Shown here: in pieces, positions 1-64,000 of the stretch
How positions within the stretch are numbered: the first letter of the stretch is position 1
Layout: each line of letters opens with the position of its first letter
Virus record (IMG/VR): IMGVR_UViG_3300041955_000531
DNA length: 64,000 nucleotides
From: a virus
Reading direction: 5' to 3' (one strand)
Program-made: the position numbers and the translations under genes
Notes under the pieces: model-generated
Told to the model about the DNA's origin: nothing
Databases searched by the model: none
What the model saw: the letters and a program-made list of their open reading frames with translations, nothing else

Positions 1-106
1 TCGCGAGCGCTTCGTCCAGGTCGTGAGCCGAGACCTCTATTGAGACCATCAGCTTAAGCTGGGCCTGGATGCAATACGTTTCCACTTTCTTGGATTTGTC
101 GGCCAC
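1..106 (-). CDS. hypothetical protein, runs off window edge (MADKSKKVETYCIQAQLKLMVSIEVSAHDLDEALA...)
   Basis: GTG start with AAGGAGG SD just after the stop of 118..414; open to window end. Confidence 0.6.
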   Translation of the reverse strand, partial: MADKSKKVETYCIQAQLKLMVSIEVSAHDLDEALA

Positions 107-117
107 GAGGACCTCCT

Positions 118-414
118 TTAGGCGGGGTTGTCTTGTCCTTCCGCGAGGATCTCTGCTTGGTTGTCGTTGATTTCACTCAACTCAGCGTGCATATCTTCAA
201 GTACTTCTATTTCCTGCTCAGCCTTGGCGGCTAGAGCTTTATGAAGAGCTTCCAACACCTCAGTCATCTTCTTTGACTGTTCCTTTGCTTCCTTGTGCCT
301 TATTCTTTCTTCTCTGGAGTGCAAGGCACTATCCCGCAGCTCCACAATAAAGAATATCACAATGAGAAAGTCAGCCAAACACTGAAAGACATCTACTAAC
401 AACTGTGCTGGCAT
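118..414 (-). CDS. hypothetical protein, N-terminal hydrophobic segment plus coiled coil
   Basis: ORF track; TAATG coupling to upstream gene. Confidence 0.7.
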   Translation of the reverse strand: MPAQLLVDVFQCLADFLIVIFFIVELRDSALHSREERIRHKEAKEQSKKMTEVLEALHKALAAKAEQEIEVLEDMHAELSEINDNQAEILAEGQDNPA

Positions 415-1118
415 TACTCACTCCGTGCTTCTACCTCTCTGTCGGCGAATATGGTCTTCATCAGGAAGTCATCAAAGGATGAGCAACGTACGTCATCCAA
501 ATCCGTATACTGCCTGTTCCACGGCCGGTCCATAAGGAAAGCCTTGGTCTTGCCAAGCTTGTTGATCTCTTCCACGTGCTTGTGGAAGTCATCCAAATGG
601 AAGTCTACTCCTAGTTGTTCAAGGAGGGCAGGACGGTCGTCTCCGCCGGCGTTGCAGCCGGTAATCAGGGGAACTCCTTGGTTGCGAATCCAACGCGAAA
701 GGAGCTGAGTGGTATCCTGAATACCCTCCTTGGCTAGGAGATTAACACGAACGGTGACAGCGTACAGGTTGTACAGCGCATCGTCCAAATCGTTGTTAAT
801 AGCAACGAAGTCCACGTTATGATAAGACTCGAGATTCAAATAGAACTCGGGGATCTTAAGCATAGCGTCGAAGGCAGTCTCAAACTGGTCCTTCGTCATG
901 ATCGGATTCTCAGCCTTCCAGGGCTCATCATTCACCCATTGGTCTTCAGTCAGCTGGGTACCGTTCAGTTCGTTGAAGACTCCCAGAAAGCCCGCCACCC
1001 AGTTACATATAACCCCGTCGACGTCGGTACTAACAACATAGAGCTTGTCCTTAGGGTTATCTGTTTCTGGTCTGCCGTGCTTGTTATACTTGAGAGTCTT
1101 GTCCATCCATGGTTGCAT
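414..1118 (-). CDS. HAD-superfamily 5'(3')-deoxyribonucleotidase-like protein
   Basis: DVDGVI motif I; HLDD and RPWN C-terminal motifs typical of NT5C-like phage proteins. Confidence 0.75.
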   Translation of the reverse strand: MQPWMDKTLKYNKHGRPETDNPKDKLYVVSTDVDGVICNWVAGFLGVFNELNGTQLTEDQWVNDEPWKAENPIMTKDQFETAFDAMLKIPEFYLNLESYHNVDFVAINNDLDDALYNLYAVTVRVNLLAKEGIQDTTQLLSRWIRNQGVPLITGCNAGGDDRPALLEQLGVDFHLDDFHKHVEEINKLGKTKAFLMDRPWNRQYTDLDDVRCSSFDDFLMKTIFADREVEARSE

Positions 1119-1755
1119 TGTTATTCACCTCTACAGGCTCCACTTGCACAGATCCCGGTACTTCAGTACCAGCGGGTAGTTGTGCTTGAGCGGGTTCAGC
1201 CACAGGTATCGGTGTATCAGCCACTGCCGGCAGTTCAAAATGAACTTGGTCTGGACGGACACAGAGCGAACCACGGCTTCCCTCTTGAAACCCATACATG
1301 ACTCCTATCCCAGGGTAAAACGTTGCTGAATCCAGGGTGATATGATCACCCTTCTTAAAGCCTGGGCGGCGGACACGCATCTTGGTCTCGCGACCTTCAA
1401 CAGATACGTATTCTATGTCGCCCACATAGCACTGGCGTTCCATTCTCCGCGGCAAGTCCTCCAATAGAGTAGCGTCTATAACCTTTGGCACAGGGATCGG
1501 AAAGGACCTCTGCCTTGCTGGCCGGTGGAACTTATAACTGACCGGTGGGGGCCCTGGCGTTGGGGCTTCCACCGGTGCTTCTTGTGCTACTTCAGGTGGA
1601 CTAACCGGTCCACCTTCAGAAATCATATCCTGTACTTCTTGCACAGCCTCATGGAACGCAGCTTCCAAGACCGCATCTGGCAGCTTGGGCGCCTGAGGAA
1701 CCGGGCTAAACTTTGGATCCCACTCTGGATCTCCGGGCTTGATGATCTTATTCAT
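1084..1755 (-). CDS. hypothetical Pro-rich protein
   Basis: ORF track; fits minus-strand gene packing. Confidence 0.7.
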   Translation of the reverse strand: MNKIIKPGDPEWDPKFSPVPQAPKLPDAVLEAAFHEAVQEVQDMISEGGPVSPPEVAQEAPVEAPTPGPPPVSYKFHRPARQRSFPIPVPKVIDATLLEDLPRRMERQCYVGDIEYVSVEGRETKMRVRRPGFKKGDHITLDSATFYPGIGVMYGFQEGSRGSLCVRPDQVHFELPAVADTPIPVAEPAQAQLPAGTEVPGSVQVEPVEVNNNATMDGQDSQV

Positions 1756-1840
1756 TTCTTTCTTCCTTTGGAGGTTATTCCCTCTCTATTCCTTTCCAGT
1801 AACTGCAGGAAAATAATAGGAATCATGTGGCCGTCAGAAT

Positions 1841-2419
1841 CTAAGACAGGCTCGCCATACAAAACTTGAAACTAGTATCAAGTTTGATAGGCCCACCGTT
1901 CTTGCCAACCACATATAACTGATCCTCAGCGCGCGATTTAGCCTGAATCTTCTGAACTACTTGATTCCAAGGATCATCTGTAACAAAGAGATCTTTCCCG
2001 GTGTACTCGTCTTTCAAACTACCAGCTTCTTGTACAGTAAAACCTTTGTCTTTAAAGTACCGAGCTGTGATTGTCTCTCCACACATCCCAAGCCATTCTT
2101 CAGTCACAGGATTTGGCCGCGTAGACAGGAGCAGTTGATATGTCTGCTCCATAGACTCAGTGAACGGAATGATTTGTATACCTTCAACTTTAGTAGGATC
2201 GATCAGATAGCCAAAAGCTCTTACATATTGCTCTTCAGGCTTACCTATCGTTTTCCTGATTGCCATTACTTTGCTACGATGTAGCTTAGGAGTTCGAGCA
2301 TTCGCATTGATATGCTCTTCATCCATGATTTTTACCAACGAGGTCCGTGGCATCAAATACATTATACGCCGGCCAGCAGACAAATCCAAACACACATGTG
2401 ATAGATAATGATAGTCCAA
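1841..2419 (-). CDS. hypothetical protein, probably frameshifted near its 3' end (true end 1752)
   Basis: ORF track; the -1 frame after GATACTAGTTT continues FQVLYGEP...GRKK to a TGA overlapping the next ATG. Confidence 0.55.
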   Translation of the reverse strand: MDYHYLSHVCLDLSAGRRIMYLMPRTSLVKIMDEEHINANARTPKLHRSKVMAIRKTIGKPEEQYVRAFGYLIDPTKVEGIQIIPFTESMEQTYQLLLSTRPNPVTEEWLGMCGETITARYFKDKGFTVQEAGSLKDEYTGKDLFVTDDPWNQVVQKIQAKSRAEDQLYVVGKNGGPIKLDTSFKFCMASLS

Positions 2420-2424
2420 CTTAC

Positions 2425-2446
2425 GGGGCTCTGTTCAGTGAGCCCC
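2425..2446 (-). terminator. GC-rich hairpin, possible terminator
   Basis: GGGGCTC/GAGCCCC inverted repeat in intergenic gap; poor U-tract. Confidence 0.35.
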
Positions 2447-2486
2447 CATGAGTTGATTTCTTTGCTACCGTAGAGCTTAAGACTCA

Positions 2487-3770
2487 TTACTCAACCTCAA
2501 CGAAGTTGATGTCATTCGTTGCGGTGAGACCCGTCTTCTTGTTCGTACGGAACAAGGTATAACCGCGGGTCAGAGGACGCGGAGCACCAGCAAGCTTGGG
2601 CTGCGCATCATAGTCTGGAGTCAGACACATACAACCATTCTCGATTCCGATTACCTGGTAATCGTTCCAAGTCTTGCCTGCCATGTGGGTATGACCCATC
2701 ACGGCTGCGGAGACGGGAAGATGAACCAGGCCTACTGGGATAGCTTTCTTGTAGACCCAATCAATGAACCCACCGACACTCTTGTTGGGAATGCGCGAGT
2801 AGAGTTCTGGATGACCGATGACGATATCGCCGCACTGATAGACGAATCGATACTCGGCGAAGCCATCCTTTGGCACTTCAGGAATGACAATGTTCTCAAA
2901 CTGCTTGGTTTGCAGCTCGGCGAAGTCGAATGTGTCAGGTCCATGGAAGTCCAATAGACTCTGATAGAGATCCGCGGGCAATAGCTGAGCGAACTTCTTT
3001 CGAGTGCGCTCGTCATGATTCCCGGGCATCATAATGACTTCGGGATAGGCTGCAGAAAGCTTCTTGAGAATCAGCAAGAAGGCCTTGTGCTCTTCCCGAA
3101 CAGAGAAGTGTTGGCCATACTTCATGTACTTGCTGTAGTTATGGTAATCAGGACCGTCACCAGCAAGGATACAAATATCCACCTTGCCAGCGGTGTCAGC
3201 GATCATCTTATCGAAGCGAGCTTCATCGTGGAATGGAGCATGGATGTCGCTAACGATCAAACCTTCTAGGTAATCAGGATTCCCAGGGCCCTTACCTGTT
3301 TCAGTGCCGGCCGGCCAGCTATGCCAGCCTACCCAATCACGATACTCCGTTAGGATCTCGTCAAAGTTCTTGGCGTACATCGTCTTCATGGGAGATACTT
3401 CAACGACTTTAGGGCTCACAACACTTGTATCCATGTTGTTCACTGTATTGAAGATATCCCAGCACTTCTTACAACCAGATCCACCACAACAGGTTGGCGC
3501 CACGCTACCTTGATAGGTATGCGAGCTACCACAATCCTCTGGGAGGACGGAACTAATCACAGGCTCTGGAACAGCAACCTCGACTATGATTCCCTTCCAC
3601 GCTTCCTTCACTTCTTCAACCGTACGGCCGACCTCGTATGCGATCTCCGTGAACTTCATTCGATGACCCAGCAAGGAATAAATCAAATCCTTCTTGGTCT
3701 TGGGAGCAATAACGTCCCAGTCGTTCTTAAGGTTGAAGATAGCTTCGTCCTTGTTCATGCCTTTCGACAT
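2487..3770 (-). CDS. calcineurin-like metallophosphoesterase with N-terminal HTH-like/Cys-rich extension
   Basis: SDIH, AGDGPD, GNHD, GH and GHTH motifs. Confidence 0.8.
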   Translation of the reverse strand: MSKGMNKDEAIFNLKNDWDVIAPKTKKDLIYSLLGHRMKFTEIAYEVGRTVEEVKEAWKGIIVEVAVPEPVISSVLPEDCGSSHTYQGSVAPTCCGGSGCKKCWDIFNTVNNMDTSVVSPKVVEVSPMKTMYAKNFDEILTEYRDWVGWHSWPAGTETGKGPGNPDYLEGLIVSDIHAPFHDEARFDKMIADTAGKVDICILAGDGPDYHNYSKYMKYGQHFSVREEHKAFLLILKKLSAAYPEVIMMPGNHDERTRKKFAQLLPADLYQSLLDFHGPDTFDFAELQTKQFENIVIPEVPKDGFAEYRFVYQCGDIVIGHPELYSRIPNKSVGGFIDWVYKKAIPVGLVHLPVSAAVMGHTHMAGKTWNDYQVIGIENGCMCLTPDYDAQPKLAGAPRPLTRGYTLFRTNKKTGLTATNDINFVEVE

Positions 3771-3781
3771 GTAGCCTCCTC

Positions 3782-4249
3782 TTAGCTCGTTCTATGTTGA
3801 TATAGAAAATAAGCTAAGGTATCGTATGTTTTGTCGTCGAGGTCCCCGCCAAGCCAGCTACGATCGTAGCGACCTTCAGGAGCCCTTAACATCTCATTGA
3901 TGCGAATCGACCTCTCGTTTTGCTTGCGCGGGTCGTCCATCAACCACTTGGGGTATTTCTTGGTGTCCTGACTCTCTAGGAATAGAGCGTCAACCGTGTC
4001 ACGGTAAACGACGAAGACACGCGCGCTCGATTTGTGCCGTATCGTTGCAAGGTGTTCTGCAAGAACGAGCTCATCAGACGTCCGCGCCACATTGGAGCTA
4101 AGATTGATACGCGGATCACCTGGGTTTTTACAGATTGCCCCGGGCATTGCATACTGACGCTCATCTGTTATCTCGAGTTGAGACAGGAACTCCTGGTCGA
4201 TCTTGCGACCGGCCAGGAGTGGATTGATTTTAACTTCCTGATTTTGCAT
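3782..4249 (-). CDS. hypothetical protein
   Basis: ORF track 3782..4366; start moved to MQNQEV to reduce overlap. Confidence 0.65.
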   Translation of the reverse strand: MQNQEVKINPLLAGRKIDQEFLSQLEITDERQYAMPGAICKNPGDPRINLSSNVARTSDELVLAEHLATIRHKSSARVFVVYRDTVDALFLESQDTKKYPKWLMDDPRKQNERSIRINEMLRAPEGRYDRSWLGGDLDDKTYDTLAYFLYQHRTS

Positions 4250-4691
4250 TGGCCTTGACATACAAGTCGTTCTCGATCTTGTCGACACGCTGAATAACAG
4301 CTTCGACACGACCTTCAACAAACTTGCCCGCAACTGCCTCAAGCACATTACCCTTGACAGAATCAAGCGTCTGAGCGTTCAGGTAGGCTTGGGCCTTGCC
4401 GATGGACTCACGTAGGAGTTTCTGTGAGGTCTCATAGATACCACCAGCACGACGTCCAACTGCCGGCTTGGGTAGTATTGGGAAACCACACGGGCAAATC
4501 AAAAGAGGGAACACCTGCTCATTGGGATCTGCCAAGATCTCAACAGAGCCGGAACCTCCAGCTAGATACTTGGTAACTTGCACTTCATAGAAGTGCCCGC
4601 CACCACAGCGTTCGCAGACAACATCTTTGCCTGCCATTGCTCGTTGCTGGGCTTGTATTCGCGCAGCAGCATTACTTGGACTGTTGCTCAT
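4230..4691 (-). CDS. hypothetical zinc-ribbon protein
   Basis: CERC ... CPCG pairs. Confidence 0.7.
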   Translation of the reverse strand: MSNSPSNAAARIQAQQRAMAGKDVVCERCGGGHFYEVQVTKYLAGGSGSVEILADPNEQVFPLLICPCGFPILPKPAVGRRAGGIYETSQKLLRESIGKAQAYLNAQTLDSVKGNVLEAVAGKFVEGRVEAVIQRVDKIENDLYVKANAKSGS

Positions 4692-4935
4692 GATTATCGT
4701 CCTCCTCGGGATCGATGATTATGGGGATGCGAACCCTAGTGAGATCGGTGTCTTCTGCGATGAAATCGCCCAGAGTCTTTCCACATATTACACACTTGTC
4801 GTTCACGTCCAGACCATTACGATGGTCGCCGTGAAACTCACATTCGTGTGCTTCGTGGACTACATTTTCAGAGTCCACAAATCCTTTGTTCTTACCCGTT
4901 TCGGGATTGATGATTTCCATCTCGTCGGCTGTCAT
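4672..4935 (-). CDS. hypothetical protein
   Basis: ORF track; GAGGT SD; CVIC motif. Confidence 0.65.
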   Translation of the reverse strand: MTADEMEIINPETGKNKGFVDSENVVHEAHECEFHGDHRNGLDVNDKCVICGKTLGDFIAEDTDLTRVRIPIIIDPEEDDNHEQQSK

Positions 4936-4958
4936 ATTCCACCTACCTCATTATACCA

Positions 4959-7619
4959 TTAGAACGGTTCCTTATGAGCCGCATGGCTGCCTATGCCAGG
5001 AGTTGGGTCAGTATTCTTGGCAGCAGCCTTATATTCATTGGCGAGCTGATGATACTTAGCCTGATCATTCAGGCTGCACTCATCCATTCGCCCTGACCTG
5101 GGCTCGAACTTGTAATAGATCGTGCCGTCAAAGGAGTTGATCTTCGACTTGTCGAACACCAGCTCTAAGACAGGCACACGATAAGGCGGAGCGTTGGTGA
5201 TAGGATCCTTATGATCCTGATCGGGATCAATCAATGTAGCATCATCCCCAAAGTCCTTGATGTCGTTGTAAACACCGATGTTAAGAGATGAATCGTAGGA
5301 GATACCACCCGTGCCTTTGATATTCCTTACGCGCGGGCGAACCCCGGGCTGAAGAGAAGTCTTAGGCAGCTCCATGGTCATGATGATCGTTGCATGGTAC
5401 TTGTTTGCAAGACCTTTAACAAACGAAGACATGTGGCGCGTCTTAGCCTCTCCGTCTTGAAAGCCTGGGAAATCATAGAGATGAAAGTTATCTCCAATGA
5501 CGACAAGCTTTCGTTCGGGGAACTTCTGACGAAGTGCCTTAATGCGGTTCTCCAAAGCTGGCAGCGAAGCAGCCAGTGTCGAAACGTCTTCTGGGATGAA
5601 TAGCTCACGTTCGATCTTCTCCTGTGTCCAGGCCATGGCTTGCTGATAGACTTCATGGAACTCCGGCCAGCGTTCTAATGCGAAGCCAGCCTTCTTGAAG
5701 TCATTCGAATACCAGCCAGACTTGAATCCGTCGTCATTGAGCTTGGCATCACAGTAGTTAACCTGCTCGAACTTGGATCCCCACAGACGTGGGAGAAAGA
5801 TAGGCAGGGAATCATCCACCGTATGGTAGAGAACCATGCATTCATTCGGATTGTTATCGATCAGGCGCCACGCCAGGTTAGCAAGGAAAGAAGACTTGCC
5901 CTGGTTCATTTTGCCTGGGATGGTAACGAAGCACTCCGACCGCGGAATGCCACCAACCCACTTGTTGAAGAGAGGCCAGTCATTACCCACAGAAAGCTCG
6001 ACCATGTTAGAGTCTGCTTCCTGAATGGTCTTGATCTCATCGAGATAGCGCATCGTCGCCGATACACTGTATCCAGCCCTACGCTGTTGGGCTTTCTCGA
6101 TCTTGTCCATCGTAGTGGACAATATGGTCAAAGCTTCTAACGGCTTTAGTTGCAGTTGCTTAGCTGCTTGTTGGGACAGGAGAGTAGTCTCTTCATTAAC
6201 CTGAGCTACCTCACTGTCAACTAGCCTTGTGATCTCACGCCATACCACATCCTGCGCGATCCCAGTAGCTTTAGCAAGCTGTTCTGCTTTACGAAGCCGA
6301 ACGAAGTTTGATTGATCATTAACGATAAGTGGTACCATCCTCTCGGCGAGTACCGTCGGATCTTCTCCATTCTTCACCGCCTTATGTAATGACCAGCCAA
6401 ATATGTCTACCTTCTCAAGTTGACGGAAGGCTTTCAGTCCGCCCATCTTGCGGATATAGTTGTCTGGATCGTCGGTGCCTTCTGGCATAGCTACGATTTC
6501 AACGCGGAGGCCAATGTTTCCTCCAACAGACTCCTCCAAAAGCTTGACAAACCGATCAGTGCCAGCTTCTCCTGCGTTGTCAGCGTCGAGAACAAAGACA
6601 ATGTGCTTGATACCAAGACCGAGAATAAGTTCGAGATGGTCTCGCGTGAACGACGTCGACCCAATCGAACAGCTGTTCTGTAGTCCTGCGTTGACAGCTG
6701 TGACGCAATCGGAATACCCCTCAAAGACGTACAGCGGAGGAGTATACTTCCGGGCCCGGTGCAGGCCGAATAGTCTCTTCGACTTCTGATAAATCCTGTT
6801 CCGAATGGCAGTCTCTTCACCAGCATACTCCATCGAGTTTATGTACTTCGCTGGCCGTTTGAGTTCCAATAGTCCCAGCTTACGCTCGTCGCTATCTTCC
6901 GCAGTCGTAGCCAATACATTAGCCTTAGCAGATTCGTACTGTTTGGCTTCTTCTTCGTATAATAGGTTGCGACATGCAAAACCAACTGGGTTGGCATTCT
7001 CATCCTTAACAGTAAAGACGAGATTGTTTTCATTGAACATACTCCTACGGTGCAGATCGACTTCCTTCATGAAGGCGTCTGTCCAACCATGCTGCTTCTT
7101 CATACGCTCGATGAACTTTTCGTACGACTCCACAGAGCCGACTCCAAGTCCCACGCGCGTCTCTTTCGACCAGCCGTAGTCAGTAAGCTTCGACTCAACG
7201 CGGTCGCTAAACTTGGAGAAGAGAAGGATCTGCGCAGCGTCGCGATAGGCACGATACGTATCCATCTCATACTGTTCCTCAGGATTGGGTTCCTCAATAG
7301 GAACCTCAACTCCAAAGGTATCAGCGAGATACTTCAAGTTGTCATGGATAAATGCGGCGCCAGACAGCGCTCGCTGTTCGAGGAAGTAGGCCGCGGTAAA
7401 GATATCGCCCGTGCAATCGCAGCCAAAGCAGTGGAAATAACGTCCCTGAGAGTCAGGAACTATCCCACAAGAGGGATCGCTATCCTCATGTTCAGGGTTC
7501 AGACAGCTGAACAGTTTGCCGCTCTTGATGTGGCGGCCCTGGGATTCCAGGTACTGAACGAGATACTCACGCAACTGATCTTTAGCTGCGCTGTACTTAC
7601 TCAGAATGTTGTTTGTCAT
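4959..7619 (-). CDS. DNA primase-helicase fusion (CHC2 Zn finger, TOPRIM, SF4 helicase)
   Basis: CLNPEHED..CFGC Zn finger; KYINS; FEGYSD and LDADNAG TOPRIM; DPD; GKMNQGKSS Walker A. Confidence 0.92.
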   Translation of the reverse strand: MTNNILSKYSAAKDQLREYLVQYLESQGRHIKSGKLFSCLNPEHEDSDPSCGIVPDSQGRYFHCFGCDCTGDIFTAAYFLEQRALSGAAFIHDNLKYLADTFGVEVPIEEPNPEEQYEMDTYRAYRDAAQILLFSKFSDRVESKLTDYGWSKETRVGLGVGSVESYEKFIERMKKQHGWTDAFMKEVDLHRRSMFNENNLVFTVKDENANPVGFACRNLLYEEEAKQYESAKANVLATTAEDSDERKLGLLELKRPAKYINSMEYAGEETAIRNRIYQKSKRLFGLHRARKYTPPLYVFEGYSDCVTAVNAGLQNSCSIGSTSFTRDHLELILGLGIKHIVFVLDADNAGEAGTDRFVKLLEESVGGNIGLRVEIVAMPEGTDDPDNYIRKMGGLKAFRQLEKVDIFGWSLHKAVKNGEDPTVLAERMVPLIVNDQSNFVRLRKAEQLAKATGIAQDVVWREITRLVDSEVAQVNEETTLLSQQAAKQLQLKPLEALTILSTTMDKIEKAQQRRAGYSVSATMRYLDEIKTIQEADSNMVELSVGNDWPLFNKWVGGIPRSECFVTIPGKMNQGKSSFLANLAWRLIDNNPNECMVLYHTVDDSLPIFLPRLWGSKFEQVNYCDAKLNDDGFKSGWYSNDFKKAGFALERWPEFHEVYQQAMAWTQEKIERELFIPEDVSTLAASLPALENRIKALRQKFPERKLVVIGDNFHLYDFPGFQDGEAKTRHMSSFVKGLANKYHATIIMTMELPKTSLQPGVRPRVRNIKGTGGISYDSSLNIGVYNDIKDFGDDATLIDPDQDHKDPITNAPPYRVPVLELVFDKSKINSFDGTIYYKFEPRSGRMDECSLNDQAKYHQLANEYKAAAKNTDPTPGIGSHAAHKEPF

Positions 7620-7629
7620 TGGTATCCTT

Positions 7630-7641
7630 CTGATTAGTATA
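7630..7641 (-). promoter_or_regulatory. putative phage promoter motif TATACTAATCAG
   Basis: same motif at 19460, 20919 and 34625, each in an intergenic gap shortly upstream of a gene; preceded here by TGTGT (extended -10-like). Confidence 0.6.
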
Positions 7642-7676
7642 ACACATTAGCGACCGCTCAACCGCACAAAATAAGG

Positions 7677-9578
7677 CTATATCTCACAATAACCTGCAGT
7701 GCACGCAAGCTCTTGTGCGCCCAATGTGCGGTCGTCCTTCTCATACTTAGTGAGAAGGAGCCAGTCAATATTCGGGAAGGCAGCGACCGCTTTGTCGTAT
7801 GCCTCCTTATCGATGGGCGTGTATGGCGCCTGCTTATAGATGTGATCACTGTAAGGCAGGAATGAGATCCCACCGATCTCATCGAAATGTTCATAGACCC
7901 AGGCGCCTACAGCCAGCCATTCGCTCTCTTTCACGTAGACCGTACACGACGGGTTATGCTCACACCACCATTGCCTATACTTGAGATACACCTCAAGCTG
8001 TTGCAATGCAGTAAGCTGTAAACGTGTGATAGCATGTGCCGGACTCTTAAGCGGGAAGTAGAAAACGTCCACGTCGTTGGCTTGTGTAATATCACTCTCA
8101 TTGGGGACCTTGGAGTCTCTCAGAAGAGCGGAGATAGGATCTCGCTTATCTTGCCTGACCGCGCGCGTGAAGTACTGGTCGTACCGCGGATGTATCCCAG
8201 AGCTCGAGTTAACCAGCTGTGAGACTGTTCCTGACGGCTTGACACAAGTGACAGCCGCAGCCTGGTTAATCCCAAGTCGTTTTGCCCACTCTGCGTTGGT
8301 AGCAATCGCCACCTTTTTGAGTGAGCGTAGAAGCGCTTCATGAGGATTAGCCGTAAGCGGGTTGTCCATGATACCGGTAAGCGATACACCCAGGAGCCTT
8401 TCTTCTTCGGCATTCTTCTTCCATCCTGCCCGCAAATAGCGGAAGTTCGTTAAGGTTGATTGTAAGGTTCCGAGTATCGTAGCGATACGTACCTTCTTCC
8501 GTAGGCTTCCCGGCGTGTCGTCAGGACGGATGACAACTTCAGTAAGGTTGCAAAAGCCCATATCACGCAGGATGATTTCCCCACAGGGATTCGTACCAAA
8601 CTCAATCTTCTCTGTCTTTCGTCTAGTAGACGCTTTTGCTTTAAGAACTGCAGCCTGTCTATTAAATATTCCTCGCTCACCACTTTTGGATTCATATAGT
8701 GATAGCCACTCCTTCATGAAGATTCCCATTTCGGGGCGCTCGGTATAGACAGCAGAGTTGTTAGCCAGGCGCCGATGAGGATTACTGTTGTACCACTCAC
8801 CAGTCTTGGCACCACGCATACGATCGTCGGATAGATTGGACAGGGATATCATAGCAGAACGGCGGACGCCGCCGACTACCACGATGTCACCTACTTTGCA
8901 CATGATGTCATGGCATTCGATTGATGTAAGTTTACGTCCAGCCGCTCGTTTAAAAGTTTCGACAGTAAACTTAAAGAGTTCGTCCAAAGGAGCTGGCCCT
9001 GAGGATCGACCGCCGAAGGTCCTGAGCGGGGCCCCCGCCGGACGAAGTTCACTAAGGTCCCATTTCGGGACCATGCCAGTATATAATAGCGCAATGAGCT
9101 CTTTAAACGATGTCGCCCAGCCAATCTTGCTATCCTTGACCTTAAGAGTAACGTTGGAAGGATAGAAGTTTTCTGCCACCGCGGGTAACTCGTTGACATA
9201 CTGCCTCTCCACAGAGAAGCCCACGCCTGTGCCGCACATAGAAATGTACATAGCTTCGTCGAAGGCTCTTTGATTGTTCACAGCAATGTAACTACAGTTG
9301 TAGCCTGCGCAGTTGTCCTTATCGAGTGCCTCGCCGGCAGTCATGATAGCCCTCATAGAGGGCATCACTTCGAAGTTGAAGATCGCATCCCGCAGTTCCT
9401 CCGAAATCTCTTTACGAAACCGCTTCGGAATACGTACCGAGAAGAACTTAATATACCTGTCGACAGTTTCACTCCAGTTTTCCCTTCGCTCGAGGTCATA
9501 AAGCCACCTTGAATAACGAGATTTGTACATGAAATCAGAATACAGACGGCTCACATCAACAACAGGGATTGGACCCAT
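7677..9578 (-). CDS. nrdJ: class II (B12-dependent) ribonucleotide reductase, monomeric type
   Basis: YNCSY, GGVRRSA, TNPCGEI, TCVKPSGT, C-terminal ACTAGYCEI. Confidence 0.95.
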   Translation of the reverse strand: MGPIPVVDVSRLYSDFMYKSRYSRWLYDLERRENWSETVDRYIKFFSVRIPKRFRKEISEELRDAIFNFEVMPSMRAIMTAGEALDKDNCAGYNCSYIAVNNQRAFDEAMYISMCGTGVGFSVERQYVNELPAVAENFYPSNVTLKVKDSKIGWATSFKELIALLYTGMVPKWDLSELRPAGAPLRTFGGRSSGPAPLDELFKFTVETFKRAAGRKLTSIECHDIMCKVGDIVVVGGVRRSAMISLSNLSDDRMRGAKTGEWYNSNPHRRLANNSAVYTERPEMGIFMKEWLSLYESKSGERGIFNRQAAVLKAKASTRRKTEKIEFGTNPCGEIILRDMGFCNLTEVVIRPDDTPGSLRKKVRIATILGTLQSTLTNFRYLRAGWKKNAEEERLLGVSLTGIMDNPLTANPHEALLRSLKKVAIATNAEWAKRLGINQAAAVTCVKPSGTVSQLVNSSSGIHPRYDQYFTRAVRQDKRDPISALLRDSKVPNESDITQANDVDVFYFPLKSPAHAITRLQLTALQQLEVYLKYRQWWCEHNPSCTVYVKESEWLAVGAWVYEHFDEIGGISFLPYSDHIYKQAPYTPIDKEAYDKAVAAFPNIDWLLLTKYEKDDRTLGAQELACTAGYCEI

Positions 9579-9584
9579 GGTAGA

Positions 9585-10238
9585 TTACCTCGGTTTAGAT
9601 AGAGCTTCGCTTTGCTTTTGCTCTGGAATGATGTCATCGTACAAGATTGGAATACGTTGCTGCATTTCGGCGAGCAATGGAATCATTACTCGCCTAAAGT
9701 CTGGATGTGTCTCCTTCGTAGTGCGCATAATCAATAGATGACGCCAGTTACGAAGATTGCCTGTTACTGCTATCGTGGAGGCAAGGGCGTTAGGTAATAC
9801 AGCCCTTGCAACTTGAGGTGGCCGGCCAACTTGAAGCTGCGCGAGATACTCTCCTTCAGCACTTTCAAAGGCCAACCGGAAGTCGGGATCGTTCGGATCG
9901 ATTCCCACTGGGACGATGAAATCCATATTGCCCTTCTTTCCATAGTTGACGAAGCGAGTACTCTCTTGCGTGAAGCTAAAGAGGCGGTGTCGAACCAACT
10001 CGTGAGTAACCCCTCGATCGACCCGGAAAAGAATGGTCGCATAAGCATGTTCCACCACACTCCAATCACCTTTATCCATCACTACAAACTTAACGAAGCG
10101 CTTCCAGCTGTCAGCTGTCTGCCCTTCTTCCGATCGATGACTGATACGTGCCATGCTTTCAATGAAGCGCAGCCGCTCGATGCCATCTTCCTGATCTTTA
10201 GGGGTAATGATGGTAAACGTAGGTTCTATGATTCTCAT
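9585..10238 (-). CDS. thyX: FAD-dependent thymidylate synthase
   Basis: SVVEH; THELVRHRLFSFTQESTRF (RHRx7S); ARAVLPN; NLRNW. Confidence 0.95.
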   Translation of the reverse strand: MRIIEPTFTIITPKDQEDGIERLRFIESMARISHRSEEGQTADSWKRFVKFVVMDKGDWSVVEHAYATILFRVDRGVTHELVRHRLFSFTQESTRFVNYGKKGNMDFIVPVGIDPNDPDFRLAFESAEGEYLAQLQVGRPPQVARAVLPNALASTIAVTGNLRNWRHLLIMRTTKETHPDFRRVMIPLLAEMQQRIPILYDDIIPEQKQSEALSKPR

Positions 10239-10477
10239 TTTCGTCCTGGGCCTGGCGCAAAACCAGCAAACTTGCCATCCTTGATCACCAGCTCATCCAT
10301 ATCACCTTCACTGTCGATATAGTAGAGTTTGCGCCCAGCTAAAAGAGGCATCAACTCTTCCACTACACGCTCAGCATCGTTCGTCACTGTCAGATGGATA
10401 GTCCATGGACCTAAGTCCATGATAGTCACATCCCAGTTTGTCTGATCGATTACCTGATACCTAGCTGGTAGTCCCAT
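10235..10477 (-). CDS. hypothetical protein (TVTNDAERVV...YYIDSEG)
   Basis: TAATG coupling with dCMP deaminase stop; ATGA overlap with thyX. Confidence 0.7.
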   Translation of the reverse strand: MGLPARYQVIDQTNWDVTIMDLGPWTIHLTVTNDAERVVEELMPLLAGRKLYYIDSEGDMDELVIKDGKFAGFAPGPGRK

Positions 10478-10929
10478 TAGCTCACTGTCTCCCGCGGGAC
10501 TTCCTCCCACTCGGCTCCGCACTCCGTAATATACTTCTTCGTCTTCACGAAGGCTTCCGCCCAGCGAGTAAGAGCATCTGCTGTAGGCTCTGGGAATATG
10601 AACCTGACTATACCAGCCTGTAGCATCTGCACGACGCAGCGGTCGCACGGCGCAAAGGGAAAGGTATAGAGAGTATAACCCTTCAGATTTTCATAAGAGT
10701 GGATCATCGCGTTGATTTCACAATGAACCACGCGGGAATACTTCTCTTCCCGGTTGGCATACCACTCTGGGTTGTCTGGCATGTTCTTTGGAAAGCCATT
10801 GAATCCCACTGACACAACTGTGCGGTCAGGACGGATGATTACTCCGCCTGCTTTGGTGCTTGGGTCTTTCGACCAGCTCGCAACCAGGCTGGCTAGCTCC
10901 AGGTACCTACGATCCCACTTTGTTATCAT
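10477..10929 (-). CDS. dCMP deaminase
   Basis: SKDPSTK, GFNG, HCEINA, PCDRC. Confidence 0.92.
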   Translation of the reverse strand: MITKWDRRYLELASLVASWSKDPSTKAGGVIIRPDRTVVSVGFNGFPKNMPDNPEWYANREEKYSRVVHCEINAMIHSYENLKGYTLYTFPFAPCDRCVVQMLQAGIVRFIFPEPTADALTRWAEAFVKTKKYITECGAEWEEVPRETVS

Positions 10930-11206
10930 CTGCTAGCTCCGCTAATACGTCTCCATGACACGACAAGGGCTTGCAAAAGCAGCCCAATCTCTTGCCCTTC
11001 AGTTCTTTCAGGGCAGCCATCAGCTCAGGCTTCGACTTGACATACTCGCGATACCTGGCTATGGCTTCTTCTCGGGTTGCCACCATCACCACATCTTTGA
11101 ACGCCGACTTCTTGTGGGTATAGGGATTCCCCCACTTCGATCCGCGGCCGATGTAAACATCATAAGGCTGCGTATGAAGGTTAACTGCTACTGTTTTGGT
11201 TTGCAT
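10907..11206 (-). CDS. DUF4326-family protein
   Basis: DVYIGRGSKWGNP; LKGKRLGCFCKPLSCHGDVL. Confidence 0.85.
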   Translation of the reverse strand: MQTKTVAVNLHTQPYDVYIGRGSKWGNPYTHKKSAFKDVVMVATREEAIARYREYVKSKPELMAALKELKGKRLGCFCKPLSCHGDVLAELADDNKVGS

Positions 11207-11427
11207 TCGAATCTCTTGAGGATCTGTTGTGCTTTTGCTCGCGCGCAGTTGGACCAAAGTCCTATGCTATCCTCGTTATCCTCGGCAGTCTTCTGCACAT
11301 GGGGCTCCATTAGAATAGCAGTGAGTTGATCTTCAATCTTATCACTCTTCTGGAGCTCTTGCAAAAGCTTATCTTCGGCTTCGAAGATGTCTGTCTTGAA
11401 AGGAATAGGTTCCTTTTCCTTCTTCAT
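11188..11427 (-). CDS. hypothetical protein
   Basis: ORF track; ATGA coupling. Confidence 0.6.
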   Translation of the reverse strand: MKKEKEPIPFKTDIFEAEDKLLQELQKSDKIEDQLTAILMEPHVQKTAEDNEDSIGLWSNCARAKAQQILKRFECKPKQ

Positions 11428-11963
11428 ATCTCTCGCTCCTCAATCAGGTCTGGCAGTGGTGCTTCCTCTGGCTTTTTAGGGCTCACGACTGGCCCAGGCA
11501 GAGTAATAATAGGCTGGATTGAGAGAGGGAATCCACAATCCACCCAAGCTAAACCACCATCATGGGTGATAGAGCCATATTGGTTATGCCACATAGGCTC
11601 ATACTGCCCAGATACTCCATACTGGCTACAGTGCTGTAGCCTGTTGAAGAAATCCATGATCATGTCCCCTATCTTATAGATAGTGTAAGGCATCCATCTC
11701 TTCGGTTCGGTCGGCTGCTCAAACACAGGAGCGTTCTGGAACTTGAACGTGTACTTTGGATCCTGAGCTTTCTGAAGCACGCCGTTTGGATCAACTACAT
11801 ACGTGCCTGGATCATCTCCTGCGCTCGTCGAGTTAGGCAGATCCTGGTACTGACCGTATGAAAGATCTACCTTATACTGAACTGGCTCATTATAGGTTTT
11901 GAAATCTGATGCATGTCCGTCACTGAGGGCCTCTGACAGATTACCTTCGAACTCCCCGTTCAT
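11424..11963 (-). CDS. hypothetical protein
   Basis: ORF track; ATGA coupling. Confidence 0.65.
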   Translation of the reverse strand: MNGEFEGNLSEALSDGHASDFKTYNEPVQYKVDLSYGQYQDLPNSTSAGDDPGTYVVDPNGVLQKAQDPKYTFKFQNAPVFEQPTEPKRWMPYTIYKIGDMIMDFFNRLQHCSQYGVSGQYEPMWHNQYGSITHDGGLAWVDCGFPLSIQPIITLPGPVVSPKKPEEAPLPDLIEEREI

Positions 11964-12334
11964 ACTTCCCTCTCTTCAAACAGAGGTGGCATGTACTTAG
12001 GAGTAGCTTCCTTGGCCTTCACAGGCATGCTGATAGGTTCTCCTGCTAGAGTATAAGCTCCGTCGTCTCTAAGCGCCGACTCTAAGGTAGATGCATGCGG
12101 CTTGTCGACCTCGACATACTCACAACTGTACAACCAGTCGGCCGTCACTGGAAACCAATCCTGACTACCGATACGCCGAACCCAATAGCGATCGGGATCG
12201 TCAGAGGCCTTTTTGATCCAGATTGAGGCCGCGGGTGAGCGCAGCAAAATCGGCTGCGTCGACCACAATAACGCCTCTTCCAGTCTTGTTTTGTAGGCAA
12301 AGAGCCCCGCAACACCTGCCATTTCGTCTAGCAT
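11960..12334 (-). CDS. hypothetical protein (start uncertain)
   Basis: fills gap between neighbours; 5' part overlaps next ORF. Confidence 0.5.
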   Translation of the reverse strand: MLDEMAGVAGLFAYKTRLEEALLWSTQPILLRSPAASIWIKKASDDPDRYWVRRIGSQDWFPVTADWLYSCEYVEVDKPHASTLESALRDDGAYTLAGEPISMPVKAKEATPKYMPPLFEEREV

Positions 12335-12830
12335 CTTGTCTTACCTTGTCCAACTCCCTGAGATGAATCACGGGTTCCGTGGCCGTTGATTGCAGTTTCG
12401 TATCCACCACGACAGAATCAAACAACAGATGATCACCGTCACGATTTACTCTCCCAGAGTTCCTGGTAGCCTTGATGATTCTGGCATTGGTGTTTCGTTC
12501 AGCTTTGGCAGCCGCGCGAACACGGGCCTGCTTGGCGGGATCTTTGGCCTTACGTGCTTCGGCACGAGCAATGGTTTCCTCACGCTTCGCATGCCTCTTT
12601 TCTTCTTCCAGTTTTCGGTGCTTAAACCTTGGATCGACAGGCTTCCAGTGATGCGTACGAATAAAGTACGGCGCCCTAGGTGAAAACCTGCAATCGTTAC
12701 ACTTAGATTTGTGATCGAAAGAATGAGAGGGGGAGTTAACACACTTCTCCCCCTCGATGCATGCCACAGGTTCGGTTGTTATAGCAAAGACCGAGAGTGG
12801 GTTATCCTTCTGTGATTCCGGCTGCGCCAT
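12201..12830 (-). CDS. PD-(D/E)XK nuclease, Holliday-junction-resolvase-like, with N-terminal Cys cluster
   Basis: NSG...DGD...VVDTK pattern; adjacent to recA. Confidence 0.55.
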   Translation of the reverse strand: MAQPESQKDNPLSVFAITTEPVACIEGEKCVNSPSHSFDHKSKCNDCRFSPRAPYFIRTHHWKPVDPRFKHRKLEEEKRHAKREETIARAEARKAKDPAKQARVRAAAKAERNTNARIIKATRNSGRVNRDGDHLLFDSVVVDTKLQSTATEPVIHLRELDKVRQDARRNGRCCGALCLQNKTGRGVIVVDAADFAALTRGLNLDQKGL

Positions 12831-13866
12831 GACTAGCCAGCTCCTCACCAATAGCCTTCTTGATTCCACTGAAGAGTTCTTCGTTCTTCTTCATGGCTTT
12901 GTAGAAGTTCAGGTCGCCCTGAATCTTGGCATCGCCAAACTGATACCAGCCACCCTTCTTAGCAATGACACCGAGTTTCAAACCCAGTTCAAAGTAATCA
13001 TAGTGGACTGAGAACCCTTCACCTAGGACGTAAGTCAGGATTGCCTGCTTGTAGGGCGGCGAGACTTTGTTCTTCGTGGTGTAGACCTTCGTCTTCAACG
13101 CGTAGACATTCTCTTCACCGTCCTCTTCCTTCTTCAGCTTCTCGATGATCGAGATATCCAAACGGATAGTGCCGAAGAAAGGTAGAGCACGGCCACCCAT
13201 AGTCTGATATCGAATCTGTCCTGTGGGGTTGTAGCCGCCTACCACCTGTCGAGTCTGGTTGATCCAGATGACAGTAGCGCGCTTAGCAACGTTCTTACGC
13301 AGGAAGTTGGACATCAATAGAGCTACAGCTCCAATCTTAGCATTCTCATCGGTGTCCTTCTCAAGGTTAGCCTTGATATCCATTGCGGCTATAGAGTCCA
13401 CCACAACGAGGTCGAACACTTTTGAGGCGTCCCGTACCAAATCCAGGACTTGCTCTGCAGTAAACGCATCAGGCGGTCGGGAAACACGAACTGGTATAAC
13501 TCCCGGGTTGCCCGGCGTCGTAACAATCCCCAGTTGCGCGAGGAACTCGATTGTGATTGTCCGCTCAACGTCAATGATGAGTGTTCTTTTGCCCAGGCTC
13601 TGCCAATGCTGGAGAATCTGAAGACCAAGAGATGTCTTGCCCACTTCAGGTTCCTTAGAAAATACCTCGATGTCACGTCCATGTGGTAATCCGTTGAGTT
13701 GTGCATGAAGGATCTTATCCAGCTGCGGAAATCCAGTGGGAGTACACTCGACTGACATGTCTGTGATATTCTCGGCGAGTTCCAGCATGTCGCCGAAGTT
13801 GTACTGTGCGAGTTCCGTTTCCAGCTCCTCGTTTAGATCGACTTGCTCTTCTTTCTTGGCCATCAT
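12802..13866 (-). CDS. recA: RecA/UvsX-like recombinase
   Basis: PTG..LD; GKTS; VVVDSIAA; INQTR; GGRALPF; KNKVSPP; KKGGWY. Confidence 0.92.
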   Translation of the reverse strand: MMAKKEEQVDLNEELETELAQYNFGDMLELAENITDMSVECTPTGFPQLDKILHAQLNGLPHGRDIEVFSKEPEVGKTSLGLQILQHWQSLGKRTLIIDVERTITIEFLAQLGIVTTPGNPGVIPVRVSRPPDAFTAEQVLDLVRDASKVFDLVVVDSIAAMDIKANLEKDTDENAKIGAVALLMSNFLRKNVAKRATVIWINQTRQVVGGYNPTGQIRYQTMGGRALPFFGTIRLDISIIEKLKKEEDGEENVYALKTKVYTTKNKVSPPYKQAILTYVLGEGFSVHYDYFELGLKLGVIAKKGGWYQFGDAKIQGDLNFYKAMKKNEELFSGIKKAIGEELASHGAAGITEG

Positions 13867-14219
13867 AACCCCTTTAGTTGTAGCGCACTACGGACATCGG
13901 CGGATGAAATGTAAATCCGCTTGGCCAGCCAGGAACCAACACTGGTCCTGGGCTTAGGCTCGACATCTTGTGCTCTAATAGGAAGTATAACATACTTCCC
14001 CTTTGTTAGTGCATCAAACTTTTGGATCCTATCCTCATCCTTGAGGAAGTGGAAGGCCGATCGATACATCTTTTGTCTGCTGCCGTCCGTTACCCAAGGG
14101 CGGGTGGTCTCAATCCAAGTATCTAAAGGCACAACACTTGTGCCATTATGAGAGTGGAACAGGAACCGCAAGTTGCCCTTCTTGTCCACTCGGAATGCTT
14201 TCATCCCTTGTATTGGCAC
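13863..14219 (-). CDS. hypothetical protein
   Basis: ORF track; GGAGGAA SD. Confidence 0.65.
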   Translation of the reverse strand: MPIQGMKAFRVDKKGNLRFLFHSHNGTSVVPLDTWIETTRPWVTDGSRQKMYRSAFHFLKDEDRIQKFDALTKGKYVILPIRAQDVEPKPRTSVGSWLAKRIYISSADVRSALQLKGL

Positions 14220-14673
14220 TCACTTCCTCCTTATCGAACTCGAGCTTGAGTTTGTTATAAACTTCACGACGTTGATCTTTGTCGCGCGCCTCCGTCAGAA
14301 GACCAAGTCTCTTAGCTTCTTCCTGCTGCTTCCGCGCGTCTTCGTCGAAGAAATCGTTCACAGCTTTCGTGCCTGCGAGCGCCGCATGTAAAGGAATAGT
14401 ATAAGAGTTTTGCTCCATTTCTCCGATGCGGTTTTCGAACCATTCTATCGTGATGACAACGTTGTAGTTAATGTTGTCCTTCGAATGGAGCTCTGTATCT
14501 CCCCACCGCACGATCGCCGGCTGACGCTGAAAGAACCGTTGCTTAATAGCATCGGTCGTAGGCGCCAGGACCACCTCGAGCTGCTTCATAGCAGCCAGAT
14601 GCTTCTTCCAAATCTTGAGGAAGTCCTCAGACTTGAGGGTAACATCCCCAACTTCAGGCTTCACTACTTTCAT
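14146..14673 (-). CDS. hypothetical protein
   Basis: ORF track; ATGA coupling. Confidence 0.65.
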   Translation of the reverse strand: MKVVKPEVGDVTLKSEDFLKIWKKHLAAMKQLEVVLAPTTDAIKQRFFQRQPAIVRWGDTELHSKDNINYNVVITIEWFENRIGEMEQNSYTIPLHAALAGTKAVNDFFDEDARKQQEEAKRLGLLTEARDKDQRREVYNKLKLEFDKEEVSANTRDESIPSGQEGQLAVPVPLS

Positions 14674-15125
14674 ACCGTCTTCTTCCTCGGCGCATCGACT
14701 TCGATGCCTAGCATCTTCTTGGCAAGGTTGACTCGCGAGTCAACGCAATCAATCAAACCTTCTAGGTATGATTGGATTGCCGCAAATCCTCCAGACAGCT
14801 TACGACGAAAAGCGTCACGTTCAATCTCGGGGATTCTTTTGGCTTCGCCTGCACTATCCGTAGTCTTTGATGACAGAAAAGTGCTGTCTTTCGCATGGTC
14901 GGTGAATGCGGACGCGAAAGAGTGGAATCTAACCAGTCTTGCTCGCCAGGATTCAACATAGGCCATATGCTGTTCAAGGCTTGCCACGTCAGAGGACAGA
15001 ACATTCTTCTCGAGTGCAGCCACCAACGGGCTGATCTTTTCATTGATCTCTCCTTCGAACTGATCGCGGGCAGCATTGAGCTCCTCGACTGTATTGATCT
15101 TGAATATCTCTTTAATGCTTTGCAT
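14670..15125 (-). CDS. helical hypothetical protein (possibly UvsY-like mediator)
   Basis: GGAGG SD before MQSIKE; all-helical; near recA; UvsY idea is speculative. Confidence 0.6.
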   Translation of the reverse strand: MQSIKEIFKINTVEELNAARDQFEGEINEKISPLVAALEKNVLSSDVASLEQHMAYVESWRARLVRFHSFASAFTDHAKDSTFLSSKTTDSAGEAKRIPEIERDAFRRKLSGGFAAIQSYLEGLIDCVDSRVNLAKKMLGIEVDAPRKKTV

Positions 15126-15126
15126 A

Positions 15127-15558
15127 CTAACCTCCACGATGTCCTTTGTATGAGTCCGAAGAAGAGTTCTCAAGAACCTCTCCGTCCTTCACTACTAGTT
15201 TACCACGAAAACCCATTCCACCCTCCCAATATTTCAGAGTGAAAGTGTTGTTCTGGAACAGGTCAGATAACCGTCCAACGATAGGTGCTGGCGGCGCCCA
15301 AGCCGTGTCGAAACATAGCTTTACAGCGCCCCTGGACATAGGAACCGTTCGAACTTCTTCACCTACGTTCCACTTGGTACCCCAATGAATAACCCGCCGG
15401 TCGAACCAATAGTTTGGCTTCTTGAAAGGCCACCACTTTTTCACTTGGCGGACGACCTTGTTGAAATCCAAGGCGCCCTGGCTGCCTTTAAGGAACTCAA
15501 CTACTTTGTCAGCTCCCTTACCGCGGATAGTTAGTTCGTTCTCACACCAGTTAGGCAC
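15127..15558 (-). CDS. DUF1281/YubB-like ferredoxin-fold protein
   Basis: PNWCENEL; HWGTKWN; FDTAWAPP; YWEGGMGF. Confidence 0.8.
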   Translation of the reverse strand: MPNWCENELTIRGKGADKVVEFLKGSQGALDFNKVVRQVKKWWPFKKPNYWFDRRVIHWGTKWNVGEEVRTVPMSRGAVKLCFDTAWAPPAPIVGRLSDLFQNNTFTLKYWEGGMGFRGKLVVKDGEVLENSSSDSYKGHRGG

Positions 15559-15949
15559 CGTGAGCATCTCCTGACATAAAGCTGACGCTATTGATATGCT
15601 CCCAACGTTCCCCGAGATTGCCGATATCGTACGGCAGGCATCCTTGACCAACCTTGAGCTTGACATACTTGGATACTCGCTCCCACAGGTCTTTGTTCTT
15701 GCGAATAAGCTGTACGCCTTTGTAGTGAGGGCTGAGCTCTATGATGTAGCCGCCGGCTATAGCGGCAAATATGTGAGCCAGGTCCCAAGTAATAGGAAGC
15801 TCTCGATTCTTGTTAATAGGCTGATTGCTATGCCCATAAGAACCCTGGTTGTAACTCTTACCACTGGCCTGACATCCTGTCCAGTTGTAGATCTCCCATA
15901 TTAGATGGAGCCTTTCCGCTTCCTGGGTCGGTCGGAACGGGTAGGGCAT
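15551..15949 (-). CDS. hypothetical protein
   Basis: ORF track; GGAGG SD. Confidence 0.65.
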   Translation of the reverse strand: MPYPFRPTQEAERLHLIWEIYNWTGCQASGKSYNQGSYGHSNQPINKNRELPITWDLAHIFAAIAGGYIIELSPHYKGVQLIRKNKDLWERVSKYVKLKVGQGCLPYDIGNLGERWEHINSVSFMSGDAHGA

Positions 15950-16146
15950 ATGTTACCTCCCTTCTTATCAAGGACCTTGCGGGCAGCATCTCGTACGAGC
16001 TCTGCGATCTTCCAGGTCTTGTCATTCAAACAACTGTATCCCTTTGAAGTAAAGTAAGAATGCTTCAAACGGATTAGGTATGCCCCAGGCAAGTCAGCAA
16101 TAGGTGCTACACGATCGACTTTGATACGAGGAATCTTAATCATCAT
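15901..16146 (-). CDS. hypothetical protein
   Basis: ORF track. Confidence 0.55.
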   Translation of the reverse strand: MMIKIPRIKVDRVAPIADLPGAYLIRLKHSYFTSKGYSCLNDKTWKIAELVRDAARKVLDKKGGNICPTRSDRPRKRKGSI

Positions 16147-16359
16147 CTACTCCCTGTTAGGACACCACGAATAACACATACAATCACCACCACACTGGAG
16201 ACAGCGTTCACTGTGATCTCGAAAGCCTCCGCCTAGATGAATCCTCAGGCGGACGCCATTGCGCAGCTTCTTCTGACATCCTTTGCAGATGATCCACTCA
16301 ACTTTCTTATTGCCAATCCACTGGCTGGCTTGCTTATAAAAGACGCAGAGCCGCTTCAT
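16147..16359 (-). CDS. small Cys-rich hypothetical protein
   Basis: CKGC and CLQC pairs. Confidence 0.55.
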   Translation of the reverse strand: MKRLCVFYKQASQWIGNKKVEWIICKGCQKKLRNGVRLRIHLGGGFRDHSERCLQCGGDCMCYSWCPNRE

Positions 16360-16360
16360 G

Positions 16361-16627
16361 TTAGTCCCTAAATAGCTTCTTGAACTTAGGGAACTGATCT
16401 ACAAACTCAGCAGCGTCAGTATCATCCAACCAGCTGGCGCTATGCAATAGCTCCCAGCCGTTGATGCCACTCAAAGAGTGGGCGAACCTGACAAACACGC
16501 CGGCGTCAGACCATCCCATATTGGGATGATGCCACTCAACGATCACTATCTTAGTGGTGTGGGTGCCACATCGCCGCGCGCGAGTGTAGTAGTCATCGCC
16601 TTCATTGACTGTAACCCAGTCGCTCAC
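16361..16627 (-). CDS. hypothetical protein
   Basis: ORF track; AAGGAG SD; GTGA overlap. Confidence 0.6.
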   Translation of the reverse strand: MSDWVTVNEGDDYYTRARRCGTHTTKIVIVEWHHPNMGWSDAGVFVRFAHSLSGINGWELLHSASWLDDTDAAEFVDQFPKFKKLFRD

Positions 16628-17007
16628 AGAATGATATCTCCTTTCTCTAACGGCTGAAAGTTACCAATGCGAGTCTTGATAACCGTCGGCCAGTTATTAC
16701 ACTCCATATTACTCGCCAAGATGGAGAAGTCCTTCCCCATCTTCTTGACTTGTTCTATGGTATAAGGAGTAGCTCCAGGATAGTACTTCCCCGACTTGTT
16801 CTTCTCTTTCCCGAAGACAGTCTCCTGCTCTCCATCGATCGTAACTTCTTTCGATGTCATATCATAGAACCGAAAGCAGAATGCTCCCTTCGGCATGATC
16901 TTCAGAACCTTCTTGACATCCCTGGTTATGATCTCCTTGTCTTCAGTCTCCGCAAACAGCGCTCCTGGATAACTGAACTCGACATAGGTCTTGGTTATTT
17001 CTTTCAT
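16624..17007 (-). CDS. hypothetical protein
   Basis: ORF track; AGGAG SD. Confidence 0.7.
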   Translation of the reverse strand: MKEITKTYVEFSYPGALFAETEDKEIITRDVKKVLKIMPKGAFCFRFYDMTSKEVTIDGEQETVFGKEKNKSGKYYPGATPYTIEQVKKMGKDFSILASNMECNNWPTVIKTRIGNFQPLEKGDIIL

Positions 17008-17028
17008 GAGTCTCTCCTAAAAGACTAA

Positions 17029-17620
17029 CCCCAGTTATCAGGTCTGATAACTGGGGCTATGAACTACCACTATAGACTAAGGGTAACATCGGCGAAGCGA
17101 CGCAGCCCGTGGTGAGCATTCGATTTTTCCAGACATTTGCTCCAAATGTCTGGAAAGCGCTCCCCACAATCGAAGCGGAACAGGGCGAGAATGGAACTAC
17201 TAGATAACAGCGTAGCCGATTCCCAGCCAGACTACCCCTGTAGGCATACTGAGGAATGGCGTAACGGGCGGTAGCGTTGGGTCAATCGATTGAAAAGCGA
17301 TTGACCCAGAGCGGACGCCGTGGAGCGAGTCCGAAGTACTAGGTCATTCTTCTGTAGGGCGCCTGCCAAGATCTCATCCTGAGCCACCAATGCCAAGATA
17401 AGATATTAGTCATGCATCCCCAGAATCTTTCCCTGATTGCATACGGTTTATCTGTTAGCTCGCGAATGACTTCTTTCATAAGGCCTCGAGTCGCTGCCAA
17501 GAAAGGAGGATCCGAGTAGGACCGGGCGGGCAGAAGCAGTGAAGCCGCCCATCGGCGAGCTGCGGTGCCCGCGAAGGGAGTATGAGGATACGAGTTTCGC
17601 AGGCTGCAGGGAGAGGACTC
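17029..17620. other. hairpin-rich, mostly non-coding island (structured RNA or replication origin candidate)
   Basis: perfect inverted repeats at 17029-17056 (12 bp), 17126-17156 (14 bp), 17278-17308 (11 bp) and 17524-17550 (6 bp); no ORF of 60 aa or more. Confidence 0.55.
17339..17479 (-). CDS. 46-aa Trp/Arg-rich small ORF (MKEVIRELTDKPY...RRMT)
   Basis: translated by hand; GAGG just upstream of ATG. Confidence 0.4.
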   Translation of the reverse strand: MKEVIRELTDKPYAIRERFWGCMTNILSWHWWLRMRSWQAPYRRMT

Positions 17621-17908
17621 TTACTTATCGTAGTGACGCTTGGCAATCCCATTGCGATCCAGAGTCTGGATGGCTGATATAGCCAGGCCTGCCACCTTCA
17701 ACATATCCGTACGGAATCGGATAGGATTGAAGAGACGAGTCGTGCGATCCATTTCCACTGCCCGGCCGGCGTAGATCATGAGATAAGATGCCCAGTCATT
17801 GGCTGTGTTCTTATCATCGAACTCAGTACCCCAAAGGTTCTCGGCATACTCTTTCTCTGCCTTGATCTCAGCCACGATACTTTCGAACTGCTTTTCATCA
17901 AATGGCAT
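17621..17908 (-). CDS. hypothetical helical protein (MazG-like dimeric fold possible)
   Basis: ORF track; TAATG coupling; E..Y...WG...D...KVAGLA pattern. Confidence 0.65.
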   Translation of the reverse strand: MPFDEKQFESIVAEIKAEKEYAENLWGTEFDDKNTANDWASYLMIYAGRAVEMDRTTRLFNPIRFRTDMLKVAGLAISAIQTLDRNGIAKRHYDK

Positions 17909-19161
17909 TATACTTTCCTCTCAGCCTCTTCCGTTTCTTCTTCTTCCTGGGCTGCCAACATGTCGTTGACCATGGGCGCCAGGTCTGGGTACTCCAGAGC
18001 AATACAAGGGAACTTATAAGGGCAGTATCGGCACTGCCAGTCCCCAATAATAGGTCCGACCTTAGAGTCCTTCCACTTACGGCTCTTGCCGTTCTTCCAG
18101 GACTTCCATTCGGCGAACTTAACCTTGCCAATGAAGCCCTTTTCAGCGAAGCTTTCGATAGCTATGTCGGTATAACGGTAGCGGTAGTCTGCTGGGGGTA
18201 GGTATGACGTCGGTAGGCGTCTCATCTCCTCCCCAACCCTCTCCCAGAATGCCTTTTCCTGCTGTTTCCAGGCGATTACAGCCTCTTCCGGCGCTTCCGC
18301 GGGCAAGGAGGCTGGACGGACTGTCCCCTGCTCCTGGAGCCTCCGGATCGCTTCAGCCTGTGATCGGTTAAAGTAACCCTGGATCTGTTCGAAGCGTTCA
18401 TAAATCGACTCCACCGTGAAAATGCGCCAAACATCTCCGTTGACTTGAGGATAGTGGAGGCCATCATAATCCTCGTAGATTTCGATATCGAACTCCGCTG
18501 TGAGGCAGGTGTCTCGTGTCTCGTAGCAAATCTTTCCATACACGGGCGAATCATCTTTGATCATCCCTAGGTTGACGTCGGTGACACGGACTCGGTTGCG
18601 CGGATTAGTTGGTTTATCCGCTTGCGCAGTTGCAATGATTTGCTTGAGCAGGGCACCATTACGTATCTCGTTGATATAGATGAGTGTCTGGAGAACATGC
18701 TCGAGCTTTGGCTTCCCCTTCTGATAAGGGCCACCAATGATTTCCTTCTGGGCCATATAGCCGTAGATTGATTTGTTTTCACATATCACCGGTTGTCCTG
18801 ACTGAGGGTCTATGACAATAAGGTCCAACTCAAAGGCCAGATCAATGTTCGGGACGTAGTGCCTGACCCCACTGGCAATATGCAGACCGGCCTCCATAGC
18901 CTGAAGCGTGGTATCTTCCTCAACGGCTTTACCAGTTCGAACTCGACGCGCACCGACGGGGTCCATCTGACTTGTAGTCTTCTCCCCTGTGAGCCTGTAA
19001 TATACCTTTCGTCCACAGCCCCCGGCAAAACCCGCAACTGTGGGTTCGAGGAGGACAGCCGAACTCTCTGAAGGCCAGAGTCTGGCAGACTTGCTTGTCC
19101 AGTCATCACGCTTCTCCATTCCAACTAGTGCTTTGTCGAGGTGCTCAAACAACTTAAACAT
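17908..19161 (-). CDS. Cas4-like PD-(D/E)XK exonuclease with 4-Cys Fe-S staple
   Basis: WPSE..GCGRKVYY; ELD; ENKS; QTLIY; CRYCPYKFPC. Confidence 0.8.
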   Translation of the reverse strand: MFKLFEHLDKALVGMEKRDDWTSKSARLWPSESSAVLLEPTVAGFAGGCGRKVYYRLTGEKTTSQMDPVGARRVRTGKAVEEDTTLQAMEAGLHIASGVRHYVPNIDLAFELDLIVIDPQSGQPVICENKSIYGYMAQKEIIGGPYQKGKPKLEHVLQTLIYINEIRNGALLKQIIATAQADKPTNPRNRVRVTDVNLGMIKDDSPVYGKICYETRDTCLTAEFDIEIYEDYDGLHYPQVNGDVWRIFTVESIYERFEQIQGYFNRSQAEAIRRLQEQGTVRPASLPAEAPEEAVIAWKQQEKAFWERVGEEMRRLPTSYLPPADYRYRYTDIAIESFAEKGFIGKVKFAEWKSWKNGKSRKWKDSKVGPIIGDWQCRYCPYKFPCIALEYPDLAPMVNDMLAAQEEEETEEAERKV

Positions 19162-19297
19162 CGGTAGGCCTCCACTTCTTGTCGTGCTTTAGCCTCTGCA
19201 TCTTCTGGATAGCCTCGATGCGAGTAAGCTTTTCTTGCTTCATTAGTTCGGCGATTTTTGCTTCTTCTTGCTCTGACCAACCTTTGGTTGTGTCCAT
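19154..19297 (-). CDS. small hypothetical protein (MDTTKGWSEQEE...)
   Basis: GAGGT SD; 3' part of track ORF 19154..19414. Confidence 0.6.
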   Translation of the reverse strand: MDTTKGWSEQEEAKIAELMKQEKLTRIEAIQKMQRLKHDKKWRPTDV

Positions 19298-19312
19298 ATT
19301 ACCTCTTGAAAG

Positions 19313-19419
19313 GGTGTCTCCCGGGGAGGGATTCGAACCCTCCCCTTCGGTATTCAGGACCGACGTGCTCCGTCGACGGCCTACTATTTTATCGAACTCC
19401 AATACACCACCCAAGAGAC
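19313..19419 (-). tRNA. atypical tRNA-like RNA (Gln-like body, anticodon loop CCTGAAT, 35-nt D-loop)
   Basis: acceptor GTCTCTTGGG/CCCGGGAGAC; D-stem GTGT/GCAC; anticodon stem TCGGT/ACCGA; T-arm GAGGG-TTCGAAT-CCCTC. Confidence 0.65.
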
Positions 19420-19459
19420 GAGATGTTAGGGCAAGGTGAGAGGATCAAAAGCGGTCCAA

Positions 19460-19470
19460 TGATTAGTATT
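19460..19470 (-). promoter_or_regulatory. putative phage promoter motif AATACTAATCA
   Basis: variant of the recurrent motif, ~40 nt upstream of the tRNA-like element. Confidence 0.5.
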
Positions 19471-19568
19471 GTCACCACTAAATCGGGCGCCGACGCTTAA
19501 TGGGCAATCGGACTTCATATTAGATATGGACAGTGCAGTGTCCAGTCTCACCTACTGCTGCCCTAATG

Positions 19569-20360
19569 TTATTCAACCTGTGGGACGGCGTCGCTCACAG
19601 CAACAACGTGAGACTTCTCGCCTTCAATATACTCCACAGGCTTTTGTAACTTGTCTTGGACAGCTTCCCAGACCATCTGGAAGACCTGTCCCGGAGTCTG
19701 TTCGGGATAGACAGTGATCACGATCGTGCGATCCTGACCTACTAGTCTTTCCAGATACTCCTGCTGGATTCGAATCTGGTCTTGGGTGTGAGCCCAGGCC
19801 TTTCCAGCTTGTTTGTTGTTGTCGCCGCGCCGTTGACGCGCGCGGTCGAGAAAAGCATCCACATCTGATGCTACGAACAGCACGGTGATGTCTGGCAGTG
19901 GTCCGTAGAACTCCTGGAAAGCATCCAGTATAACACCTGGCGTCTTCTTTATGGGTGCGTAGGCCCACTCGGAGTCGGAGTAACGGTCGGACAATACCAC
20001 CAAGCCTTTTTCAAGGGCCGGCTCAACCACCTTTGCCACATGCTGAATGTGATCGGCGAGGAAGAGACAGTCAGCCACTCCACGGGCCATGTTGTGTGTC
20101 GTGACCGTGTGGAACAAGATTTGGCGTATCGCAGAGCCCAAGTCAGTTGGGTCGACTGGGCTGCCAGGTTCCTTTGTAACCACAACCCCATAACCTTCCT
20201 CCCTCATGCGGGCAGCAAGCATCTCCAACTGCGTGGACTTACCCGTTCCATCTACTCCCTCGAAGGTTATGAGACGTCCCTTCCGTACTGGCTTATGAAG
20301 CTCTGGGTAAAGAGGATCTCCAAAAATCCGCTTATAGTTTTCTTTCGTCTCTTCCGACAT
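19569..20360 (-). CDS. tmk: thymidylate kinase with cassette-derived replacement N-terminus
   Basis: ITFEGVDGTGKST P-loop; TKEPG; LFLAD; SDRY. Confidence 0.93.
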   Translation of the reverse strand: MSEETKENYKRIFGDPLYPELHKPVRKGRLITFEGVDGTGKSTQLEMLAARMREEGYGVVVTKEPGSPVDPTDLGSAIRQILFHTVTTHNMARGVADCLFLADHIQHVAKVVEPALEKGLVVLSDRYSDSEWAYAPIKKTPGVILDAFQEFYGPLPDITVLFVASDVDAFLDRARQRRGDNNKQAGKAWAHTQDQIRIQQEYLERLVGQDRTIVITVYPEQTPGQVFQMVWEAVQDKLQKPVEYIEGEKSHVVAVSDAVPQVE

Positions 20361-20880
20361 TTATGCTCCTCATCCATTCTGCCACTTTCATTACTTCTTC
20401 AGGGGTGGCATCGTTCTTGATTACATTAGCCCGCTGGCTAATAACTTGAATATTTCCTGGGACATAACCCTTATTAGGAACAATCCTATCAAGAGTTGGA
20501 CTCGACGCAATAGAACCTGGCTTCCCAACCCCTTTCTTCAATACTATTCCAAGAATAGGACAGACCAAAGGTATTTTGGGGACGTCGGCGGGCTTAATAG
20601 AAAAAGGTAAGTGCTTCTTTATTGCCCTCTTCCTCGCCCCATTCCATAAAGCATACTCTGGGGTGTTGAAAAGACCATGCTTCAAACCACTATGCCCTTT
20701 CTTATAACACCCGCAACTTTTGCTTCTTCCGTTCTCAAGGTTGGAACCAATAACGTTTACTACCTTGCCACATTTACATTCACATTGCCAACGAGTAGCA
20801 CCCCATCTGGCGTTCTCAACCTGCTTGATAACCTTGAGCCAAGTGAATGTCTTTCCAACAAGATCCAGTATCTTTCCCAT
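20332..20880 (-). CDS. HNH-type homing endonuclease
   Basis: DLVGKTF..WQCECKCG..SKSCGC N-terminal module; CPILG..SPTLDRIVPNKGYVPGNIQVISQRANVIK. Confidence 0.85.
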   Translation of the reverse strand: MGKILDLVGKTFTWLKVIKQVENARWGATRWQCECKCGKVVNVIGSNLENGRSKSCGCYKKGHSGLKHGLFNTPEYALWNGARKRAIKKHLPFSIKPADVPKIPLVCPILGIVLKKGVGKPGSIASSPTLDRIVPNKGYVPGNIQVISQRANVIKNDATPEEVMKVAEWMRSINVGRDERKL

Positions 20881-20918
20881 ACTTCACCTCAGTTGAGTAG
20901 ATTTACAAGCCTACTCTT

Positions 20919-20930
20919 CTGGTTAGTATA
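20919..20930 (-). promoter_or_regulatory. putative phage promoter motif TATACTAACCAG
   Basis: lies at the edge of the HNH cassette; its TAA also terminates the orphan tmk fragment. Confidence 0.6.
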
Positions 20931-20970
20931 GTAAATCAACGCCTTCGAACGTGATGAAATGTCCTTTCAT
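20923..20970 (-). pseudogene. tmk: orphaned original 5' end of tmk (MKGHFITFEGVD-LLY*)
   Basis: AGGAG SD, then ATG AAA GGA CAT TTC ATC ACG TTC GAA GGC GTT GAT TTA CTA TAC TAA. Confidence 0.8.
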
Positions 20971-21009
20971 TCTAATCTCCTGACATGTTGTATGTAAATC
21001 AGTTTACCC

Positions 21010-21486
21010 TTACCGCCCTGTCGAGCCAAAGCCTTGTGCACCCCGAGAACTCTCACCCAAAGTGGTAGCTTCTTGAACAGTGCCGGGAAACACCGGAACC
21101 AATACCAGTTGAGCAATCTTGTCTCCATGGTTGTAAATGACCGTGGGATCCGAGACCGAGTAGTTTGGCCCAAGGCAACCTCCTGAGCCATGATACTCTA
21201 CCGGCTCGTTCGAGTTGTACAACAGGACAGTGATTTCACCCCGGTAACCACTGTCAACCACGCCTCCGAAGACATCGATGCCAGCCTTCCCTTGTGAGCT
21301 ACGAGCTTTAATGATTGCGCCCCAGCCTTCCGGAAACTCGCAAGCAATGCCTGTCTTGACCGCAACAGTTTGACCGGGCTGTACAGCCACCGTCTCGATG
21401 GCGAAAAGATCAAACCCGAGATCCCCAGGATGCGCTCTCTGGGGCAGCTTCGCGTCCGCCTGTAGTTTCTTGACATACAGTTCCAT
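21010..21486 (-). CDS. dut: trimeric dUTPase with insertion between motifs III and IV
   Basis: GFDL; ARSS; GVVDSGYRGEI; DKIAQL; RGAQGFGSTG. Confidence 0.95.
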   Translation of the reverse strand: MELYVKKLQADAKLPQRAHPGDLGFDLFAIETVAVQPGQTVAVKTGIACEFPEGWGAIIKARSSQGKAGIDVFGGVVDSGYRGEITVLLYNSNEPVEYHGSGGCLGPNYSVSDPTVIYNHGDKIAQLVLVPVFPGTVQEATTLGESSRGAQGFGSTGR

Positions 21487-21496
21487 GATTCTCTCC

Positions 21497-21670
21497 TTAT
21501 AGAGGATAGCTAGAGTGAGTCTTCACAGGCTTCTTCGTGGTGAAACCGCGAGAGGCCTTGCTAGTAGTCACTTGCTTGGCTCGAATGAGTTCCTTTCCAG
21601 GGCTCTTTGAGCTGCCGGCGATGTTGAACTTCTTCTTCTTCGCCTTCTTCTTATCTTCTGCTTCCATCAT
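21497..21670 (-). CDS. small Lys-rich hypothetical protein
   Basis: AAGGAG SD before MMEAEDKKK. Confidence 0.5.
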   Translation of the reverse strand: MMEAEDKKKAKKKKFNIAGSSKSPGKELIRAKQVTTSKASRGFTTKKPVKTHSSYPL

Positions 21671-21671
21671 A

Positions 21672-22769
21672 TTACTCCTTAGGTGGGCTCGCGAACACTT
21701 TCTCGCGCGCGAACTCATAGTTCTTTTGAACACGTTCCTTCTCAGAGTCAGGAAGGTGTTGACCTTCCTTCACTCCCATTAATAGAGACGCCCACGTATT
21801 GGCTGCCTCATGAAATCGTCCAGTGAAGAAAGCAGCCAAGGCATATTCATCCCTGTTCCGCCACTCATAGTAACTTCGATCTACGAAGAGCTTGTCATCA
21901 GGGAGAGGAATCTGGCATGCCTTCTCAGCCGCCATGTATGCCAGGTGATACATCTTCCTCTCCCGACAGTATCGTGCGAGAGCACCCAAGGACTCAGACC
22001 TATTTGGATTGTTATCATAAGCATGCAGGAAATCTGCAATGATTATGTTCCAAGTGTCCCCTCTCTTCATCTCCAGAACCGCGACCTGAAACAAAGAATA
22101 CCATACTTCTTCGTACCAACCACCCATAGCAGCTCTCTTCAAATAGAGCTCTATAGCTTTGCTATAGGAACCCGCGTCCCTATAGCTCTGAGCTAAGTAG
22201 AATATATTGCGGGCATTATCCGGATCTTTCTTCAGCTCCGCCTCGAGAATCTCGGCGTCCTTAAGAAAATACTCCGTCGTTTTTACCCGCCCAGACTCCT
22301 GGACAACAACAGGCAACGTCTCCATCTTAGGCTTATCAGGCTCAGGCGTAAGATACTCATGCGTGGCTCCCACATGATGCCAGTTGTACTTGGGTGGCAG
22401 AAGGAAAGGCTTCTTAAACTCTGTGGATCCCTGCTTATGAATAGCCCAATAGGCTACATCAGGATCGAGCTTCAAGGCGAGCTTGCTCTGTGGAACGATA
22501 ACCTGATCACCGTCCAAAAGCAACAGGAAGTCTGGCTTGCTCACTCGACCGAGTTCAATAAGCTCATTCCGATTCGCTGTCCAGCCGACCCACGGTCGAT
22601 CAATAAGATTACCAGGGATATCAGCCATCTCTTCTAGGACGATGTCCTTGGTGTTGTCTGTAGACCCAGTGTCTATGACTAACCAGCGTTGTATGAAGGG
22701 CTTAGCTGACTTCAAAGCCTCACGGATCCTCTCGGATTCGTTCTTGACCATCATACACAGACAGATCAT
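21672..22769 (-). CDS. family-2 glycosyltransferase with TPR-like C-terminus
   Basis: ICLCMMVKNE; DTGSTD; LLDGD; THEY; RNIFYLAQSYRD TPR region. Confidence 0.85.
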   Translation of the reverse strand: MICLCMMVKNESERIREALKSAKPFIQRWLVIDTGSTDNTKDIVLEEMADIPGNLIDRPWVGWTANRNELIELGRVSKPDFLLLLDGDQVIVPQSKLALKLDPDVAYWAIHKQGSTEFKKPFLLPPKYNWHHVGATHEYLTPEPDKPKMETLPVVVQESGRVKTTEYFLKDAEILEAELKKDPDNARNIFYLAQSYRDAGSYSKAIELYLKRAAMGGWYEEVWYSLFQVAVLEMKRGDTWNIIIADFLHAYDNNPNRSESLGALARYCRERKMYHLAYMAAEKACQIPLPDDKLFVDRSYYEWRNRDEYALAAFFTGRFHEAANTWASLLMGVKEGQHLPDSEKERVQKNYEFAREKVFASPPKE

Positions 22770-23221
22770 TCTGACCCCTTGGTACCATACTCATCCAACC
22801 ACTTCTTCCAACACTCCGGCCGATGGAAGTAATCGTAGACGTTATAGATATTCCACAAAGGGTTCCAGGTAATGTTCTGCCACGGCCATACAATCTTGTG
22901 GCAGTAATGACAGATGTGAGGAGGTTCCACTTTCTTAGCCCGCGGCTTCCTCTTCTTCTTTGGCTTAGGCGCCGGCTTAGGCTTGGGCTTAGGCATAGGC
23001 AGATACGGAACCTTCTTCTTTGCCTCTTTCTCTTCCATCTCATCGAGGAACTTCTTATACTGATCCACCAAGTCTTTGTCAGGCTTGTATGGAATGGTAG
23101 GAGGAATGGCCGGGAACTTAGGGGACTTAGGACTGGGAGCTGGAGTAAAGGGTACGTCATCATAAGTCTCCCAATACTTCTGCTGCCAGGTCTTCCCTTC
23201 ATAATGTTGCCAGTCAGTCAT
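22766..23221 (-). CDS. hypothetical Lys/Pro-rich protein with C-terminal Zn motif
   Basis: CHYC ... HRPEC. Confidence 0.6.
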   Translation of the reverse strand: MTDWQHYEGKTWQQKYWETYDDVPFTPAPSPKSPKFPAIPPTIPYKPDKDLVDQYKKFLDEMEEKEAKKKVPYLPMPKPKPKPAPKPKKKRKPRAKKVEPPHICHYCHKIVWPWQNITWNPLWNIYNVYDYFHRPECWKKWLDEYGTKGSE

Positions 23222-23871
23222 CAGACATCTCTCTCGACGTCGAGTACGTGTCCTTGATCTCCAACCTCGGCGATCTTTGTCGTGGCTTGGTCCAACAGAG
23301 TTGGATCCATCGGTATCTCTTCCATTCCAGGAATGCCAGGCTTGTCAGGCATAATATTCAGGTCACTGTCTTCCTTGACTTGCGTCACGCCGTCAGACAA
23401 GACCTTCGTCACTTCCGTGACTGTCCACTCGACTCCGTCGACCAGGACCACATCACCAACGATATACTCTTTGTTGGATGTGATGGTCGACTTCATGCCG
23501 TTCTCTTCGTTCTCGAGCACATAAGCTGGGACGCCAGAGACCCCAGCAGGAGCCTTCTGAACGTTCTGCATACCGATACCACCCAAGCCTTGATGCCAGG
23601 GCTTAAGAGCGGCAGCAGCTTTCACCAGCGTAATACCATCCACCGCGGCGCCCAAATGCTGTTGGGAGCAGGCCGCCAGGAGCTTGCATGCGTGCATTGG
23701 ATACATGACACAGACACTAGTCGCATTCGGCTCGTAATCTATGTCATCAGGATCCGGACCAGGCTTGGTAAAACTAATCATCACTGGAAACTGCCCAGGC
23801 AGCGAAGTGACAATCTTATACTTCTTGCACGCAGCATTCCAAGCAGCAATGTTTGAAATGAGCAATACCAT
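23221..23871 (-). CDS. hypothetical protein
   Basis: ORF track. Confidence 0.65.
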   Translation of the reverse strand: MVLLISNIAAWNAACKKYKIVTSLPGQFPVMISFTKPGPDPDDIDYEPNATSVCVMYPMHACKLLAACSQQHLGAAVDGITLVKAAAALKPWHQGLGGIGMQNVQKAPAGVSGVPAYVLENEENGMKSTITSNKEYIVGDVVLVDGVEWTVTEVTKVLSDGVTQVKEDSDLNIMPDKPGIPGMEEIPMDPTLLDQATTKIAEVGDQGHVLDVERDV

Positions 23872-24186
23872 TTAGACCTCTCTCGATTCTACTATATCAG
23901 GCACAGGTTCCGAAATCATCTCGAGCTTCACTTCCACTTCCTGAGTGCTCAGGCCTAAGGCCGTGAGCAAAGCATCCTTGGATACAAACGTATGATTGAC
24001 AAGCCACTCTCTTTCATGATAGCAAGTGACATTGTCAATCAAAGTAATAGCCAAGCCAGGAAATGTAGGTTGATCAGGGTGGGTACGTTGATTGATCTTC
24101 CAGCCCTCAGGGACTGCATCAACGATCCACTTCTTGTACCTCTCGAAGCTCTCTTTACTGCTACATCCGCCATGTACGAAGATCAT
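23872..24186 (-). CDS. hypothetical protein
   Basis: ORF track. Confidence 0.6.
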   Translation of the reverse strand: MIFVHGGCSSKESFERYKKWIVDAVPEGWKINQRTHPDQPTFPGLAITLIDNVTCYHEREWLVNHTFVSKDALLTALGLSTQEVEVKLEMISEPVPDIVESREV

Positions 24187-24197
24187 AAATAGTAGGA

Positions 24198-24221
24198 GCC
24201 CAGGCTCGATTCTTCCTGGGC
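24198..24221 (-). terminator. hairpin after AAA ATPase gene
   Basis: GCCCAGG/CCTGGGC inverted repeat. Confidence 0.4.
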
Positions 24222-24231
24222 CCCTTTCCTA

Positions 24232-26211
24232 TTAGACGTCTCTATCCGAGATCGTCCCGTCTTCGTAGCCCGACTTGATCGAGCTCATGATCTCACCCTT
24301 CTTCTGCGCACGTTCACGCCAATCTTCTGGACAGTAGCCCAGATGGTTCACGAACAGAAGCGACAGGTCGATCATCTTTTCCACTTCACGTGTAGATGGC
24401 AGCACATCATGGAAGGCCTGATTCCAATCGGCGAGGCCGACGGCCCCACGATTGTCGAAGCATGCGTTGTCGATGGCCTCTTTCAGGACCACCTCCATCT
24501 CAGCTCCAGTCCATATCCGTTGATCATGCAGCATCTTTCCAATACCATCCTCATGAGACTCCAGAGTCTTCTGAAGCTCGGGGGCAAACTTGAATCCTTG
24601 TTTCTTCGTCAAGGCTTTTAAGATCTCCAGCCGCCCTTTGGCATCGCCAGCTGCAGGTGGCAGCGCGGGCAGAATGGCATCGAAACGACCAGAACGAATC
24701 AAGGCGGAGTCCAATAGATCCGGACGGTTCGTGGCGCCAACAACGACGATACGCCCCGAGCGGGATTCATCAGACAACCAAGTCATAATGCTATTAAATA
24801 CGCGCGATGACGTCCCAGAATCTCCCACGCTCGTTCGTCCAGCGGAGAGAACCGATTCCAGTTCATCAATAAATACGATGACAGGAGCCGCACTGTCAGC
24901 GGCTTCGATGAACTTCTGAGTATTACTTTCCGTCTCGCCAACGAGACCTCCGAACAATCGCGCGAGGTGCGCGATCATGAAGTTTACACCAGCTTCCTTC
25001 GCCATAGCCAGAGTGATGGCTGTCTTTCCAGTGCCCGGAGGCCCGGTAAGCAGTACCCCTCGACTACATATTCGTTTGTCACCCTTCTTAAGCGGAGCGA
25101 TAATCTTCCGCTGAAAGTAGCGCTTGAGATGTTCGTGTCCGCCAACCTTATCAAACCCGTGTTCGGGTTCGCGGAAGTCCACCAGACCACCATACTCTTC
25201 CTCCAATGCCTTGGTCTTCAAAGCCCTGACCAATGGGAAGTCAATGGGTTCATGATCCAACTGGGCACGCATGAAGATGTTTTCCATCTGCTTGCGCGAA
25301 AGCCCTGCCGATTGAATAGCAAACGTATGGGCATCAAACCCAGGTGCGTATTCAATACAGGTCACTTCCTTGCCGCCTAGCTTCTGAGGAGATCCCTTCT
25401 GAGCACGCTCTTTCAGGCTAGCATCAAAGTTCGTCAGCCACTCTTCACGGTCTTTCAAGATGGGCTTGGGAATCAGGATAGCCCTGACACCAGACTCTCC
25501 GCCGCGGATACTCTCATGGATATCAGAGAGGTGGCGGGTAACTATGATGACGCGATTCTTGTTGCCAAGCGCCTCATCTCGAGCCCAACTTCGAATGTTC
25601 ACGATAGCTCCGCGATCGCTTGCCAGTGTAGACATCTGACCAGACGGGAAGACGGCGTCGCCATCAAAGAACACGATCGTAAACAAGGGATCAGGGAGCT
25701 TGCTCCCCTTCTTGGTGGCATCAACCTTCTGATTGTGTTGATGCAATCTCTTGGAAGCAGTGAACCAGATGTTCAAGGTGTTCAAAGCCATGTCAAAGTT
25801 CGATGGCTTTTCCAGATCCTTGATCTGATCATCAAGGGCTGCATCGGCTGTGCCGGGCATCAGGTCCTTGATGTACTGCTTCATGACTTGGCGCCAGAGA
25901 TTGTTGCTCTCTGGGCTAGCAAACTCAAGGCCATTGGACATCGTATAATACGCCAGAATACGAGCCACCTTGTTCACTTCCTTCTTCTGCTCGTCGTCCT
26001 TACACTCCAGCATCATCGTGGGAGTGTCACAAGACAGAGCAAGGGCCCTGCGCAAATCACCGCGCCGCCCAGAGTTATTCGGGAAGTCATTCACGTTTCC
26101 ATGGAAAATGAAGACGTGAGATTCCTTCGCGCGATAGCTATCGAAGAAGGTCTGAATAAATGCAGGATGTTCAGACGCTCCGTTCGTCGGCTGCGTTGTT
26201 GCTTCCGCCAT
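24232..26211 (-). CDS. AAA+ ATPase (Ycf46/CDC48-like, degenerate N-terminal AAA domain)
   Basis: VGGHEHLK; GPPGTGKT; VFIDELE; ATNRPDLLDSALIRSGRFD; TGAEME. Confidence 0.9.
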   Translation of the reverse strand: MAEATTQPTNGASEHPAFIQTFFDSYRAKESHVFIFHGNVNDFPNNSGRRGDLRRALALSCDTPTMMLECKDDEQKKEVNKVARILAYYTMSNGLEFASPESNNLWRQVMKQYIKDLMPGTADAALDDQIKDLEKPSNFDMALNTLNIWFTASKRLHQHNQKVDATKKGSKLPDPLFTIVFFDGDAVFPSGQMSTLASDRGAIVNIRSWARDEALGNKNRVIIVTRHLSDIHESIRGGESGVRAILIPKPILKDREEWLTNFDASLKERAQKGSPQKLGGKEVTCIEYAPGFDAHTFAIQSAGLSRKQMENIFMRAQLDHEPIDFPLVRALKTKALEEEYGGLVDFREPEHGFDKVGGHEHLKRYFQRKIIAPLKKGDKRICSRGVLLTGPPGTGKTAITLAMAKEAGVNFMIAHLARLFGGLVGETESNTQKFIEAADSAAPVIVFIDELESVLSAGRTSVGDSGTSSRVFNSIMTWLSDESRSGRIVVVGATNRPDLLDSALIRSGRFDAILPALPPAAGDAKGRLEILKALTKKQGFKFAPELQKTLESHEDGIGKMLHDQRIWTGAEMEVVLKEAIDNACFDNRGAVGLADWNQAFHDVLPSTREVEKMIDLSLLFVNHLGYCPEDWRERAQKKGEIMSSIKSGYEDGTISDRDV

Positions 26212-26458
26212 TATTCACCTCAACTGTCACAGAGTATATATCAGCAGGCCCACAGGACCACGGGACTTCGCTAAGCAAGTTCTCATGGCGCAGGTAGGCT
26301 GAAATGTAGTTCGAGATCGCCTGTTGGAACTGAATCTTATCAGTTAAGTCCAGACCTTTTACGGACTGGTCCCACCAGGGATCTTCCATTGCGCGGTCAG
26401 TGTCTAACTTGACACGACCGACGATCGTAAATGAAACATCTACGATTGGAACGTTCAT
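26171..26458 (-). CDS. hypothetical protein
   Basis: ORF track. Confidence 0.6.
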   Translation of the reverse strand: MNVPIVDVSFTIVGRVKLDTDRAMEDPWWDQSVKGLDLTDKIQFQQAISNYISAYLRHENLLSEVPWSCGPADIYSVTVEVNNGGSNNAADERSV

Positions 26459-26790
26459 GTTAGGTTCTTATTCAGCCACTCGACTTCTCGTCTGAGGGCT
26501 GCCTCCCTTAGGATCGTGGCGCCAGGCAGAATAGGACCACCTACAGGAGTAAGATTCACTCTCCATAGTACATCCCAGCTCCTGGTCCAGTCTGATACTC
26601 GCCCTTGATCCCCGAAAATCCATCTCAGTAGGTGGAAGCTCATACGATAACCTCTCGTATAAGGTTCCACATGGCTGGCTCTCCGAGTCTTTACAGATCC
26701 CATTTCCCTAAAGCATTTGCATTCAGGGTGATCCAAGCAGACCACCGTCCCGTCATCACGAATGACGACGCTAACTTCTTGGTTGGACAT
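26455..26790 (-). CDS. conserved hypothetical protein of DUF1257/DUF2997/AAA clusters
   Basis: RRASHVEP...W.VNLTPVGGP.L...REAALRREVEWL signature, recalled from such clusters. Confidence 0.7.
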   Translation of the reverse strand: MSNQEVSVVIRDDGTVVCLDHPECKCFREMGSVKTRRASHVEPYTRGYRMSFHLLRWIFGDQGRVSDWTRSWDVLWRVNLTPVGGPILPGATILREAALRREVEWLNKNLT

Positions 26791-26971
26791 GGCTTCGGAT
26801 CTTAGGAGCCCGAGATAGCAAAAGATTGCTCAGGTAATCGATCGCAATCTCGACTTCCTTCTCATCAAGCATATCAATCATGCGGTCCAGCTCTTCTTTG
26901 CCTGTGCCGCGGCGACTGAATACAGAAACGGTCTCCATAAATCCACGAGCTGGATCCACTACGCTATTCAT
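26771..26971 (-). CDS. hypothetical protein
   Basis: GAGGTGG SD. Confidence 0.55.
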   Translation of the reverse strand: MNSVVDPARGFMETVSVFSRRGTGKEELDRMIDMLDEKEVEIAIDYLSNLLLSRAPKIRSHVQPRS

Positions 26972-26992
26972 GTCCCACCTCTTTGACGGGAC

Positions 26993-27181
26993 TTATCGTC
27001 CCGTCTTAATGACGTTCTGATTCGGCTGCTTGTAATACTCGGGCTTCTTGACGTCCTTGGTCACCTTGCCGATCTTCTTGAAAGCATCAGCAACGTGTTT
27101 ACAGGTCCCATCAATAGCTCCGATGATGTCGACGGATACATTCCCATCTTCATCGATGTCGACGTTGATAGTCTTAGCCAC
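26993..27181 (-). CDS. DUF2997-family small protein
   Basis: IDEDGNVSVDIIG...C...KPEYY. Confidence 0.75.
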   Translation of the reverse strand: MAKTINVDIDEDGNVSVDIIGAIDGTCKHVADAFKKIGKVTKDVKKPEYYKQPNQNVIKTGR

Positions 27182-27698
27182 GGCGCTCCTCCAGTTGGGG
27201 ATTCAAAATGCGGTCCAATATCTCCACACTGTCATCCAGCGTGGGCACTCTCCAGCCAGCGATCTCTCGGATCATCGGATAGTCATGCAGGTTATCCTTC
27301 GGCTCCATAACAATGACGCAGGGCTTGCGATAAGCATCTGCCCAACCAACCTCAATACAGGTCCCGATCGATACTCTTTCGGCGCCTAGGAAGTTGAACA
27401 GGACAGCATCTGAAGTCATGACGTCAAAGCGATCGCGATGAGTAATCCCGCGGTCGGATGACAGACAAGACAACGGCTGATCTTTCGTCTGGTAAGACTG
27501 CTCGAGCTTACCATACTCCTTGAGGTAAGCTTTGGCTCTCAGTGGAGAGTAACCCAGGATACCTCGATTCATCAGCTCTCTGCTTATTCGAATCCTCCAG
27601 TCCTGGCCTTCATCATACGTCAAGCCAGAGATAGGTCCGGCTAAGTAGACCTTTGGAAGGCTCTTAGCAAACGGATAGGTAGTAGCTGGTAGACTCAT
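27174..27698 (-). CDS. nucleoside 2-deoxyribosyltransferase-like protein
   Basis: VYLAGPI; RDRFDV..SD; SIGTCIEVGWA. Confidence 0.85.
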   Translation of the reverse strand: MSLPATTYPFAKSLPKVYLAGPISGLTYDEGQDWRIRISRELMNRGILGYSPLRAKAYLKEYGKLEQSYQTKDQPLSCLSSDRGITHRDRFDVMTSDAVLFNFLGAERVSIGTCIEVGWADAYRKPCVIVMEPKDNLHDYPMIREIAGWRVPTLDDSVEILDRILNPQLEERRG

Positions 27699-28117
27699 CG
27701 GGTCGTCACAAACTGCAGACGCTGCACAGGCTTGCCAGTCTTCTGGTCGGTGACCTGCTTCTTGCCGATGAACTTCAGGCCGTTCTTCTTAGCCTGCTTC
27801 ATGGCAACCTTCTCGGCATACTTCGCCTTGAGCTCTTTCTGCCGCTTCATATTGAAGTTCGTGCTCTTATCATAGTCACTGATAATAGCAGTGAACGTCC
27901 CATCGGCATTCTTCTTGAACCCAACGTCATTGCTCGCTCCGCCAACCTGGCGACGCGGAATGATAATCTCGGCTCGCTGTTCGCGCTTGTCGCCGTGATA
28001 GCCTTCCAGCTGCTGAGGCTTCTCACTGACCTGCGGTTGATAGCCCATCTCTTTGAGGGCTTCAACTAAACAGTCTTGATCCGAGAACTGTGTTTCGATC
28101 TCGTTATATGCACTCAC
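27695..28117 (-). CDS. DUF1257 (Ycf35-like) protein
   Basis: LVEALKEMGY; LEGYHGD; NDVGFKKNADG; AAGGAG SD with GTG start. Confidence 0.8.
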   Translation of the reverse strand: MSAYNEIETQFSDQDCLVEALKEMGYQPQVSEKPQQLEGYHGDKREQRAEIIIPRRQVGGASNDVGFKKNADGTFTAIISDYDKSTNFNMKRQKELKAKYAEKVAMKQAKKNGLKFIGKKQVTDQKTGKPVQRLQFVTTR

Positions 28118-28127
28118 GTGTGTCTCC

Positions 28128-28250
28128 TTAGAGTTTATCCAAATACCCAAAGGTATGATCAAAAAACCAATCGGCTCCACGACCTAGCTTTTCGCATAGC
28201 CATCGAGCCCACTTGAAGTTCAAAATGAACGTATCATAGTCTGGGGTCAT
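28128..28250 (-). CDS. small hypothetical protein
   Basis: ATGA coupling. Confidence 0.45.
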   Translation of the reverse strand: MTPDYDTFILNFKWARWLCEKLGRGADWFFDHTFGYLDKL

Positions 28251-28918
28251 GGTTTCACAGGGGGTTGATACGGCTTGTAATACTTGATGCATGCTTCGTC
28301 CATGAACCATCCATATGCGGTTCGCGAAATCAGCACTAACTCCGGGCCATTGCCAACGGCCGGCTCAAAAGCGTACTGATCCTTACCTGCATACTTATTC
28401 AATAGGCTATTCTTGATGCCCTCGTAGTGCTCATCCTTTATAGCATATTGTATAGGATTCTTGCCCAAAGCCAAAAGCATGTCATACACCCGGTACTCGG
28501 GAATAGTCGAGCTTATCGCCATGAAGTTACAGATATTACCATTGATGACGTCCTCCCTCCGGTCAAAGTGTTCGCCGAAGCGTATCAGCTCGGCGTTGAC
28601 GGAGGACCCTCGTCCAATGGTCTGGATCGTGTAACGGCTACGGAACCTGTCGGACCGACCAGGTATAATCCTCTTGTACTTCCCGTCCTTATCTAGTTGA
28701 TGGGTAAGGATTTCCTCCCAAGGCTTGGGATCAATCCACTTATCCGTCATGAACAAGGCCTGTACCAGATTACCACACTTGGGACAGGTATGTGCATAGA
28801 CAAGAGGGAACTCTAACTCTTGCTCGTGGCTCCCCTCATAAGGGATGAACCAAAGCTTGGTACCATCCTTACTTGGTTTGATCACTTGTAGCCTCCGCGA
28901 CGCTAGCAGCAAAATCAT
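28247..28918 (-). CDS. hypothetical protein with CPKC motif
   Basis: ORF track. Confidence 0.65.
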   Translation of the reverse strand: MILLLASRRLQVIKPSKDGTKLWFIPYEGSHEQELEFPLVYAHTCPKCGNLVQALFMTDKWIDPKPWEEILTHQLDKDGKYKRIIPGRSDRFRSRYTIQTIGRGSSVNAELIRFGEHFDRREDVINGNICNFMAISSTIPEYRVYDMLLALGKNPIQYAIKDEHYEGIKNSLLNKYAGKDQYAFEPAVGNGPELVLISRTAYGWFMDEACIKYYKPYQPPVKP

Positions 28919-29297
28919 GACCGCTCTTCACAGCAAAAGATAGGTTTCGACCATGATACTTGTCCTTTCTGCCGCTGAACGTCTTAGCTGGTTGTATAGC
29001 GTCTTCATATAAAGCCCAATCAATAGTGATGGGCAACATCGGATCCTTCAAATCCCAAATCTTGAACTCCCAGTCAGAATGCTTTGGCTTCCAACATCCA
29101 ATCGTATACTTGGCATCCTTAAGACCATCAACTTTGATAGGTCCGGTGCCAAGATTACTGTATGCCTTCTCAGACGACCAGAAGTATTGTGTCTCATTCG
29201 GTCGCACGTCCAGACTGAATGAACACTCTACTGGCCCATACAACTGTGGGTCATTAGGCTTCTTGATAAGTACTACATACCCTTCATGATTACCCAC
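28869..29297 (-). CDS. hypothetical protein
   Basis: track ORF 28869..29321; GTG start after GGAGAG. Confidence 0.6.
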   Translation of the reverse strand: MGNHEGYVVLIKKPNDPQLYGPVECSFSLDVRPNETQYFWSSEKAYSNLGTGPIKVDGLKDAKYTIGCWKPKHSDWEFKIWDLKDPMLPITIDWALYEDAIQPAKTFSGRKDKYHGRNLSFAVKSGHDFAASVAEATSDQTK

Positions 29298-29805
29298 GGA
29301 ACTCTCTCCAGATGGGCTCAAACCATCTCATGAAAGGACTTACTTTATCAGCTGGAGGATTGGCTTCATTTCCTCCCTGATGATTCGTGTCCACGCCGGC
29401 AGCAGCAGTCTCCGGGACGTGTCGTCCAGCCCGTCCAATACTTTCTGGGCTGCCTTCTCCGCCAGCTGTTCCAGAAACTGCTCCTTCGATATCGCTTGTT
29501 CGGACATAAGACAGTGGATCCTCCGGTTGCATTTCAATCTGATTGTAGTGCTCATCATAAAAGTTGAGCACAAAATGTCCTTCATCCGCGCATACCTCTG
29601 CTGGATAAGGAGGGTCTCCAATGCCAGGATGATCAACAACCTCTGGATAAATAGCATACCAGCAAGGTCCTATGTCATCCAACCCATAGCTGAACCTCAA
29701 TAAGTGCTCAGCTATCTGGAGAGTGGAAGCAATATGGATGGTAGTACAATCCATCCAATGATTCCTCCACTCTCTATGTTCAACAATCCAAACGTAGTTA
29801 GACAT
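29290..29805 (-). CDS. hypothetical protein
   Basis: GAGGA SD before MSNYVW. Confidence 0.6.
   Translation of the reverse strand: MSNYVWIVEHREWRNHWMDCTTIHIASTLQIAEHLLRFSYGLDDIGPCWYAIYPEVVDHPGIGDPPYPAEVCADEGHFVLNFYDEHYNQIEMQPEDPLSYVRTSDIEGAVSGTAGGEGSPESIGRAGRHVPETAAAGVDTNHQGGNEANPPADKVSPFMRWFEPIWREFRG
29340..29507 (-). CDS. small helical protein nested in a different frame of the preceding ORF
   Basis: MSEQAISKEQFLEQLAEKAAQKVL... amphipathic, protein-like. Confidence 0.45.
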   Translation of the reverse strand: MSEQAISKEQFLEQLAEKAAQKVLDGLDDTSRRLLLPAWTRIIREEMKPILQLIK

Positions 29806-32800
29806 CTCTGTCCTCAATCATTTGAAACGTTTTCTCGTTTACGAAGATGCCTTTCTCTCCCTCTTCCTTAAGATAAGAGAGTAGCCCTTCGCGATCGCTA
29901 AGCACCCGGTCAACGAACCAACGCAAATCGACCTGGTGAGCGCGACGGTTAATGACCTTACGATCAAGTGCTTGTTCAGCAGCCGCCACTTTAGCATAAA
30001 AAGTGTTGTAGACATGTTCGTCAATGCTATTCTTAGCCATCAAGACGTACACATTACACGTACGGTTCTCTGAGGTAGGAGTGAATGCGCGAGACCATGC
30101 CTGTTGCTGTAGCCCCGGCTCCCACAAAAGATCGCAGCAAATGACCGTGTTCGCAGCCGAGAGATTGGTCCCTTCGCGGATCTGTCTTGTTCCAGCAATA
30201 AATATTTTCCTAGTAGGATCTTCAAGGAAAGCCTCGAAGTTTTCGTTTCTTTCATCATCATCCCATGTGCCGTCGAAGACGATCGGATTGTGCTCCGACA
30301 ACATCTTCGCCAGCGATTTTCTCATCTCTACGAAGTCCGTAAGAACGACCACCTTCTCGTTTGATGCCACCTTAGTAGCACAGATGTTCTGAATATCAGA
30401 CATCTTCCCGCCACCGAGTGGGCCATCGTAGATAGCAGGCTTACCGACCTTCTTAAGTTTGGCATTGAAGTACTCCGGACATGTGGCGCCGATGCGTAGA
30501 TACACCATCTGGCTAACCACCATGGCTTGGTTCAGCAAATGCCCTTGCTGCGCAACTTGAGCAGCGTACTGATTAAAGTTCGACTCAAAGTGGTTGATTG
30601 CTGCCACCATGAGCTGCGCTTGCTTTGGATCCATAGTCGATTCCACGCGATGAAACTCAACGTTCGGGTAGTATCGATTGGCCTTTGCGAGAGAGGCTTT
30701 AACGAGTTCATCTTCGTAGTTCCTTCGGACCATCTTTGAAGACATCAGCTCCCAGAAGGCAACTGGGTTCTTCAAATAAGGCAGCATCTTACGGCTGTCT
30801 TTTAGCCCGTGGCCTCGCTTGATGTTGATGTACTCACAGAAGCGATCGTAGAACTCTGTAGCTCCATCTTTCTGATGATACGGGAATGCCGCTGATCCTC
30901 CCTTAAACACCCAATGAAGCGGCCAAAACGCGTCCGCAGGAGTATTGGGCATAAGGGTCCCAGTAAGGCCCATGCGGCGCTTGGCCCGTATAGAACGGAT
31001 TGCTTTCCCCGTGTCAGAGTCCAATGATTTGATTGTATGTATCTCATCGATGATGGCTCCCGTGAAGTAGTCCTTGAGATGGACCTTCTTACTGCGGTCC
31101 GTCAGAATTCTTTGCTTGTAAGGCGCCGGGATCCAAACCGCGTCTGCTTGGTGGCATTCGTGGCAGTACCTGCCCTTAACGTTCTTGTCTTTGCAATCCT
31201 GATGGAACTTTAGGCCCCAGTCAATCCAACCGATGTAGCTATCCGGGAAGGTCACGGTCTCTTCAATGATCCCGTCAACCATCTTCCCTTCGTCGTTCTT
31301 GACCTTGCCTTTCTTCTGTACGACTTGGTCAACCTTGGCGCCAGTAAAGGACTTGATGTTCTGTACCTGGCCGCCGAGCTTTATCGGCTTAGCCCTCTTG
31401 ATCTTACGAGTCGTAGAGTCAATCGTATATCCCCACGCTGCGCCATTGATCGGGGCGCCCATGCGAGAAGTAAACTTTACCTTGCAATCGCACAGTTGGT
31501 TCCGGCAGATGTAACCACGCTCCTTAGTCCAGGAGATGGTCTTCTCCAACAGGAAACCTTCTGCGCTCTTGTTCTTCTTGACGTCCAAGCGCTCCAACGA
31601 TCGCTTACAGAAGGGACACTTGTGTTCGACAGTGATCTCCTTCCTATTCTCCGTGTATGTCCGATGCAGATAGCTTTGTCCCTTACGCCGGAAGACACGA
31701 TGAGGATCGAATGTCTTCTTCATCCAGCTGTAGGTCAGGAGGTAGAATGTTCCCGGCTTCTTAAGATCCTCCATGCTGTCAACCACGACATAGTTCTTAA
31801 GCCCAAGCCGCTCGAACTCCTTAACCGTGAATAGGCGTGCATTTCGTGGCGCAACAATAGCCACACGCTTACTGCCCCAAAACATGGCACAGACGATAGA
31901 CTCCGACGTCTTCCCCATGCGCATGAGCTTACCATTGAGGGTGCCACGCTTAAGAGCTTCCTGTACAGCATCGACTTTGACGTGGTCGTACAGCTCAAGA
32001 CCCATTGCATCCAGTCGCTTTTGGTACATAGCCAAGAGCTCGGGATACCTGACGGGTACACACTTAGAAGGTTCGTAGATGACTTTCTCTTCATAGTGAA
32101 AGTTGTTCTCCAGATCGCCGTTGAACACTGTCCATGGAAAGACTGTGTCATCTGCCATGATGATCTTGCAGCCGGGTGCAATAGCCACCTTGCTGATCTT
32201 CACCATGCCGTCTTGATGTTCCTTGGCGTCCTCGGCGTTTCCTCCGCCTTGTCCGCCGCGCGCTGTGTCAACCACCTGATACCGCTGGCCCTTGGTAAAG
32301 ATCCTTTGGTTATCAAAGTCAAAGTTCTTGGTACATTCAAGAATCATACCAGCCTCGACCTTCTCGAACAGCATCCGCTCATCCTTGAAGTCGGGCAGCA
32401 GGAAAGGAGTCAGCTCCTTAGCCAGGCGCTTCTCTTCTTTCTTGACCCAGTTACCCAATGATGGAGAGATTGTCACGCCCAGGTGATAGCGCGCGAGCAA
32501 TCTTACCATCGGATGTTCGTCCAGCTTCACGTTGACCAAGCTCCAGGCCCTGGTGGCCCGAGCAAAGTCCATGGGCTGAACATCCGGCAGCAACTGAATC
32601 TCTAGCTTCTCCCGAGTAGCCGTAAGAACCGGGTTAGCAAGCTGGGCGATTCGTTCTCTGATTTCGATAAGGGCAACTGCGGCATGGACATCGTTCGGTG
32701 TAATGACGATCTTACCGCCACCCTTGTGAAGAGTAACGGATGGAGTGTCAGATACTCCGAGGGGCAGAACTGCCTTATGAGCCTTCGCTTTCTTAACCAC

Positions 32801-32911
32801 CGGAGCGGGCGGAACATAAGGCTGTACGGGTGCGGACTGTTGATCATTCTGTTCCACTTCTACCTCATCGAGATCGAAATCAAGTGCATTTACGTACTCG
32901 ATTTTCTTCAT
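29798..32911 (-). CDS. SNF2-family helicase/translocase with large Cys-rich insertion
   Basis: MGKTS; IIDEIH; LTGTLMPN; EGTNLSAA; QAWSRA. Confidence 0.88.
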   Translation of the reverse strand: MKKIEYVNALDFDLDEVEVEQNDQQSAPVQPYVPPAPVVKKAKAHKAVLPLGVSDTPSVTLHKGGGKIVITPNDVHAAVALIEIRERIAQLANPVLTATREKLEIQLLPDVQPMDFARATRAWSLVNVKLDEHPMVRLLARYHLGVTISPSLGNWVKKEEKRLAKELTPFLLPDFKDERMLFEKVEAGMILECTKNFDFDNQRIFTKGQRYQVVDTARGGQGGGNAEDAKEHQDGMVKISKVAIAPGCKIIMADDTVFPWTVFNGDLENNFHYEEKVIYEPSKCVPVRYPELLAMYQKRLDAMGLELYDHVKVDAVQEALKRGTLNGKLMRMGKTSESIVCAMFWGSKRVAIVAPRNARLFTVKEFERLGLKNYVVVDSMEDLKKPGTFYLLTYSWMKKTFDPHRVFRRKGQSYLHRTYTENRKEITVEHKCPFCKRSLERLDVKKNKSAEGFLLEKTISWTKERGYICRNQLCDCKVKFTSRMGAPINGAAWGYTIDSTTRKIKRAKPIKLGGQVQNIKSFTGAKVDQVVQKKGKVKNDEGKMVDGIIEETVTFPDSYIGWIDWGLKFHQDCKDKNVKGRYCHECHQADAVWIPAPYKQRILTDRSKKVHLKDYFTGAIIDEIHTIKSLDSDTGKAIRSIRAKRRMGLTGTLMPNTPADAFWPLHWVFKGGSAAFPYHQKDGATEFYDRFCEYINIKRGHGLKDSRKMLPYLKNPVAFWELMSSKMVRRNYEDELVKASLAKANRYYPNVEFHRVESTMDPKQAQLMVAAINHFESNFNQYAAQVAQQGHLLNQAMVVSQMVYLRIGATCPEYFNAKLKKVGKPAIYDGPLGGGKMSDIQNICATKVASNEKVVVLTDFVEMRKSLAKMLSEHNPIVFDGTWDDDERNENFEAFLEDPTRKIFIAGTRQIREGTNLSAANTVICCDLLWEPGLQQQAWSRAFTPTSENRTCNVYVLMAKNSIDEHVYNTFYAKVAAAEQALDRKVINRRAHQVDLRWFVDRVLSDREGLLSYLKEEGEKGIFVNEKTFQMIEDRDV

Positions 32912-33093
32912 CGGTGCAGAACCTTCCCTAGTTTCATGATATCATACCGACCCTTCCCTAGGGTTCCAGCTTGCCAGCCGGCCCTATGGAAGTTATGTCC
33001 CGGGCTTGAACGAGACCAGAACATGTAGACGAGATCGATGATGGAAGCGATGATGATTCCACCAACGACCCAACCCCATTTCACATAGTTCAT
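32908..33093 (-). CDS. small membrane protein
   Basis: one hydrophobic segment; ATGA coupling. Confidence 0.55.
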   Translation of the reverse strand: MNYVKWGWVVGGIIIASIIDLVYMFWSRSSPGHNFHRAGWQAGTLGKGRYDIMKLGKVLHR

Positions 33094-33779
33094 TCTAACT
33101 CCGTGAACAGGAAAGACTTGTACGTTCGCTTTCCGCGCGTAAGCATTTTGCCCACCACTTCCTTTTTAGGAGCTCGGCCGAAGAGATAGAGCTGCGCAAA
33201 CGCCTTGACGTCGTCCGGAGCAACAAGGAGTGGAATAGGACTGACCCGAGGGAAAACATGCTTACCCTTCCGCCGATTAAGCCGTTTCCATTCCTGTGCA
33301 CGGTATTTGTCCATATACGCAAGTACCTGTTTCTCATTGGCTTGTAAGATTGCTTCTCTCTTCGCCTTGATTTGATCCAAGAACTTCTTCATGGGCAATG
33401 CGTCAGGCAAGGCACATAGACTATAATGCGTGTCGAAGCAGCGCCATGAGACTTCCTTAGGTGATAGCGAGCGCGTAGTAGAGACGAGTTTACCATCCAC
33501 ACCCCGATACCGCTGGGTAGTACGCAGGTCGCCCCAAGTCCAGGAATCGTTCCCCCGGGCCCGGTACAAGTAATAGTAAGCTTCGAGGAACTTTTCGGGC
33601 GTAACCCCGTTGCGCCCCAGTCCAAAATATAAGTAGTCCCTGACGGACATCTTGATGATTCTGAGTGCGATAGTTTGTTCCACATTTAACTCTCCCTTGA
33701 ACAACGATGCCATGAAATCGTCGTCAAGATTGTTGAGGCTCTTCTGGCCCCCGAACGGGTTCTTGCTCATCCCGGGCAT
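33090..33779 (-). CDS. hypothetical protein
   Basis: GAGGAGG SD. Confidence 0.65.
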   Translation of the reverse strand: MPGMSKNPFGGQKSLNNLDDDFMASLFKGELNVEQTIALRIIKMSVRDYLYFGLGRNGVTPEKFLEAYYYLYRARGNDSWTWGDLRTTQRYRGVDGKLVSTTRSLSPKEVSWRCFDTHYSLCALPDALPMKKFLDQIKAKREAILQANEKQVLAYMDKYRAQEWKRLNRRKGKHVFPRVSPIPLLVAPDDVKAFAQLYLFGRAPKKEVVGKMLTRGKRTYKSFLFTELE

Positions 33780-34077
33780 TCTCAACCTCCTCAAACTTCA
33801 CATCGGTCTTCAGCCGGACTGTGTTAAACTTGTATGCTTCCACGATCGTCTTGGCAGGACCGGCCAGCCCATTGATAAAGCGATGGCCTTTCTTCCTCTT
33901 AACGATCGTCAAGGTACCCAGTCCTTCGACATCTACATCTCGGCCTTCCTTGATGGCCTTCTTCCATACCTCTACGACCTGATCGACCAGCTTGGCTGCC
34001 TTACGTTGTGAGTAGCCTAACTGATCGACCAGGCGTTGTGCGAGTAAAGCCTTACCAGCTCTCAGTTTGCCTGGCAT
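33724..34077 (-). CDS. HU/IHF-like DNA-binding protein
   Basis: AAKLVDQVVEV..AIKEG..V.VEGLGTLTIVKRK; TAATG coupling to the DYWKKG stop. Confidence 0.75.
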   Translation of the reverse strand: MPGKLRAGKALLAQRLVDQLGYSQRKAAKLVDQVVEVWKKAIKEGRDVDVEGLGTLTIVKRKKGHRFINGLAGPAKTIVEAYKFNTVRLKTDVKFEEVENARDEQEPVRGPEEPQQS

Positions 34078-34610
34078 TATCCCTTCTTCCAATAGTCGCT
34101 GATTCTAATAGCATGTTCAACGAACTCCTCGACAGACAAATCTCTCTTGGCATAGTTACACTGCTTGCAACAAGGCACGCAGTTGTCTGGCGTGTATCCA
34201 ATGCTGGAATCTTTCCTGTCAACTCCATTATGCTTATAGGAATCACTGGGTGTAGTCCAAACAAGAGCGGGTTCTGCGCCGCAGTAATAACAACGTTGAG
34301 AAGTTATCTCCTTAAACTGCTCATCAGAAAGTTCCCAAGTCTGCCCTCTTTTTCGGGCTGCTTGTCTGTAAGCATTCAGAAGTGCTCGGAAAGATGACCC
34401 TTCTTTCTTTCTCTTGTTACTGGAAACAGCCTTTCGTAAACAACCGCAACTGAATGTATTCTTACCCAAATGTGCCTGGGATACATTACAGAAACGCTTA
34501 CATGTACATTGACATCTCCATACAGCTCCGCCGAACCTATTGTTCTTCAAGCGACGGATGACCGTCAGATGCCCGATGACCTTGCCTTTCAAATCGATTA
34601 AGTTTGCCAT
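34077..34610 (-). CDS. HNH-type homing endonuclease ending in the original PolA C-terminus
   Basis: DLKGK..WRCQCTC..SCGC; CYYCG; NGVDRKDSSIGYTPDNCVPCCKQCNYAK; ends ISDYWKKG*. Confidence 0.88.
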   Translation of the reverse strand: MANLIDLKGKVIGHLTVIRRLKNNRFGGAVWRCQCTCKRFCNVSQAHLGKNTFSCGCLRKAVSSNKRKKEGSSFRALLNAYRQAARKRGQTWELSDEQFKEITSQRCYYCGAEPALVWTTPSDSYKHNGVDRKDSSIGYTPDNCVPCCKQCNYAKRDLSVEEFVEHAIRISDYWKKG

Positions 34611-34698
34611 AACTACCTCCAGTCCTGATTAGTATAGGCTTTACCTATCTTACAGTTCAGTTGAACTGGATGAATGGCTAACCTTTCTTCCAATAATC
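34098..34698 (-). mobile_element. intron-less HNH cassette inserted at the polA 3' end, carrying a recoded polA terminus
   Basis: GATTATTGGAAGAAAGGTTAG (34678-34698) versus GACTATTGGAAGAAGGGATAA (34077-34097): 4 differences, all synonymous. Confidence 0.75.
34625..34636 (-). promoter_or_regulatory. putative phage promoter motif TATACTAATCAG within an RBS-occluding hairpin
   Basis: identical to motif at 7630; TCCAGTT (34670-34664) can pair with GACTGGA overlapping the GGAGG SD. Confidence 0.6.
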
Positions 34699-35664
34699 CG
34701 CCACGGTCACGTCCGTCTTGTGAATGATATGATCATGATTCGTCTGTCCCTCAGACGGAATCAACTGATTGTATGCCCACTGCATCCCGTCCACCATGAT
34801 CTTGTTGACCGCATCGACTTCGCTGTCCGGACAAGTGAGGACAAGTTCGTCATGAACGAAAAGGAGGAAATGGGCCTCGTGGATGAGAGGGCCAGAGGAT
34901 TGACCCCCGCGGAGATCGAGATAGATCTTGCTGACAGCCATCTTAAGGGCGTCAGCACATGCCGCTTGAATGGGGTGGTTACCTGTGTATCTTTTGATCT
35001 GACTGATAATCTCATTGTAACGGTCCTTCTCTTCCTTGCCGCCGTCAGGATCTTTATATGGTATTTGGTAGAACCTGTAATGGCCGCCTAAAGACTTGGA
35101 CCAGCCATACTTAAGACCGTGCTTGCCTTGTTTGTCCAGCCAGATCTTCAGACCCTTCGCCTTCTTGAAGTAGTCGTCGATCAGCTTCTCGGCTTGCTCT
35201 TCGGTGTAGGGAGGTTCGTTCGACCCTGGTTTTCGGCCGCTATTAATCTGTTTAGCCACCTGACCTGGGCCTGCGCCATACGGCACACCGAATGTTGTGG
35301 TCTTAATCTCCGACCGCCAGCCATAATATTGATTGTATAGGGGATGGTCTTCATGTTTGTATGCATAAAAGAAGTCGTCGTACGGTATCCCATGGACGTC
35401 CGATGCCATATAACAATGAATGTCCTTGCCCGAGTTCAAAGCCTCCAACAGCCACTCATCTTGAGACTCCCAGGCCATGATACGGACTTCAATCTGACTG
35501 TAGTCCGCGCCTAGGATCTTCCAGCCCGGGCGGGCCCTGATACCCTCTCGGATATCAGGGACTCGCCAGGCTATCCATGGCTGTGGATGTTTCTTATCGG
35601 CCGGGCAGAGATAGTACTCCCTTCCGTTGCTGATACCTAACAGCTCTGGTTTTACGCCGGCCAT
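34678..35664 (-). CDS. polA: family-A DNA polymerase, C-terminal (palm/fingers) subunit
   Basis: motif A ADYSQIEVR; motif B RSEIKTTTFGVPYG; NHPIQ; motif C VHDELV; own AAGGAG SD. Confidence 0.92.
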   Translation of the reverse strand: MAGVKPELLGISNGREYYLCPADKKHPQPWIAWRVPDIREGIRARPGWKILGADYSQIEVRIMAWESQDEWLLEALNSGKDIHCYMASDVHGIPYDDFFYAYKHEDHPLYNQYYGWRSEIKTTTFGVPYGAGPGQVAKQINSGRKPGSNEPPYTEEQAEKLIDDYFKKAKGLKIWLDKQGKHGLKYGWSKSLGGHYRFYQIPYKDPDGGKEEKDRYNEIISQIKRYTGNHPIQAACADALKMAVSKIYLDLRGGQSSGPLIHEAHFLLFVHDELVLTCPDSEVDAVNKIMVDGMQWAYNQLIPSEGQTNHDHIIHKTDVTVADYWKKG

Positions 35665-35673
35665 GTTGTCTCC

Positions 35674-36129
35674 TTACGGGGCGGAGAAGCCTATACTTTC
35701 GTCTTCGTGCTTCCCTTCCTCTTCATCTTGTTCGAAGAGCTCGGCGCCATCTTCTGAGGCAACCTCGCGACTTAAACCAGCCTTCTGCGCGCGCGTAGCA
35801 TTCCGGTAGTCACGTTCAGTGAACGCCGACTCGAGAATGATATTGCCTTCCTTATCTCGATAGGCCCACCATTGTGGTTCCACCTTCACCAAGCCGATGG
35901 CCTCACCAACCTTACGGTAGAAGCGGCCGACTGACTTTGTAGTCATGGCTCTGGAGATATCAAAATCTGCCACAGCCTCCTGAAGCTTGCGATACTCTTC
36001 CACGAGCGTAGTCTTATAGCGCTCATACTCGACGAAGAGTTCTGTTGCTTCCTGGAAGATCTCAGGATGTGACTCCTTGATCTCTGACAGCTTGTATTTC
36101 GTTGTACGGATGATCCTATTTCTTGCCAC
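35674..36129 (-). CDS. hypothetical protein with acidic tail, lying between the two polA halves
   Basis: GGAGG SD plus GTG at 36129; track ORF 35674..36216. Confidence 0.7.
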   Translation of the reverse strand: MARNRIIRTTKYKLSEIKESHPEIFQEATELFVEYERYKTTLVEEYRKLQEAVADFDISRAMTTKSVGRFYRKVGEAIGLVKVEPQWWAYRDKEGNIILESAFTERDYRNATRAQKAGLSREVASEDGAELFEQDEEEGKHEDESIGFSAP

Positions 36130-37501
36130 TGGCAACCTCCGGTTGATTGAACTTCTCCACAGCTTTATTGTACTGCTCTGAGAACAAAATCTTGATATGT
36201 TCTGCCGCGTCTCCAACGACAGGATCTAAGATATGATCAGGTCTCGGGAACTGCTGTGCATCCGACGACCACCGCCCTGTAGCAATAGTAGTCGCCTTGT
36301 CCCCGCCTTTTCTCTTTTCCAGATCGCCGGACCCCAGTTGATTAAACTCAGGGTGCAGACGACCATCAGTAGTAGACCTACGAGCAAGCATCCTTTCGCC
36401 ATAAGTTGAAATGATCTTGGTACACTCAGTGTACTCTCCTAAGAGATCAGCGAACTCCGTCTCTAAGGCAAGAAGTGTCTCCCTCTTAGTATCCTTTACT
36501 TCAAAGCCCATCTTGTGAAGAGCTCCCAACTTCTTGGTAGCTGAGTTGATATCAAACTCTTCCATTGTATCAGGCAGGAGGAAGTTACGCTTCTTTCCTG
36601 CCTTGTCGAGGGCATCATCATAAATCTGCATGGCTTTATCCCTGATGCTCTTCGCCTTGGCGCGCCAGTAATCTAGCGTGGACTCAATGCGCTGATCATC
36701 AAGATCAAAGCCCGTCAGCTCTGCGTCGGCCGTGCCAGCCATAGCACAGAACTCTATTTGAATCCTTTCCCACATCCCAGGATGCTTCTTGATTTCCTTC
36801 AGCTGCTCTTGCTTGATTGGAAATAGGAGGAAGACGTCACGGGCGGCGTAGTAAAGGTGTCGGTATTGTAATACGCCAGACATGTTAATAAACTCGCGAC
36901 GGACAGCTTTGGAGATGAGATAGTGTGGAGGGTATTTCTCCGATAGTTCTTCAAGACCGACCTGAACTCCATATAAACCCGCCGTGAGTATTTGCTCTGC
37001 CAGCATCGTATCGTACAAGCTGGGGATGTATACCTTGGTTTTATCATCGTAGTGATAGTTGATGAAGTGGACTCCATACTTAGCCAGGCAGAACTTGAAG
37101 TCGTACACTCCGTTCTGGGTTAAGAAGAGCCTGTCTTCATCCTCCAGGATTCCCTTAAACTCCGGTACCAGCTTTGGTTCAATAAGGTAAACCATCTTAG
37201 GAGTACCCAGCTGGAATAGAAGCATGCGGGACGATGGCGAAAGCGGGTCCAGTCCATCGCGTTTATTATCGCCCCCAGTTTCAGAGTCGATACCAAGTTC
37301 TTGTTGTTTGGTAAGCCACGTAAGCGGTGCAGATAGGTCATTCTTAGAATGTACCTTGGTGATGTCCGAATCCGGAACCGCTCCTTCTCCAATGGATCCA
37401 TTTATCCACTCCGGTGTGCCAATAACATGGAAGGGAACATCAATGTGCTCCTCAAGTTGCTTGGACGTTATCGTCTGGAACGCTGGCTTCTTGCTTGCCA
37501 C
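36116..37501 (-). CDS. polA: family-A DNA polymerase, N-terminal subunit (3'-5' exonuclease plus thumb)
   Basis: ExoI IDSET; ExoII QNGVYD; YDTMLAE; ExoIII YAARDV; GRLHPEFNQ; ATGRWSS..QQFPR; likely GTG start at 37501. Confidence 0.9.
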   Translation of the reverse strand: MASKKPAFQTITSKQLEEHIDVPFHVIGTPEWINGSIGEGAVPDSDITKVHSKNDLSAPLTWLTKQQELGIDSETGGDNKRDGLDPLSPSSRMLLFQLGTPKMVYLIEPKLVPEFKGILEDEDRLFLTQNGVYDFKFCLAKYGVHFINYHYDDKTKVYIPSLYDTMLAEQILTAGLYGVQVGLEELSEKYPPHYLISKAVRREFINMSGVLQYRHLYYAARDVFLLFPIKQEQLKEIKKHPGMWERIQIEFCAMAGTADAELTGFDLDDQRIESTLDYWRAKAKSIRDKAMQIYDDALDKAGKKRNFLLPDTMEEFDINSATKKLGALHKMGFEVKDTKRETLLALETEFADLLGEYTECTKIISTYGERMLARRSTTDGRLHPEFNQLGSGDLEKRKGGDKATTIATGRWSSDAQQFPRPDHILDPVVGDAAEHIKILFSEQYNKAVEKFNQPEVASGKK

Positions 37502-38006
37502 AGATCGCCTCGTGTGCTGCTGTGATTTCGGGCAACTTGTTGCCCAAGAAACTGAAGAGCTCACCCAACTGAGGACCGACAGTCCACGTCTGATAGAGCG
37601 GATGCTCATAGATATCCAAGGATGAAGACAGACTGAATGATGGCACGATCAGGAAGCCCAAGAGCTGACCACGAGTAATCAAACGGGTACAGCACTCATA
37701 GACTTCGAAGTTCAAATGGAAACGCCAGTTAAACTTCTCTCCAATCTTGATGCCGATCAGATAGACAGTATGTAGTGGAACATGTGGCGCCACTCCGAAA
37801 GGGAGTATCTGTTTGTAGCCACCGCCCCACATAGTAACCTGCTTCTTACTCTCTATCTGCTTCAGAAGTACACTACCGTACCCGCTATTGCTAGTAATGT
37901 TGATATTCAGAATAGTGCAGGCTCTCCATGCATCCTTGGACCAGGAGGCATGTTGCCAAACAGCCTGTCCGATGTGATACCCTGCGAATGGTTCTTTATC
38001 TGGCAT
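37452..38006 (-). CDS. hypothetical protein
   Basis: GAGGAG SD. Confidence 0.6.
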   Translation of the reverse strand: MPDKEPFAGYHIGQAVWQHASWSKDAWRACTILNINITSNSGYGSVLLKQIESKKQVTMWGGGYKQILPFGVAPHVPLHTVYLIGIKIGEKFNWRFHLNFEVYECCTRLITRGQLLGFLIVPSFSLSSSLDIYEHPLYQTWTVGPQLGELFSFLGNKLPEITAAHEAICGKQEASVPDDNVQAT

Positions 38007-38680
38007 TGCTCCTCATAATAAGGACAGACAGCCCTGAATCCCTGTTGAGTATATTCGTCCACCTTCTTTACGATGTCGTCGAATGAATCTTCATCCCATG
38101 ATCCTATCACAGGATAGACTCCATCGCAAGACTGATAAATGATTGTTCCGTCCGGCTGGACGGCAATCCGAGTGGGAGCTATATACCGTGGTCTCATGCA
38201 CTTAACAGTGCACTTCACTTGTTCTCCAGCAAGTCTTCCCATAGGGAGGATTTGGGTGTCTGGGGTTTTAAGCCGCACCATGGTAGGATAAGTGTTCGAT
38301 AGATATTCAAGCATTGCAGGATCTTGAAAGGCGCGATGCTGATCAGTACCAGAGACGAACACCTGGACCTTGTACTTAAAGGCCCAGAGCATGAACGCCG
38401 TAGTAGCGACAAGGTCTTTGCTCCACGTTCCATTGGTAATGCAGAACCTGGGGACTCGAGTATTGGTACGCTCAAGGATAATAGAGTTCTCTTTCAGAAA
38501 CAGAGATGGCTCTCCTCCATAGATTCCAATGCCATTGATCATGTGCCAACGGACAGTCTTCATCCAACTGTGATGCTTATCCAAGTCCATCCGATCGTAG
38601 ATCTGAGGACCTGAAGAGTACATACAAAAGGAGCACGACAAGTCGCACTGCTTACTGTACATGAAGCTCAGGTCAAACAT
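37907..38680 (-). CDS. radical SAM protein with Twitch/SPASM-like C-terminus
   Basis: CDLSCSFC; GGEP; TNG; IAVQPDG.IYQSC. Confidence 0.85.
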   Translation of the reverse strand: MFDLSFMYSKQCDLSCSFCMYSSGPQIYDRMDLDKHHSWMKTVRWHMINGIGIYGGEPSLFLKENSIILERTNTRVPRFCITNGTWSKDLVATTAFMLWAFKYKVQVFVSGTDQHRAFQDPAMLEYLSNTYPTMVRLKTPDTQILPMGRLAGEQVKCTVKCMRPRYIAPTRIAVQPDGTIIYQSCDGVYPVIGSWDEDSFDDIVKKVDEYTQQGFRAVCPYYEEQCQIKNHSQGITSDRLFGNMPPGPRMHGEPALF

Positions 38681-38696
38681 CTGACCTTCTTGGTAC

Positions 38697-39518
38697 TCAG
38701 GAGGCCTGTCCTGCCTCAGGATCTTCACCATTGTCGTCCCTCTTATACTGGCGATTGTAAACCTTAAGGCCAAGGTAAGTCAGGATTTCACTTGGCGCCG
38801 AGGCGATGGGAATAAGGCGAAGCATTTGATGGGCAGAAGTATGGACTTGAAGTGTGGCAGTACGATCTTCCATACTACCATAATAGTCCTTGGCCTGCCA
38901 TTTGGTTTCCTTCCAGACCTTTTCAGGATCCGGAATGACATAATAGCACCAAGGTCTCTTCTGACCCTTGTGGTACACAGCAAAGATCTTAGCCTTGCCA
39001 TCAAACTGTTCGTTCAAGACGCCAGTCATGATAGGTTCTTTCATCTTGACAGCATCATTCGCAATCAAAGTAAAGACTTGGGCAGGTATCATGTCGCATT
39101 CATTGGCGACCATGGTCGACTCTGTGTCGCTCTTAAGGGTGTAAGTCCAGTCTTTGCAACCCTTTTCAGGCTTGCGGCAGCCAGCAACAGTATACTTACG
39201 CCAGTCACGAGCGCCACTCTCTGCCCAAACGACGTCGTTAAGCTTGAAAGGACTTAGCCGTTCTGGCTCTTCCTTAGGCTTCTCTTTCTTTTTCTTGGTC
39301 ACCTTCTTCTTTTTCTTGATGACCTTGATTGGAACAGGCTTAGGCTTGATCTCGTCTTCGAACTTCTTAGGAGGTGGCGTAGACACAGTCACTTTCTTGG
39401 CGCCCACCTCATTGACGAAGTCCTTCATCTGCCCAATCATTATCAGAGGAAGAGAATATCCTCCAGAAGGTACTGGCGGCCCAGGAATAACAGTTGGGTC
39501 TTGCTTCTTCTTAGGCAT
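38697..39518 (-). CDS. hypothetical Lys-rich protein
   Basis: ORF track; TAATG coupling. Confidence 0.65.
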   Translation of the reverse strand: MPKKKQDPTVIPGPPVPSGGYSLPLIMIGQMKDFVNEVGAKKVTVSTPPPKKFEDEIKPKPVPIKVIKKKKKVTKKKKEKPKEEPERLSPFKLNDVVWAESGARDWRKYTVAGCRKPEKGCKDWTYTLKSDTESTMVANECDMIPAQVFTLIANDAVKMKEPIMTGVLNEQFDGKAKIFAVYHKGQKRPWCYYVIPDPEKVWKETKWQAKDYYGSMEDRTATLQVHTSAHQMLRLIPIASAPSEILTYLGLKVYNRQYKRDDNGEDPEAGQAS

Positions 39519-40369
39519 TAGTCCAATGGCGTCAACTCTGACGTCTTATAGGATCTTGTGTGAGACAAATGCCAGTGGTCATCACTGTAACCATGCCACT
39601 GGCCCACTCTGAAGTGACCTGTCACTTCTTTCTTGGGCTTGAACCCATACCTGTAATAGAACTGTGCGATCGGCATCTCCACACGATGTGGGACGTTGTC
39701 CTCGTAGCCTCCATAATAATAGGAAGGCTTCTTGTACAAGTTCGCCGTCTCAAGCAAGTCCATCAACGTCTTGTTGTACATCAATGGGAACTCAAACCAT
39801 ACTTCTTCCACAGCCACCTGTTTGCCAGACGGAGTCCGGCACATAACGAAGTTGCGAGGGAGAGGAGGCTTACTATTTACCGAGAGAGGCGCCGGCTTTG
39901 CACCAAACAAGAACCTGGACGTGAAAGCATCCAGATTGTCTGGCATGTGTCCATCCTTGATCATCTGCGCGCGATGGCGCCGCTCAACTTCAATCAGACC
40001 ATGCTCCCTAACTGCTTGAAACTTCATCAGTTGTATGTAGGTATCACGGATCTGAGTACACACTGTATCGCGTGTCTGTTCTAGGAGCAGCATACCCTTA
40101 CGGGTTCGAAGCTCCTTGTCTGTCATACCTTGAACCTCTAGTAGATCCTCTTCGTCCGCCTTCAAGACGACGTCCGTTACAACAGTGTGAGAATCCTTGC
40201 TCAACTGACTCCACTTCTCATGAATAGAGTTCTCGCCCAACGGCTCCTGCAAATGAGAGAGCTCCCAAGCCTTCTCATTCAATAGGTGCAGTGTAGGATA
40301 AGTATCCTGCTGCACCTCCTCTATTGGCTTCATAGCTGCAAGCCAGTTATTGATCCGCTCGTTCTTCAT
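39518..40369 (-). CDS. hypothetical protein
   Basis: ORF track; ATGA coupling. Confidence 0.65.
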   Translation of the reverse strand: MKNERINNWLAAMKPIEEVQQDTYPTLHLLNEKAWELSHLQEPLGENSIHEKWSQLSKDSHTVVTDVVLKADEEDLLEVQGMTDKELRTRKGMLLLEQTRDTVCTQIRDTYIQLMKFQAVREHGLIEVERRHRAQMIKDGHMPDNLDAFTSRFLFGAKPAPLSVNSKPPLPRNFVMCRTPSGKQVAVEEVWFEFPLMYNKTLMDLLETANLYKKPSYYYGGYEDNVPHRVEMPIAQFYYRYGFKPKKEVTGHFRVGQWHGYSDDHWHLSHTRSYKTSELTPLD

Positions 40370-41439
40370 CTGCGGTCTCCAAAGAATAGATACTCAGATG
40401 TCATGTCGACAATCGTTTTCGATATCGTCTCGAGGTCAGGCGTAGCTGGTACCTTAAACTGTTCAGGTGGAATACCATCGATCTTTGCCACCATTTCATC
40501 GGCGTAGCCTACCACCTGCTCATAAGTCCAAGTACCAGCCCGTATAGAAAGGAGGTCCTGTGCGTCGGGACGGCGAACCATAAGATCGCCTGTGGTAAGT
40601 ATCTCATAACCACAACGAAGCAGGCGGACCAAATGCATAGCATGCTTAGTGTCATACCCAAACCGTATTTCCGTATCATGCCGGTCAGGGTTTCTTTCAG
40701 CCATCCAAGTGACATATTGATCCCTCTTCTTCTTGGCTTCATCGTACAAATGCTTCTGGAACTCCCACGTCTGGTCAATGTTGCCATTGAACATACGAGG
40801 TTGACCAAGCTTAAAGAACTTTTGATCGTTCCTATCTGGGCAAATGATATTGGATGTCTTGAAGATCTCGAGTGCTTCGGCCTCGGGCATCAAAGGAGGA
40901 TCCGGTAACCCAGACCACATCTCCTTCACACGTTCCAACATGTTGTCGCCAAAGCGCCAAGCAACCCACTGTTCCGTAACCTTCCCTTGACGTACCAGAG
41001 GCTCCAACTTAGCCATGTCATCCATCTCTTGCTGTAACCACTTGGTATGCGTACGGATCCGATGGAGCTGAGCCTTGGCATACCCAACGAACGTCTTCTG
41101 GCACCGCTGACTCAAGAACCGATGACGTATCTCCCTGAGCGCCGTTGCTTCAGGTAAGCATAAGAGAACATCTCGCGGATCGACGAAGAGCAACTCGAGC
41201 ACGTTCGGGTTATTAGCAACTGCCAGCGTTGCATACTTCCTAAGCGAGTAATAACTGAGGTCGTCTTCTGCTTGCTCCGACAACAGGTCGAAGGCTTGCA
41301 ACCCAAAGTAGTATTCAATGGGGGGAATGAAAATACCAGCAAAGTCTTCATCAGACGTAGGGAGATTAGTCCCGTAGGCATGGCTTCCACACCTCACTTT
41401 GTAGATCAGGTTCTGATCTGCTATTTCTCTTGCGTTCAT
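40366..41439 (-). CDS. Pol-beta superfamily nucleotidyltransferase (RlaP/YcgL-like)
   Basis: GSHAYGTNLPTSDED; NNPNVLELLF; GYAKAQ; YDTKHAMHLVRLL. Confidence 0.85.
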   Translation of the reverse strand: MNAREIADQNLIYKVRCGSHAYGTNLPTSDEDFAGIFIPPIEYYFGLQAFDLLSEQAEDDLSYYSLRKYATLAVANNPNVLELLFVDPRDVLLCLPEATALREIRHRFLSQRCQKTFVGYAKAQLHRIRTHTKWLQQEMDDMAKLEPLVRQGKVTEQWVAWRFGDNMLERVKEMWSGLPDPPLMPEAEALEIFKTSNIICPDRNDQKFFKLGQPRMFNGNIDQTWEFQKHLYDEAKKKRDQYVTWMAERNPDRHDTEIRFGYDTKHAMHLVRLLRCGYEILTTGDLMVRRPDAQDLLSIRAGTWTYEQVVGYADEMVAKIDGIPPEQFKVPATPDLETISKTIVDMTSEYLFFGDRR

Positions 41440-41597
41440 GTGAACAGCTCCTGGATCTTAGGTACCAATCGCTGTACCATCTCATTGGATTCACTCACTA
41501 CATTGTTCAGCTCAATCTGCTTCATACAGTAGACAGATTTATGAGCAGGCTTACCAGAGATCTCTGATACCTTACCTGTCTTAACCTTCAACCGCAT
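41436..41597 (-). CDS. small hypothetical protein
   Basis: fills gap; ATGA coupling. Confidence 0.4.
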   Translation of the reverse strand: MRLKVKTGKVSEISGKPAHKSVYCMKQIELNNVVSESNEMVQRLVPKIQELFT

Positions 41598-41610
41598 GAA
41601 CAGCTGAGCC

Positions 41611-42213
41611 TTAGGTACGCTTTTCGAGGACTTTGTCGGCGATGCCATATTTGACTGCCTCGTCAGCCTCCATAATGTAGTCACGATCGCAATCGATATG
41701 GATCTTCTCCAGAGGCTGGCCGGTATCCTGAGACAGATACTTCTCGATCTGATCTCTCATGCGGCGGAGCTCCTTGGCTTGAAGTTCCACGTCGCTTTGC
41801 TGTCCGCCACCACCACCAGACCACGGTTGGTGGATCAGAACGCGCGTGCTAGGGAGAACATAACGATGTCCCTTCTCGCCGGCAGTCAACAGAGTAGCAG
41901 CCATGGAAGCACACTGTCCAAACCCAATGGTATGAACAGGGGGCCGAATCAGCCGCATCGTATCTCTAATCGCCAACCCTGCGGTGATATCACCACCCGG
42001 GCTATTGATATAGAGCATGATCGGCTTCGTCTTGTCTTCCTTCTCGAGGAACAGGAACTGAGCCACCACGATCGCCGCGGTGTAGTCCATGATCGGGGTA
42101 CCAATCATGACAATCCTTTCCTTGTTCAACAACGAGAAGATGTCATACACCTTGATACGGTTACCATCACGTTCCTCAACCATTGGAATCGTGAAGTTCC
42201 GAGGGGTCTCCAT
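41611..42213 (-). CDS. clpP: ATP-dependent Clp protease proteolytic subunit
   Basis: YDIFSLL; LYINSPGG; CASMA (Ser); IHQP (His); DRD (Asp). Confidence 0.95.
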   Translation of the reverse strand: METPRNFTIPMVEERDGNRIKVYDIFSLLNKERIVMIGTPIMDYTAAIVVAQFLFLEKEDKTKPIMLYINSPGGDITAGLAIRDTMRLIRPPVHTIGFGQCASMAATLLTAGEKGHRYVLPSTRVLIHQPWSGGGGGQQSDVELQAKELRRMRDQIEKYLSQDTGQPLEKIHIDCDRDYIMEADEAVKYGIADKVLEKRT

Positions 42214-42532
42214 ACTTGGTCTCCTTGTCTTCTTTCGCTTGCCTTGCTTCACCAGGCGATAAAATCTGGACGAAGCCTACCTTACCACGCTTCCTGGGCT
42301 GTACGATCCAGGCAACCTTCTCCATCTCTTTCAGGGCTGTAGTCTCCTTAGCCTTGTATTCATTGCACTTACAGACAGGCCATGTAATGTAAAGACCATT
42401 GATAGGTGCATTGCAATACACAACCTTATGTGCTTGGCTATATCCCTCTGTCACCTGAGAGTTAATGCATCCATCACAGAGGGAATCTCCATCACCTGTG
42501 GTTCCATTATGAACTTTAAATCGGATGGCCAA
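42176..42532 (-). CDS. hypothetical Cys-containing protein
   Basis: ORF track. Confidence 0.6.
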   Translation of the reverse strand: MAIRFKVHNGTTGDGDSLCDGCINSQVTEGYSQAHKVVYCNAPINGLYITWPVCKCNEYKAKETTALKEMEKVAWIVQPRKRGKVGFVQILSPGEARQAKEDKETKYGDPSELHDSNG

Positions 42533-42884
42533 GTTGCTTCTCCGCTTCGTCGGCGTATAGATTCAACACTGCGGCGATCTCCTGGGCATTGTCCAGGTAC
42601 ATTGCCACCCTCTTGCCCGACTGGAAGTAGAGATAGCACAAGAGCTCGAGCAGATCATCCTTAACCTTCTTGTCGGCGGCGCCGCAAGTAAGCAAGAGAT
42701 TAGCAAACTTCCTGTAGTCGGCAGATCCTAACCACTGTGTATGCTGACGCTTACCACGCGGACCTTCGAATCTGATCTCGCAGTTCTTGTAGTCTATCTT
42801 CTGACCATACGAATAGCCAGTGTAAATACGACAGGTGCCAGGCACTCCATCCTTACGATTGATTTTGATAGATTTCTGCGGCAA
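42516..42884 (-). CDS. hypothetical protein
   Basis: ORF track. Confidence 0.6.
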   Translation of the reverse strand: MPQKSIKINRKDGVPGTCRIYTGYSYGQKIDYKNCEIRFEGPRGKRQHTQWLGSADYRKFANLLLTCGAADKKVKDDLLELLCYLYFQSGKRVAMYLDNAQEIAAVLNLYADEAEKQLGHPI

Positions 42885-43548
42885 GAGACACCACCTTGTC
42901 TACATCTAAGTACTGACGCTTGAAACGATCGAGGCACTTAATGACTTTGTATTTCTTATCGAGGTTATCCGGCTCTCGAAGTAGCGCCGCTGGGTGCGGC
43001 AAGCAGTAAACAGCTTTACCGGGCAGCACAGTAGTGGCATACCAATGGCCCATGTGACTGGTATCCTTTGGATCTCCCCCAAGTAAGCACTGAGCGGCTG
43101 ACCAGCCCATAGTGACAAGCACCTCGAGATTCGGCATTGCCCTGAGGATACGGAGAGCTCTATTAGGGAAACATACCGCGAGTTCGTCCAGCTCAGGTTC
43201 ACGTTGGCTTACCTCCCCGTCTTTCTTCTCGACATCCGGCGGCTTACACTGGACGACGTTGATGACAAGGCAGTCGGAGTTGGTGTCAAGGTTGATGTAC
43301 TTGAACCACTTGTCGAATAACTTGCCGGACTTGCCAGTAAGGGGCTTACCTGTCTCCATCTCCGTGGGACCAGGCATGATAGAGACCGCAGCGATTCGAG
43401 ACGTCGGATTCCCACGCCAGACAAGCCCACGATTCTGTTTGGCTTTCTGGCAATGTCCCAACCGGCAATCATAACAAGGAACCGATAAGTCTTTAATGAC
43501 TGCCAGAACGTTTTCCTTCTCAAAGAGATCCTCTCCGAAGTCTAGCAT
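42853..43548 (-). CDS. family-4 uracil-DNA glycosylase-like Fe-S protein with divergent motif A
   Basis: CYDCRL; PGPTE..TGKP..GKSGKL; NVVQCKPP; ELAVC; HPAALLR. Confidence 0.85.
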   Translation of the reverse strand: MLDFGEDLFEKENVLAVIKDLSVPCYDCRLGHCQKAKQNRGLVWRGNPTSRIAAVSIMPGPTEMETGKPLTGKSGKLFDKWFKYINLDTNSDCLVINVVQCKPPDVEKKDGEVSQREPELDELAVCFPNRALRILRAMPNLEVLVTMGWSAAQCLLGGDPKDTSHMGHWYATTVLPGKAVYCLPHPAALLREPDNLDKKYKVIKCLDRFKRQYLDVDKVVSLAAEIYQNQS

Positions 43549-43823
43549 CAGACCTCCCGATCTAGATGACCACTACTAGCTAGTTGTCTAGCTACTGTCT
43601 CTGCGATCTCCACTTCAAATATGTTCCTGATTTCAGGTCCGTCTTCTCTCTCAATAGGTGTCAGATGGAACAGCTCTTTCGGAGAGACAACGTACAGCTC
43701 CGTGCCTGCTGGCAGCGCCAGCTCGACACGAATCTCGCCGTTCACTTCACGAAGTCCTGTGACTCTATAGTAGCCGGTATTATAGCGAACAACGGCTCCA
43801 AACTTCACCTCATTCAGAAACAT
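43548..43823 (-). CDS. hypothetical protein
   Basis: GGAGG SD. Confidence 0.6.
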   Translation of the reverse strand: MFLNEVKFGAVVRYNTGYYRVTGLREVNGEIRVELALPAGTELYVVSPKELFHLTPIEREDGPEIRNIFEVEIAETVARQLASSGHLDREV

Positions 43824-44202
43824 TTTGCTTGGCCTCCAGCTTCTTGGCCTTCTTCAAGTCCTGCTTAACTTCGTCTTCATCGAAGAGCTTAGGGAACTCA
43901 TGCCGATGATTGATCCAGATCCAATGAAGGTCCCAACTGTCGGTCTTCCTCTTCAGGAGAGTGCCATACATATAGCGAACCATGGCAGCAACCTTCTGCC
44001 AGGTCGCAATAGTCTCCTTGTTTACCTTGTCGTCCCACGACAAAGGCTTACCGTGCTCATCCAAGTAAGGTCTCTTCGTTGGCTTGGTAATAGCCTTGAA
44101 GATCTCAATCAGCTGGTCCTGCGGCATAGGTACATTGGACTTCAAGTACCAGTCGCAGAGGCGCCACATCACCATGGCTTTACTTGGCATGGACAACTCC
44201 AC
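43810..44202 (-). CDS. hypothetical protein
   Basis: ORF track. Confidence 0.6.
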   Translation of the reverse strand: MELSMPSKAMVMWRLCDWYLKSNVPMPQDQLIEIFKAITKPTKRPYLDEHGKPLSWDDKVNKETIATWQKVAAMVRYMYGTLLKRKTDSWDLHWIWINHRHEFPKLFDEDEVKQDLKKAKKLEAKQNVSE

Positions 44203-44395
44203 TCAGCTTCGGGTTGTTGAGCTCCCTTATCTGCTTCTGCAAGGTAAGATACTCAGTATAGTTCTTGATATGAGCTGGGCCGGAAGTGTTTCGCACTACC
44301 TCGGCCAGCTGATCCAACGTCATGGGAAAGGTTCTCCTGGTAAGAAACCAACTGAGAAGCCTCTCCTCAACAACAATGGAGTGTGGTCGTGACAC
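44180..44395 (-). CDS. hypothetical protein
   Basis: ORF track. Confidence 0.5.
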   Translation of the reverse strand: MSRPHSIVVEERLLSWFLTRRTFPMTLDQLAEVVRNTSGPAHIKNYTEYLTLQKQIRELNNPKLSGVVHAK

Positions 44396-44401
44396 AACCC
44401 A

Positions 44402-44692
44402 TCAGGCCTCCTTCTTGAACTTACGTAGATCAACCTTCTCGTTGTTGATCTCAACATACCGCACCGCAGCCTCAGGATAGATACGATTCACAGGCTTAGC
44501 TTTGCGTGTACCACGCTCAGCCGGGTCCCAAGGTCCGCTCTTTGGCTTATAGTCTTTCGTTACATGAATACCTTTGACTTCAAGCCAACTATTATGGAGA
44601 GTCAAGACGGCCCTGAGATAGACATGCTCTCTGGCATAATCACTACTGTCTCTCAAGACTATCTTGACTTTAGCAGCAGCTCGATTATACAT
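44402..44692 (-). CDS. hypothetical protein
   Basis: TAATG coupling at 44692. Confidence 0.6.
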   Translation of the reverse strand: MYNRAAAKVKIVLRDSSDYAREHVYLRAVLTLHNSWLEVKGIHVTKDYKPKSGPWDPAERGTRKAKPVNRIYPEAAVRYVEINNEKVDLRKFKKEA

Positions 44693-44865
44693 TAGAAGTG
44701 CACCGTGCTCTTTCCTATTGGGCCTTGCTGATAGGACTGCCAGATTGATTCTCTCATGTTCGCGCGCAGCATCCAACCTAGATACATGGCGAAGGAGCCG
44801 AGCACGAGCAACCAGAAATCCTTACTTCGAAGCTTCCACAGAATGAACTGTAGGATATGCTTCAT
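44692..44865 (-). CDS. small membrane protein
   Basis: hydrophobic segment FWLLVLGSFAMYLGW. Confidence 0.5.
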   Translation of the reverse strand: MKHILQFILWKLRSKDFWLLVLGSFAMYLGWMLRANMRESIWQSYQQGPIGKSTVHF

Positions 44866-45022
44866 CCTTATCCTCCTCTGCCTTAATGAAACGCCAGATG
44901 TCTTTGAGGAACGGATCGATAATGCTAGGATCAAAGATACCTGCACAGCAGATAATGAATGCACAAATAAGCCCAGCTACAAATCTGATGGGCATACCTG
45001 CATAAACGAAGAAGGTTCTCAT
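44822..45022 (-). CDS. small membrane protein
   Basis: hydrophobic segment; AAGGAG SD. Confidence 0.5.
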   Translation of the reverse strand: MRTFFVYAGMPIRFVAGLICAFIICCAGIFDPSIIDPFLKDIWRFIKAEEDKDEAYPTVHSVEASK

Positions 45023-45165
45023 TTCTTCTCCTTCAGCTCAATCAAGGTATGAAGAATAGCAAGGAGGATCTTGCATGTGAGCAGGCTGGCCAGGAAACTT
45101 GGCCCTCCTTCTACATACCCCCAGTACTCCTTCTTCAGTTCTGAGTACTCTAATAGGTTACTCAT
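45019..45165 (-). CDS. 48-aa hypothetical protein (MSNLLEYSELKKEYW...)
   Basis: translated by hand; ATGA overlaps at both ends. Confidence 0.5.
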   Translation of the reverse strand: MSNLLEYSELKKEYWGYVEGGPSFLASLLTCKILLAILHTLIELKEKK

Positions 45166-46346
45166 TTCTTCTTGTTGCCCCACTCGATCTCAGCGGGTGA
45201 GAGCACGTACTTGAAGTTCGATTCTCCTTCCTGTACGTGGATATGATCCGAGTCCGATCCATAGCGGAAGACAACGTCTTCGCTCTTCATAACAGAGAGG
45301 ACATTGGATATGTCCGATAGCCCGAGACCCACTGTGACTGGTCCTTCGGACTTTTCGGTCTTGGCCACGCTCTCTTGGAATGCGCTACCATACCCCCGGG
45401 TAGCAAGGACCACTGTCGATCCGTTGAACGTGAGAGAAAGTGTCCCCTTCTCTGCGTAGGCCGAGAGTCGAGCCAGCACGTTGATGAGCTGGGCTCTATT
45501 GATGGTGGCTGTTCGATGTTCACCAGGCACGGTGAAAATCTTCGCCACCGCCTTTGGGTAGGGTTTCGCGAGCTGCCGAATACCCAGGATAGCATCCGAA
45601 AAGCGAAAAAGGATCTCGTTCGTTGCACCGGTGTTAGAGGTAGCATTGGTTACGGTCACCTCTTCTTCTTTCTTTCGGGAGAGAATGGCCTTGAGGGCCA
45701 CAAGAGCATCCCTGTGTATGCCCCCGCTGAAGACCCCTGTAACCAACGGATCATGTACTTCACACTGGCCGGCAATGATTCGATTGGTAGCCGTTCCCAC
45801 GAGAGCGCCGTTGCTAGCCTCCAACAATACCGACGAAAGCCATGGTCCCTCCGTGATCGCATTCGACCCCGAGGCAGTACAAAAGGCTGTTCGATTGATG
45901 AGGTCAACCAACGTTGCCGCGGATACAGTAAAACAAGGCTTGGCATTGAATGGAATAGACGAAAGTACTTCGCTTGCCTTTTGACCATCCGCATGAACTG
46001 CGATTTCACTTTTGAGTGTGCCATACTTCACCTGTAGCTTGGCGCCGGAGGCACTCAAGCCTATCTCGATCTCCTCTTCGGCAGGTAGGTTACCGATCGT
46101 CTGGCCGAGCAGCCGAGGAACAATCAAAGCATATCCGCTCTTGATTACATCAGCAGGTATCTTCAATAGCGTACGTGCCATACCAAGATTGCTGGTATAG
46201 ACATACATCCTGGACTCGTCCTTCTCTGTTGCCGCCATGGCAATCAGATACATCCATGATCCCACGCTAGATGCTTTGGAATCAAGGGTATAAGAGGCTT
46301 GGCTAATAGCTTCGCGCAGCTCTTTGATCTTGACCTTGAGTTGCAT
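45162..46346 (-). CDS. dnaN: DNA sliding clamp (Pol III beta-like)
   Basis: 394 aa; LINRTAFCTA..LSSVLLE..TATNR; RQLAKPYP; VLSP terminus follow the beta-clamp pattern. Confidence 0.8.
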   Translation of the reverse strand: MQLKVKIKELREAISQASYTLDSKASSVGSWMYLIAMAATEKDESRMYVYTSNLGMARTLLKIPADVIKSGYALIVPRLLGQTIGNLPAEEEIEIGLSASGAKLQVKYGTLKSEIAVHADGQKASEVLSSIPFNAKPCFTVSAATLVDLINRTAFCTASGSNAITEGPWLSSVLLEASNGALVGTATNRIIAGQCEVHDPLVTGVFSGGIHRDALVALKAILSRKKEEEVTVTNATSNTGATNEILFRFSDAILGIRQLAKPYPKAVAKIFTVPGEHRTATINRAQLINVLARLSAYAEKGTLSLTFNGSTVVLATRGYGSAFQESVAKTEKSEGPVTVGLGLSDISNVLSVMKSEDVVFRYGSDSDHIHVQEGESNFKYVLSPAEIEWGNKKK

Positions 46347-46347
46347 G

Positions 46348-46500
46348 TCACGCTCCTTCTTGGGATTGTTCCACAGAAACGATCTCGATCTCGCTGTTAC
46401 CTTCGACCAGCGAAGTCAGATCTTCGATCAGTTCGTCGGCTCCTGTATACGCACCCTCAGGAACTACGATCTGAACCGTGTAGTGTTCCTTCTTTTCCAC
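46348..46500 (-). CDS. small acidic hypothetical protein
   Basis: 3' part of track ORF 46348..46602. Confidence 0.45.
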   Translation of the reverse strand: MEKKEHYTVQIVVPEGAYTGADELIEDLTSLVEGNSEIEIVSVEQSQEGA

Positions 46501-46759
46501 TGATAGGCCCACTTTGCATCTCCTTTGCCATTGTTTGATTGATGTTACACTCACCCAATGTCTGAGCCCAAGCTCGTAGCTCTGCTCCAGCCCAGACATC
46601 ATTATGATTCATCAGATAGCGTCCGATCGTTTGGATCAGAGCAAAAACATTGTCCCCTCTAATGAAGAACCCCGGCCAGTCTTCATTGAACTGAACGGGG
46701 CCTGTCTCAACTCTATCATTAAGGGGAAGCTCTACTTTAAGCTTCCTTATCTCAGTCAC
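46457..46759 (-). CDS. hypothetical protein
   Basis: AAGGAG SD; RVETGPVQFNEDWPGFFIRGDN. Confidence 0.65.
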   Translation of the reverse strand: MTEIRKLKVELPLNDRVETGPVQFNEDWPGFFIRGDNVFALIQTIGRYLMNHNDVWAGAELRAWAQTLGECNINQTMAKEMQSGPISGKEGTLHGSDRSS

Positions 46760-46857
46760 TCTTGCTCCTTGTCGTCCATCGGATCACGGTTCTTCTCGTC
46801 ATCATGTCACAGACTTGGTATCCGTTCGGACCGCGGCCGCATTTCAGAAAACGATAA

Positions 46858-46887
46858 AGGGCCCGCAACCATTCAGTATTGGGCCCT
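46858..46887 (-). terminator. probable intrinsic terminator
   Basis: AGGGCCC/GGGCCCT stem followed by TTATCGTTTT on the minus strand. Confidence 0.45.
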
Positions 46888-46915
46888 CTTTCAATCCACT
46901 TACGTGGCCAGAACA

Positions 46916-47638
46916 TCAGGCACTCATTGCTTCTTTGGCGCCTGGCTTATCAACGACAGGCTTTACCCGTGCCTTCTGGCAGGCAACGCACAACTGCTTC
47001 TTGTACTTGCGCTGTCCATTGGCAATAAGTTCACTGATGCTGATCACACGATCACCATGCTGATAGGGTTCTATCTTAGCGTGGCAGTCTTCACATTCTT
47101 TCTTTGGAATAGCCCAATCAGGGAGTTCCGGAGGGTCGGTGATCCTGCGAGAGGTATCGTCGTATGGAACCCATTGATTCTTTGGTAGATCATAAAGGTA
47201 TCTTCCCAGGCCAAAGCGAGTTGCAGCTCGCTTGAAAGCTTGGGCTTCGGCGGAAGTGATAGCATTTTCATCCAGCGCGTCGGACTCACCAGTCCCCGAG
47301 TTCTGGCCGATACCTTCAATGGTAATGGTAGCCACAACCAGGACCTTGCCCTTATAAGGGAACTGCTTCCACTTCTCAGTTTGTTTTTCGTCGAAGATTG
47401 GGTCAATCGTCGTGACCTCATAGTGGCAGCTCCATCCTGCTGGTGTCAACACTTCATTGAATCGATCTGAGTATGCGCGCGGGTCGGCATAAGCAGCAGC
47501 GATTGCCTTGTCCTTGCTCTTGCTGATCGCCTGGGGCTTCCAGTAGATCAGATCGGGATCGAATGGTTCCTCTAACTTCTCGAGGATAGCCTTGACCCTA
47601 AGTTCAGCAAACTTCTCTTTCACTAAATCAAACTCCAT
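46916..47638 (-). CDS. Rad52/22-family single-strand annealing protein with C-terminal Zn ribbon
   Basis: AYADPR..DRFNEVL; AEAQAFKRAATRFGLGRYLY; CEDC..CVAC. Confidence 0.88.
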   Translation of the reverse strand: MEFDLVKEKFAELRVKAILEKLEEPFDPDLIYWKPQAISKSKDKAIAAAYADPRAYSDRFNEVLTPAGWSCHYEVTTIDPIFDEKQTEKWKQFPYKGKVLVVATITIEGIGQNSGTGESDALDENAITSAEAQAFKRAATRFGLGRYLYDLPKNQWVPYDDTSRRITDPPELPDWAIPKKECEDCHAKIEPYQHGDRVISISELIANGQRKYKKQLCVACQKARVKPVVDKPGAKEAMSA

Positions 47639-47664
47639 GACATTCTCCTTGTGTTCGTCTGCGC

Positions 47665-48609
47665 TTATTTAGTTCTCTCGCAGACATTATATAGTCTAGC
47701 ACAAAGTTCGGCTAAGCCAAAGGCTTCTATGGCTGGAATGTGCGCCGTAAGTTCAATGATTGCCTCACTTACACGCACTGGTCTCTCCGGCTCGCGCAGC
47801 AACATAGACTTCAAGTAGTTGACTACTACCAGCCGAATAACCGTTGCCTCTTCGTTCGTGGCTTGTGAAAGAGCTGTTCGAACGGTGTTCCAGTCTCTTT
47901 TGGCAACAGCTTTAGCAATCTCAAAAGCCTGCGGTGCATCTTGCGTTCCGAAGATAGCTCCAAGGGGATCCATTCCCCCTGCGAAACGTTCAGTCGCCAT
48001 AAGTATGGCCCGCGGGGCTGTAACATTCTCTCTAAATAAGCTTTGAACAAACTCTTCAGTCTTTGCATCTTTCTTTCCTAGGTGAGTTAACGCCCGCTGA
48101 ACGAGGGTCCTTGTACCATCGAGCGTGAGGCCTGCGAGTGCGAACGATACACATCGGCCGCGGAGTGTCGGTATAATCTTAGAAGGTTCGGTTGTGGAAA
48201 AGATCCATACAGTACTCGGCGGAGCATCCTCCACGTGTTTAAGGAGAGCATTTTGTGCCTGCTTTGTTAGTTGATGCGCTTCATCATAAACAATGACCTT
48301 AAAGTCACCCATAAGTGGTCGGTGGGCAGCTTCTTCTCCAGCTGCTCTTGCAGCATCCACCCCCGTGTCGTCTGCGGCATTCTTCTCGACAAGCTCTCCA
48401 TTAAGCTCGGCGTTAATGCACCGTGCCAACGTAGTCTTGCCACACCCTGTGGGTCCCGATAAGAGTATTGCAGTCGGCACACGGCCTGAGCGTAGCTGGG
48501 TCCTAATCTGGTTGACAATCGAGGGACTCCCAATGAACTCATCAAAGGTGCTGGGCCGTAAGTCCACGGCAAGATTACGGGTGGTGGTCCCAATCTGATC
48601 GGCATTCAT
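47665..48609 (-). CDS. dnaX: clamp loader, Pol III gamma/tau-like
   Basis: RPSTFDEFIG; GPTGCGKTT; DEAHQLT; AQNALLK; STTEPSKIIPTLRGRC. Confidence 0.88.
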   Translation of the reverse strand: MNADQIGTTTRNLAVDLRPSTFDEFIGSPSIVNQIRTQLRSGRVPTAILLSGPTGCGKTTLARCINAELNGELVEKNAADDTGVDAARAAGEEAAHRPLMGDFKVIVYDEAHQLTKQAQNALLKHVEDAPPSTVWIFSTTEPSKIIPTLRGRCVSFALAGLTLDGTRTLVQRALTHLGKKDAKTEEFVQSLFRENVTAPRAILMATERFAGGMDPLGAIFGTQDAPQAFEIAKAVAKRDWNTVRTALSQATNEEATVIRLVVVNYLKSMLLREPERPVRVSEAIIELTAHIPAIEAFGLAELCARLYNVCERTK

Positions 48610-48617
48610 GTTTTCTC

Positions 48618-48797
48618 CTAAAACCACCAAGTAACTACTGCTGTGATAGCTGCGGCGAGTATGAAATAAGCAGCGTGCCGCCAATCCTTAACGAAACAAT
48701 AACCTATACCAGCGCCGAAGCAAAGAACTATCTGGGCTAAGCCCAGGATAAGACCCCAGTTCCACTGCATCATTGTCCCAAGGATCTTAAGAGGCAT
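48618..48797 (-). CDS. small membrane protein
   Basis: two hydrophobic segments. Confidence 0.55.
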   Translation of the reverse strand: MPLKILGTMMQWNWGLILGLAQIVLCFGAGIGYCFVKDWRHAAYFILAAAITAVVTWWF

Positions 48798-49017
48798 GTG
48801 TTCTCTTCTGGCTCGTCGACTTCCGATTCCCATGGCTCGACTTCGTTTTTGGTTCGGACCATGCCTTCGGCCGATGATGACTGCAGAAGTCGTTGCTGCT
48901 CGTCGGGTCGAATGAACAGCCGCAGTATTGCTTGCATTTTGGACACACTCCGTGGTCGAGAGGACTCATGTCTGCGTTACAGTGTGGACAGGACATCCGA
49001 CAGTGTTGACAACTCAT
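48787..49017 (-). CDS. small Cys-rich Zn-finger protein
   Basis: CQHC, CPHC, CPKC. Confidence 0.55.
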   Translation of the reverse strand: MSCQHCRMSCPHCNADMSPLDHGVCPKCKQYCGCSFDPTSSNDFCSHHRPKAWSEPKTKSSHGNRKSTSQKRTHAS

Positions 49018-49026
49018 CTAGTTCTC

Positions 49027-49362
49027 CTACAGTAGTTTTGTATAAGCGCCGGCATTCATAAGCCGAGCAATCTCTTGCTTGTGAGCACGGCTATTCCTTA
49101 CTCCATTGCAGTTCACCTTGATACCTAACTTAGCATGAACCATCTCATGAAGCAAAGTGATAAGCGCTGTCTTCTCAAGTAGCACTCTCTTCATTAGCTT
49201 GTTGACCATGATACACACAGGCTTATCGACTTCAAACCAAGTCCAGCCCATGGTATCGAAAGGCAGCCTGCCAAACCTGACCAACAAACCCTTTGGTAGT
49301 TGGTCGCGGAAGAACCTTTTGTTGTAATACTTATAGGCCTGCTGCAACTCCTTGTTGGTCAC
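49027..49362 (-). CDS. SprT-like zincin metalloprotease
   Basis: YNKRFF...LP; TLLHEMVHA. Confidence 0.75.
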   Translation of the reverse strand: MTNKELQQAYKYYNKRFFRDQLPKGLLVRFGRLPFDTMGWTWFEVDKPVCIMVNKLMKRVLLEKTALITLLHEMVHAKLGIKVNCNGVRNSRAHKQEIARLMNAGAYTKLL

Positions 49363-50114
49363 ACCAAACTCCGCCCCAGGACCTGGGACGAATACATGTC
49401 AGCCATGTGAACTATCACAGCCAGGGGATTCCTTGCCATGACTGTGGCTCCTGTACTTGTCGGGCCGCCGAAGGTAAAGTTACGATCGGCATAGCCGCCC
49501 TCAGCAAACAGAACAGCAGACCATACCTGCTCGCTGGGTACAATACCCCACCGACCCAGTTCCAATAGAGTCTTAGACTCTTCATCTACGATATCAAACT
49601 GACCATTCTGGTAGGTAAATACCTGTGCTTCCAGATACTTACTGGGATTCTTCTCCCGGTCTTCGTCAGTTATCTCTCTATAGGTCCATATCTTGGCGAA
49701 GTCATGGAGGTAACATGCCTGAATGATCTCATCACGGTCGACTTTGTCCTTCAGGTCCCCGGGATACAAATCATAGAGGTCTAATGCATAGCCTATCATT
49801 TCTTTCACGTGGTCTGCCATGCCACCTCTCCACCAATGGTGGTGCTTGGCGCCGGCACAGACATGATCAAAGTCCAGGTGATCATCATGGAACGGTAGAT
49901 ACTGTTCAGGATAAGGATCACTCATGCTTGCCAGCCATTCGCGAATAGTGTTCTTTGAATAGCGCTGGCGGCGCAGACGAGGAGTCTCTATTGCTTGGGG
50001 AATGGTAACAACAGGCACCGCTGATTCATAAACCTTCAGCTTGCCTACCCCAGGCTGAGGAGACTGCGATGGCATATCACTGGTAGGTATTGGTTTCGGA
50101 ACTGTGTATTCCAT
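49359..50114 (-). CDS. HD-domain phosphohydrolase
   Basis: HHHWWRGGMADH; LHDFAK; HMADMYS. Confidence 0.8.
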   Translation of the reverse strand: MEYTVPKPIPTSDMPSQSPQPGVGKLKVYESAVPVVTIPQAIETPRLRRQRYSKNTIREWLASMSDPYPEQYLPFHDDHLDFDHVCAGAKHHHWWRGGMADHVKEMIGYALDLYDLYPGDLKDKVDRDEIIQACYLHDFAKIWTYREITDEDREKNPSKYLEAQVFTYQNGQFDIVDEESKTLLELGRWGIVPSEQVWSAVLFAEGGYADRNFTFGGPTSTGATVMARNPLAVIVHMADMYSSQVLGRSLV

Positions 50115-50477
50115 TTAGGGCTCCTGATAGTTGAATCTAAAACCTAAAGATGAACAATACATGTTCGGTCCTGTTGCTGTGCTGCCATATGTATCGATTG
50201 CGAGCACGTGCTCGGCATCCTTCCCGCAAACCGGGCACCTCTCCGAAAGGCGCGCCTCAGGGACAGGTGGCGCATTGTTCTGCACAGGAGGTTTGTGTTG
50301 ATTCCCAAGACATACTGAACATACAAGCTCTTTGTAGTAAATGTCATGTGGGTCCTTAATCTCCTCCCAGTTCGTCAAGGCGTCGCAATGCTTACACCAC
50401 TTGCTTAGCTGGTGTTTGGGCACCACAATCTTCTCGAACTGATTACCGCATTCACATCTGAACACGAACATTGGCAT
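50115..50477 (-). CDS. FmdB-like zinc-ribbon protein
   Basis: MPMFVFRCECGNQFE ... CPVCG. Confidence 0.7.
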   Translation of the reverse strand: MPMFVFRCECGNQFEKIVVPKHQLSKWCKHCDALTNWEEIKDPHDIYYKELVCSVCLGNQHKPPVQNNAPPVPEARLSERCPVCGKDAEHVLAIDTYGSTATGPNMYCSSLGFRFNYQEP

Positions 50478-50567
50478 CAGCCATACCTCCAATATCTAAT
50501 CTCAGGATAAATCCTTCGCATATGTCTACAGAAACCGTGGATGATCTCTCTGGCCCACCATTTGTGC

Positions 50568-50744
50568 CTAGGAAATCTCCTCCGCCTCCGTACCAGTCTC
50601 GAGGTGGCCGTCGTACACTCTGCAGACTTCTTTTCCCTTACCGTCTTCTGCGTCCCGCTTGGCCTCATCAACATCTTCGGCCTCGACAATCCTCGTGACC
50701 CGATAGGTTTCATACACTGTCACATTGAACTTCTTGGTGCTCAT
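50568..50744 (-). CDS. small hypothetical protein (VEAEDVDEA motif)
   Basis: GGAG SD before MSTKKF. Confidence 0.55.
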   Translation of the reverse strand: MSTKKFNVTVYETYRVTRIVEAEDVDEAKRDAEDGKGKEVCRVYDGHLETGTEAEEIS

Positions 50745-51135
50745 GCTTGCTCCATTCTTCCTTGAGCCAGGTATCAGGATAGGAGGCCCAAGAATACTTT
50801 GGCTTCGGTGCCAGGTAATGTCCCAAATACGCAGCAAACTTCGGACACCAAGACACACCAAGCACATCGCCTAGTTCAACGAACTGTTGCCTAGTAGCAT
50901 TATATCCTGTTTTGCGTTGTTTGTTTAGGACTTTCTGAGTCTTGACGCCTATGAAGACGTCCTTACCTATGGAGGGATTGAAGATATAGAGGGCTGTCCT
51001 GACATTGCCGCCTCTATTCATAATGAAATACATCAGATGGATGTAACTCTTGGCTACGAACCAGAAGTTGTTAGCCTCACCTTCGGTCAGGACAATGAGC
51101 TCGCCCTCTTTAACTATCTCTTTGACTGGCTTCAC
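50710..51135 (-). CDS. hypothetical protein
   Basis: GTGA coupling at 51135. Confidence 0.6.
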   Translation of the reverse strand: MKPVKEIVKEGELIVLTEGEANNFWFVAKSYIHLMYFIMNRGGNVRTALYIFNPSIGKDVFIGVKTQKVLNKQRKTGYNATRQQFVELGDVLGVSWCPKFAAYLGHYLAPKPKYSWASYPDTWLKEEWSKHEHQEVQCDSV

Positions 51136-51392
51136 TTGCTCTTCTTTCTGGGGCTGGCTGCGTGATTCAGTCCCATTAGATTCCCACTCGTGCCAGCACT
51201 CCAGTGGATTTCGTTGTAACCCCAGACCCAGGAGCATCCTGGGTATTCAATCTTCTCACATACCCCGCCATGTCCAGGGCAAACCTGTGGCTTGTCACAT
51301 TCAGACACAGGCAATAGTAGTTCGAAGTCGTGACCTTCTTGCTTCTCGTCCTCGGGCTTAGAAACAGGACAGTGATACACATAAATGGGCAT
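51132..51392 (-). CDS. FmdB-like zinc-ribbon protein
   Basis: MPIYVYHC...HDFELL...CPGHG. Confidence 0.7.
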   Translation of the reverse strand: MPIYVYHCPVSKPEDEKQEGHDFELLLPVSECDKPQVCPGHGGVCEKIEYPGCSWVWGYNEIHWSAGTSGNLMGLNHAASPRKKSK

Positions 51393-51427
51393 TTCAATAC
51401 CTCGTTTGGAAATATGACCGCGGGGCT

Positions 51428-51649
51428 TTAGGACTTTTTGGGTCGCGCGTCGGCTGGCTTGTCAGCGAGCCAAGCATCACTGGCTGTGCCGTATCCGTTA
51501 AAGATATAATCAAACAGGCCGTTGGCGTCGTCCGGATTGATTCTGAACTTGCGGCACAAACGATTGAAGAGTTTGTTTCGCTTCGCATCCAGTTTGATTA
51601 TCTTATTGCGCACGACTCGAATGGCCTTCACTGCTTCAGTCTGGTTCAT
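51428..51649 (-). CDS. hypothetical protein
   Basis: GGAG SD; ATGA coupling. Confidence 0.6.
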   Translation of the reverse strand: MNQTEAVKAIRVVRNKIIKLDAKRNKLFNRLCRKFRINPDDANGLFDYIFNGYGTASDAWLADKPADARPKKS

Positions 51650-52056
51650 TTCTTCTCCCGATGGAATAGGGCAGTGCCCCAGTTCATTATATCATCACCA
51701 GCCAAACAGAATGCTACCGCAAGGCTTGAGACCTTGGGCACCGCACCTTCGGAAAGATCACTTTGTGATCTAATCTGCCGAGCCCGTATGAGGGATCCTC
51801 TCTCAAGCGATTCCCCAAGACAGACCAGGAACCACCCAATGCCCTTAACGTTTTCATCGTCGCGAGGAAGTCTACTCTCCTCCAAGGCAGAAAGTAACTT
51901 TGCACCAAGCCCATACACACGGCTTTCATGTGTTGACTGTATTGGTGACGGGGACAGGAGCGTTGGTTGTAGTAACTGGGGCTTCGGGTTTAACTTCCTC
52001 GACGCCGGCTTTTGTGACACGGAATGTTCTCCCTGAAACTTTACCCTGTATAACAC
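51646..52056 (-). CDS. hypothetical protein (start probably near 51918)
   Basis: ORF track. Confidence 0.5.
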   Translation of the reverse strand: MLYRVKFQGEHSVSQKPASRKLNPKPQLLQPTLLSPSPIQSTHESRVYGLGAKLLSALEESRLPRDDENVKGIGWFLVCLGESLERGSLIRARQIRSQSDLSEGAVPKVSSLAVAFCLAGDDIMNWGTALFHREKK

Positions 52057-52354
52057 CAGGTTCCTTCAAGCGCTCCACCGCGCGCCCAGCAAGAGCAAGC
52101 AACTCATCTTTAATCTTACCGGTGAATATATCATACTCATCGATGATGACATCGCCATGCTTCTTTGAACGGAGAGGAAGCATCCACCGTGGTGTCTTCT
52201 CCTCATCCGGAATCCTGTAGAGTATCTGTGTGATTGCGCAATCATCCGCACCAAAACAGATACTTGCCATAGCAGCCACGCCAGTATTCTTCAACTTCTC
52301 TACTGTGTTGAACTGAATGATGACGTGGGACATGCCCTTAAGCATCTGGGTCAT
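51926..52354 (-). CDS. hypothetical protein
   Basis: ORF track. Confidence 0.6.
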   Translation of the reverse strand: MTQMLKGMSHVIIQFNTVEKLKNTGVAAMASICFGADDCAITQILYRIPDEEKTPRWMLPLRSKKHGDVIIDEYDIFTGKIKDELLALAGRAVERLKEPGVIQGKVSGRTFRVTKAGVEEVKPEAPVTTTNAPVPVTNTVNT

Positions 52355-52673
52355 AGCCCCTCTCTTCTGTGTGATTCACAAAACCAATAGTGTTAATGAA
52401 CATATCAAGGCCTGGCTTTGGTTTGCCAGCACCATCATAGTATACACCAAGTTTGCCTAAGACGCCAAAGGCTTGGATCTTGTCTCCCTTTTTGAGGGTA
52501 GATCGTACAAAGTTCTGGAGCCTCGGGTTCCAAACAGTAGCCGTGATCCAATCGGCATGACGGGAGGCGCCACGCCGGCAAGCCACAGAGAGTACTGTAA
52601 CCTCCACGTTGCCAATCGTTTGAACATAGGGATCCTTTCCCAGAAAACCCGTCACCTCTAACTTAATGGACAC
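52338..52673 (-). CDS. ssb: single-stranded DNA-binding protein (OB fold, short tail)
   Basis: VTGFLGKDP; LSVA; DWITATVW; LKKGDKI.AFG.L. Confidence 0.75.
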   Translation of the reverse strand: MSIKLEVTGFLGKDPYVQTIGNVEVTVLSVACRRGASRHADWITATVWNPRLQNFVRSTLKKGDKIQAFGVLGKLGVYYDGAGKPKPGLDMFINTIGFVNHTEERGYDPDA

Positions 52674-53088
52674 GTCGGATCTCCTTAAGCCATTCATGAT
52701 AAACAACTTCTGGCTTTGCCATCTTTGCATTCTGGCAGAACACACAGCAAGGAACACAGTTCTCGCTGGTGTAATCCTTACCTGAATCTCTTCGATCGAT
52801 ACCGAAATAGATTAAGGAGAATCTTTCTGGTCTCTTACCACCAGGGTGCTTCAGCTTATTCCCAAAATGAAATCGCGAGCAGCCACAGTGAAAACAACGA
52901 TCAGCAAAGATCATTGATTCGTATTCGCTTCTTGTTATCTCTACCTTGAGGCCTCGCACTTCAGCATTATACTCAAGCATGCTCCACGTTCTCGTGATAG
53001 CCCCGCGAATATACTGAGCGTCACGACGCGGACCGTAATCGTGAGGGAGATATCTCTTATCAGGCTGTCCGTCTTTCCTAACTCTCAT
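52663..53088 (-). CDS. HNH-type endonuclease
   Basis: CFHCG; GIDRRDSGKDYTSENCVPCCVFCQNAK. Confidence 0.8.
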   Translation of the reverse strand: MRVRKDGQPDKRYLPHDYGPRRDAQYIRGAITRTWSMLEYNAEVRGLKVEITRSEYESMIFADRCFHCGCSRFHFGNKLKHPGGKRPERFSLIYFGIDRRDSGKDYTSENCVPCCVFCQNAKMAKPEVVYHEWLKEIRRVH

Positions 53089-53171
53089 CGGTATCTCCCG
53101 AGTAAGATCCAGGACCAAAACCCTGGGCCAACTTTCCAGGCCCGTCTAGCCCACTTCCAGCGATACCACAT
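53085..53171 (-). CDS. 28-aa Trp/Arg-rich peptide MWYRWKWARRAWKVGPGFWSWILLGRYR
   Basis: translated by hand; fills the gap exactly; ATGA overlap with the HNH start. Confidence 0.4.
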   Translation of the reverse strand: MWYRWKWARRAWKVGPGFWSWILLGRYR

Positions 53172-53173
53172 GG

Positions 53174-53467
53174 TTACCAAAAGATCTTGACCACGTAGTC
53201 GCCAGGTTCCAGGACACCATTGTTGCACATATCCTGCATCAAAAGGTGCGTCCTATACTGCATAGGCTTCTTAGTGGTCTTCATCTTCTCAAGATCCGCT
53301 TTGTCCCACTCATTGATCTCTTCGTCCTTGACCAGGTTGAAAGTCAGGGAACATTCATTCCCCTTCTCTTCCTCCGCGGGTATGGAATACTCTTCGAATC
53401 CATACGTCTTCTCGATTAGTTTCTCGAGCTCGCCGTACTCCATCTCAATAACTGTCTTCTTCTGCAT
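53174..53467 (-). CDS. hypothetical protein
   Basis: AAGGA SD. Confidence 0.65.
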   Translation of the reverse strand: MQKKTVIEMEYGELEKLIEKTYGFEEYSIPAEEEKGNECSLTFNLVKDEEINEWDKADLEKMKTTKKPMQYRTHLLMQDMCNNGVLEPGDYVVKIFW

Positions 53468-53489
53468 GGGTTCCTTTCAGTACCAAAGC

Positions 53490-53921
53490 TTACTGGTTCT
53501 TACACGGGTGAACGACCACCCACTCCGTGGGTACTTCCTCGAATACCTTATATAGTCCTTTCGTGACGCCCCAAGTGAGACGTCCCAGACCGCAGCCCAT
53601 TTCTGGGAGAGCGTACGGACCACCCTGCATCTTGGAAAGCTTAAGCAGTATGTCAGCCACATCTTCTATCCTACTATCATCTTTCCAGTGTCGCTTAGTC
53701 GGCGCCAGGACGAGATCGGCAAAACGCTCGTCCATCCAGGGGATACCTTTATCCGGCATGGAATGTAGCGCATGCTGGTAAGCTGTTTGAATACCCGGGT
53801 ACTTCTGCTTAGCCGCCAGAGCAAGCCCGGCACCCATAATCCCAAGCTGGTTTGTCGGTATGACGATGCGGTGGGTCGGGACATACGTCCAGATATCTCC
53901 TGTCGTTTCAATGAGACTCAT
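53490..53921 (-). CDS. macrodomain ADP-ribosyl hydrolase (DarG/TARG1-like)
   Basis: GDIW; PTNQLGIMGAGLA; PTKRHW; LPEMGCGLGRLTW. Confidence 0.85.
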   Translation of the reverse strand: MSLIETTGDIWTYVPTHRIVIPTNQLGIMGAGLALAAKQKYPGIQTAYQHALHSMPDKGIPWMDERFADLVLAPTKRHWKDDSRIEDVADILLKLSKMQGGPYALPEMGCGLGRLTWGVTKGLYKVFEEVPTEWVVVHPCKNQ

Positions 53922-54313
53922 GAAAGGGCTCCTGGATCTGATTGCTCGAGTGGAGCTATGATTAGTGGCAGGTTGCCGCGGAGCTTCGCGAGGATCGAGG
54001 CGTTGAGATACACCGCACGCTGTTGTACTTGGTTTCGGACGCCCGTCTCGAAAACTGATCCACCGGAACCCCGTCCGTAGTCCTGCCGGCTCTGATAAAA
54101 CACCGTCTGCAGAAAGTTATTCTCCTCGGGTGTGAAAGAAACAGGAGTGCCGGCAACCACCTGAACCTTGGTTTTGATCGACGACACCAATATACGCTCG
54201 CGATCTGAGAACGTTCCGCCCCCAGCACCATGTCCTTTGTAATCATGCCACCTCGACATCGTCTGCTGCAAATACTGCAGCTCCCAGCCATCGAAAATCA
54301 AAGGGTTGTTCAT
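53918..54313 (-). CDS. hypothetical protein, internal-repeat paralog 1
   Basis: two copies of F...E.Q/N.LQ...I..K[VL]. Confidence 0.7.
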   Translation of the reverse strand: MNNPLIFDGWELQYLQQTMSRWHDYKGHGAGGGTFSDRERILVSSIKTKVQVVAGTPVSFTPEENNFLQTVFYQSRQDYGRGSGGSVFETGVRNQVQQRAVYLNASILAKLRGNLPLIIAPLEQSDPGALS

Positions 54314-54696
54314 GATCCACACTCCACCTTGTAGAAACTAGGTGTTATCTGATCCACATGGTCTATCCTAAGATCCCCAATACCGTGACCGTACACACCA
54401 TACTTCTGAATGTCATTGTAGATCTTACAATAGCCCTTGTAGATACACCTAAACAAATCTATCCGCCGGAACCCCGTAGGTCTGCAAAACGTCATACGAA
54501 CGGGGTCCTCCAGCGGATAGCTAAATCTCAGCACGATGAGGGGACGAAGGACAATCCATTGACGTCTACCATAGAGTGCCATACTGCCATCTATGATTGC
54601 AGGATAATCTGTTACTCCTGCTGTGTAGCAATACGCTTTACTGTTGCTACCCACACGCCAACGAACTCTAAACTCTATCTCCCATGGCTTTGCCAT
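54310..54696 (-). CDS. hypothetical protein (YPL...YGVYGHGIGDL)
   Basis: TAATG and ATGA coupling. Confidence 0.65.
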   Translation of the reverse strand: MAKPWEIEFRVRWRVGSNSKAYCYTAGVTDYPAIIDGSMALYGRRQWIVLRPLIVLRFSYPLEDPVRMTFCRPTGFRRIDLFRCIYKGYCKIYNDIQKYGVYGHGIGDLRIDHVDQITPSFYKVECGS

Positions 54697-55124
54697 TACA
54701 ACCTCACGAAAGGATTGTAACCTTGCGGGTATGTACTTGCCGGCATGTTAGGCATTATACCGCCTACCTTCCTGATTACATTGATGACCAGCTGCCGCGC
54801 GCTGTCATCAAAGTGAATCCAATACGTCCAATCAATATCACCTTGTGGTTTGCCATGGACTTGGATGTACTGTACGTACAGCCTCTGCATCAGCTGAGCT
54901 TCAGCTTCGGTGAATGCAATGGGAGCGTGCCCTGGATCAGTCAGCTGCTTGCGTACCTTGCCGACTATATCCAATGCTTTGAGACGCTCACTCTGTGTAA
55001 TGGGTGTGGCACTACCAGCGTCCGTGTTGTTTGCCACGGCCTGGTTCTGCGAGAACTGGAACATGGTGTTCTGAACGAACTGTGCTTCGGCAGGGATGAA
55101 TACAACTGAATCATATGCTGACAT
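54696..55124 (-). CDS. hypothetical protein, internal-repeat paralog 2
   Basis: VVFIPAEAQFVQ ... IAFTEAEAQLMQ. Confidence 0.7.
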   Translation of the reverse strand: MSAYDSVVFIPAEAQFVQNTMFQFSQNQAVANNTDAGSATPITQSERLKALDIVGKVRKQLTDPGHAPIAFTEAEAQLMQRLYVQYIQVHGKPQGDIDWTYWIHFDDSARQLVINVIRKVGGIMPNMPASTYPQGYNPFVRL

Positions 55125-55273
55125 TAGTCCCTCCCACAACGGCTATACCAAAAGATACGCCGGTTCGCCATGCGTTCAATGTAATGATCAGGAACAGCGC
55201 GCACCCAACAGAAAGCCCATACGCTGCTAAGAAGCCTTCTACAGCTGAGTATCCTACAACCCATAGGATTCAT
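55124..55273 (-). CDS. 49-aa hypothetical protein
   Basis: TAATG overlaps at both ends. Confidence 0.45.
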   Translation of the reverse strand: MNPMGCRILSCRRLLSSVWAFCWVRAVPDHYIERMANRRIFWYSRCGRD

Positions 55274-55746
55274 TATCCACCTGCACTAGCATAAGTCTGG
55301 CTGTACGGCGGGTAGATAATCTCACCCAGCTTGTGCAGGATGTTATTGAAGATGTCTGCTCCTCTGAGGAACTGTTCCTCAGGGAATCCACCTTGTGCTG
55401 TGAAGTTCTGGTTGGCGGAGCCAGTGCCAGTAGGAAACTGTCCGATACGAACGTTGTCTCCCCACACACCAGTAAAAATATACTCACCAGCGTTGTTCTT
55501 ATACATCGTAAAGATGTTCTTGATGAAATCAAGCTGCGCTTTGTCGGTGAACACCACGCTTCCGCTTGGATTCATGATGCACTGTCTTACTTTGCTTAGG
55601 AAGTCTTGGAACCACGCGTGCTCGTTCGAGCCCATCTGCGTCACGCTTTTGCTTCCCGGCCACTTCTCTTCGTTCAACTGCTGGAGCATCCATTGGAGCC
55701 ACTGCAGTTCGTACTTCGTGAACTGTACTGTCAGATACGTCGTCAT
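55273..55746 (-). CDS. hypothetical protein, internal-repeat paralog 3
   Basis: VQFTKYELQWLQ ... VVFTDKAQLDFIK. Confidence 0.7.
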   Translation of the reverse strand: MTTYLTVQFTKYELQWLQWMLQQLNEEKWPGSKSVTQMGSNEHAWFQDFLSKVRQCIMNPSGSVVFTDKAQLDFIKNIFTMYKNNAGEYIFTGVWGDNVRIGQFPTGTGSANQNFTAQGGFPEEQFLRGADIFNNILHKLGEIIYPPYSQTYASAGG

Positions 55747-55975
55747 CTTTCCTCTTGGCTTCTCTGATTTCAACCTCGGTGAGGGGCGGCTTAATGCACG
55801 CCCAACAGTAGGATCTCCATTTACTTACTACATGCTTAGCGTAGACCCCGTTGGGTCCACCACATTCGTAACACTTCTCTGCTTTCTCATGCCACTCTGC
55901 TCCAGGTTCGGGAGCAGGTGGACGAAAGATTACTTCTTCCGCAGTGACTTCAGGAATGATAGCAGAGTTTTCCAT
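55529..55975 (-). CDS. hypothetical Zn-finger protein (long 3' overlap with next gene)
   Basis: CYEC ... CWAC. Confidence 0.5.
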   Translation of the reverse strand: MENSAIIPEVTAEEVIFRPPAPEPGAEWHEKAEKCYECGGPNGVYAKHVVSKWRSYCWACIKPPLTEVEIREAKRKDDDVSDSTVHEVRTAVAPMDAPAVERREVAGKQKRDADGLERARVVPRLPKQSKTVHHESKRKRGVHRQSAA

Positions 55976-56256
55976 CCATCACCTAGTTCTTCCTGCCAGG
56001 ACTTTGGCTTGATCCCATCGGGAGGATACAACCATTTCTTGATGCAGTCAGGACATTCGTGTCGCATGTGGAGGTGCGTAATATATTCCGCACCACACTT
56101 ACACTTATCAAGCATCTCCAATGGACCATTCAGGCTTCGAACATCAACAAAGCCCCGCGGAGGGAATGCCTGATGCCATTCATCACTCCGATGACCTGAA
56201 CAGATCTTGCAGATGTCAGGTTCTTGCTCGGTATCTTCAAAACAATGTGGGTCCAT
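55930..56256 (-). CDS. hypothetical Cys/His-rich protein
   Basis: CKIC, CKCG, CPDC; GAGG SD. Confidence 0.6.
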   Translation of the reverse strand: MDPHCFEDTEQEPDICKICSGHRSDEWHQAFPPRGFVDVRSLNGPLEMLDKCKCGAEYITHLHMRHECPDCIKKWLYPPDGIKPKSWQEELGDGWKTLLSFLKSLRKK

Positions 56257-56259
56257 ACT

Positions 56260-56520
56260 TCACCATAACCTCGAGGCTGGTGAATCCATTGAAGGATCAA
56301 CAGTCAAGAAGTCCTTTACTTTTCCAACGAATCCACTCTGCAGCCCCTGCATTGTATCGCAGTGATCATACTGCAGCGTAGCTCCCACAGGAGAAACAAC
56401 GTTGCCATAAACGTCCACGGTGTAAACTATAACACCGTGTGTAATCATGAAGGAAGAATCTCCATGACCTGAGCTGAACTTCTGAGTACCGCTGGCAAAG
56501 CTAGAAATAACTGTTCTCAT
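56260..56520 (-). CDS. hypothetical protein
   Basis: ATGA coupling at 56520. Confidence 0.55.
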   Translation of the reverse strand: MRTVISSFASGTQKFSSGHGDSSFMITHGVIVYTVDVYGNVVSPVGATLQYDHCDTMQGLQSGFVGKVKDFLTVDPSMDSPASRLW

Positions 56521-57260
56521 TTCTTTTGCGTCCACTTGAACCAAGTATAAGCCGTTGGGCTTAATGCCCAAGTGTACTTGCTCGCCAGAGAGTTATCAGT
56601 TACTTTACCAATAGTACTAAAAGCCACGTCCGAAAGCAAAAACCTAATAGATACCACATCATTAGGTGTGACATGATACTTGCCATACCAGCCAGACTGA
56701 ATGCGATCCAATATGATTGGTGCTACTTCAGGGATACTGGCAAACGTCACTAAAGTATCGGGTCTCGGAGGCCAGGCAGGATCTTCTGCTGGTTTGGTCC
56801 AGGATAGCCATTCCTTGACGCGAGGGCTTTCCAAGGTGTAAGGTAGTCTAAATATATAATAGCGTGATGTTTCAGTCTCGAGACGTGTCTCTGCCATGCG
56901 CAGAAACGTACCCATCTCGCTGTTCGGTAGGGGGATAGCCACCTCGGAACGCGGCGTCGTATCACCTAAGACCTCCACTGAAGATATCAACATGATCTTA
57001 GCGCTCATGATCGAGCTATAACGAGTAAGCTCTTTGATCAGCTGGCCGAATGTTGCTTCATTCGACGGCTCGGCCGGCGGATCCAGAATGATCACATCAG
57101 GAGCCTGATGATTCAAGGCTACCTTGAACTCAGGGAACTTAATGTACTTCAGATTCACACCCATCGATGCTACTTCTGGCTGGGGCTTCAGCTTCTTAGC
57201 CTCGGCCTCAAGGGCCAAGGGAAGCAAGCTAGTCCCACACTCTATGATTAGTATCCTCAT
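56517..57260 (-). CDS. degenerate RmlD-like (extended SDR) Rossmann-fold protein
   Basis: MRILII..; PDVII; ISSVEVLG; SE..IPLPNSEMG..L.MAE; YIFRL; GKYHV layout matches RmlD but lacks GxxGxxG and YxxxK. Confidence 0.6.
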   Translation of the reverse strand: MRILIIECGTSLLPLALEAEAKKLKPQPEVASMGVNLKYIKFPEFKVALNHQAPDVIILDPPAEPSNEATFGQLIKELTRYSSIMSAKIMLISSVEVLGDTTPRSEVAIPLPNSEMGTFLRMAETRLETETSRYYIFRLPYTLESPRVKEWLSWTKPAEDPAWPPRPDTLVTFASIPEVAPIILDRIQSGWYGKYHVTPNDVVSIRFLLSDVAFSTIGKVTDNSLASKYTWALSPTAYTWFKWTQKK

Positions 57261-57454
57261 TTGGACCTCGATGATACATACTCAACGCGCCACCACTCAT
57301 GCCAAGAACCACTGTAGACTTCTGCGCTGAAGATCCACTCCAACCAGTATGTATAACCATCCGTGGCTGTATGTGGAAAGAAAGCAAAGACCTTCCTGTT
57401 TCTTTTCGTCCCGTGCGGAGTCTCGGGAGGAGGTTCAGGTAGCTTCCATCTCAT
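57257..57454 (-). CDS. small Trp-rich hypothetical protein
   Basis: ATGA coupling at both ends. Confidence 0.55.
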   Translation of the reverse strand: MRWKLPEPPPETPHGTKRNRKVFAFFPHTATDGYTYWLEWIFSAEVYSGSWHEWWRVEYVSSRSK

Positions 57455-57891
57455 ATCGCACGATCCTCTATCGCTTCGCCAAGATTGTTCCACCAGTTAA
57501 TGGCGATTTCGACATGCTCAGTGCGTTCAAAAGACTTCGTCTCAGTCTCGAAGGCCACCACGCTCTTCTTAGCCTGAGTCTTTGCAGTATACTCATTCGC
57601 GGCGTGACCACTGGCTGTATCCTTGAAGACCTTATAGCCTTTCTTAAGCTTGGAGAACATGATACGTCCAAGCTCTTCATTTGCTGTATCATAGACGACA
57701 TCTTCAAGCTTGGTCTGCTCTTGAGGATTGCCATCCTTGAAGTGTTCTATTCTGCCCCAGCGGCAATGGACATAGTAGTTATCCTTCTTGCTGCTGATGC
57801 CATCCTTACGGATGCTGATCTCGTAGTATTTATTATGGTGGGCCGCTGGATCAATACACTGAAGGACCACTTGTCTTTCGATTGATGACAT
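57451..57891 (-). CDS. WGR-domain protein
   Basis: HNKYYEI...HCRWGRI...KLKKGYK. Confidence 0.8.
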   Translation of the reverse strand: MSSIERQVVLQCIDPAAHHNKYYEISIRKDGISSKKDNYYVHCRWGRIEHFKDGNPQEQTKLEDVVYDTANEELGRIMFSKLKKGYKVFKDTASGHAANEYTAKTQAKKSVVAFETETKSFERTEHVEIAINWWNNLGEAIEDRAI

Positions 57892-57947
57892 TCAAAACCC
57901 TCTCTATCCTATTGTAAATCGGGGAAATGGTCAGCCAAAACCAAAAA

Positions 57948-58265
57948 TCAGTCGCGGGGCTTCTTGCCTTTTTGCTTCGCACGTTGCTTCATAAGCTTAG
58001 CCTTCTTCAGCTGAGCTTCGAAGAACTCACGGCGCCTATCAACAGACCAGATCTGATTGATGACCTTGGCATGCTCGGAAGTAGTGTACTTCAGGCCGAG
58101 GGCATCTATAAACCTACCCGCTACCCTCATAATCGTGCTAATAGCCGCGCTGTGCTCCGAATGGTACAGATTGTTATAAGTGTCCAGGTAGAGGTCGTTC
58201 GTGTCTCTAATAGTCTGCTGGAGGGTCTTAACGACCCTTTCCTGGCTTAGCTTAACCGACTTCAT
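57948..58265 (-). CDS. hypothetical protein
   Basis: ORF track. Confidence 0.6.
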   Translation of the reverse strand: MKSVKLSQERVVKTLQQTIRDTNDLYLDTYNNLYHSEHSAAISTIMRVAGRFIDALGLKYTTSEHAKVINQIWSVDRRREFFEAQLKKAKLMKQRAKQKGKKPRD

Positions 58266-58417
58266 GACCGCCTGATGCGCATGATATCTTTGAGGTCAGT
58301 AGCCAGGTTCTCTTCAGCCCAGTACCAGTCCTGAGGTTTGCGACCTGGAATGTGACTGCGCTTGGACATTTTGTTGACCAAACGACGCACGCGGCGACGT
58401 AAAGTCTTTAGTTCCAT
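58262..58417 (-). CDS. 51-aa basic hypothetical protein (..QDWYWAEENL..)
   Basis: translated by hand; ATGA overlap. Confidence 0.5.
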   Translation of the reverse strand: MELKTLRRRVRRLVNKMSKRSHIPGRKPQDWYWAEENLATDLKDIMRIRRS

Positions 58418-58424
58418 ATACATC

Positions 58425-59522
58425 CTAACTCTCTTCGTCATCTAAGTCGACTCCTTCTTTGATTTTAAGCGTAGATACTTGATCAGCTTGGTCGATGTCG
58501 TCCCTTTCGCCAAGATATATCGGTTGGTACAAGGCACCGTGGACGTGCCTGTAAAGATACTTGACCTCCACAAGGGTCCCAACTTTAGGGACAGGGAAGT
58601 TCGGTAGAATAGTAACCTTTCCCACTTCCACCGTAATAGGGCCATCGAGACACGCGATATAGACACTGCGCTTTCCTTTCTCGTTTACGCCCGTGACGAT
58701 GCATGTGCAAGTCTGTGTGAACTTGTACTTGATTTGCGGGCCTTTGCTGGCCGGCCGACCGGGCACGTATAGCGAGGTAAGATCTTTGAGTACAACGCCT
58801 TCGGCGCCTTTTTCCCTGAGGGACTGAAGGAGCAGGCGTTTCTTAGCCTCAGTGAAGGCGGCTGGGACAACTTGAATAGCCGCATTAGCTTCCTCGAGTA
58901 GCTCAGATAGAATATCGTATCGCTCCTCATAAGGCAGCTGAGTAGTGTCTTTGGATGCGCCCTTCTTGCCGGCGGCCAATATATCGAAGGCATAATAGGT
59001 TTCTCCTACCATCTCCCCATCGATTACGTAATCTCCCTGTAGAGCTTGCGCTGCTTGTTGAATGCTCTCAGCGAAACCGACATAAAGGCCCTTACGATTG
59101 ATGGCTTCGATAACGGTTCCACTCCTCTTAAGAATGATCCGTTTCCCATCTTTCTTCTCTTGGAGACAATATGTCTTATTCTTGAGGTAATACTCCAGTA
59201 GTGCATCATCGATCGGGTTCAAGAGCTGAGGCAAATAGCCTGAGATCTTATCCTCCTTGTCACTACCCACATAAGGCGCCTGACCAGCGCCCTCAGAATA
59301 CCCCTTGAGTTTCTTCTCGTGCACTTGCTTATCGAATATGGCGTTCGCCTTGTCCAGATCCACCGGGCTAGGAGTTTTGTCTGAACTCGTGAGCGAACTA
59401 CCGCGTCGCCCATATTCGATGCGAACAACGTATCCCGTTCCTTTGGGGACAAGATGAACATGATACTCTTTGTCAGACGTCCCCTCTTTGTAAAATAAGG
59501 CGACATGCTTCTCATCAGACAC
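58425..59522 (-). CDS. ATP-dependent DNA ligase with N-terminal WGR domain
   Basis: SDKEY..EYGRRG..KKLKGY; QEKKDGKR; DGEM; AFDIL; EGVVLK; IKYK. Confidence 0.9.
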   Translation of the reverse strand: MSDEKHVALFYKEGTSDKEYHVHLVPKGTGYVVRIEYGRRGSSLTSSDKTPSPVDLDKANAIFDKQVHEKKLKGYSEGAGQAPYVGSDKEDKISGYLPQLLNPIDDALLEYYLKNKTYCLQEKKDGKRIILKRSGTVIEAINRKGLYVGFAESIQQAAQALQGDYVIDGEMVGETYYAFDILAAGKKGASKDTTQLPYEERYDILSELLEEANAAIQVVPAAFTEAKKRLLLQSLREKGAEGVVLKDLTSLYVPGRPASKGPQIKYKFTQTCTCIVTGVNEKGKRSVYIACLDGPITVEVGKVTILPNFPVPKVGTLVEVKYLYRHVHGALYQPIYLGERDDIDQADQVSTLKIKEGVDLDDEES

Positions 59523-59940
59523 CGAACTTTTCCTCCGCTTCTGTGAGGGCAGTGTGTCCAACCACTCCGAAGATATCTCCTGACTCATGTTCAATCATGC
59601 GCCCATCAAACAAGAAGACAGGCTGTCCATTGATAATGAACCGAGGTTGATTGTAGTCCTCACGCAAACATGAGGATGTGACATTCGTCACAACTATGTC
59701 TCCAGGAAAAACATCGAGAGGAAGCTTGATACCGTCTCTCCATTCACCTGGACCAATCTTAAGTACAACAAAACGCATGCGTTCCTCGCGCGCGTAGGCA
59801 GCTTCATCCATGCCGAAGCTTTGGGATTCGGTCTTCTTGATGATCATCGTTTCCAAATCCCAAGGGATACAAACGACATAGTTCCCACGGGCGCGAAAGT
59901 CCTTCAATGCCTCTACAGCTGCTTTGATGTGCTCTTTCAA
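59515..59940 (-). CDS. GroES/cpn10-like co-chaperonin
   Basis: RARGNYVV; VVLKIGPG; PLDVFPGDIV; ESGDIFGVV. Confidence 0.7.
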   Translation of the reverse strand: MKEHIKAAVEALKDFRARGNYVVCIPWDLETMIIKKTESQSFGMDEAAYAREERMRFVVLKIGPGEWRDGIKLPLDVFPGDIVVTNVTSSCLREDYNQPRFIINGQPVFLFDGRMIEHESGDIFGVVGHTALTEAEEKFGV

Positions 59941-60128
59941 GAGATCCTCTCGATCCTATAGATATGTACCTCAGGCATAGGTCCATCGTCTGAGGCTAGA
60001 CATCCAGTAGGTGTTAGTGAATGTTCCATTGCAGACTTCGTCTTGCGGGCATTACGGATAGTGTTTTCCTTGGTGCCTGACACGTCGTCTTCAACAGAAT
60101 CAGTGATCAAATAAAATCGTTCTTTCAT
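59937..60128 (-). CDS. hypothetical protein
   Basis: AAGGAG SD. Confidence 0.55.
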   Translation of the reverse strand: MKERFYLITDSVEDDVSGTKENTIRNARKTKSAMEHSLTPTGCLASDDGPMPEVHIYRIERIS

Positions 60129-60140
60129 GTACTGCTCCTT

Positions 60141-60278
60141 TCACCAGTGTCCATCAATCCTATGTCTCAGGTAGCACAAGCGGGCATGCTCTGTAGTACA
60201 TTTCAGCCACGCTGTTTTGAAGATGAAGCGAATGGTTGACAGCCTACCGAACAAAATCCTTACGTCTCTTGTGCTCAT
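60141..60278 (-). CDS. 45-aa hypothetical protein
   Basis: translated by hand; ATGA overlap with upstream ORF. Confidence 0.4.
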   Translation of the reverse strand: MSTRDVRILFGRLSTIRFIFKTAWLKCTTEHARLCYLRHRIDGHW

Positions 60279-60394
60279 TTTATTGGCTTCCACCTTATCT
60301 TATAACGATACACGTCTCCGTGTGGTTCCCAAAGCTTACACAGCTTAAATATACAGCGGGTGCAAAATAGGTTGGTAAGCAAAGACTTACCAAC

Positions 60395-60430
60395 ACGTGC
60401 TATCTGCCTAGAACGTGCTATCTGCCTAGA
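60395..60430. repeat. perfect 18-bp tandem duplication ACGTGCTATCTGCCTAGA x2
   Basis: seen directly; spans the stop codon of the vWA gene. Confidence 0.9.
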
Positions 60431-61683
60431 AGCGGATCGACATAGACCATCCGCCCAAATGGCGGATCCTGTTCGACGCATGTAGCCCACATTACTGGGA
60501 AGGGAGGGGCTTGACTTGGAAATGTCCCAGCCATATCGGTGAGGTAGACACAGCAATCTATGTCATACTTCTCGAGCTCTTTAAGAGCGGGCCTGAAATC
60601 AGTCCCTCCTCCTCCCTTACATTCATAGTGTGCATCAATGACATCTTGAAAGTACTGGATGCTCTGGACCGCGGCATCAGCACAAATAACAATGACATGA
60701 CACCCAGTCTGCTCCATAATGGCGTTGGTCTCCGCGATGAAGATCTTCAACAGAGCATCATCGATCGAGCCCGACGTATCAATACAGATACCAGCCTTCT
60801 TTACTCCAAGCTCTCTTTGAAGTCCTGGTTCATAATACCCAAGACGACCCTTTGACGCGAGTAGTCGTCGTGAAGGTCGTCCCCAGTCAACACAAGTGGT
60901 AGGCATAACGTGTGAGATCATAAAGTCTCTGAAATGCTTTTCCCACGGCGTAGTAGTATCTGGGAGGTCTTTGAGTACCTCGCGAAGAAAAGAGCCCGGC
61001 TCAGAACCAAAAGCCGCACGCTTAAGTCGTTCTTTCCAAACGCGTGTTTGGACCTCATCCATATGTGGATCAGTCGTTGAATCTGGGCTTGGCGGGACAA
61101 GGTCATCGCTCAACTCCTTGGCATGTTGGTTAATAAAATCACGGACTGCCTTATCAACCCGCTTTTCGACGTAGTTGTAAAGCATTTCAAATGTCCACTG
61201 AGGAGCAGGGATTTTCTTAAGATCTTCCTGACTAACAAGGTTTTCAGCGGTGATAACGTAAGGATGGACCACAGACAAGGGTCCAATCTTCTTCTGTTGC
61301 ATGATCGCGCGTATGACAATAGCATCGGCGCAAGCATTCGCGATGTCGGGGCTATACTTATCTCCCTTAGCCATCCGTATTTGCTTGGCACGTAATGGGT
61401 GTCGGAGTACAATGTGGAGGAGCTCGTGCAAGATGATCGCATATTGCCGTGGCTCATCGACGGTGAAGAATGCATCACAGAAGTATATAATGGAGCCTTC
61501 TGTATATGCGTAGGCATGCTGATCGTTCCTTCCAAGGGCTGTTGGGATCCAAAGGATCAACCCAGCTACACCGGAGTCTCGAGTAACAAGTCTCCGGATA
61601 AGTAGCGTGATTCGTTCCTTCTTCTCCTCTGGGCTCAGCCCAGATGGCTTAGGTTCTGACGATTTCTTTGGCTCTCGGGGCAT
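60418..61683 (-). CDS. metallopeptidase-vWA protein (DUF2201-like)
   Basis: ILHELLHIVLRH; NACAD; IDTSGSI; GGGGTDFRP; YLTD. Confidence 0.88.
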   Translation of the reverse strand: MPREPKKSSEPKPSGLSPEEKKERITLLIRRLVTRDSGVAGLILWIPTALGRNDQHAYAYTEGSIIYFCDAFFTVDEPRQYAIILHELLHIVLRHPLRAKQIRMAKGDKYSPDIANACADAIVIRAIMQQKKIGPLSVVHPYVITAENLVSQEDLKKIPAPQWTFEMLYNYVEKRVDKAVRDFINQHAKELSDDLVPPSPDSTTDPHMDEVQTRVWKERLKRAAFGSEPGSFLREVLKDLPDTTTPWEKHFRDFMISHVMPTTCVDWGRPSRRLLASKGRLGYYEPGLQRELGVKKAGICIDTSGSIDDALLKIFIAETNAIMEQTGCHVIVICADAAVQSIQYFQDVIDAHYECKGGGGTDFRPALKELEKYDIDCCVYLTDMAGTFPSQAPPFPVMWATCVEQDPPFGRMVYVDPLLGR

Positions 61684-62722
61684 AGTTAAGATATCCCGCC
61701 GTGCGAACAACTTCCTCAATGATTCCAAGTTTCACCGCCTTCGAAAGAATCATTTCATTTGCCAGCGTTTCGATCTCAGCCACAGGCTGATCAGTATGCT
61801 TATGGCGGACCGCATCAAAGATGAACATAGCCTTACTGATTTGATCTGGCCGCGTAACGTAGGCAGCCATGCTGTAAGCAAGACCATACAAGCAAGCAAT
61901 CTTATTCGGGATATGCTTGACCGCCAGGTCAGCTCTCTGGTGGCTTAGCAAGTCTTCCATACTGGGAAGCTCACCAATCTCTTCAGTGGTATGAATGAAC
62001 TCTACTGCCGCAGCTTCACCCACTATACCATTGATAAGAATGGAGTTAGACGTCTTGTCTTCTACCTCATGCATGACTTCGGAGACGCGCGCCCAGCTAC
62101 GAGGAGACGGAGCAATCAACTGATTGGTCTTTGCTACACCGCCGACACAAGTAAGATACTGAGGCTTCACTCGTATGAAGGCCAGCACTGTAACGTGGAT
62201 GTTATGATCCACGGCCCAGTTACTCCAGTCAATAGGATCTGCCACCACGTGGATGTGAACGAAGCGATCCGACAGAGCAGATCCCATCTTATAACTGATG
62301 GCACCATCCTCAGGACTGTTGCCGGCGCCCAGGACCATCCACTGCGGAGGAAGTGTATACTTACCAATCTTACGATCGAGGACTAGCTGGTATGCTGTTA
62401 CTTGCATCCGCGGTTCCGCCGCAGTCAGCTCGTCCAAAAAGATAACTCCGGGTACATCCTGGATTGGAAAGAACTCAGGTCGGAATGACTTAGTGATGCC
62501 AGCAGCCTCATCAATCCACTGTAGACCTCGGAGGTCTGGTCCATCCAACTGAGTCAGTCGGATGTCTTCCAACTGCATACCTCTGCCTTTCGCCCAATCC
62601 CACACGGACATTGACTTACCTACACCAGGCTCGCCCCACAAGAAGGCGGCGTACTTCAACTTGTACAAATAGTCAAGCAGCTTGGGTAGCTTGCCTGGCG
62701 TACAAGCGATGGTGTTAATCAT
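61649..62722 (-). CDS. MoxR-like AAA+ ATPase
   Basis: LWGEPGVGKS; DLRG; IFLDEL; AGN; ALSDRF; PSPRSW; GGAG SD before MINTI. Confidence 0.88.
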   Translation of the reverse strand: MINTIACTPGKLPKLLDYLYKLKYAAFLWGEPGVGKSMSVWDWAKGRGMQLEDIRLTQLDGPDLRGLQWIDEAAGITKSFRPEFFPIQDVPGVIFLDELTAAEPRMQVTAYQLVLDRKIGKYTLPPQWMVLGAGNSPEDGAISYKMGSALSDRFVHIHVVADPIDWSNWAVDHNIHVTVLAFIRVKPQYLTCVGGVAKTNQLIAPSPRSWARVSEVMHEVEDKTSNSILINGIVGEAAAVEFIHTTEEIGELPSMEDLLSHQRADLAVKHIPNKIACLYGLAYSMAAYVTRPDQISKAMFIFDAVRHKHTDQPVAEIETLANEMILSKAVKLGIIEEVVRTAGYLNYAPRAKEIVRT

Positions 62723-63065
62723 TGCTTCTCCTATCTCTGGGATGTTGAAACTCACGCCATCTCTGGGTGAACTGCCAAAAGAAAAACCAAGAGGGAGATC
62801 GCATACCGTGAACTCCCATCTTTCGTCCAACAAGTTTCGGACCGAACTTACTACGCATCTTTCGCATCAAATCTGGAATCTCCCACATAGAAAGTTCCAA
62901 AAAAGTCTTTTAGTCAGAAAAAGTCGATGCGGGGCCTTTGACGTTTTCGGCTCGCGTGTTGGCGTTTGCAGTTTCTCATATCTGATCCACGCACGATACA
63001 TAGTGCTCCAAATGCGATATTTCTTGAGGTGGCCTTCTTGCTTGACAGTCCACTTCTTCAAAATC

Positions 63066-63326
63066 TCAGAGTTGTCCGTCCACTCCATCCGATTTCTCAA
63101 GGGTCTCCTCGACGATATAAGCCAAACCGATGATTTGGCGCCGGATGTTCTTATCGTCCACAAACACGAGTTCGTGATAAATCGGGTCATTCTTGAAAAG
63201 GTACGTTACGTTGTGTACCTCGGAAATCGCACTTATCGGATTTCCCGAATAAGTGCCCGGTAGTGGATTCGGGTAAAACACACGAATCTTCATCGTACCG
63301 GGAATAACCTCTCGGTCGCCTAACAT
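63066..63326 (-). CDS. hypothetical protein
   Basis: GAGGA SD. Confidence 0.55.
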   Translation of the reverse strand: MLGDREVIPGTMKIRVFYPNPLPGTYSGNPISAISEVHNVTYLFKNDPIYHELVFVDDKNIRRQIIGLAYIVEETLEKSDGVDGQL

Positions 63327-63350
63327 GCTATTTTCCTCTTTTCGTGATTT

Positions 63351-63677
63351 TCAGCTAGGAAGGGATTCTTTGCTTCCATCGTAAAAACCGGCTTCTGACG
63401 AAAGCTTGGCCCAGGTAATGGCCAGCTGCTCATAGTATTTGCGCGTAAGAAGCAAAATACGACCGAAATCCTCTTTTGTGCAAATAATGCGCACAGGAAT
63501 CATGCGCTCTTTCAGCGTTTCACCCTCATTCACCCAATAACCAATCGTAGGGTGCATAATGGTCAATCCGCCGGATATCTTCTTGACCTTTTCGTCCCAA
63601 ACGCGATGGTGCCGAGTACAAATCGGCCGGCCATCAGGACGAACAGTAGGTACCAGCAACTCCCAGAGGTATTTCAT
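63351..63677 (-). CDS. hypothetical protein (SGGLT..P..GYW..ERMIPVRI)
   Basis: ATGA coupling at 63677. Confidence 0.6.
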   Translation of the reverse strand: MKYLWELLVPTVRPDGRPICTRHHRVWDEKVKKISGGLTIMHPTIGYWVNEGETLKERMIPVRIICTKEDFGRILLLTRKYYEQLAITWAKLSSEAGFYDGSKESLPS

Positions 63678-64000
63678 CGATTTGGTACCCAACCCCATTC
63701 CACCATCCTCTGTCCGGTGGTTTTCTCTGGTTCTTTGAACTGGCTAGCCAAATCAGGTACAGGAGTACCTCGATTGTAGCTACGTTCTTTCTTTTCTTTC
63801 ATTTGCCGAGTTATTTCGCATCTGGCGCGCAGAATAGCGAGAACAGGGCAATCAGAGGTCGACAAATCAATCATTTGTACCGCTTTCCTTGGTAACAACC
63901 AAAAAAGATGTACTTACTGTGGAAAAGACGATAGCTCTAGCGCCAGGGATAGCGGCTAAGCCACTGCACCCTGAAACTGAGCTGCATATCTCTCATCCGC

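Follow-up and report, generated by a model that had tools for sequence, protein, structure and literature searches.

The window, a 64,000-nt stretch of viral DNA, raises the question of how a nuclease gene can stand inside the coding sequence of the thymidylate kinase gene tmk, with a copy of the tmk start on either side of it, and still leave an intact tmk. Our answer is that the locus is quite probably an end-replacing homing cassette, i.e. a free-standing PacI-like HNH gene from a clade found at the 5′ ends of phage tmk genes. On direct reading, the gene order on the minus strand is dut, a stranded tmk start, a nuclease gene of 182 aa and a tmk of 263 aa. The features are as follows, the empty alleles being those of relatives in which tmk directly follows dut.

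21010..21486, minus strand: dut (dUTPase, 158 aa; Pfam PF00692, E 9e-27), the gene next upstream, belonging to the putative left homology arm.
20935..20981, minus strand: the native start of tmk, now stranded: GGAG, ATG and the first 12 codons (MKGHFITFEGVD).
20923..20934, minus strand: left junction, LLY-stop in the frame of the orphan; cassette sequence by direct reading.
20284..20934, minus strand: the cassette in the strict sense, an insert of 651 nt that no empty allele has (blastn against relatives L001 and L056).
20919..20931, minus strand: CTATACTAACCAG motif at the 5′ edge of the cassette, candidate phage promoter of the nuclease gene.
20332..20880, minus strand: nuclease gene, 182 aa, with GAGGTG upstream and its own ATG and stop.
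20283..20370, minus strand: new tmk translation start from the cassette, with AGGAG at 20370-20366, ATG at 20360-20358 and a 26-codon leader.
20250..20282, minus strand: in-gene copy of tmk codons 2-12 (KGRLITFEGVD), spelled differently from the orphan at 8 of 33 nt.
20118..20249, minus strand: tmk codons 13 to about 56, with raised silent divergence from L001 together with codons 2-12.
19569..20360, minus strand: working tmk ORF, 263 aa, intact (Pfam PF02223, E 6e-30).

The stranded start has its GGAG at 20980-20977 and its ATG at 20970; the peptide MKGHFITFEGVD runs on into LLY and a stop ending at 20923, and comparison with L001 and L056 showed no homology of this left junction to any empty allele. 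The G+C content is 43% in the cassette versus 54% in dut and tmk. The ORF of the working tmk overlaps that of the nuclease by 29 nt; its ATG is directly preceded by an in-frame TAA, and there is no other in-frame ATG, GTG or TTG before the P-loop. The protein consists of the leader MSEETKENYKRIFGDPLYPELHKPVR (26 aa) followed by KGRLITFEGVDGTGKS, with the Pfam Thymidylate_kin match beginning at residue 33, and is 89% identical to the Tmk of L001 over residues 27-263. In the AF2 model the core has pLDDT >90 and the leader 59-72; the leader was found in none of ∼45 clade relatives. A Tmk made in two pieces was considered and rejected, as all 12 stranded residues are repeated in the full protein. 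The CTATACTAACCAG motif occurs in exact form only twice in the window, at the cassette edge and at 34637..34625 before a second nuclease gene, and once with one mismatch (7642..7630), 11 nt before the primase-helicase start; judged from these positions it is a candidate promoter-like element for the nuclease gene. A borderline tRNA-like Rfam match lies at 19324-19411; ARAGORN detected no tRNA in 18500-21500, nor in L001, L056 and L057.

A preliminary description of this DNA had claimed an orphan with a Shine–Dalgarno sequence (SD), an LLY-stop, an HNH gene and a restarted tmk whose two starts share 9/11 aa and differ at 8/33 nt; this anatomy is exact to the base. The claim that a deletion restores tmk holds equally, as without 20250-20934 GTT GAT joins GGA ACG GGT AAG in frame, and the insertion does lie at the tmk P-loop, between codons 12 and 13, just before GTGK.

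The two versions of the tmk start flank the nuclease gene, one in frame with the gene and the other stranded. The eight differences between the 33-nt copies (20967..20935 and 20282..20250) comprise six silent third positions and two residue changes (H/R and F/L), leaving 9 of the 11 residues common. The repeat is not due to chance, because blastn aligns both blocks to one 33-nt stretch of the intact L001 tmk (positions 6000-6032), and because in a screen for flank duplications at 113 loci with related nucleases the window locus scored 47 against a median of 31, one of the few high scores without low complexity. The stranded version matches a close relative (agreeing at 36/36 nt with the start of the intact tmk in L056), and it is the in-gene version that has diverged, differing from every relative at 7-11 of 33 nt. 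Against L001 it differs at 11 of 33 nt, all silent: 10 of 11 codons differ silently, compared with 35% elsewhere in the gene (P = 2e-4, a small sample). Of the same-residue codons, 31 of 51 differ from L001 among the first 55 codons of tmk and 49 of 161 beyond them (Fisher P = 1e-4); by nucleotides, the first 63 differ by 29% and the rest by 17% (P = 0.02, again a small sample). We read the stretch of silent divergence, codons 2 to about 56, as a probable older co-conversion tract.

The preliminary description took the in-gene copy for a synonymously recoded, nuclease-immune N-terminus. The excess of silent changes bears this out in part, and it is better read as divergence between alleles. 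The spelling GAG GGA GTA GAT is present also in the natural empty alleles L053/L054, and to this extent the in-gene spelling does not set an immune allele apart; more likely, to judge by the sequences, the ‘recoding’ is allelic divergence imported from another lineage. The notion of a replaced N-terminus likewise has to be widened, as the difference extends beyond it: the entire working tmk and the stranded piece belong to different lineages (the working tmk has 72% identity to L056, the left flank 97%).

The empty dut-tmk junction that the preliminary description had predicted does exist. In five relatives (L001-3/L050, L053, L054, L056 and L057/58) dut is followed directly by a tmk of 230-241 aa with no insert, and the proteins begin M[KR]G[RH][FL]ITFEG[VI]DGTGK; the allele of P0039/L056 begins MKGHFITFEGVDGTGKST. 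At G13-T14-G15 all five empty alleles have GG[G/T/C] AC[A/T] GGC, versus GGA ACG GGT in the tmk of the window, whose wobble bases there are its own. The left flank of the window is 97.3% identical to L056 over 1428 bp, ending exactly at 20935, the last base of the stranded piece, whereas the tmk on the other side of the cassette is 71.9% identical. Pond-metagenome contigs of runs X4 and X5, which match 20935-21600 at ∼99.5%, leave the window at that same base and continue with 30 letters identical to the empty allele of L056 (GGG ACA GGC AAG...). Among close relatives, the nuclease is thus present or absent at one exact site, with the breakpoint at 20935.

Searching IMG/VR with a degenerate DNA pattern that covers tmk starts, whether stranded or intact, produced only five matches, all intact alleles, and a scan of metagenome contigs with Tmk added only one further contig, of the L001 type. 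Against 50,697 phage records, sensitive blastn with 19400-21600 yielded no match, and tblastn with Tmk yielded only homologues of <60% identity. Every contig found to carry the exact nuclease protein or cassette is 100% identical to the window, which gives no sign of a recent spread to several backbones.

The nuclease itself has an N-terminal part resembling a zinc ribbon (CxCxCG...CGC) and a C-terminal PacI-like HNH (His-Me finger) part with the motif LDR..GY..N..N.IK. Its sequence matches the PHROG endonuclease families 3322/374/1035, and a profile of 10 homologues matches PacI (3LDY) with E 3.6e-5 over residues 108-177; Pfam gave no family for the nuclease at E ≤ 0.01 and none for the 10 homologues at E ≤ 1. 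With the AF2 model (pLDDT 80), Foldseek ranks PacI first (probability 0.99, E 8e-3) and the Gme HNH nickase next. Residues D131, G138, Y139, N143, N152 and K155 are invariant among homologues, R132 is kept in at least 90% of them, and LDR..GY..N......N.IK aligns with VDR..GY..N..CNRIK of PacI. In the catalytic set of PacI, a Tyr in the omega loop replaces the general-base His and is joined by a metal-binding Asn (PMC5714182). The nuclease agrees with this set in having an invariant Tyr at the position of the PacI Tyr, the Asn, and no general-base His. Sequence and model together make it a credible PacI-like HNH enzyme, with catalysis predicted. Having its own ORF, translation signals and stop, outside any intron or intein, it fits a free-standing homing endonuclease gene.

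The relatives of the nuclease tie it to tmk. Among the six closest relatives with a readable downstream gene, the nuclease gene stands directly upstream of a tmk start, P0005 and P0007 excepted. In P0002, P0003, P0004, P0006 and L061 (49-56% identity) it ends between 20 nt upstream and 8 nt downstream of the tmk start codon. The neighbourhoods of the tmk-linked nucleases are unrelated, and the genes upstream vary (dut, phosphoesterase, RNR and others). About 100 more distant nuclease homologues do not adjoin tmk, and a nuclease-profile scan of genome contigs gave two distant matches. In one relative, L041, a stranded MNKGKLITFEGV of its own runs into junk sequence ahead of the nuclease gene, and the tmk beyond is intact and divergent; this second stranded tmk start is independent and is broken at the same codon as that of the window. 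Related nucleases at other genes show the layout as well. In L101 a related nuclease stands beside a duplicated polA start (MSAPFKHIVCIDF versus MSAPYKQIICIDF, with 8 of 39 nt different), in L021 one stands beside a duplicated 38-aa 3′ end, and the polA tail of the window itself (DYWKKG) is another duplicated end flanking a related nuclease. Presence or absence at one exact point, together with a nuclease clade tied to tmk starts, supports the earlier claim of homing.

Several other readings of the locus have to be weighed. As the DNA is metagenomic and the breakpoint coincides with a change of closest relative, two phage strains might have been joined in a chimeric assembly. However, assemblies of five other samples (ENA, JGI and Logan) contain contigs that match the window at 100% across both junctions, so the layout is not an assembly artefact, and a 1442-nt contig of X2 spans the right junction and the whole nuclease gene and reaches 12 nt beyond the left junction; we regard a chimera as extremely improbable. 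Equally little credit is due to removal of the 685 nt at the level of RNA or protein (by a group I or II intron, an intein or translational bypass) such that a normal Tmk is restored. HNH genes often reside in phage group I introns, and the reading frame is indeed restored when 20250-20934 is taken out. Yet a permissive Rfam scan of 18500-22500 (E ≤ 1, both strands) detected no intron family, group I introns included, its sole match being the tRNA-like one; of the 651 nt of the insert, the nuclease ORF fills 549; the frame of the orphan runs into a stop, and tmk has its own SD and ATG. There is no Hint domain and, since the nuclease carries its own SD, start and stop, no in-frame fusion, in agreement with the preliminary description, which had seen no room for a group I intron core and no intein. 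Bypass in particular was rejected, the 685 nt having in-frame stops. Duplication of the tmk start moreover makes splicing unnecessary. From metatranscriptome run X7 we obtained two contigs, both within the 3′ half of tmk, outside the cassette and both junctions. It is also very improbable that some other process, such as transposition or replication slippage, produced the repeat as a target-site or tandem duplication and that the nuclease gene came between the copies by chance. Direct repeats do flank the insert, but besides the differences between the copies, one is 36/36 identical to a relative and the other 7-11 nt off every relative. Nor are there a transposase or terminal inverted repeats, and the specific tie of the clade to tmk starts speaks against chance.

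A further alternative, unlikely though less so than those above, keeps the homing and discards the role of the stranded piece. The nuclease gene would be an ordinary intergenic free-standing homing endonuclease gene, usually located between tmk and a gene upstream of it; one event of repair with one-sided homology would have joined the broken recipient end illegitimately, leaving the stranded start as a dead by-product without a role in spread, and the silent differences would be those of the donor's allele. What separates this alternative from the cassette reading is only the question of a function for the stranded piece. No stranded start accompanies four of the six tmk-linked nucleases (L040, L043/44, L049 and L061), and the piece may therefore be a scar left now and then, not a constant component; the match of the in-gene spelling to natural empty alleles, partial as it is, and the failure to find the exact cassette in a second backbone point the same way. 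Against a mere scar, L041 is an independent case of this layout at the same tmk codon, and there are further cases at other genes (L101, L021 and the polA of the window); the stranded start also provides perfect left homology up to the cut, as the fragment does in the model for the WHO elements of yeasts (PMC7282813).

Under the preferred reading of an end-replacing homing cassette, the enzyme would in a mixed infection cleave an empty allele of tmk at codon 12 or immediately behind it, where GAY meets the P-loop codons GGN ACN GGN AAR. The break would be repaired from the cassette-bearing genome, the left end pairing with dut and the stranded tmk start and the right end with tmk or the DNA beyond. 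Copied in this way would be the promoter-like motif, the nuclease gene, the new ribosome-binding site and ATG within the 3′ end of the nuclease gene, the 26-codon leader, and a tmk 5′ segment spelled differently from that of the cut allele. The recipient's own codons 1-12 would stay behind as the stranded piece. Because the cassette supplies both a new start and the tmk 5′ segment, tmk would remain translatable without splicing; the extended Tmk is presumably expressed and active, and the new allele presumably escapes cutting by the nuclease. Such a cassette, with this order of events, would account for a sharp mosaic boundary (97% versus 72% identity) at a single base.

If this is correct, bringing a replacement gene start enables a homing endonuclease to enter a useful gene within its coding sequence, with no intron or intein. 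A design of end replacement known from yeast nuclei and fungal mitochondria would be extended to phages and to 5′ ends, with a concrete pair of enzyme and target, the 182-aa nuclease and tmk codons about 10-16. For annotation there is a twofold warning: short orphan ORFs beside HNH genes can be stranded gene ends, and odd N-terminal extensions can derive from cassettes. We also put forward, with slightly more doubt than belief, that the PacI-like HNH genes of phages make up a class of drives working in nature by ‘cut and rescue’. Such a drive would bring along a resistant copy of one end of the gene it targets, 5′ or 3′ (a 5′ end together with a new translation start), and retain the stranded native end, which would serve as homology arm; the P-loop codons of tmk would be the speciality of one clade, several cassettes could occur in one genome, and the breakpoints of mosaic exchange would be set by them.

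The best reading of the locus, by analogy, is that of a 5′-end mirror of the yeast WHO elements and of fungal mitochondrial mobile ORFs. In yeasts of the genera Torulaspora and Lachancea, WHO elements are situated at FBA1 (Coughlan et al. 2020, PMC7282813). As here, the endonuclease gene lies beside its target gene, no splicing is involved and the target gene evolves as a chimera; homing swaps one gene end for a resistant diverged copy, and the old end is left as a stranded fragment that serves as a homology arm (PMC7282813). Unlike WHO elements, which replace the 3′ end, the window locus has a replaced 5′ end, which obliges the cassette to bring an SD and a start codon as well. The protein here is a PacI-like HNH enzyme, whereas those of WHO elements are intein-like with zinc fingers; the setting there is a eukaryotic nuclear genome at meiosis and here a phage; and allele-specific cleavage, shown for WHO6, is here predicted from sequence. 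The fungal mitochondrial hybrids include atp6, atp9, cox2 and nad3 of Glomus (Beaudet et al. 2013, PMC3630166) and the atp6 mobile ORF hybrid of Allomyces macrogynus (Paquin et al. 1994, as cited in PMC3630166). These likewise have a foreign gene end with mostly silent differences, a native end that is stranded and near-identical to close relatives, and a host reading frame that is kept; in contrast to the window locus, they replace only C-termini, encode LAGLIDADG or GIY-YIG enzymes and reside in organelle genomes (PMC3630166). The window locus thus works like the end-replacing kind, outside the WHO, LAGLIDADG and GIY-YIG protein families. A literature search for a phage precedent of this design found none; subscription journals lay largely outside that search, and a precedent may exist.

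Among phages, the free-standing T4 endonucleases SegF, SegG and MobE are said to have been described by Belle et al. in 2002 as agents of intronless homing. The nrdA gene of Aeromonas phage Aeh1 is reportedly split by mobE, an observation attributed to Friedrich et al. in 2007. There too, a free-standing HNH gene stands inside a phage gene of nucleotide metabolism with no intron or intein; unlike Aeh1 nrdA, whose two pieces are said to yield products that assemble, the window encodes a whole Tmk downstream and its upstream piece is redundant. Intronless homing by free-standing phage endonucleases is also the subject of Wilson and Edgell (2009, PMC2790892). In such homing the nuclease gene adjoins its target, as here, and a phage lacking it suffers a double-strand break that is mended on the template of the carrier, with flanking markers co-converted. 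Nuclease genes have been found to mark the boundaries of exchange (Barth et al. 2023, PMC10448857). In the T4 cases the genes are intergenic and are not known to leave a duplicated gene end, whereas the nuclease gene here is inside a coding sequence, an intrusion that the carried start would offset. In this layout the cassette is a natural counterpart of engineered cleave-and-rescue gene drives.

The thymidylate kinase gene (tmk) of the window is interrupted near its 5′ end by a cassette, a nuclease gene with a new tmk start, inserted between the stranded original start (codons 1–12) and the working gene, in which codons 2–12 are repeated. Direct reading places all the sequence details given in the preliminary description on the minus strand:

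Ends at 21010, minus strand: dut, dUTPase gene (Pfam dUTPase match), upstream of the stranded tmk start
ATG at 20970, minus strand: stranded tmk start, preceded by GGAG, reading MKGHFITFEGVD, then LLY and a stop
20880 to 20332, minus strand: nuclease ORF, 182 aa, by direct reading
Start at 20360, minus strand: working tmk ORF, 263 aa, beginning 29 nt inside the nuclease ORF

The ATG at 20360 is preceded, on direct reading, by AGGAG and an in-frame TAA, and its product carries a 26-aa leader followed by KGRLITFEGVDGTGKS. Pfam detects thymidylate kinase in the 263-aa ORF with a match beginning at residue 33; the Tmk model, with a core of pLDDT >90 and a low-confidence leader, is compatible with the extended protein being a working enzyme. 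The stranded and in-gene 33-nt copies differ at 8 positions, 6 of them silent, and the frame is restored in silico once 20250–20934 is deleted. The G+C content of the cassette is 43% versus 54% in the neighbouring genes.

The Tmk relatives in three IMG/VR contigs (89% protein identity) match residues 27–263 only; in these contigs a 238-aa tmk beginning MKGRLITFEGVDGTGK directly follows dut. Both window blocks fall by blastn on one 33-nt stretch of this intact gene, so the insert corresponds to 20284–20934 plus a 33-nt duplication. All ∼45 members of the Tmk clade examined (55–89% identity) start M[KR]G[RH][FL]ITFEG[VI]DGTGK and none has the 26-aa leader; two begin MKGHFITFEGVDGTGKST, exactly the empty allele (tmk without the cassette) that had been predicted. 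Related phage contigs L053, L054, L056 and L057/58 also have tmk directly after dut, without the cassette.

The stranded start is identical to the L056 tmk start at 36 of 36 nt; window 22362–20935 aligns with L056 over 1428 bp at 97.3% identity, an alignment that stops at the final base of stranded codon 12. Contigs from two pond metagenomes cover 20935–21600 with 1–3 differences and read on past 20935 (coding strand) as GGG ACA GGC AAG TCC ACT CAG ATT GAG ATG, the L056-type empty allele. Near-identical left flanks thus exist with and without the cassette and part at one base, and position 20935 is also a recombination boundary. The tmk beyond the cassette is ∼82% identical to L001 and L057 and 71.9% to L056; in the large gene that comes next, identity to L056 is back up at 91.8%. 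A replacement N-terminus, as proposed earlier, is indeed present, but the working tmk is foreign as a whole, given its 71.9% identity versus 97.3% in the flank; since it is of another lineage than the stranded piece, the last event imported or kept a whole foreign tmk.

Divergence was measured against L001, the closest tmk, by counting codons for the same residue. Such codons differ in 38% of cases overall versus 10 of 11 in the duplicated copy (P = 2e-4); 31 of 51 differ within the first 55 codons and 49 of 161 afterwards (P = 1e-4). The first 63 nt of tmk are roughly equidistant from L001 and L053, while the remainder is clearly L001-like. We read the raised divergence at the gene start as a putative older, short co-conversion tract, with the newer event visible against L056 on top; the pattern resembles the chimeric evolution of FBA1, the target of the yeast WHO endonuclease elements. 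The silent excess earlier ascribed to synonymous recoding is real, but the in-gene spelling GAG GGA GTA GAT also occurs in the natural empty alleles of L053 and L054, so that imported allelic divergence would be the more economical explanation. The spelling GGA ACG GGT at G13-T14-G15 is absent from all five empty alleles compared.

The 182-aa protein matches PHROG endonuclease families and no Pfam family. A profile built from ten homologues matches the HNH restriction enzyme PacI (E 3.6e-5), also the top Foldseek match of the AlphaFold model (pLDDT 80), followed by an HNH nickase. In the homologue alignment D131, G138, Y139, N143, N152 and K155 are invariant and R132 nearly so; these residues align with VDR..GY..N..N.IK of PacI, where a tyrosine takes the place of the catalytic histidine (PMC5714182). 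An invariant CxCxCG...CGC pattern in the N-terminal half probably represents a DNA-binding zinc ribbon, a weak CapR hint being the single supporting match.

Five of the seven closest homologues with genomic context (P0002, P0003, P0004, P0006 and IMG/VR contig L061; 49–56% identity to the window nuclease) lie directly upstream of tmk, whose start is adjacent to, or overlaps with, the nuclease stop in all five; their upstream neighbours vary (dut, phosphoesterase, ribonucleotide reductase and others). No tmk adjoins P0005 and P0007 (both at 46% identity) or the ∼100 more distant homologues. The unrelated phage contig L041 contains an independent stranded start:

L041, 2905–2990: stranded tmk start MNKGKLITFEGV running into unrelated codons, between the ribonucleotide reductase (RNR) gene and a nuclease–tmk pair

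Directly past the RNR stop the contig reads ATG AAC AAA GGT AAG TTA ATC ACA TTT GAA GGG GTG; unrelated codons and a stop follow, then the nuclease gene and an intact, divergent tmk (MQKVVGKFLTIEGAEGAGKST). The reading breaks at the same codon as in the window, which points to a nuclease cut site at or just after that codon.

Removal of the 685-nt stretch as an intron, an intein or by bypass deserves almost no credence: no Rfam core was found, just ∼100 nt of the insert lie outside ORFs, each ORF carries signals of its own, and given the duplication no removal is needed. The earlier statement that a group I intron core and an intein are lacking holds on the same grounds. With five other assemblies identical over both junctions, an assembly artefact is next to inconceivable, and a target-site duplication is very improbable, because 8 of 33 nt are mismatched between the repeats and the nearest relatives differ. 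The sole serious rival takes the stranded piece as a mere leftover of a single one-sided repair; it draws on the lack of a stranded start at four of the six tmk-linked nucleases, and we consider it unlikely. It would alter the role of the stranded piece, not the nature of the element.

A search for repeats at the peptide level (330 nt upstream versus the region around the 3′ end) at 113 loci carrying related nucleases gave low-complexity noise and four cases, namely the tmk cassette and the following three:

34077–34704, minus strand: second cassette of the window; ADYWKKG-stop at the end of the polA C-terminal ORF, SDYWKKG-stop at that of the nuclease
34610..34077, minus strand: nuclease of this cassette, a 177-aa paralogue (27% identical) running into the TAATG of the next gene
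Contig L101, 2922–2960 and 3597–3635: stranded polA start MSAPFKHIVCIDF before a nuclease, intact MSAPYKQIICIDFETF after it
Contig L021, 1674–1877 and about 2510–2635: 67-aa gene preceding a related nuclease, with a diverged repeat of its last 38 residues beyond the nuclease

Relative L005 has a 213-nt spacer in place of the second cassette. Since other nucleases of the family have a similar ..A.YM+.. helix at their end, the DYWKKG match may in part belong to the nuclease itself. The L101 polA copies differ at 8 of 39 nt, with silent changes clustered at the junction, and the stranded start ends at the Exo I DxE motif; L101 is another 5′-end replacement and L021 is of the 3′-end type. The L021 contig has a second HNH gene at 647–1360. 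The window's family A DNA polymerase (34678–37609, minus strand) is spread over three consecutive ORFs (497, 180 and 328 aa), colinear in L005, which could be a natural split or reflect an inserted segment.

A short motif is associated with both nuclease cassettes and may be a phage promoter that they carried or acquired:

20919–20931 and 34625–34637, minus strand: CTATACTAAYCAG, at the 5′ edge of both cassettes
7630–7642, minus strand: TTATACTAATCAG, 11 nt upstream of the primase-helicase start

The window and L056 differ by ∼1.4 kb in the stretch separating tmk from the large gene that follows. An Rfam tRNA match located there (19324–19411, minus strand; 29.4 bits, threshold 29; no ARAGORN call) may represent a tRNA that has decayed or been interrupted. 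A wetland metatranscriptome library contains two contigs, possibly DNA carry-over, that are 100% identical to the 3′ half of tmk (19511–19678 and 19809–19964).

The homing interpretation put forward in the preliminary description appears largely right, with nuclease cleavage and immunity as its predictions; its readings of recoding and of N-terminus-only replacement are amended, and its principle was already known (PMC7282813, PMC3630166). In yeast FBA1, WHO elements put a resistant copy in place of the 3′ end, and the old end is retained as a homology arm (PMC7282813); fungal mitochondrial mobile ORFs carry foreign C-termini with mostly silent differences (PMC3630166). The tmk cassette shares the gene-end replacement logic of both. 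An incomplete literature search found no published description of such an element in phages. Unlike both systems, the tmk cassette resides in a phage genome, encodes a PacI-like HNH enzyme and replaces the 5′ end rather than the 3′ end, so that it provides both the ribosome-binding site and the start codon, along with a 26-aa leader in this case. What is new relative to T4 intronless homing is the insertion inside a coding sequence together with a carried replacement for the gene start.

Follow-up and report, generated by a model that had tools for sequence, protein, structure and literature searches.

A PacI-like nuclease cassette beside a phage DNA polymerase gene and its probable entry by terminal replacement

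Genes and control elements of the locus

The window, the whole stretch of 64,000 nucleotides that was analysed, belongs to the large genome of an uncultured phage, and its minus strand carries all the genes. The host gene of the cassette is polA-C (34678-35664, minus strand), which encodes, in 328 residues, the C-terminal half of a family A DNA polymerase that is naturally split (Pfam DNA_pol_A, E 5.7e-39) and whose alleles are 93-100% identical. A relative with a 95% identical polA-C is the 215-kb complete viral contig G001. More distant homologues (43%) lie on Acidobacteria MAG contigs, giving a weak hint at the host, and no close polA was found in cultured phages (best about 26-30% identity). 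The split polymerase spans 34678-37609, with the N-terminal half (36116-37609) followed by a conserved 151-aa ORF of unknown family and then by the C-terminal half; neither an intron nor an intein was seen in this region. The arrangement is kept in relatives at the 73% level, and many homologues at 40% have the same start point. Within polA-C, the silent sites of codons 226-255 (about 34900-34990, 90 nt) are almost invariant across alleles that diverge by about 12% elsewhere. This conservation is unexplained, with a recent sweep, a crossover zone or a constraint on the DNA or RNA as the candidates. Elsewhere in the window, a borderline Rfam match to a tRNA (19324-19411, 29.4 bits), uncalled by ARAGORN, is possibly a degenerate tRNA.

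Downstream of polA-C lies a free-standing nuclease gene (34077-34610, minus strand) encoding 177 residues, followed by an HU-like gene (33724-34077, minus strand; Pfam Bac_DNA_binding) whose start codon overlaps the nuclease stop in the sequence TAATG. The nuclease matched endonuclease VII/HNH families in PHROG (best E 1.2e-20), and a Pfam search of it gave no match. PacI (PDB 3ldy) was the best match both by sequence (E 0.003) and by fold (E 4e-5, probability 1.0). The likeness lies in the catalytic domain, where the DR, Y and CxxCN residues align with those of PacI, whereas an N-terminal Cys-rich domain is extra and the overall TM-score of the model (pLDDT 86) to PacI is low, 0.40. The residues Asp131, Arg132, Tyr139, Asn143 and Asn152 are invariant in 13 relatives in the family alignment, and the predicted catalytic motif is intact. 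The modelled structure thus has a PacI-type beta-beta-alpha-metal domain with predicted Zn-binding cysteines. The gene is optional at a fixed site, being present in the window allele and absent from L001-3, L172-183 and L267, and G001 has no orthologue of it. No Rfam intron was matched in the window, and the polA ORF is complete ahead of the cassette. Judged by its sequence, the gene has the testable features of a free-standing phage homing endonuclease, with putative cleavage. The window also holds a related HNH gene, HNH1 (20332-20880), beside the tmk gene, and a third PacI-like ORF (52663-53118), which overlaps a probable single-stranded DNA-binding gene and has no promoter motif of the kind described below.

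The polymerase half ends in VADYWKKG and the nuclease in ISDYWKKG. The two 21-nt copies, at 34678-34698 and 34077-34097 on the minus strand, differ at four positions, all silent, as had been read from the sequence in the original prediction. Among all pairs of the 329 window ORFs, DYWKKG is the longest C-terminus in common (6 residues, the next being 4), and a random match of a hexapeptide has a probability of about 1.4e-8 from the window amino-acid frequencies. The same 1.9-kb arrangement was found in several independent assemblies with 0-1 differences, which rules out an assembly artefact. DYWKKG is the consensus end of the polA family and is absent from 12 of 12 HNH homologues, which goes against the condition for refutation set in the original prediction, that it is a normal terminus of this HNH family; in the nuclease it lies at the end of the last helix, a region that is freely variable among family members. 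Homologues carry similar residues at the junction (R-x-S-[ND]-[YF]), so the exact breakpoint, before the Asp or before the Trp, is uncertain. That the tail is a normal HNH C-terminus after all, or was shaped by the need of HU for a ribosome-binding site, is barely conceivable: the purine-rich KKG codons could act as a Shine-Dalgarno sequence and one homologue's tail contains a Trp, but the match probability and the lack of the tail in the homologues speak against convergence, and a nuclease-free orphan native end in the allele L267, described below, refutes it.

Between the polymerase stop and the nuclease start lies the motif CTATACTAATCAG (34625-34637, minus strand), which resembles a phage promoter. 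Within the window its exact matches stand before the two HNH genes at polA and tmk only, and it also occurs before a third HNH gene in the contig L273 and in L267. In G001 (L274-L280) the 13-nt motif is perfectly conserved at seven sites ahead of various genes, and 7/7 matches to its first 9 nt there extend to the same 13 nt. The earlier reading of a promoter shared as a cassette feature therefore gave way to a phage-wide motif, and a cassette-specific promoter was rejected. The motif is probably a phage-specific late promoter; since it is otherwise absent from the replication region, we infer late use. In L273 (1248-2534) an HNH1-like gene with the same promoter has an end that overlaps the polA-C start, and the ORF ahead of it begins with MAGNKP, the start usual for polA-C, which may reflect a 5' replacement at the opposite end of polA-C.

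On read-through transcripts, an RNA stem-loop is predicted at 34600-34684 (minus strand; -27.1 kcal/mol, z -3.4, 0/200 shuffles). Its 5' arm includes the recoded polA end, and it pairs the HNH start codon and part of the Shine-Dalgarno sequence. When only the part downstream of the promoter was folded, the stem-loop was lost, so it would be absent from the promoter-started transcript. Weaker hairpins (z about -1.9) precede the tmk and L273 nucleases. The same layout of promoter and hairpin is described for I-TevI and SegB of phage T4 (PMC2988022).

Empty alleles, scar alleles and other invaded genes

Alleles at 93-99% protein identity that have no nuclease were taken as empty alleles, a comparison that rests on about five distinct allele types. 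In L172-175, L180-182 and L013 the polA gene ends in TGG AAG AAG GGA TGA, and the stop codon overlaps the start of a 36-aa ORF. The window polA ends in AAG AAA GGT TAG, differing from them in the stop codon and in the codons for the second Lys and the Gly, whereas the nuclease tail is identical over 13 nt to the end of these alleles, which keep the native downstream context, and over 16 nt to the orphan end in L267. Because the empty-allele ends match the nuclease tail and not the window polA end, the downstream copy is the native one. The empty alleles therefore bear out the view that DYWKKG is of polA origin, that the copy at 34077-34097 is the native end after displacement, serving now as the last six codons and stop of the nuclease and as the purine-rich run ahead of the HU start, and that the synonymously recoded copy at 34678-34698 was supplied by the cassette. 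The opposite polarity, with an original upstream copy and a nuclease tail brought from another allele or an earlier site, is very unlikely. The upstream copy is contiguous with polA and has two codon choices in common with L001, but every close allele with an intact native small ORF directly after polA has the downstream type of end, and the orphan ends of L267 and L176 are placed exactly at the native-end position, before the small ORF.

The TAATG overlap had been proposed as the ancestral coupling of polA to HU, and this part did not hold. None of the empty alleles shows it, nor does any of them have polA directly before HU; every one carries a spacer of 60-240 nt, mostly with one or two small ORFs, and an ancestral TAATG junction was therefore rejected. 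L001 and L180 do have a TAATG junction, where it lies at the end of a second small ORF. Allele comparison shows that the window lost its spacer by a deletion that joined the native end to this small-ORF/HU junction and left HU coupled to the nuclease. The spacers themselves hold one to three tandem ORFs of 20-36 aa rich in Trp, Cys and Arg (L172:3484-3600, L180:2687-2930, L004:4398-4700). Distant relatives conserve these ORFs, which annotators have not called and which the window has lost.

A second lineage carries what look like scars. In L267 a different recoded polA end is followed by 43 nt, the same promoter motif, the orphan native end and the small ORF, and the nuclease is absent. This order of parts is that of the cassette layout, which indicates that the nuclease ORF was deleted there. 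In L176/177 the promoter has been lost by a deletion between two short repeats, and in L178/179/282 the orphan end is lost too. The series from L267 through L176/177 to L178/179/282 shows, on this comparison, an apparent stepwise erosion after nuclease loss. L001-3, with a small ORF that lacks its start, are plausibly a further scar, although ambiguous. The site has therefore either received two incoming ends of different sequence or held a single old element that diverged later; as the scar lineage no longer has its nuclease, its element need not be the one in the window.

These alleles also bear on whether the nuclease is a domesticated phage protein with a role in repair, resolution or action against competitors, the allele differences then being ordinary mosaic recombination. 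The genomes are mosaic and the nuclease family, with 87,000 representatives at E<=1e-10, is a very large one, as such a role would allow, but most close alleles have no copy of the gene, the scar lineage has deleted it, and its relatives elsewhere share only about 40% identity with it. A sparse, deletable gene with distant relatives is as expected of a selfish element, and we consider domestication unlikely.

A similar case lies at tmk (19569-20360), whose new start lies inside the end of HNH1. In the empty allele L183, dut is followed directly by tmk, and in the window 12 codons of the native 5' end of tmk are stranded before HNH1 (20935-20970, minus strand). Compared with L183 over 36 nt, the remnant has 7 differences and the new copy has 13. 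The proposed parallel to polA is thus upheld, with a native remnant and a cassette-supplied start. Further cases, in unrelated phages, came from a survey of related HNH loci on viral contigs, as the original prediction had suggested. A strong duplicate of the neighbour's end was found at 4 of 73 independent loci and at none of 397 control gene triplets (p 5e-4). L229 and L252 have methylase-like neighbour genes with orphan ends, the duplicate in L189 is fused in frame, and L200 is of the 5' type. A stop-anchored test adds two in-frame fusions of the kind seen at polA, L220, whose neighbour is a ribonucleotide reductase-like gene, and L193/195, for a total of up to 6/73. We relied on the control triplets and the stop-anchored test because matches of HNH genes to one another, and of methylases to one another, had contaminated the cross-locus null of the unanchored C-type survey; L262, a tandem HNH locus, was left out. 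The resulting frequency of 5-8% is rough, as the thresholds were post hoc and the duplicates were scored from the occupied loci alone.

Taking the evidence together, we propose, with a probability of roughly 80%, that a free-standing homing endonuclease cassette invaded polA by terminal replacement. The cassette would comprise a recoded polA 3' end, a 67-nt spacer with the phage promoter and the hairpin predicted to sequester the start codon, and the PacI-like nuclease ORF. It would have entered about 6-7 codons before the polA stop, the incoming end restoring the polymerase with its protein unchanged. The allele comparison shows that the native end was pushed 601 nt downstream, where it is in frame with the nuclease and serves as its C-terminus and stop. 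It also shows that a separate deletion of the small ORFs behind the native end produced the TAATG junction with HU. In a mixed infection, the late-made nuclease would cut susceptible polA alleles within their last ~200 nt or so, and repair of the break would copy the cassette together with flanking DNA. When the recoded allele has become fixed, loss of the nuclease ORF would leave scars such as L267, L176 and L178.

The foreign tract and the candidate cleavage sites

The cassette lies in an approximate foreign tract of about 2.7 kb (32300-34950), which diverges by 5-29% from the empty allele L281, against mostly 0-2% on both sides. Its downstream part is 1-6% away from the L001 lineage. Along polA-C, 8 of 690 nt differ from L172 and then 33 of 297 (p 1e-11). 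A co-conversion tract is a possible reading of this pattern. The genomes are mosaic and other patches of 8-14% divergence lie nearby, so the tract need not come from homing.

Inside the tract, a recoded patch covers polymerase motif C (34837-34890, minus strand; codons 259-276), about 190 nt upstream of the insertion, and is a candidate region for both cleavage and immunity. It differs at 14 of 54 nt from L172, otherwise the nearest empty allele to the window polA (1.2% elsewhere), whereas L176/L267, scar alleles that are 12% divergent elsewhere, differ from it at only 1 of the 54 (p 0.008). Because the window and the scar lineage share the patch, motif C is a serious candidate for the cleavage site. 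We put a cut at motif C at nearly even odds; a cut at the native end junction is possible and somewhat less probable, and the remainder falls to sites elsewhere. If motif C is cut, the tail duplication marks the arrival of the element and not immunity.

The shared patch is also what would be expected if the element had spread by classic intronless homing with motif C as its only target. The duplication would then be a one-off relic of arrival, produced by illegitimate recombination through the slight similarity of the nuclease end to the polA end, and the recoded tail would have no part in immunity. The free-standing endonucleases of T4 cut hundreds of bases from their own genes (PMC2988022), and the Ser-Asp/Asn-Tyr-like residues at the junction of HNH homologues offer the similarity. 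Against this account, the tmk case, the cases in other phages and the presence at one site of two recoded ends that differ point to recurrence, not to a one-off event, and the motif C patch is missing from the putative scar L001. We hold this account to be a real prospect, if short of probable. The architecture is the same as under terminal replacement, and only the target and the meaning of the duplication differ.

Relation to known elements and implications

Terminal replacement itself has precedents. In yeast, WHO elements replace the 3' end of the essential gene FBA1 on integration, and no splicing is involved (Coughlan et al. 2020, PMC7282813). The window element resembles them in homing without splicing and in the replacement of a gene end by the element. 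WHO elements are eukaryotic, with an intein-related HO-like nuclease, and their allele-specific cleavage was shown experimentally, whereas the window element, known from its sequence alone, has a PacI-like nuclease, duplicates 6-7 codons and has the displaced end fused to the nuclease. Similarly, mORFs of fungal mitochondria make gene hybrids, as in atp6 of Allomyces (Paquin 1994, as cited in PMC3630166), atp6, atp9, cox2 and nad3 of Glomus (PMC3630166) and rps3 of Ophiostoma (as cited in PMC4019555). They combine a foreign C-terminus, an endonuclease ORF and a displaced native C-terminus downstream, but they carry LAGLIDADG or GIY-YIG enzymes, belong to organelles and make longer duplications. 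The phage HNH element has its own promoter and also comes in a 5'-end version, at tmk. The polA locus has the foreign gene end, the nuclease and the displaced native end of these systems, as the empty and scar alleles show, with recoding at both the tail and motif C; its nuclease is a PacI-like HNH enzyme in a phage, and not a LAGLIDADG, GIY-YIG or HO-like nuclease in a eukaryote. The cassette works like WHO and mORF elements but is no member of either, as nuclease and host differ.

Among phage elements, the Seg and Mob nucleases of T4 are likewise free-standing beside conserved essential genes, with a middle or late promoter and an RNA hairpin that hides the ribosome-binding site, and they co-convert their flanks, for which the foreign tract here is a possible counterpart (PMC2988022). 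The insertions covered by that review are intergenic or split a gene, and the string "duplicat" is absent from its text; the window element differs in that the insertion lies inside a coding end and is repaired by a duplicate. One PacI-like phage HNH protein has been assayed and had no exclusion activity (PMC12724721), which counts against the proposal. We found no published account of end duplication by a phage nuclease, though an earlier phage description may have been missed. Splicing-free homing by terminal replacement, put forward in the original prediction as a general strategy, was overstated, as it was already described in yeast (PMC7282813) and in fungal mitochondria (PMC3630166). What is new is a probable phage version of known terminal replacement with an unusually complete series of alleles.

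A wider reading, which we offer tentatively, is that this very large family of phage HNH nucleases routinely invades by terminal replacement, at the 5' or the 3' end of a gene. Both copies would then be working parts of the element, and the alleles at this one site would represent every stage of its cycle, from invasion and co-conversion to nuclease loss and the erosion of scars. If this is true, the incoming end contributes to the hairpin that keeps the nuclease silent before the late promoter is active, and the next gene takes its ribosome-binding site from the displaced end, which also provides the nuclease tail. The site lends itself unusually well to tests, offering a 177-aa enzyme, natural alleles of both the empty and the recoded kind, and two candidate targets separated by about 190 nt. 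Terminal replacement would show how a free-standing phage nuclease gets into an essential gene with neither intron nor intein, a step left open in the account based on T4, and would mean that the ends of phage genes and short 'intergenic' spacers can be the scars of past invasions.

Follow-up and report, generated by a model that had tools for sequence, protein, structure and literature searches.

Within the window, by which we mean the whole 64,000-nucleotide stretch of phage DNA that was analysed, the gene for a family A DNA polymerase is genuinely split: polA-N, M and polA-C are three cistrons on the minus strand, each with its own ribosome-binding site. The first of these, polA-N (positions 36116-37501, minus strand), encodes 461 amino acids and begins with a GTG codon preceded by GAGG, a start that we placed by alignment to the relatives L001, L004, L007 and L008. 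M (35674-36129, minus strand) encodes 151 amino acids; it has a GGAGG site followed by a GTG start at 36129, and this start overlaps the end of polA-N by 14 nt. The third cistron, polA-C (34678-35664, minus strand), encodes 328 amino acids from an ATG codon, with an AAGGAG site at 35675-35670. Both polymerase halves and the middle open reading frame are as described in an earlier note on this DNA. In the window M is in the same frame as polA-C, with one TAA intervening; because the frames differ in L004, we rejected read-through between the two. An HNH gene lies downstream of polA-C in the window. In the usual annotation, gene callers name only the C piece DNA polymerase, and M is left as hypothetical.

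Taken together, the two halves keep all of the family A signatures, with Exo I-III and the TGR segment in polA-N and motifs A, B and C in polA-C. The polA-N protein covers the 3'-5' exonuclease, the thumb and the TGR/QQFPRP segment. Its residues 89-272 match Pfam PF01612 (E 2.6e-8, 34.3 bits against a cut-off of 23.6), and the three exonuclease motifs are visible in its translation as DSETGG, NGVYDF and YYAARD. It also matches positions 656-990 of phrog_17, as well as positions 8-123 of the DNA_pol_A profile (PF00476), in the latter case with 24.1 bits, which is under the cut-off when taken alone. Positions 140-364 of the same profile are matched by polA-C (E 5.7e-39, 134.6 bits), in whose translation motif A reads DYSQIEVR, motif B RSEIK..FGVPYG and motif C VHDE. 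An unsplit relative has a Klenow/BF-like fold (Foldseek E 2.6e-27). The exonuclease and polymerase motifs expected of a proofreading family A polymerase are therefore all present, on two cistrons rather than in a single polypeptide.

Following QQFPRP, polA-N ends in a C-terminal tail of 40 amino acids (36119-36238, minus strand), and polA-C opens with an N-terminal leader of 35 amino acids (35560-35664, minus strand) of the pattern LG..GxEYYL ... WRVP. The earlier note called the tail non-polymerase sequence and took both segments to be new. We found instead that both match one uninterrupted segment of unsplit homologues: the relatives P0038, P0039 and P0157 hold them as one insertion of ~70 amino acids, a clade-specific element positioned between the QxxPRP segment and motif A. 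The tail aligns to residues 416-451 of P0038, and the leader to residues 452-483. A long insertion in contiguous homologues was also what the earlier note had named as a sign that the breaks are simple frameshifts; the insertion does exist in the unsplit relatives, but a conserved gene lies between the halves, and simple frameshifts do not account for the breaks. Both segments are well conserved. All 11 N-halves that we examined end in such a tail, 28-53 amino acids long and of the same pattern; the dN/dS of the tail is 0.096, and residues G10, E16, R34 and P36 of the leader are invariant or nearly so in 38 diverse C-halves. In an AF2 model of P0038 (pLDDT 85) the insert forms an ordered module of strand, helix-helix, loop, hairpin and strand, modelled at moderate confidence only (pLDDT 62-82) from an alignment with misplaced N tails (MAFFT), the tail half of the insert being based on three sequences only. 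The equivalent of the tail in this model is a strand and two helices, the equivalent of the leader is a beta hairpin and a strand, and the split point maps to the loop at residues 447-453, in the middle of the insertion.

Tail and leader might alternatively be the halves of a split intein that ligates the N and C pieces by protein trans-splicing. Inteins are indeed frequent in this polymerase family, being located at NHPIQ/C in P0036, P0037 and P0040-44 and inside motif A in P0223. However, neither polA-N nor polA-C has an intein match in Pfam, and tail and leader together amount to only ~75 amino acids. Moreover, a terminal His-Asn is missing from the leader, as is a Cys, Ser or Thr at +1 (the leader ends in WRVPD and is followed by IREG), and the unsplit proteins retain the residues of tail and leader permanently. 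We regard trans-splicing as extremely improbable.

The hexamer CCTGAT, encoding Pro-Asp, is found on the minus strand both in polA-N (36236-36241) and in polA-C (35554-35559), at the positions and the 682-bp spacing given by the earlier note, which had suggested that a 682-bp insert landed between the matched codons and that deleting the DNA between them restores the canonical polymerase sequence. Neither suggestion is supported by our results. CCTGAT is common in the window, with 53 copies against 42 +/- 6 expected, and a further copy on the same strand is found inside polA-N itself, at 36569-36574. Nor is the hexamer conserved: in L004, a 73%-identical relative, the two corresponding sites are CCAGAT and CCCGAC, the N-side Pro-Asp is missing in L009, L011 and L015 (the residues in L009 are PRKK), and the unsplit P0038 has RPE and RVPT. 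The repeat is no more than chance, as the note itself had cautioned that it might be.

These observations bear on the possibility that a one-piece enzyme is made after all, either by translational bypassing between the Pro-Asp codons or by excision of DNA between the repeats. The identical CCT GAT codons lie 682 nt apart, and their junction would read QQFPRPDIREGIRA, with a spacing like the canonical one. The bypass in T4 gene 60 covers 50 nt, and a bypass of that type involves matched, conserved codons and a short untranslated gap; here the codons are not conserved, and the gap measures 0.5-2.1 kb and contains a conserved translated gene. Either process would also cost the enzyme the conserved insert of ~70 amino acids that the unsplit relatives retain. 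Hopping and excision had already been ranked low, and we give them practically no weight.

The order polA-N, M, polA-C (N-M-C) recurs in ~18 distinct lineages, sampled independently, among which polA-C identity falls as low as 35%, and we found no exception wherever the contig permits the check. These lineages keep the split together with both start signals. Stand-alone C-halves form at least 133 homologue clusters (36-93% identity), compared with 3 unsplit forms. What lies between the halves varies: the distance from N to C ranges from ~0.5 kb in L010 and L103 to 2.1 kb in L008, where an HNH gene (phrog_3322) and a 204-aa open reading frame are inserted between M and C. L009 has a 114-aa open reading frame between N and M, L016 has ~0.8 kb on each side of M, and in L102 and L106 a methyltransferase-like gene follows N. 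The region between the halves is thus not a single 682-bp unit, as it had been taken to be. Because the gap content varies, mechanisms that need precise removal of the gap are implausible. The HNH gene in the L008 gap indicates, in addition, that endonucleases visit the split site.

One such mechanism is RNA splicing, in which a group I or group II intron would lie between the halves, with M as the intron's open reading frame and a single mRNA restored. Group I introns are frequent in phage polymerase genes, and we found them in motif B of the polA-C of two relatives (L098, 48.8 bits, E 6e-10; L019, 29.9 bits). Yet an Rfam scan of positions 34000-38000 at E <= 10 returned no intron, although this approach does pick up ORF-sized introns (650-760 nt) in relatives, the RF00028 matches in L098 and L019 serving as a positive control. 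Other features of the locus also argue against splicing: the C-half is preceded by an AAGGAG site of its own and starts at its own ATG, the tail and the leader are translated and conserved and are still found in unsplit proteins, both the length and the gene content of the gap differ among lineages, and the U/omega-G splice-site geometry, by inspection, does not fit the Pro-Asp codons. We therefore consider an intron highly improbable; the negative Rfam and Pfam scans agree with the earlier statement that neither an intron nor an intein is present at the junction.

A search of the region at the DNA level against 50,697 phage records gave nothing, and its protein-level matches in phage records were all below ~30% identity; a first metagenome scan with P0038 also gave no matches. 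Judging from the sequences compared here, N-M-C is an old arrangement common to many related phages and not a recent, repeat-flanked insert. The unsplit relatives nest within the split clade weakly (SH-aLRT 87-90), and an AU test does not reject monophyly of the split forms (p = 0.33), so that the change may have run either way, by splitting or by re-fusion.

Relative to L001, dN/dS is 0.095 for polA-N, 0.085 for M and 0.079 for polA-C. These values indicate that selection on all three genes is purifying, and that selection on M is as strong as on the polymerase. They also speak against a decaying pseudogene or an assembly artefact in a phage that relies on another polymerase, an explanation for which we found nothing beyond the break itself. 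The same arrangement is present in independent assemblies from many samples, which speaks against the assembly error that had been named as a possible refutation; the catalytic motifs are intact; dN/dS is ~0.08-0.10; and PolB and Pol III alpha were not found in three relatives' genomes that are 99-100% complete, in which the PolA pieces are the sole DNA polymerase matches. Decay or artefact is accordingly very improbable. The split PolA is apparently the sole replicase of a widespread clade of uncultured phages, whose genomes reach ~215 kb and which also encode a clamp and a clamp loader of their own.

We propose that the locus encodes a heteromeric split family A polymerase, whose pieces are separate polypeptides that assemble without covalent joining. 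This reading, which we hold to be very probable, is in line with the one preferred in the earlier note, namely two separately translated pieces that must assemble; the conserved split and start signals, the varied gaps, the purifying selection and the finding of no other polymerase in complete relatives all point to it. In such an enzyme the exonuclease for proofreading, along with the thumb and the TGR/QQFPRP segment that contacts the primer, would come from polA-N, and catalytic motifs A, B and C would come from polA-C. Tail and leader would most likely re-form the ~70-aa insertion, so that the active site is held together.

Several split phage enzymes have been described with which this arrangement can be compared. 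In the T4-related Aeromonas phages 25 and 44RR the replicative polymerase is split into gp43A and gp43B, whose products co-purify and are active (Petrov et al. 2006, reviewed in PMC2988022), and the gap holds a seg endonuclease gene or an untranslated spacer, depending on the phage (PMC2988022). As in our locus, the gene is cut inside the polymerase domain into two cistrons and the content of the gap varies; for our pieces, assembly is predicted. The gp43 polymerase belongs to family B, its gap holds no conserved third gene and the split is known from few phages, whereas the split described here is in family A and extends over at least 133 protein clusters. In T7-like cyanophages of the S-SBP1 type, PolA is a family A polymerase made from two genes, which are predicted to reassemble with the new termini solvent-exposed (Czernecki et al. 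2023, PMC10201439). That split is at the boundary between exonuclease and polymerase, with no intervening conserved gene reported; ours is inside the polymerase domain, and the active site would be built from two chains.

A further parallel is found in the OM43 phages MEP401 and MEP402, whose polA is split with a small ORF of no known function in between; the paper describing them does not settle on a mechanism and raises the possibility of an intron (PMC10580990). There too the polymerase is of family A, with the exonuclease and the first polymerase part in the N piece, the rest in the C piece, and a small helical ORF between them. However, the MEP401 break lies directly before motif A, after ...LFLSRYGE, in a polymerase without the 70-aa insertion, whereas ours lies inside that insertion, and the MEP401 and MEP402 genomes are of the 43-kb podovirus type, compared with ~215 kb here. 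The small MEP401 protein, gp14, has 77 amino acids; it scored 3 bits against the M profile, and we rejected it as a relative of M. The earlier note had compared the locus with nrdA of phage Aeh1, an essential enzyme gene that is split by the homing endonuclease mobE and whose two polypeptides reassemble into an active enzyme (reviewed in PMC2988022). As an enzyme split by a gene this fits loosely, but the gene inserted in Aeh1 encodes a recognisable HNH endonuclease, and M has no endonuclease signature in Pfam or PHROG.

M has no Pfam or PHROG match at all, and its homologues (35 close ones, and 63 representative clusters at 50% identity) are all stand-alone proteins of 61-171 amino acids; we found no fusions among 1.84 billion representative proteins. 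The ESM Atlas gave unnamed viral clusters as its only matches. By these searches M is a novel family. A tblastn search against phages gave a single match inside a terminase gene, which was spurious. In the AF2 model of M (pLDDT 79), a long helix, the one recognisable element of fold, is accompanied by a small hairpin-plus-helix module and a disordered acidic tail; a Foldseek comparison with the PDB gave no match, and VIA-align gave generic coiled coils only (Z ~5). The tail carries the motif D-[LM]-[FY]-E in 50 of 52 M representatives, and members of the window's close subgroup also have a terminal [IL]GF.

Acidic aromatic C-terminal tails dock replisome partners in several systems, as in the QL[SD]LF clamp motif, the SSB C-terminus, and gp2.5 and gp4, which bind the family A polymerase of T7. 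The resemblance of M's tail to the clamp-motif, SSB and T7 gp2.5 tails is one of sequence, in a short linear motif only. On this likeness, D-[LM]-[FY] corresponds to no more than the final three positions of QL[SD]LF, the consensus for binding the bacterial clamp; the Gln of that consensus is not conserved in M, and D-[LM]-[FY] is equally like the acidic aromatic tails of SSB and T7 gp2.5. The window itself encodes a beta-clamp-like factor of 394 amino acids (46346-45162) and a clamp loader. Searches with a protein query located a clamp in 5 of 5 N-M-C genomes; searches with a PHROG profile located one in 0 of 5 large phages whose PolA is the nearest unsplit form. This comparison is confounded by phylogeny, one clade being set against others, and the query types differ between the two sets.

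We infer the physical assembly of the pieces, as well as the role of M, from gene anatomy, conservation, selection and homology. Co-transcribed and tightly packed between the halves, M would most likely be a third, accessory subunit, whose folded part binds the polymerase and whose flexible acidic D-[LM]-[FY]-E tail docks another replisome protein, with the phage beta-clamp-like processivity factor as the leading candidate. We put the chances that M is a polymerase-associated subunit at about even; that it acts as a clamp tether is a tentative suggestion and, taken by itself, rather unlikely. It is also possible, though we think it the less probable course, that the halves assemble and M is a passenger, either a remnant of the splitting element or an unrelated replication or regulatory protein kept in place by operon structure. 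We detected no similarity between M and polymerase accessory factors, other genes can separate M from either half, and the unrelated small helical ORF in the independent MEP401 split suggests that incidental ORFs occur at split sites. Set against this, M stays between the halves even in lineages where M identity is only 22-36%, selection acts on it as strongly as on the polymerase, and it was not found beside unsplit relatives, either within 4.8 kb downstream in L097 or in the P0039 contig.

Family A polymerases are the classic example of polymerases made as a single chain. The splits published for this family are either at the exonuclease/polymerase boundary, as in T7-like cyanophages, or unexplained single cases such as MEP401. 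Here the catalytic domain itself is divided, one chain having the TGR primer-contact segment and the other motifs A-C; the break falls inside a clade-specific module, and a conserved protein, M, is always encoded between the pieces. The analysis also corrects the annotation, in which the C piece alone is named DNA polymerase. The arrangement offers a natural system for studying how a split active site assembles, and its natural break point may serve the engineering of split PolA enzymes, while M represents a new small protein family, with 63 clusters, whose putative role in the replisome is testable. A bolder and quite speculative extension of the heteromeric polymerase is a family A replicase that depends on a clamp and has N, M and C as its three subunits; the helix and hairpin of M would clasp the re-formed tail-leader module, and the acidic tail of M would tether the enzyme to the phage-encoded beta-type sliding clamp. 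If this were true, PolA would have gained the solution to processivity that is usual for Pol III and PolB replicases, and the lasting place of M between the two halves across a large clade would be explained.

In the window, a stretch of phage genome, the family A DNA polymerase is encoded in two pieces that, with a gene between them, form three closely packed cistrons on the minus strand, the strand that holds nearly all plausible genes. The N-terminal piece, polA-N (37501−36116, 461 aa), begins with GTG behind a GAGG; the middle gene, which we denote M (36129−35674, 151 aa), begins with GTG behind a GGAGG and shares its first 14 nt with polA-N; and the C-terminal piece, polA-C (35664−34678, 328 aa), begins with ATG behind an AAGGAG. 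According to Pfam, polA-N combines a 3'-5' exonuclease with positions 8−123 of the DNA_pol_A profile, and polA-C covers positions 140−364. The former retains intact Exo I−III and TGR motifs, the latter intact motifs A, B and C. M and polA-C are read in one frame, with only one TAA and three codons between them (35662−35676, minus strand); this looks coincidental, with the frames differing in L004, a related locus whose polA-C is 73% identical. Compared with the 95% identical relative L001, dS is 0.043 over the first 37 polA-C codons (35554−35664, minus strand), versus 0.46 for the remainder of polA-C and 0.77 for M, which could reflect either recent recombination over this patch or additional RNA constraint around the polA-C start.

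Profile searches over the six-frame ORFs of all fetched loci showed that wherever a C piece carries the 35-aa N-terminal leader seen in polA-C, the polymerase is split in the order N, M, C (the window, L001−L004, L006−L012, L015−L019, L098−L101, L103 and L104). These loci represent about 18 distinct lineages, with polA-C identity down to 35%, and the relatives close to the window come from contigs of up to ~215 kb. In the protein database, stand-alone C pieces form at least 133 clusters (36−93% identity). The gaps between the pieces vary in content: a 58-aa ORF in L007; a 204-aa ORF without known function and an HNH endonuclease gene (phrog_3322) between M and C in L008 (4877−6163); a 114-aa ORF separating N from M in L009; and ~0.8 kb on either side of M in L016. 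Directly after N, L102 and L106 carry a cytosine-methyltransferase-like gene with the DNA cytosine-methyltransferase motif I (FCGAGG).

Just three forms proved to be unsplit: P0038 (762 aa), P0039 (780 aa) and P0157 (partial). All contain a contiguous insertion of ~70 aa, flanked by QQIPRP on one side and RVP..REAFRA on the other, and alignment to them matches the 40-aa C-terminal tail of polA-N to the first half of this insertion and the polA-C leader to the second half. In the remaining PolA families of the set the polymerase is a single ORF that lacks the insertion altogether, and M is absent. The tails of 11 N-halves (28−53 aa) follow one common pattern, and the leader signature LG..GxEYYL...WRVP is nearly invariant across 38 diverse C-halves. 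Contrary to what an earlier note had supposed, the tail and leader are therefore not new. The AlphaFold2 model of the unsplit P0038 is a Klenow-like enzyme (mean pLDDT 85), in which the insertion (residues 416−483) is modelled at pLDDT 62−82, with a shallow alignment underlying its tail half. It comprises a short strand (419−421), two helices (425−434 and 436−446), a loop (447−453), a hairpin (454−467) and a strand (477−481). The natural chain break of the split forms is the counterpart of the 447−453 loop, a position consistent with a module that may re-form from two chains.

The idea of a recent insert bounded by repeats also fails. The two CCTGAT hexamers (Pro-Asp codons; 36236−36241 and 35554−35559) do lie 682 bp apart, but CCTGAT is common: the window contains 53 copies against 42 expected, a further one of them inside polA-N; the corresponding codons in L004 are CCA GAT and CCC GAC; more distant relatives have other residues at the N-side position (for example PRKK, PRPE or PKPK); and the ~70 aa are contiguous in unsplit homologues. 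Deletion between the Pro-Asp codons would remove the conserved module rather than restore an ancestral protein. Ribosomal hopping between matched codons and site-specific excision of the intervening DNA are both ruled out, since the gaps vary and are filled with genes and the codons are not conserved.

An Rfam scan of positions 34000−38000 (E <= 10) detected no intron at the junction, and neither window piece contains an intein domain. The Rfam method works on this gene family, since in L098 (3250−4008, 48.8 bits) and L019 (6332−6988, 29.9 bits), where motif B (FGVPYG) of polA-C is broken as well, it identified the second interruption as a group I intron (RF00028, full model length); the coding sequence of these polymerases is therefore in three pieces, with M in addition. 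In relatives, LAGLIDADG-bearing inteins occur at two other sites, NHPIQ/C in polA-C (P0036, P0037, P0040−P0044) and within motif A (DY/C...HN/SQIE; P0223). The gene is a mobile-element hotspot, with several kinds represented. Directly after polA-C the window also carries an HNH endonuclease gene (34077−34610, minus strand; phrog_1035, phrog_374), which is missing from that place in L001; its ORF and polA-C share the ending DYWKKG.

The recurrence of the arrangement in many independent assemblies rejects an assembly artefact and, together with low dN/dS relative to L001 (0.095, 0.085 and 0.079 for N, M and C), a decaying gene. In three genomes that are 99−100% complete (215, 214 and 205 kb), the only DNA polymerase matches were PolA pieces, with no PolB or Pol III alpha. 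The recurrent split, the lack of an intron or intein in the window, the low dN/dS and the absence of these other polymerases uphold, as the most likely reading, the two-subunit polymerase that the earlier note had favoured. A C-region tree nests the unsplit forms within the split clade (SH-aLRT 87−90), which would mean secondary re-fusion and loss of M; a tree grouping all split forms was not rejected by the AU test (p = 0.33).

The split family B polymerase gp43A/43B (Aeromonas phages) and the mobE-split nrdA provide precedents for the reassembly of such pieces (PMC2988022). Among PolAs, a split at the exo/pol boundary was reported as the first (Czernecki et al. 2023, PMC10201439), and OM43 phages have an internal PolA split with a small ORF without known function, left unexplained (Yang et al. 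2023, PMC10580990). The break in the OM43 phages falls at another residue, and the ORF there shows no relationship to M. The split described here is a distinct internal one, far more widespread and accompanied by a conserved partner gene.

M, which has 35 close homologues, represents a new protein family and has no assignment in Pfam, PHROG, PDB or Atlas. A set of 1.84 billion proteins contains 63 representative clusters of the family, all of them stand-alone proteins (61−171 aa) and none fused into a larger one, and the position of M between the halves is kept even at 22−36% M identity. No M was found within 4.8 kb downstream of the unsplit L097, whose gene context differs, or on the P0039 contig, which has an integrase. 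The M model (pLDDT 79) combines a ~56-residue helix with a hairpin and a second, short helix; the acidic tail is disordered and bears D-[LM]-[FY]-E (50 of 52 representatives) and, in the window's subgroup, a terminal [IL]GF.

Other minus-strand genes of the window encode a radical SAM protein (37907−38773), an RlaP-family nucleotidyltransferase (40366−41439), an HU-like DNA-binding protein (33724−34092) and a 1037-aa SNF2-type helicase (29798−32911), the last two keeping their place after polA-C in relatives. A beta-clamp-like processivity factor (45162−46346, phrog_947), an Erf-like annealing protein (46916−47638) and a clamp-loader AAA+ protein (47665−48684), also on the minus strand, are unusual company for a family A replicase. 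The clamp was present in all five N-M-C genomes, for which the query was the window's clamp protein, and in none of five large phages that carry the nearest unsplit PolA, for which it was the phrog_947 profile, a contrast of one clade with others using different query types. Given these features of M, the clamp and clamp loader in the window, and this contrast, we propose that M serves the split polymerase as an accessory subunit, possibly linking it to the clamp.
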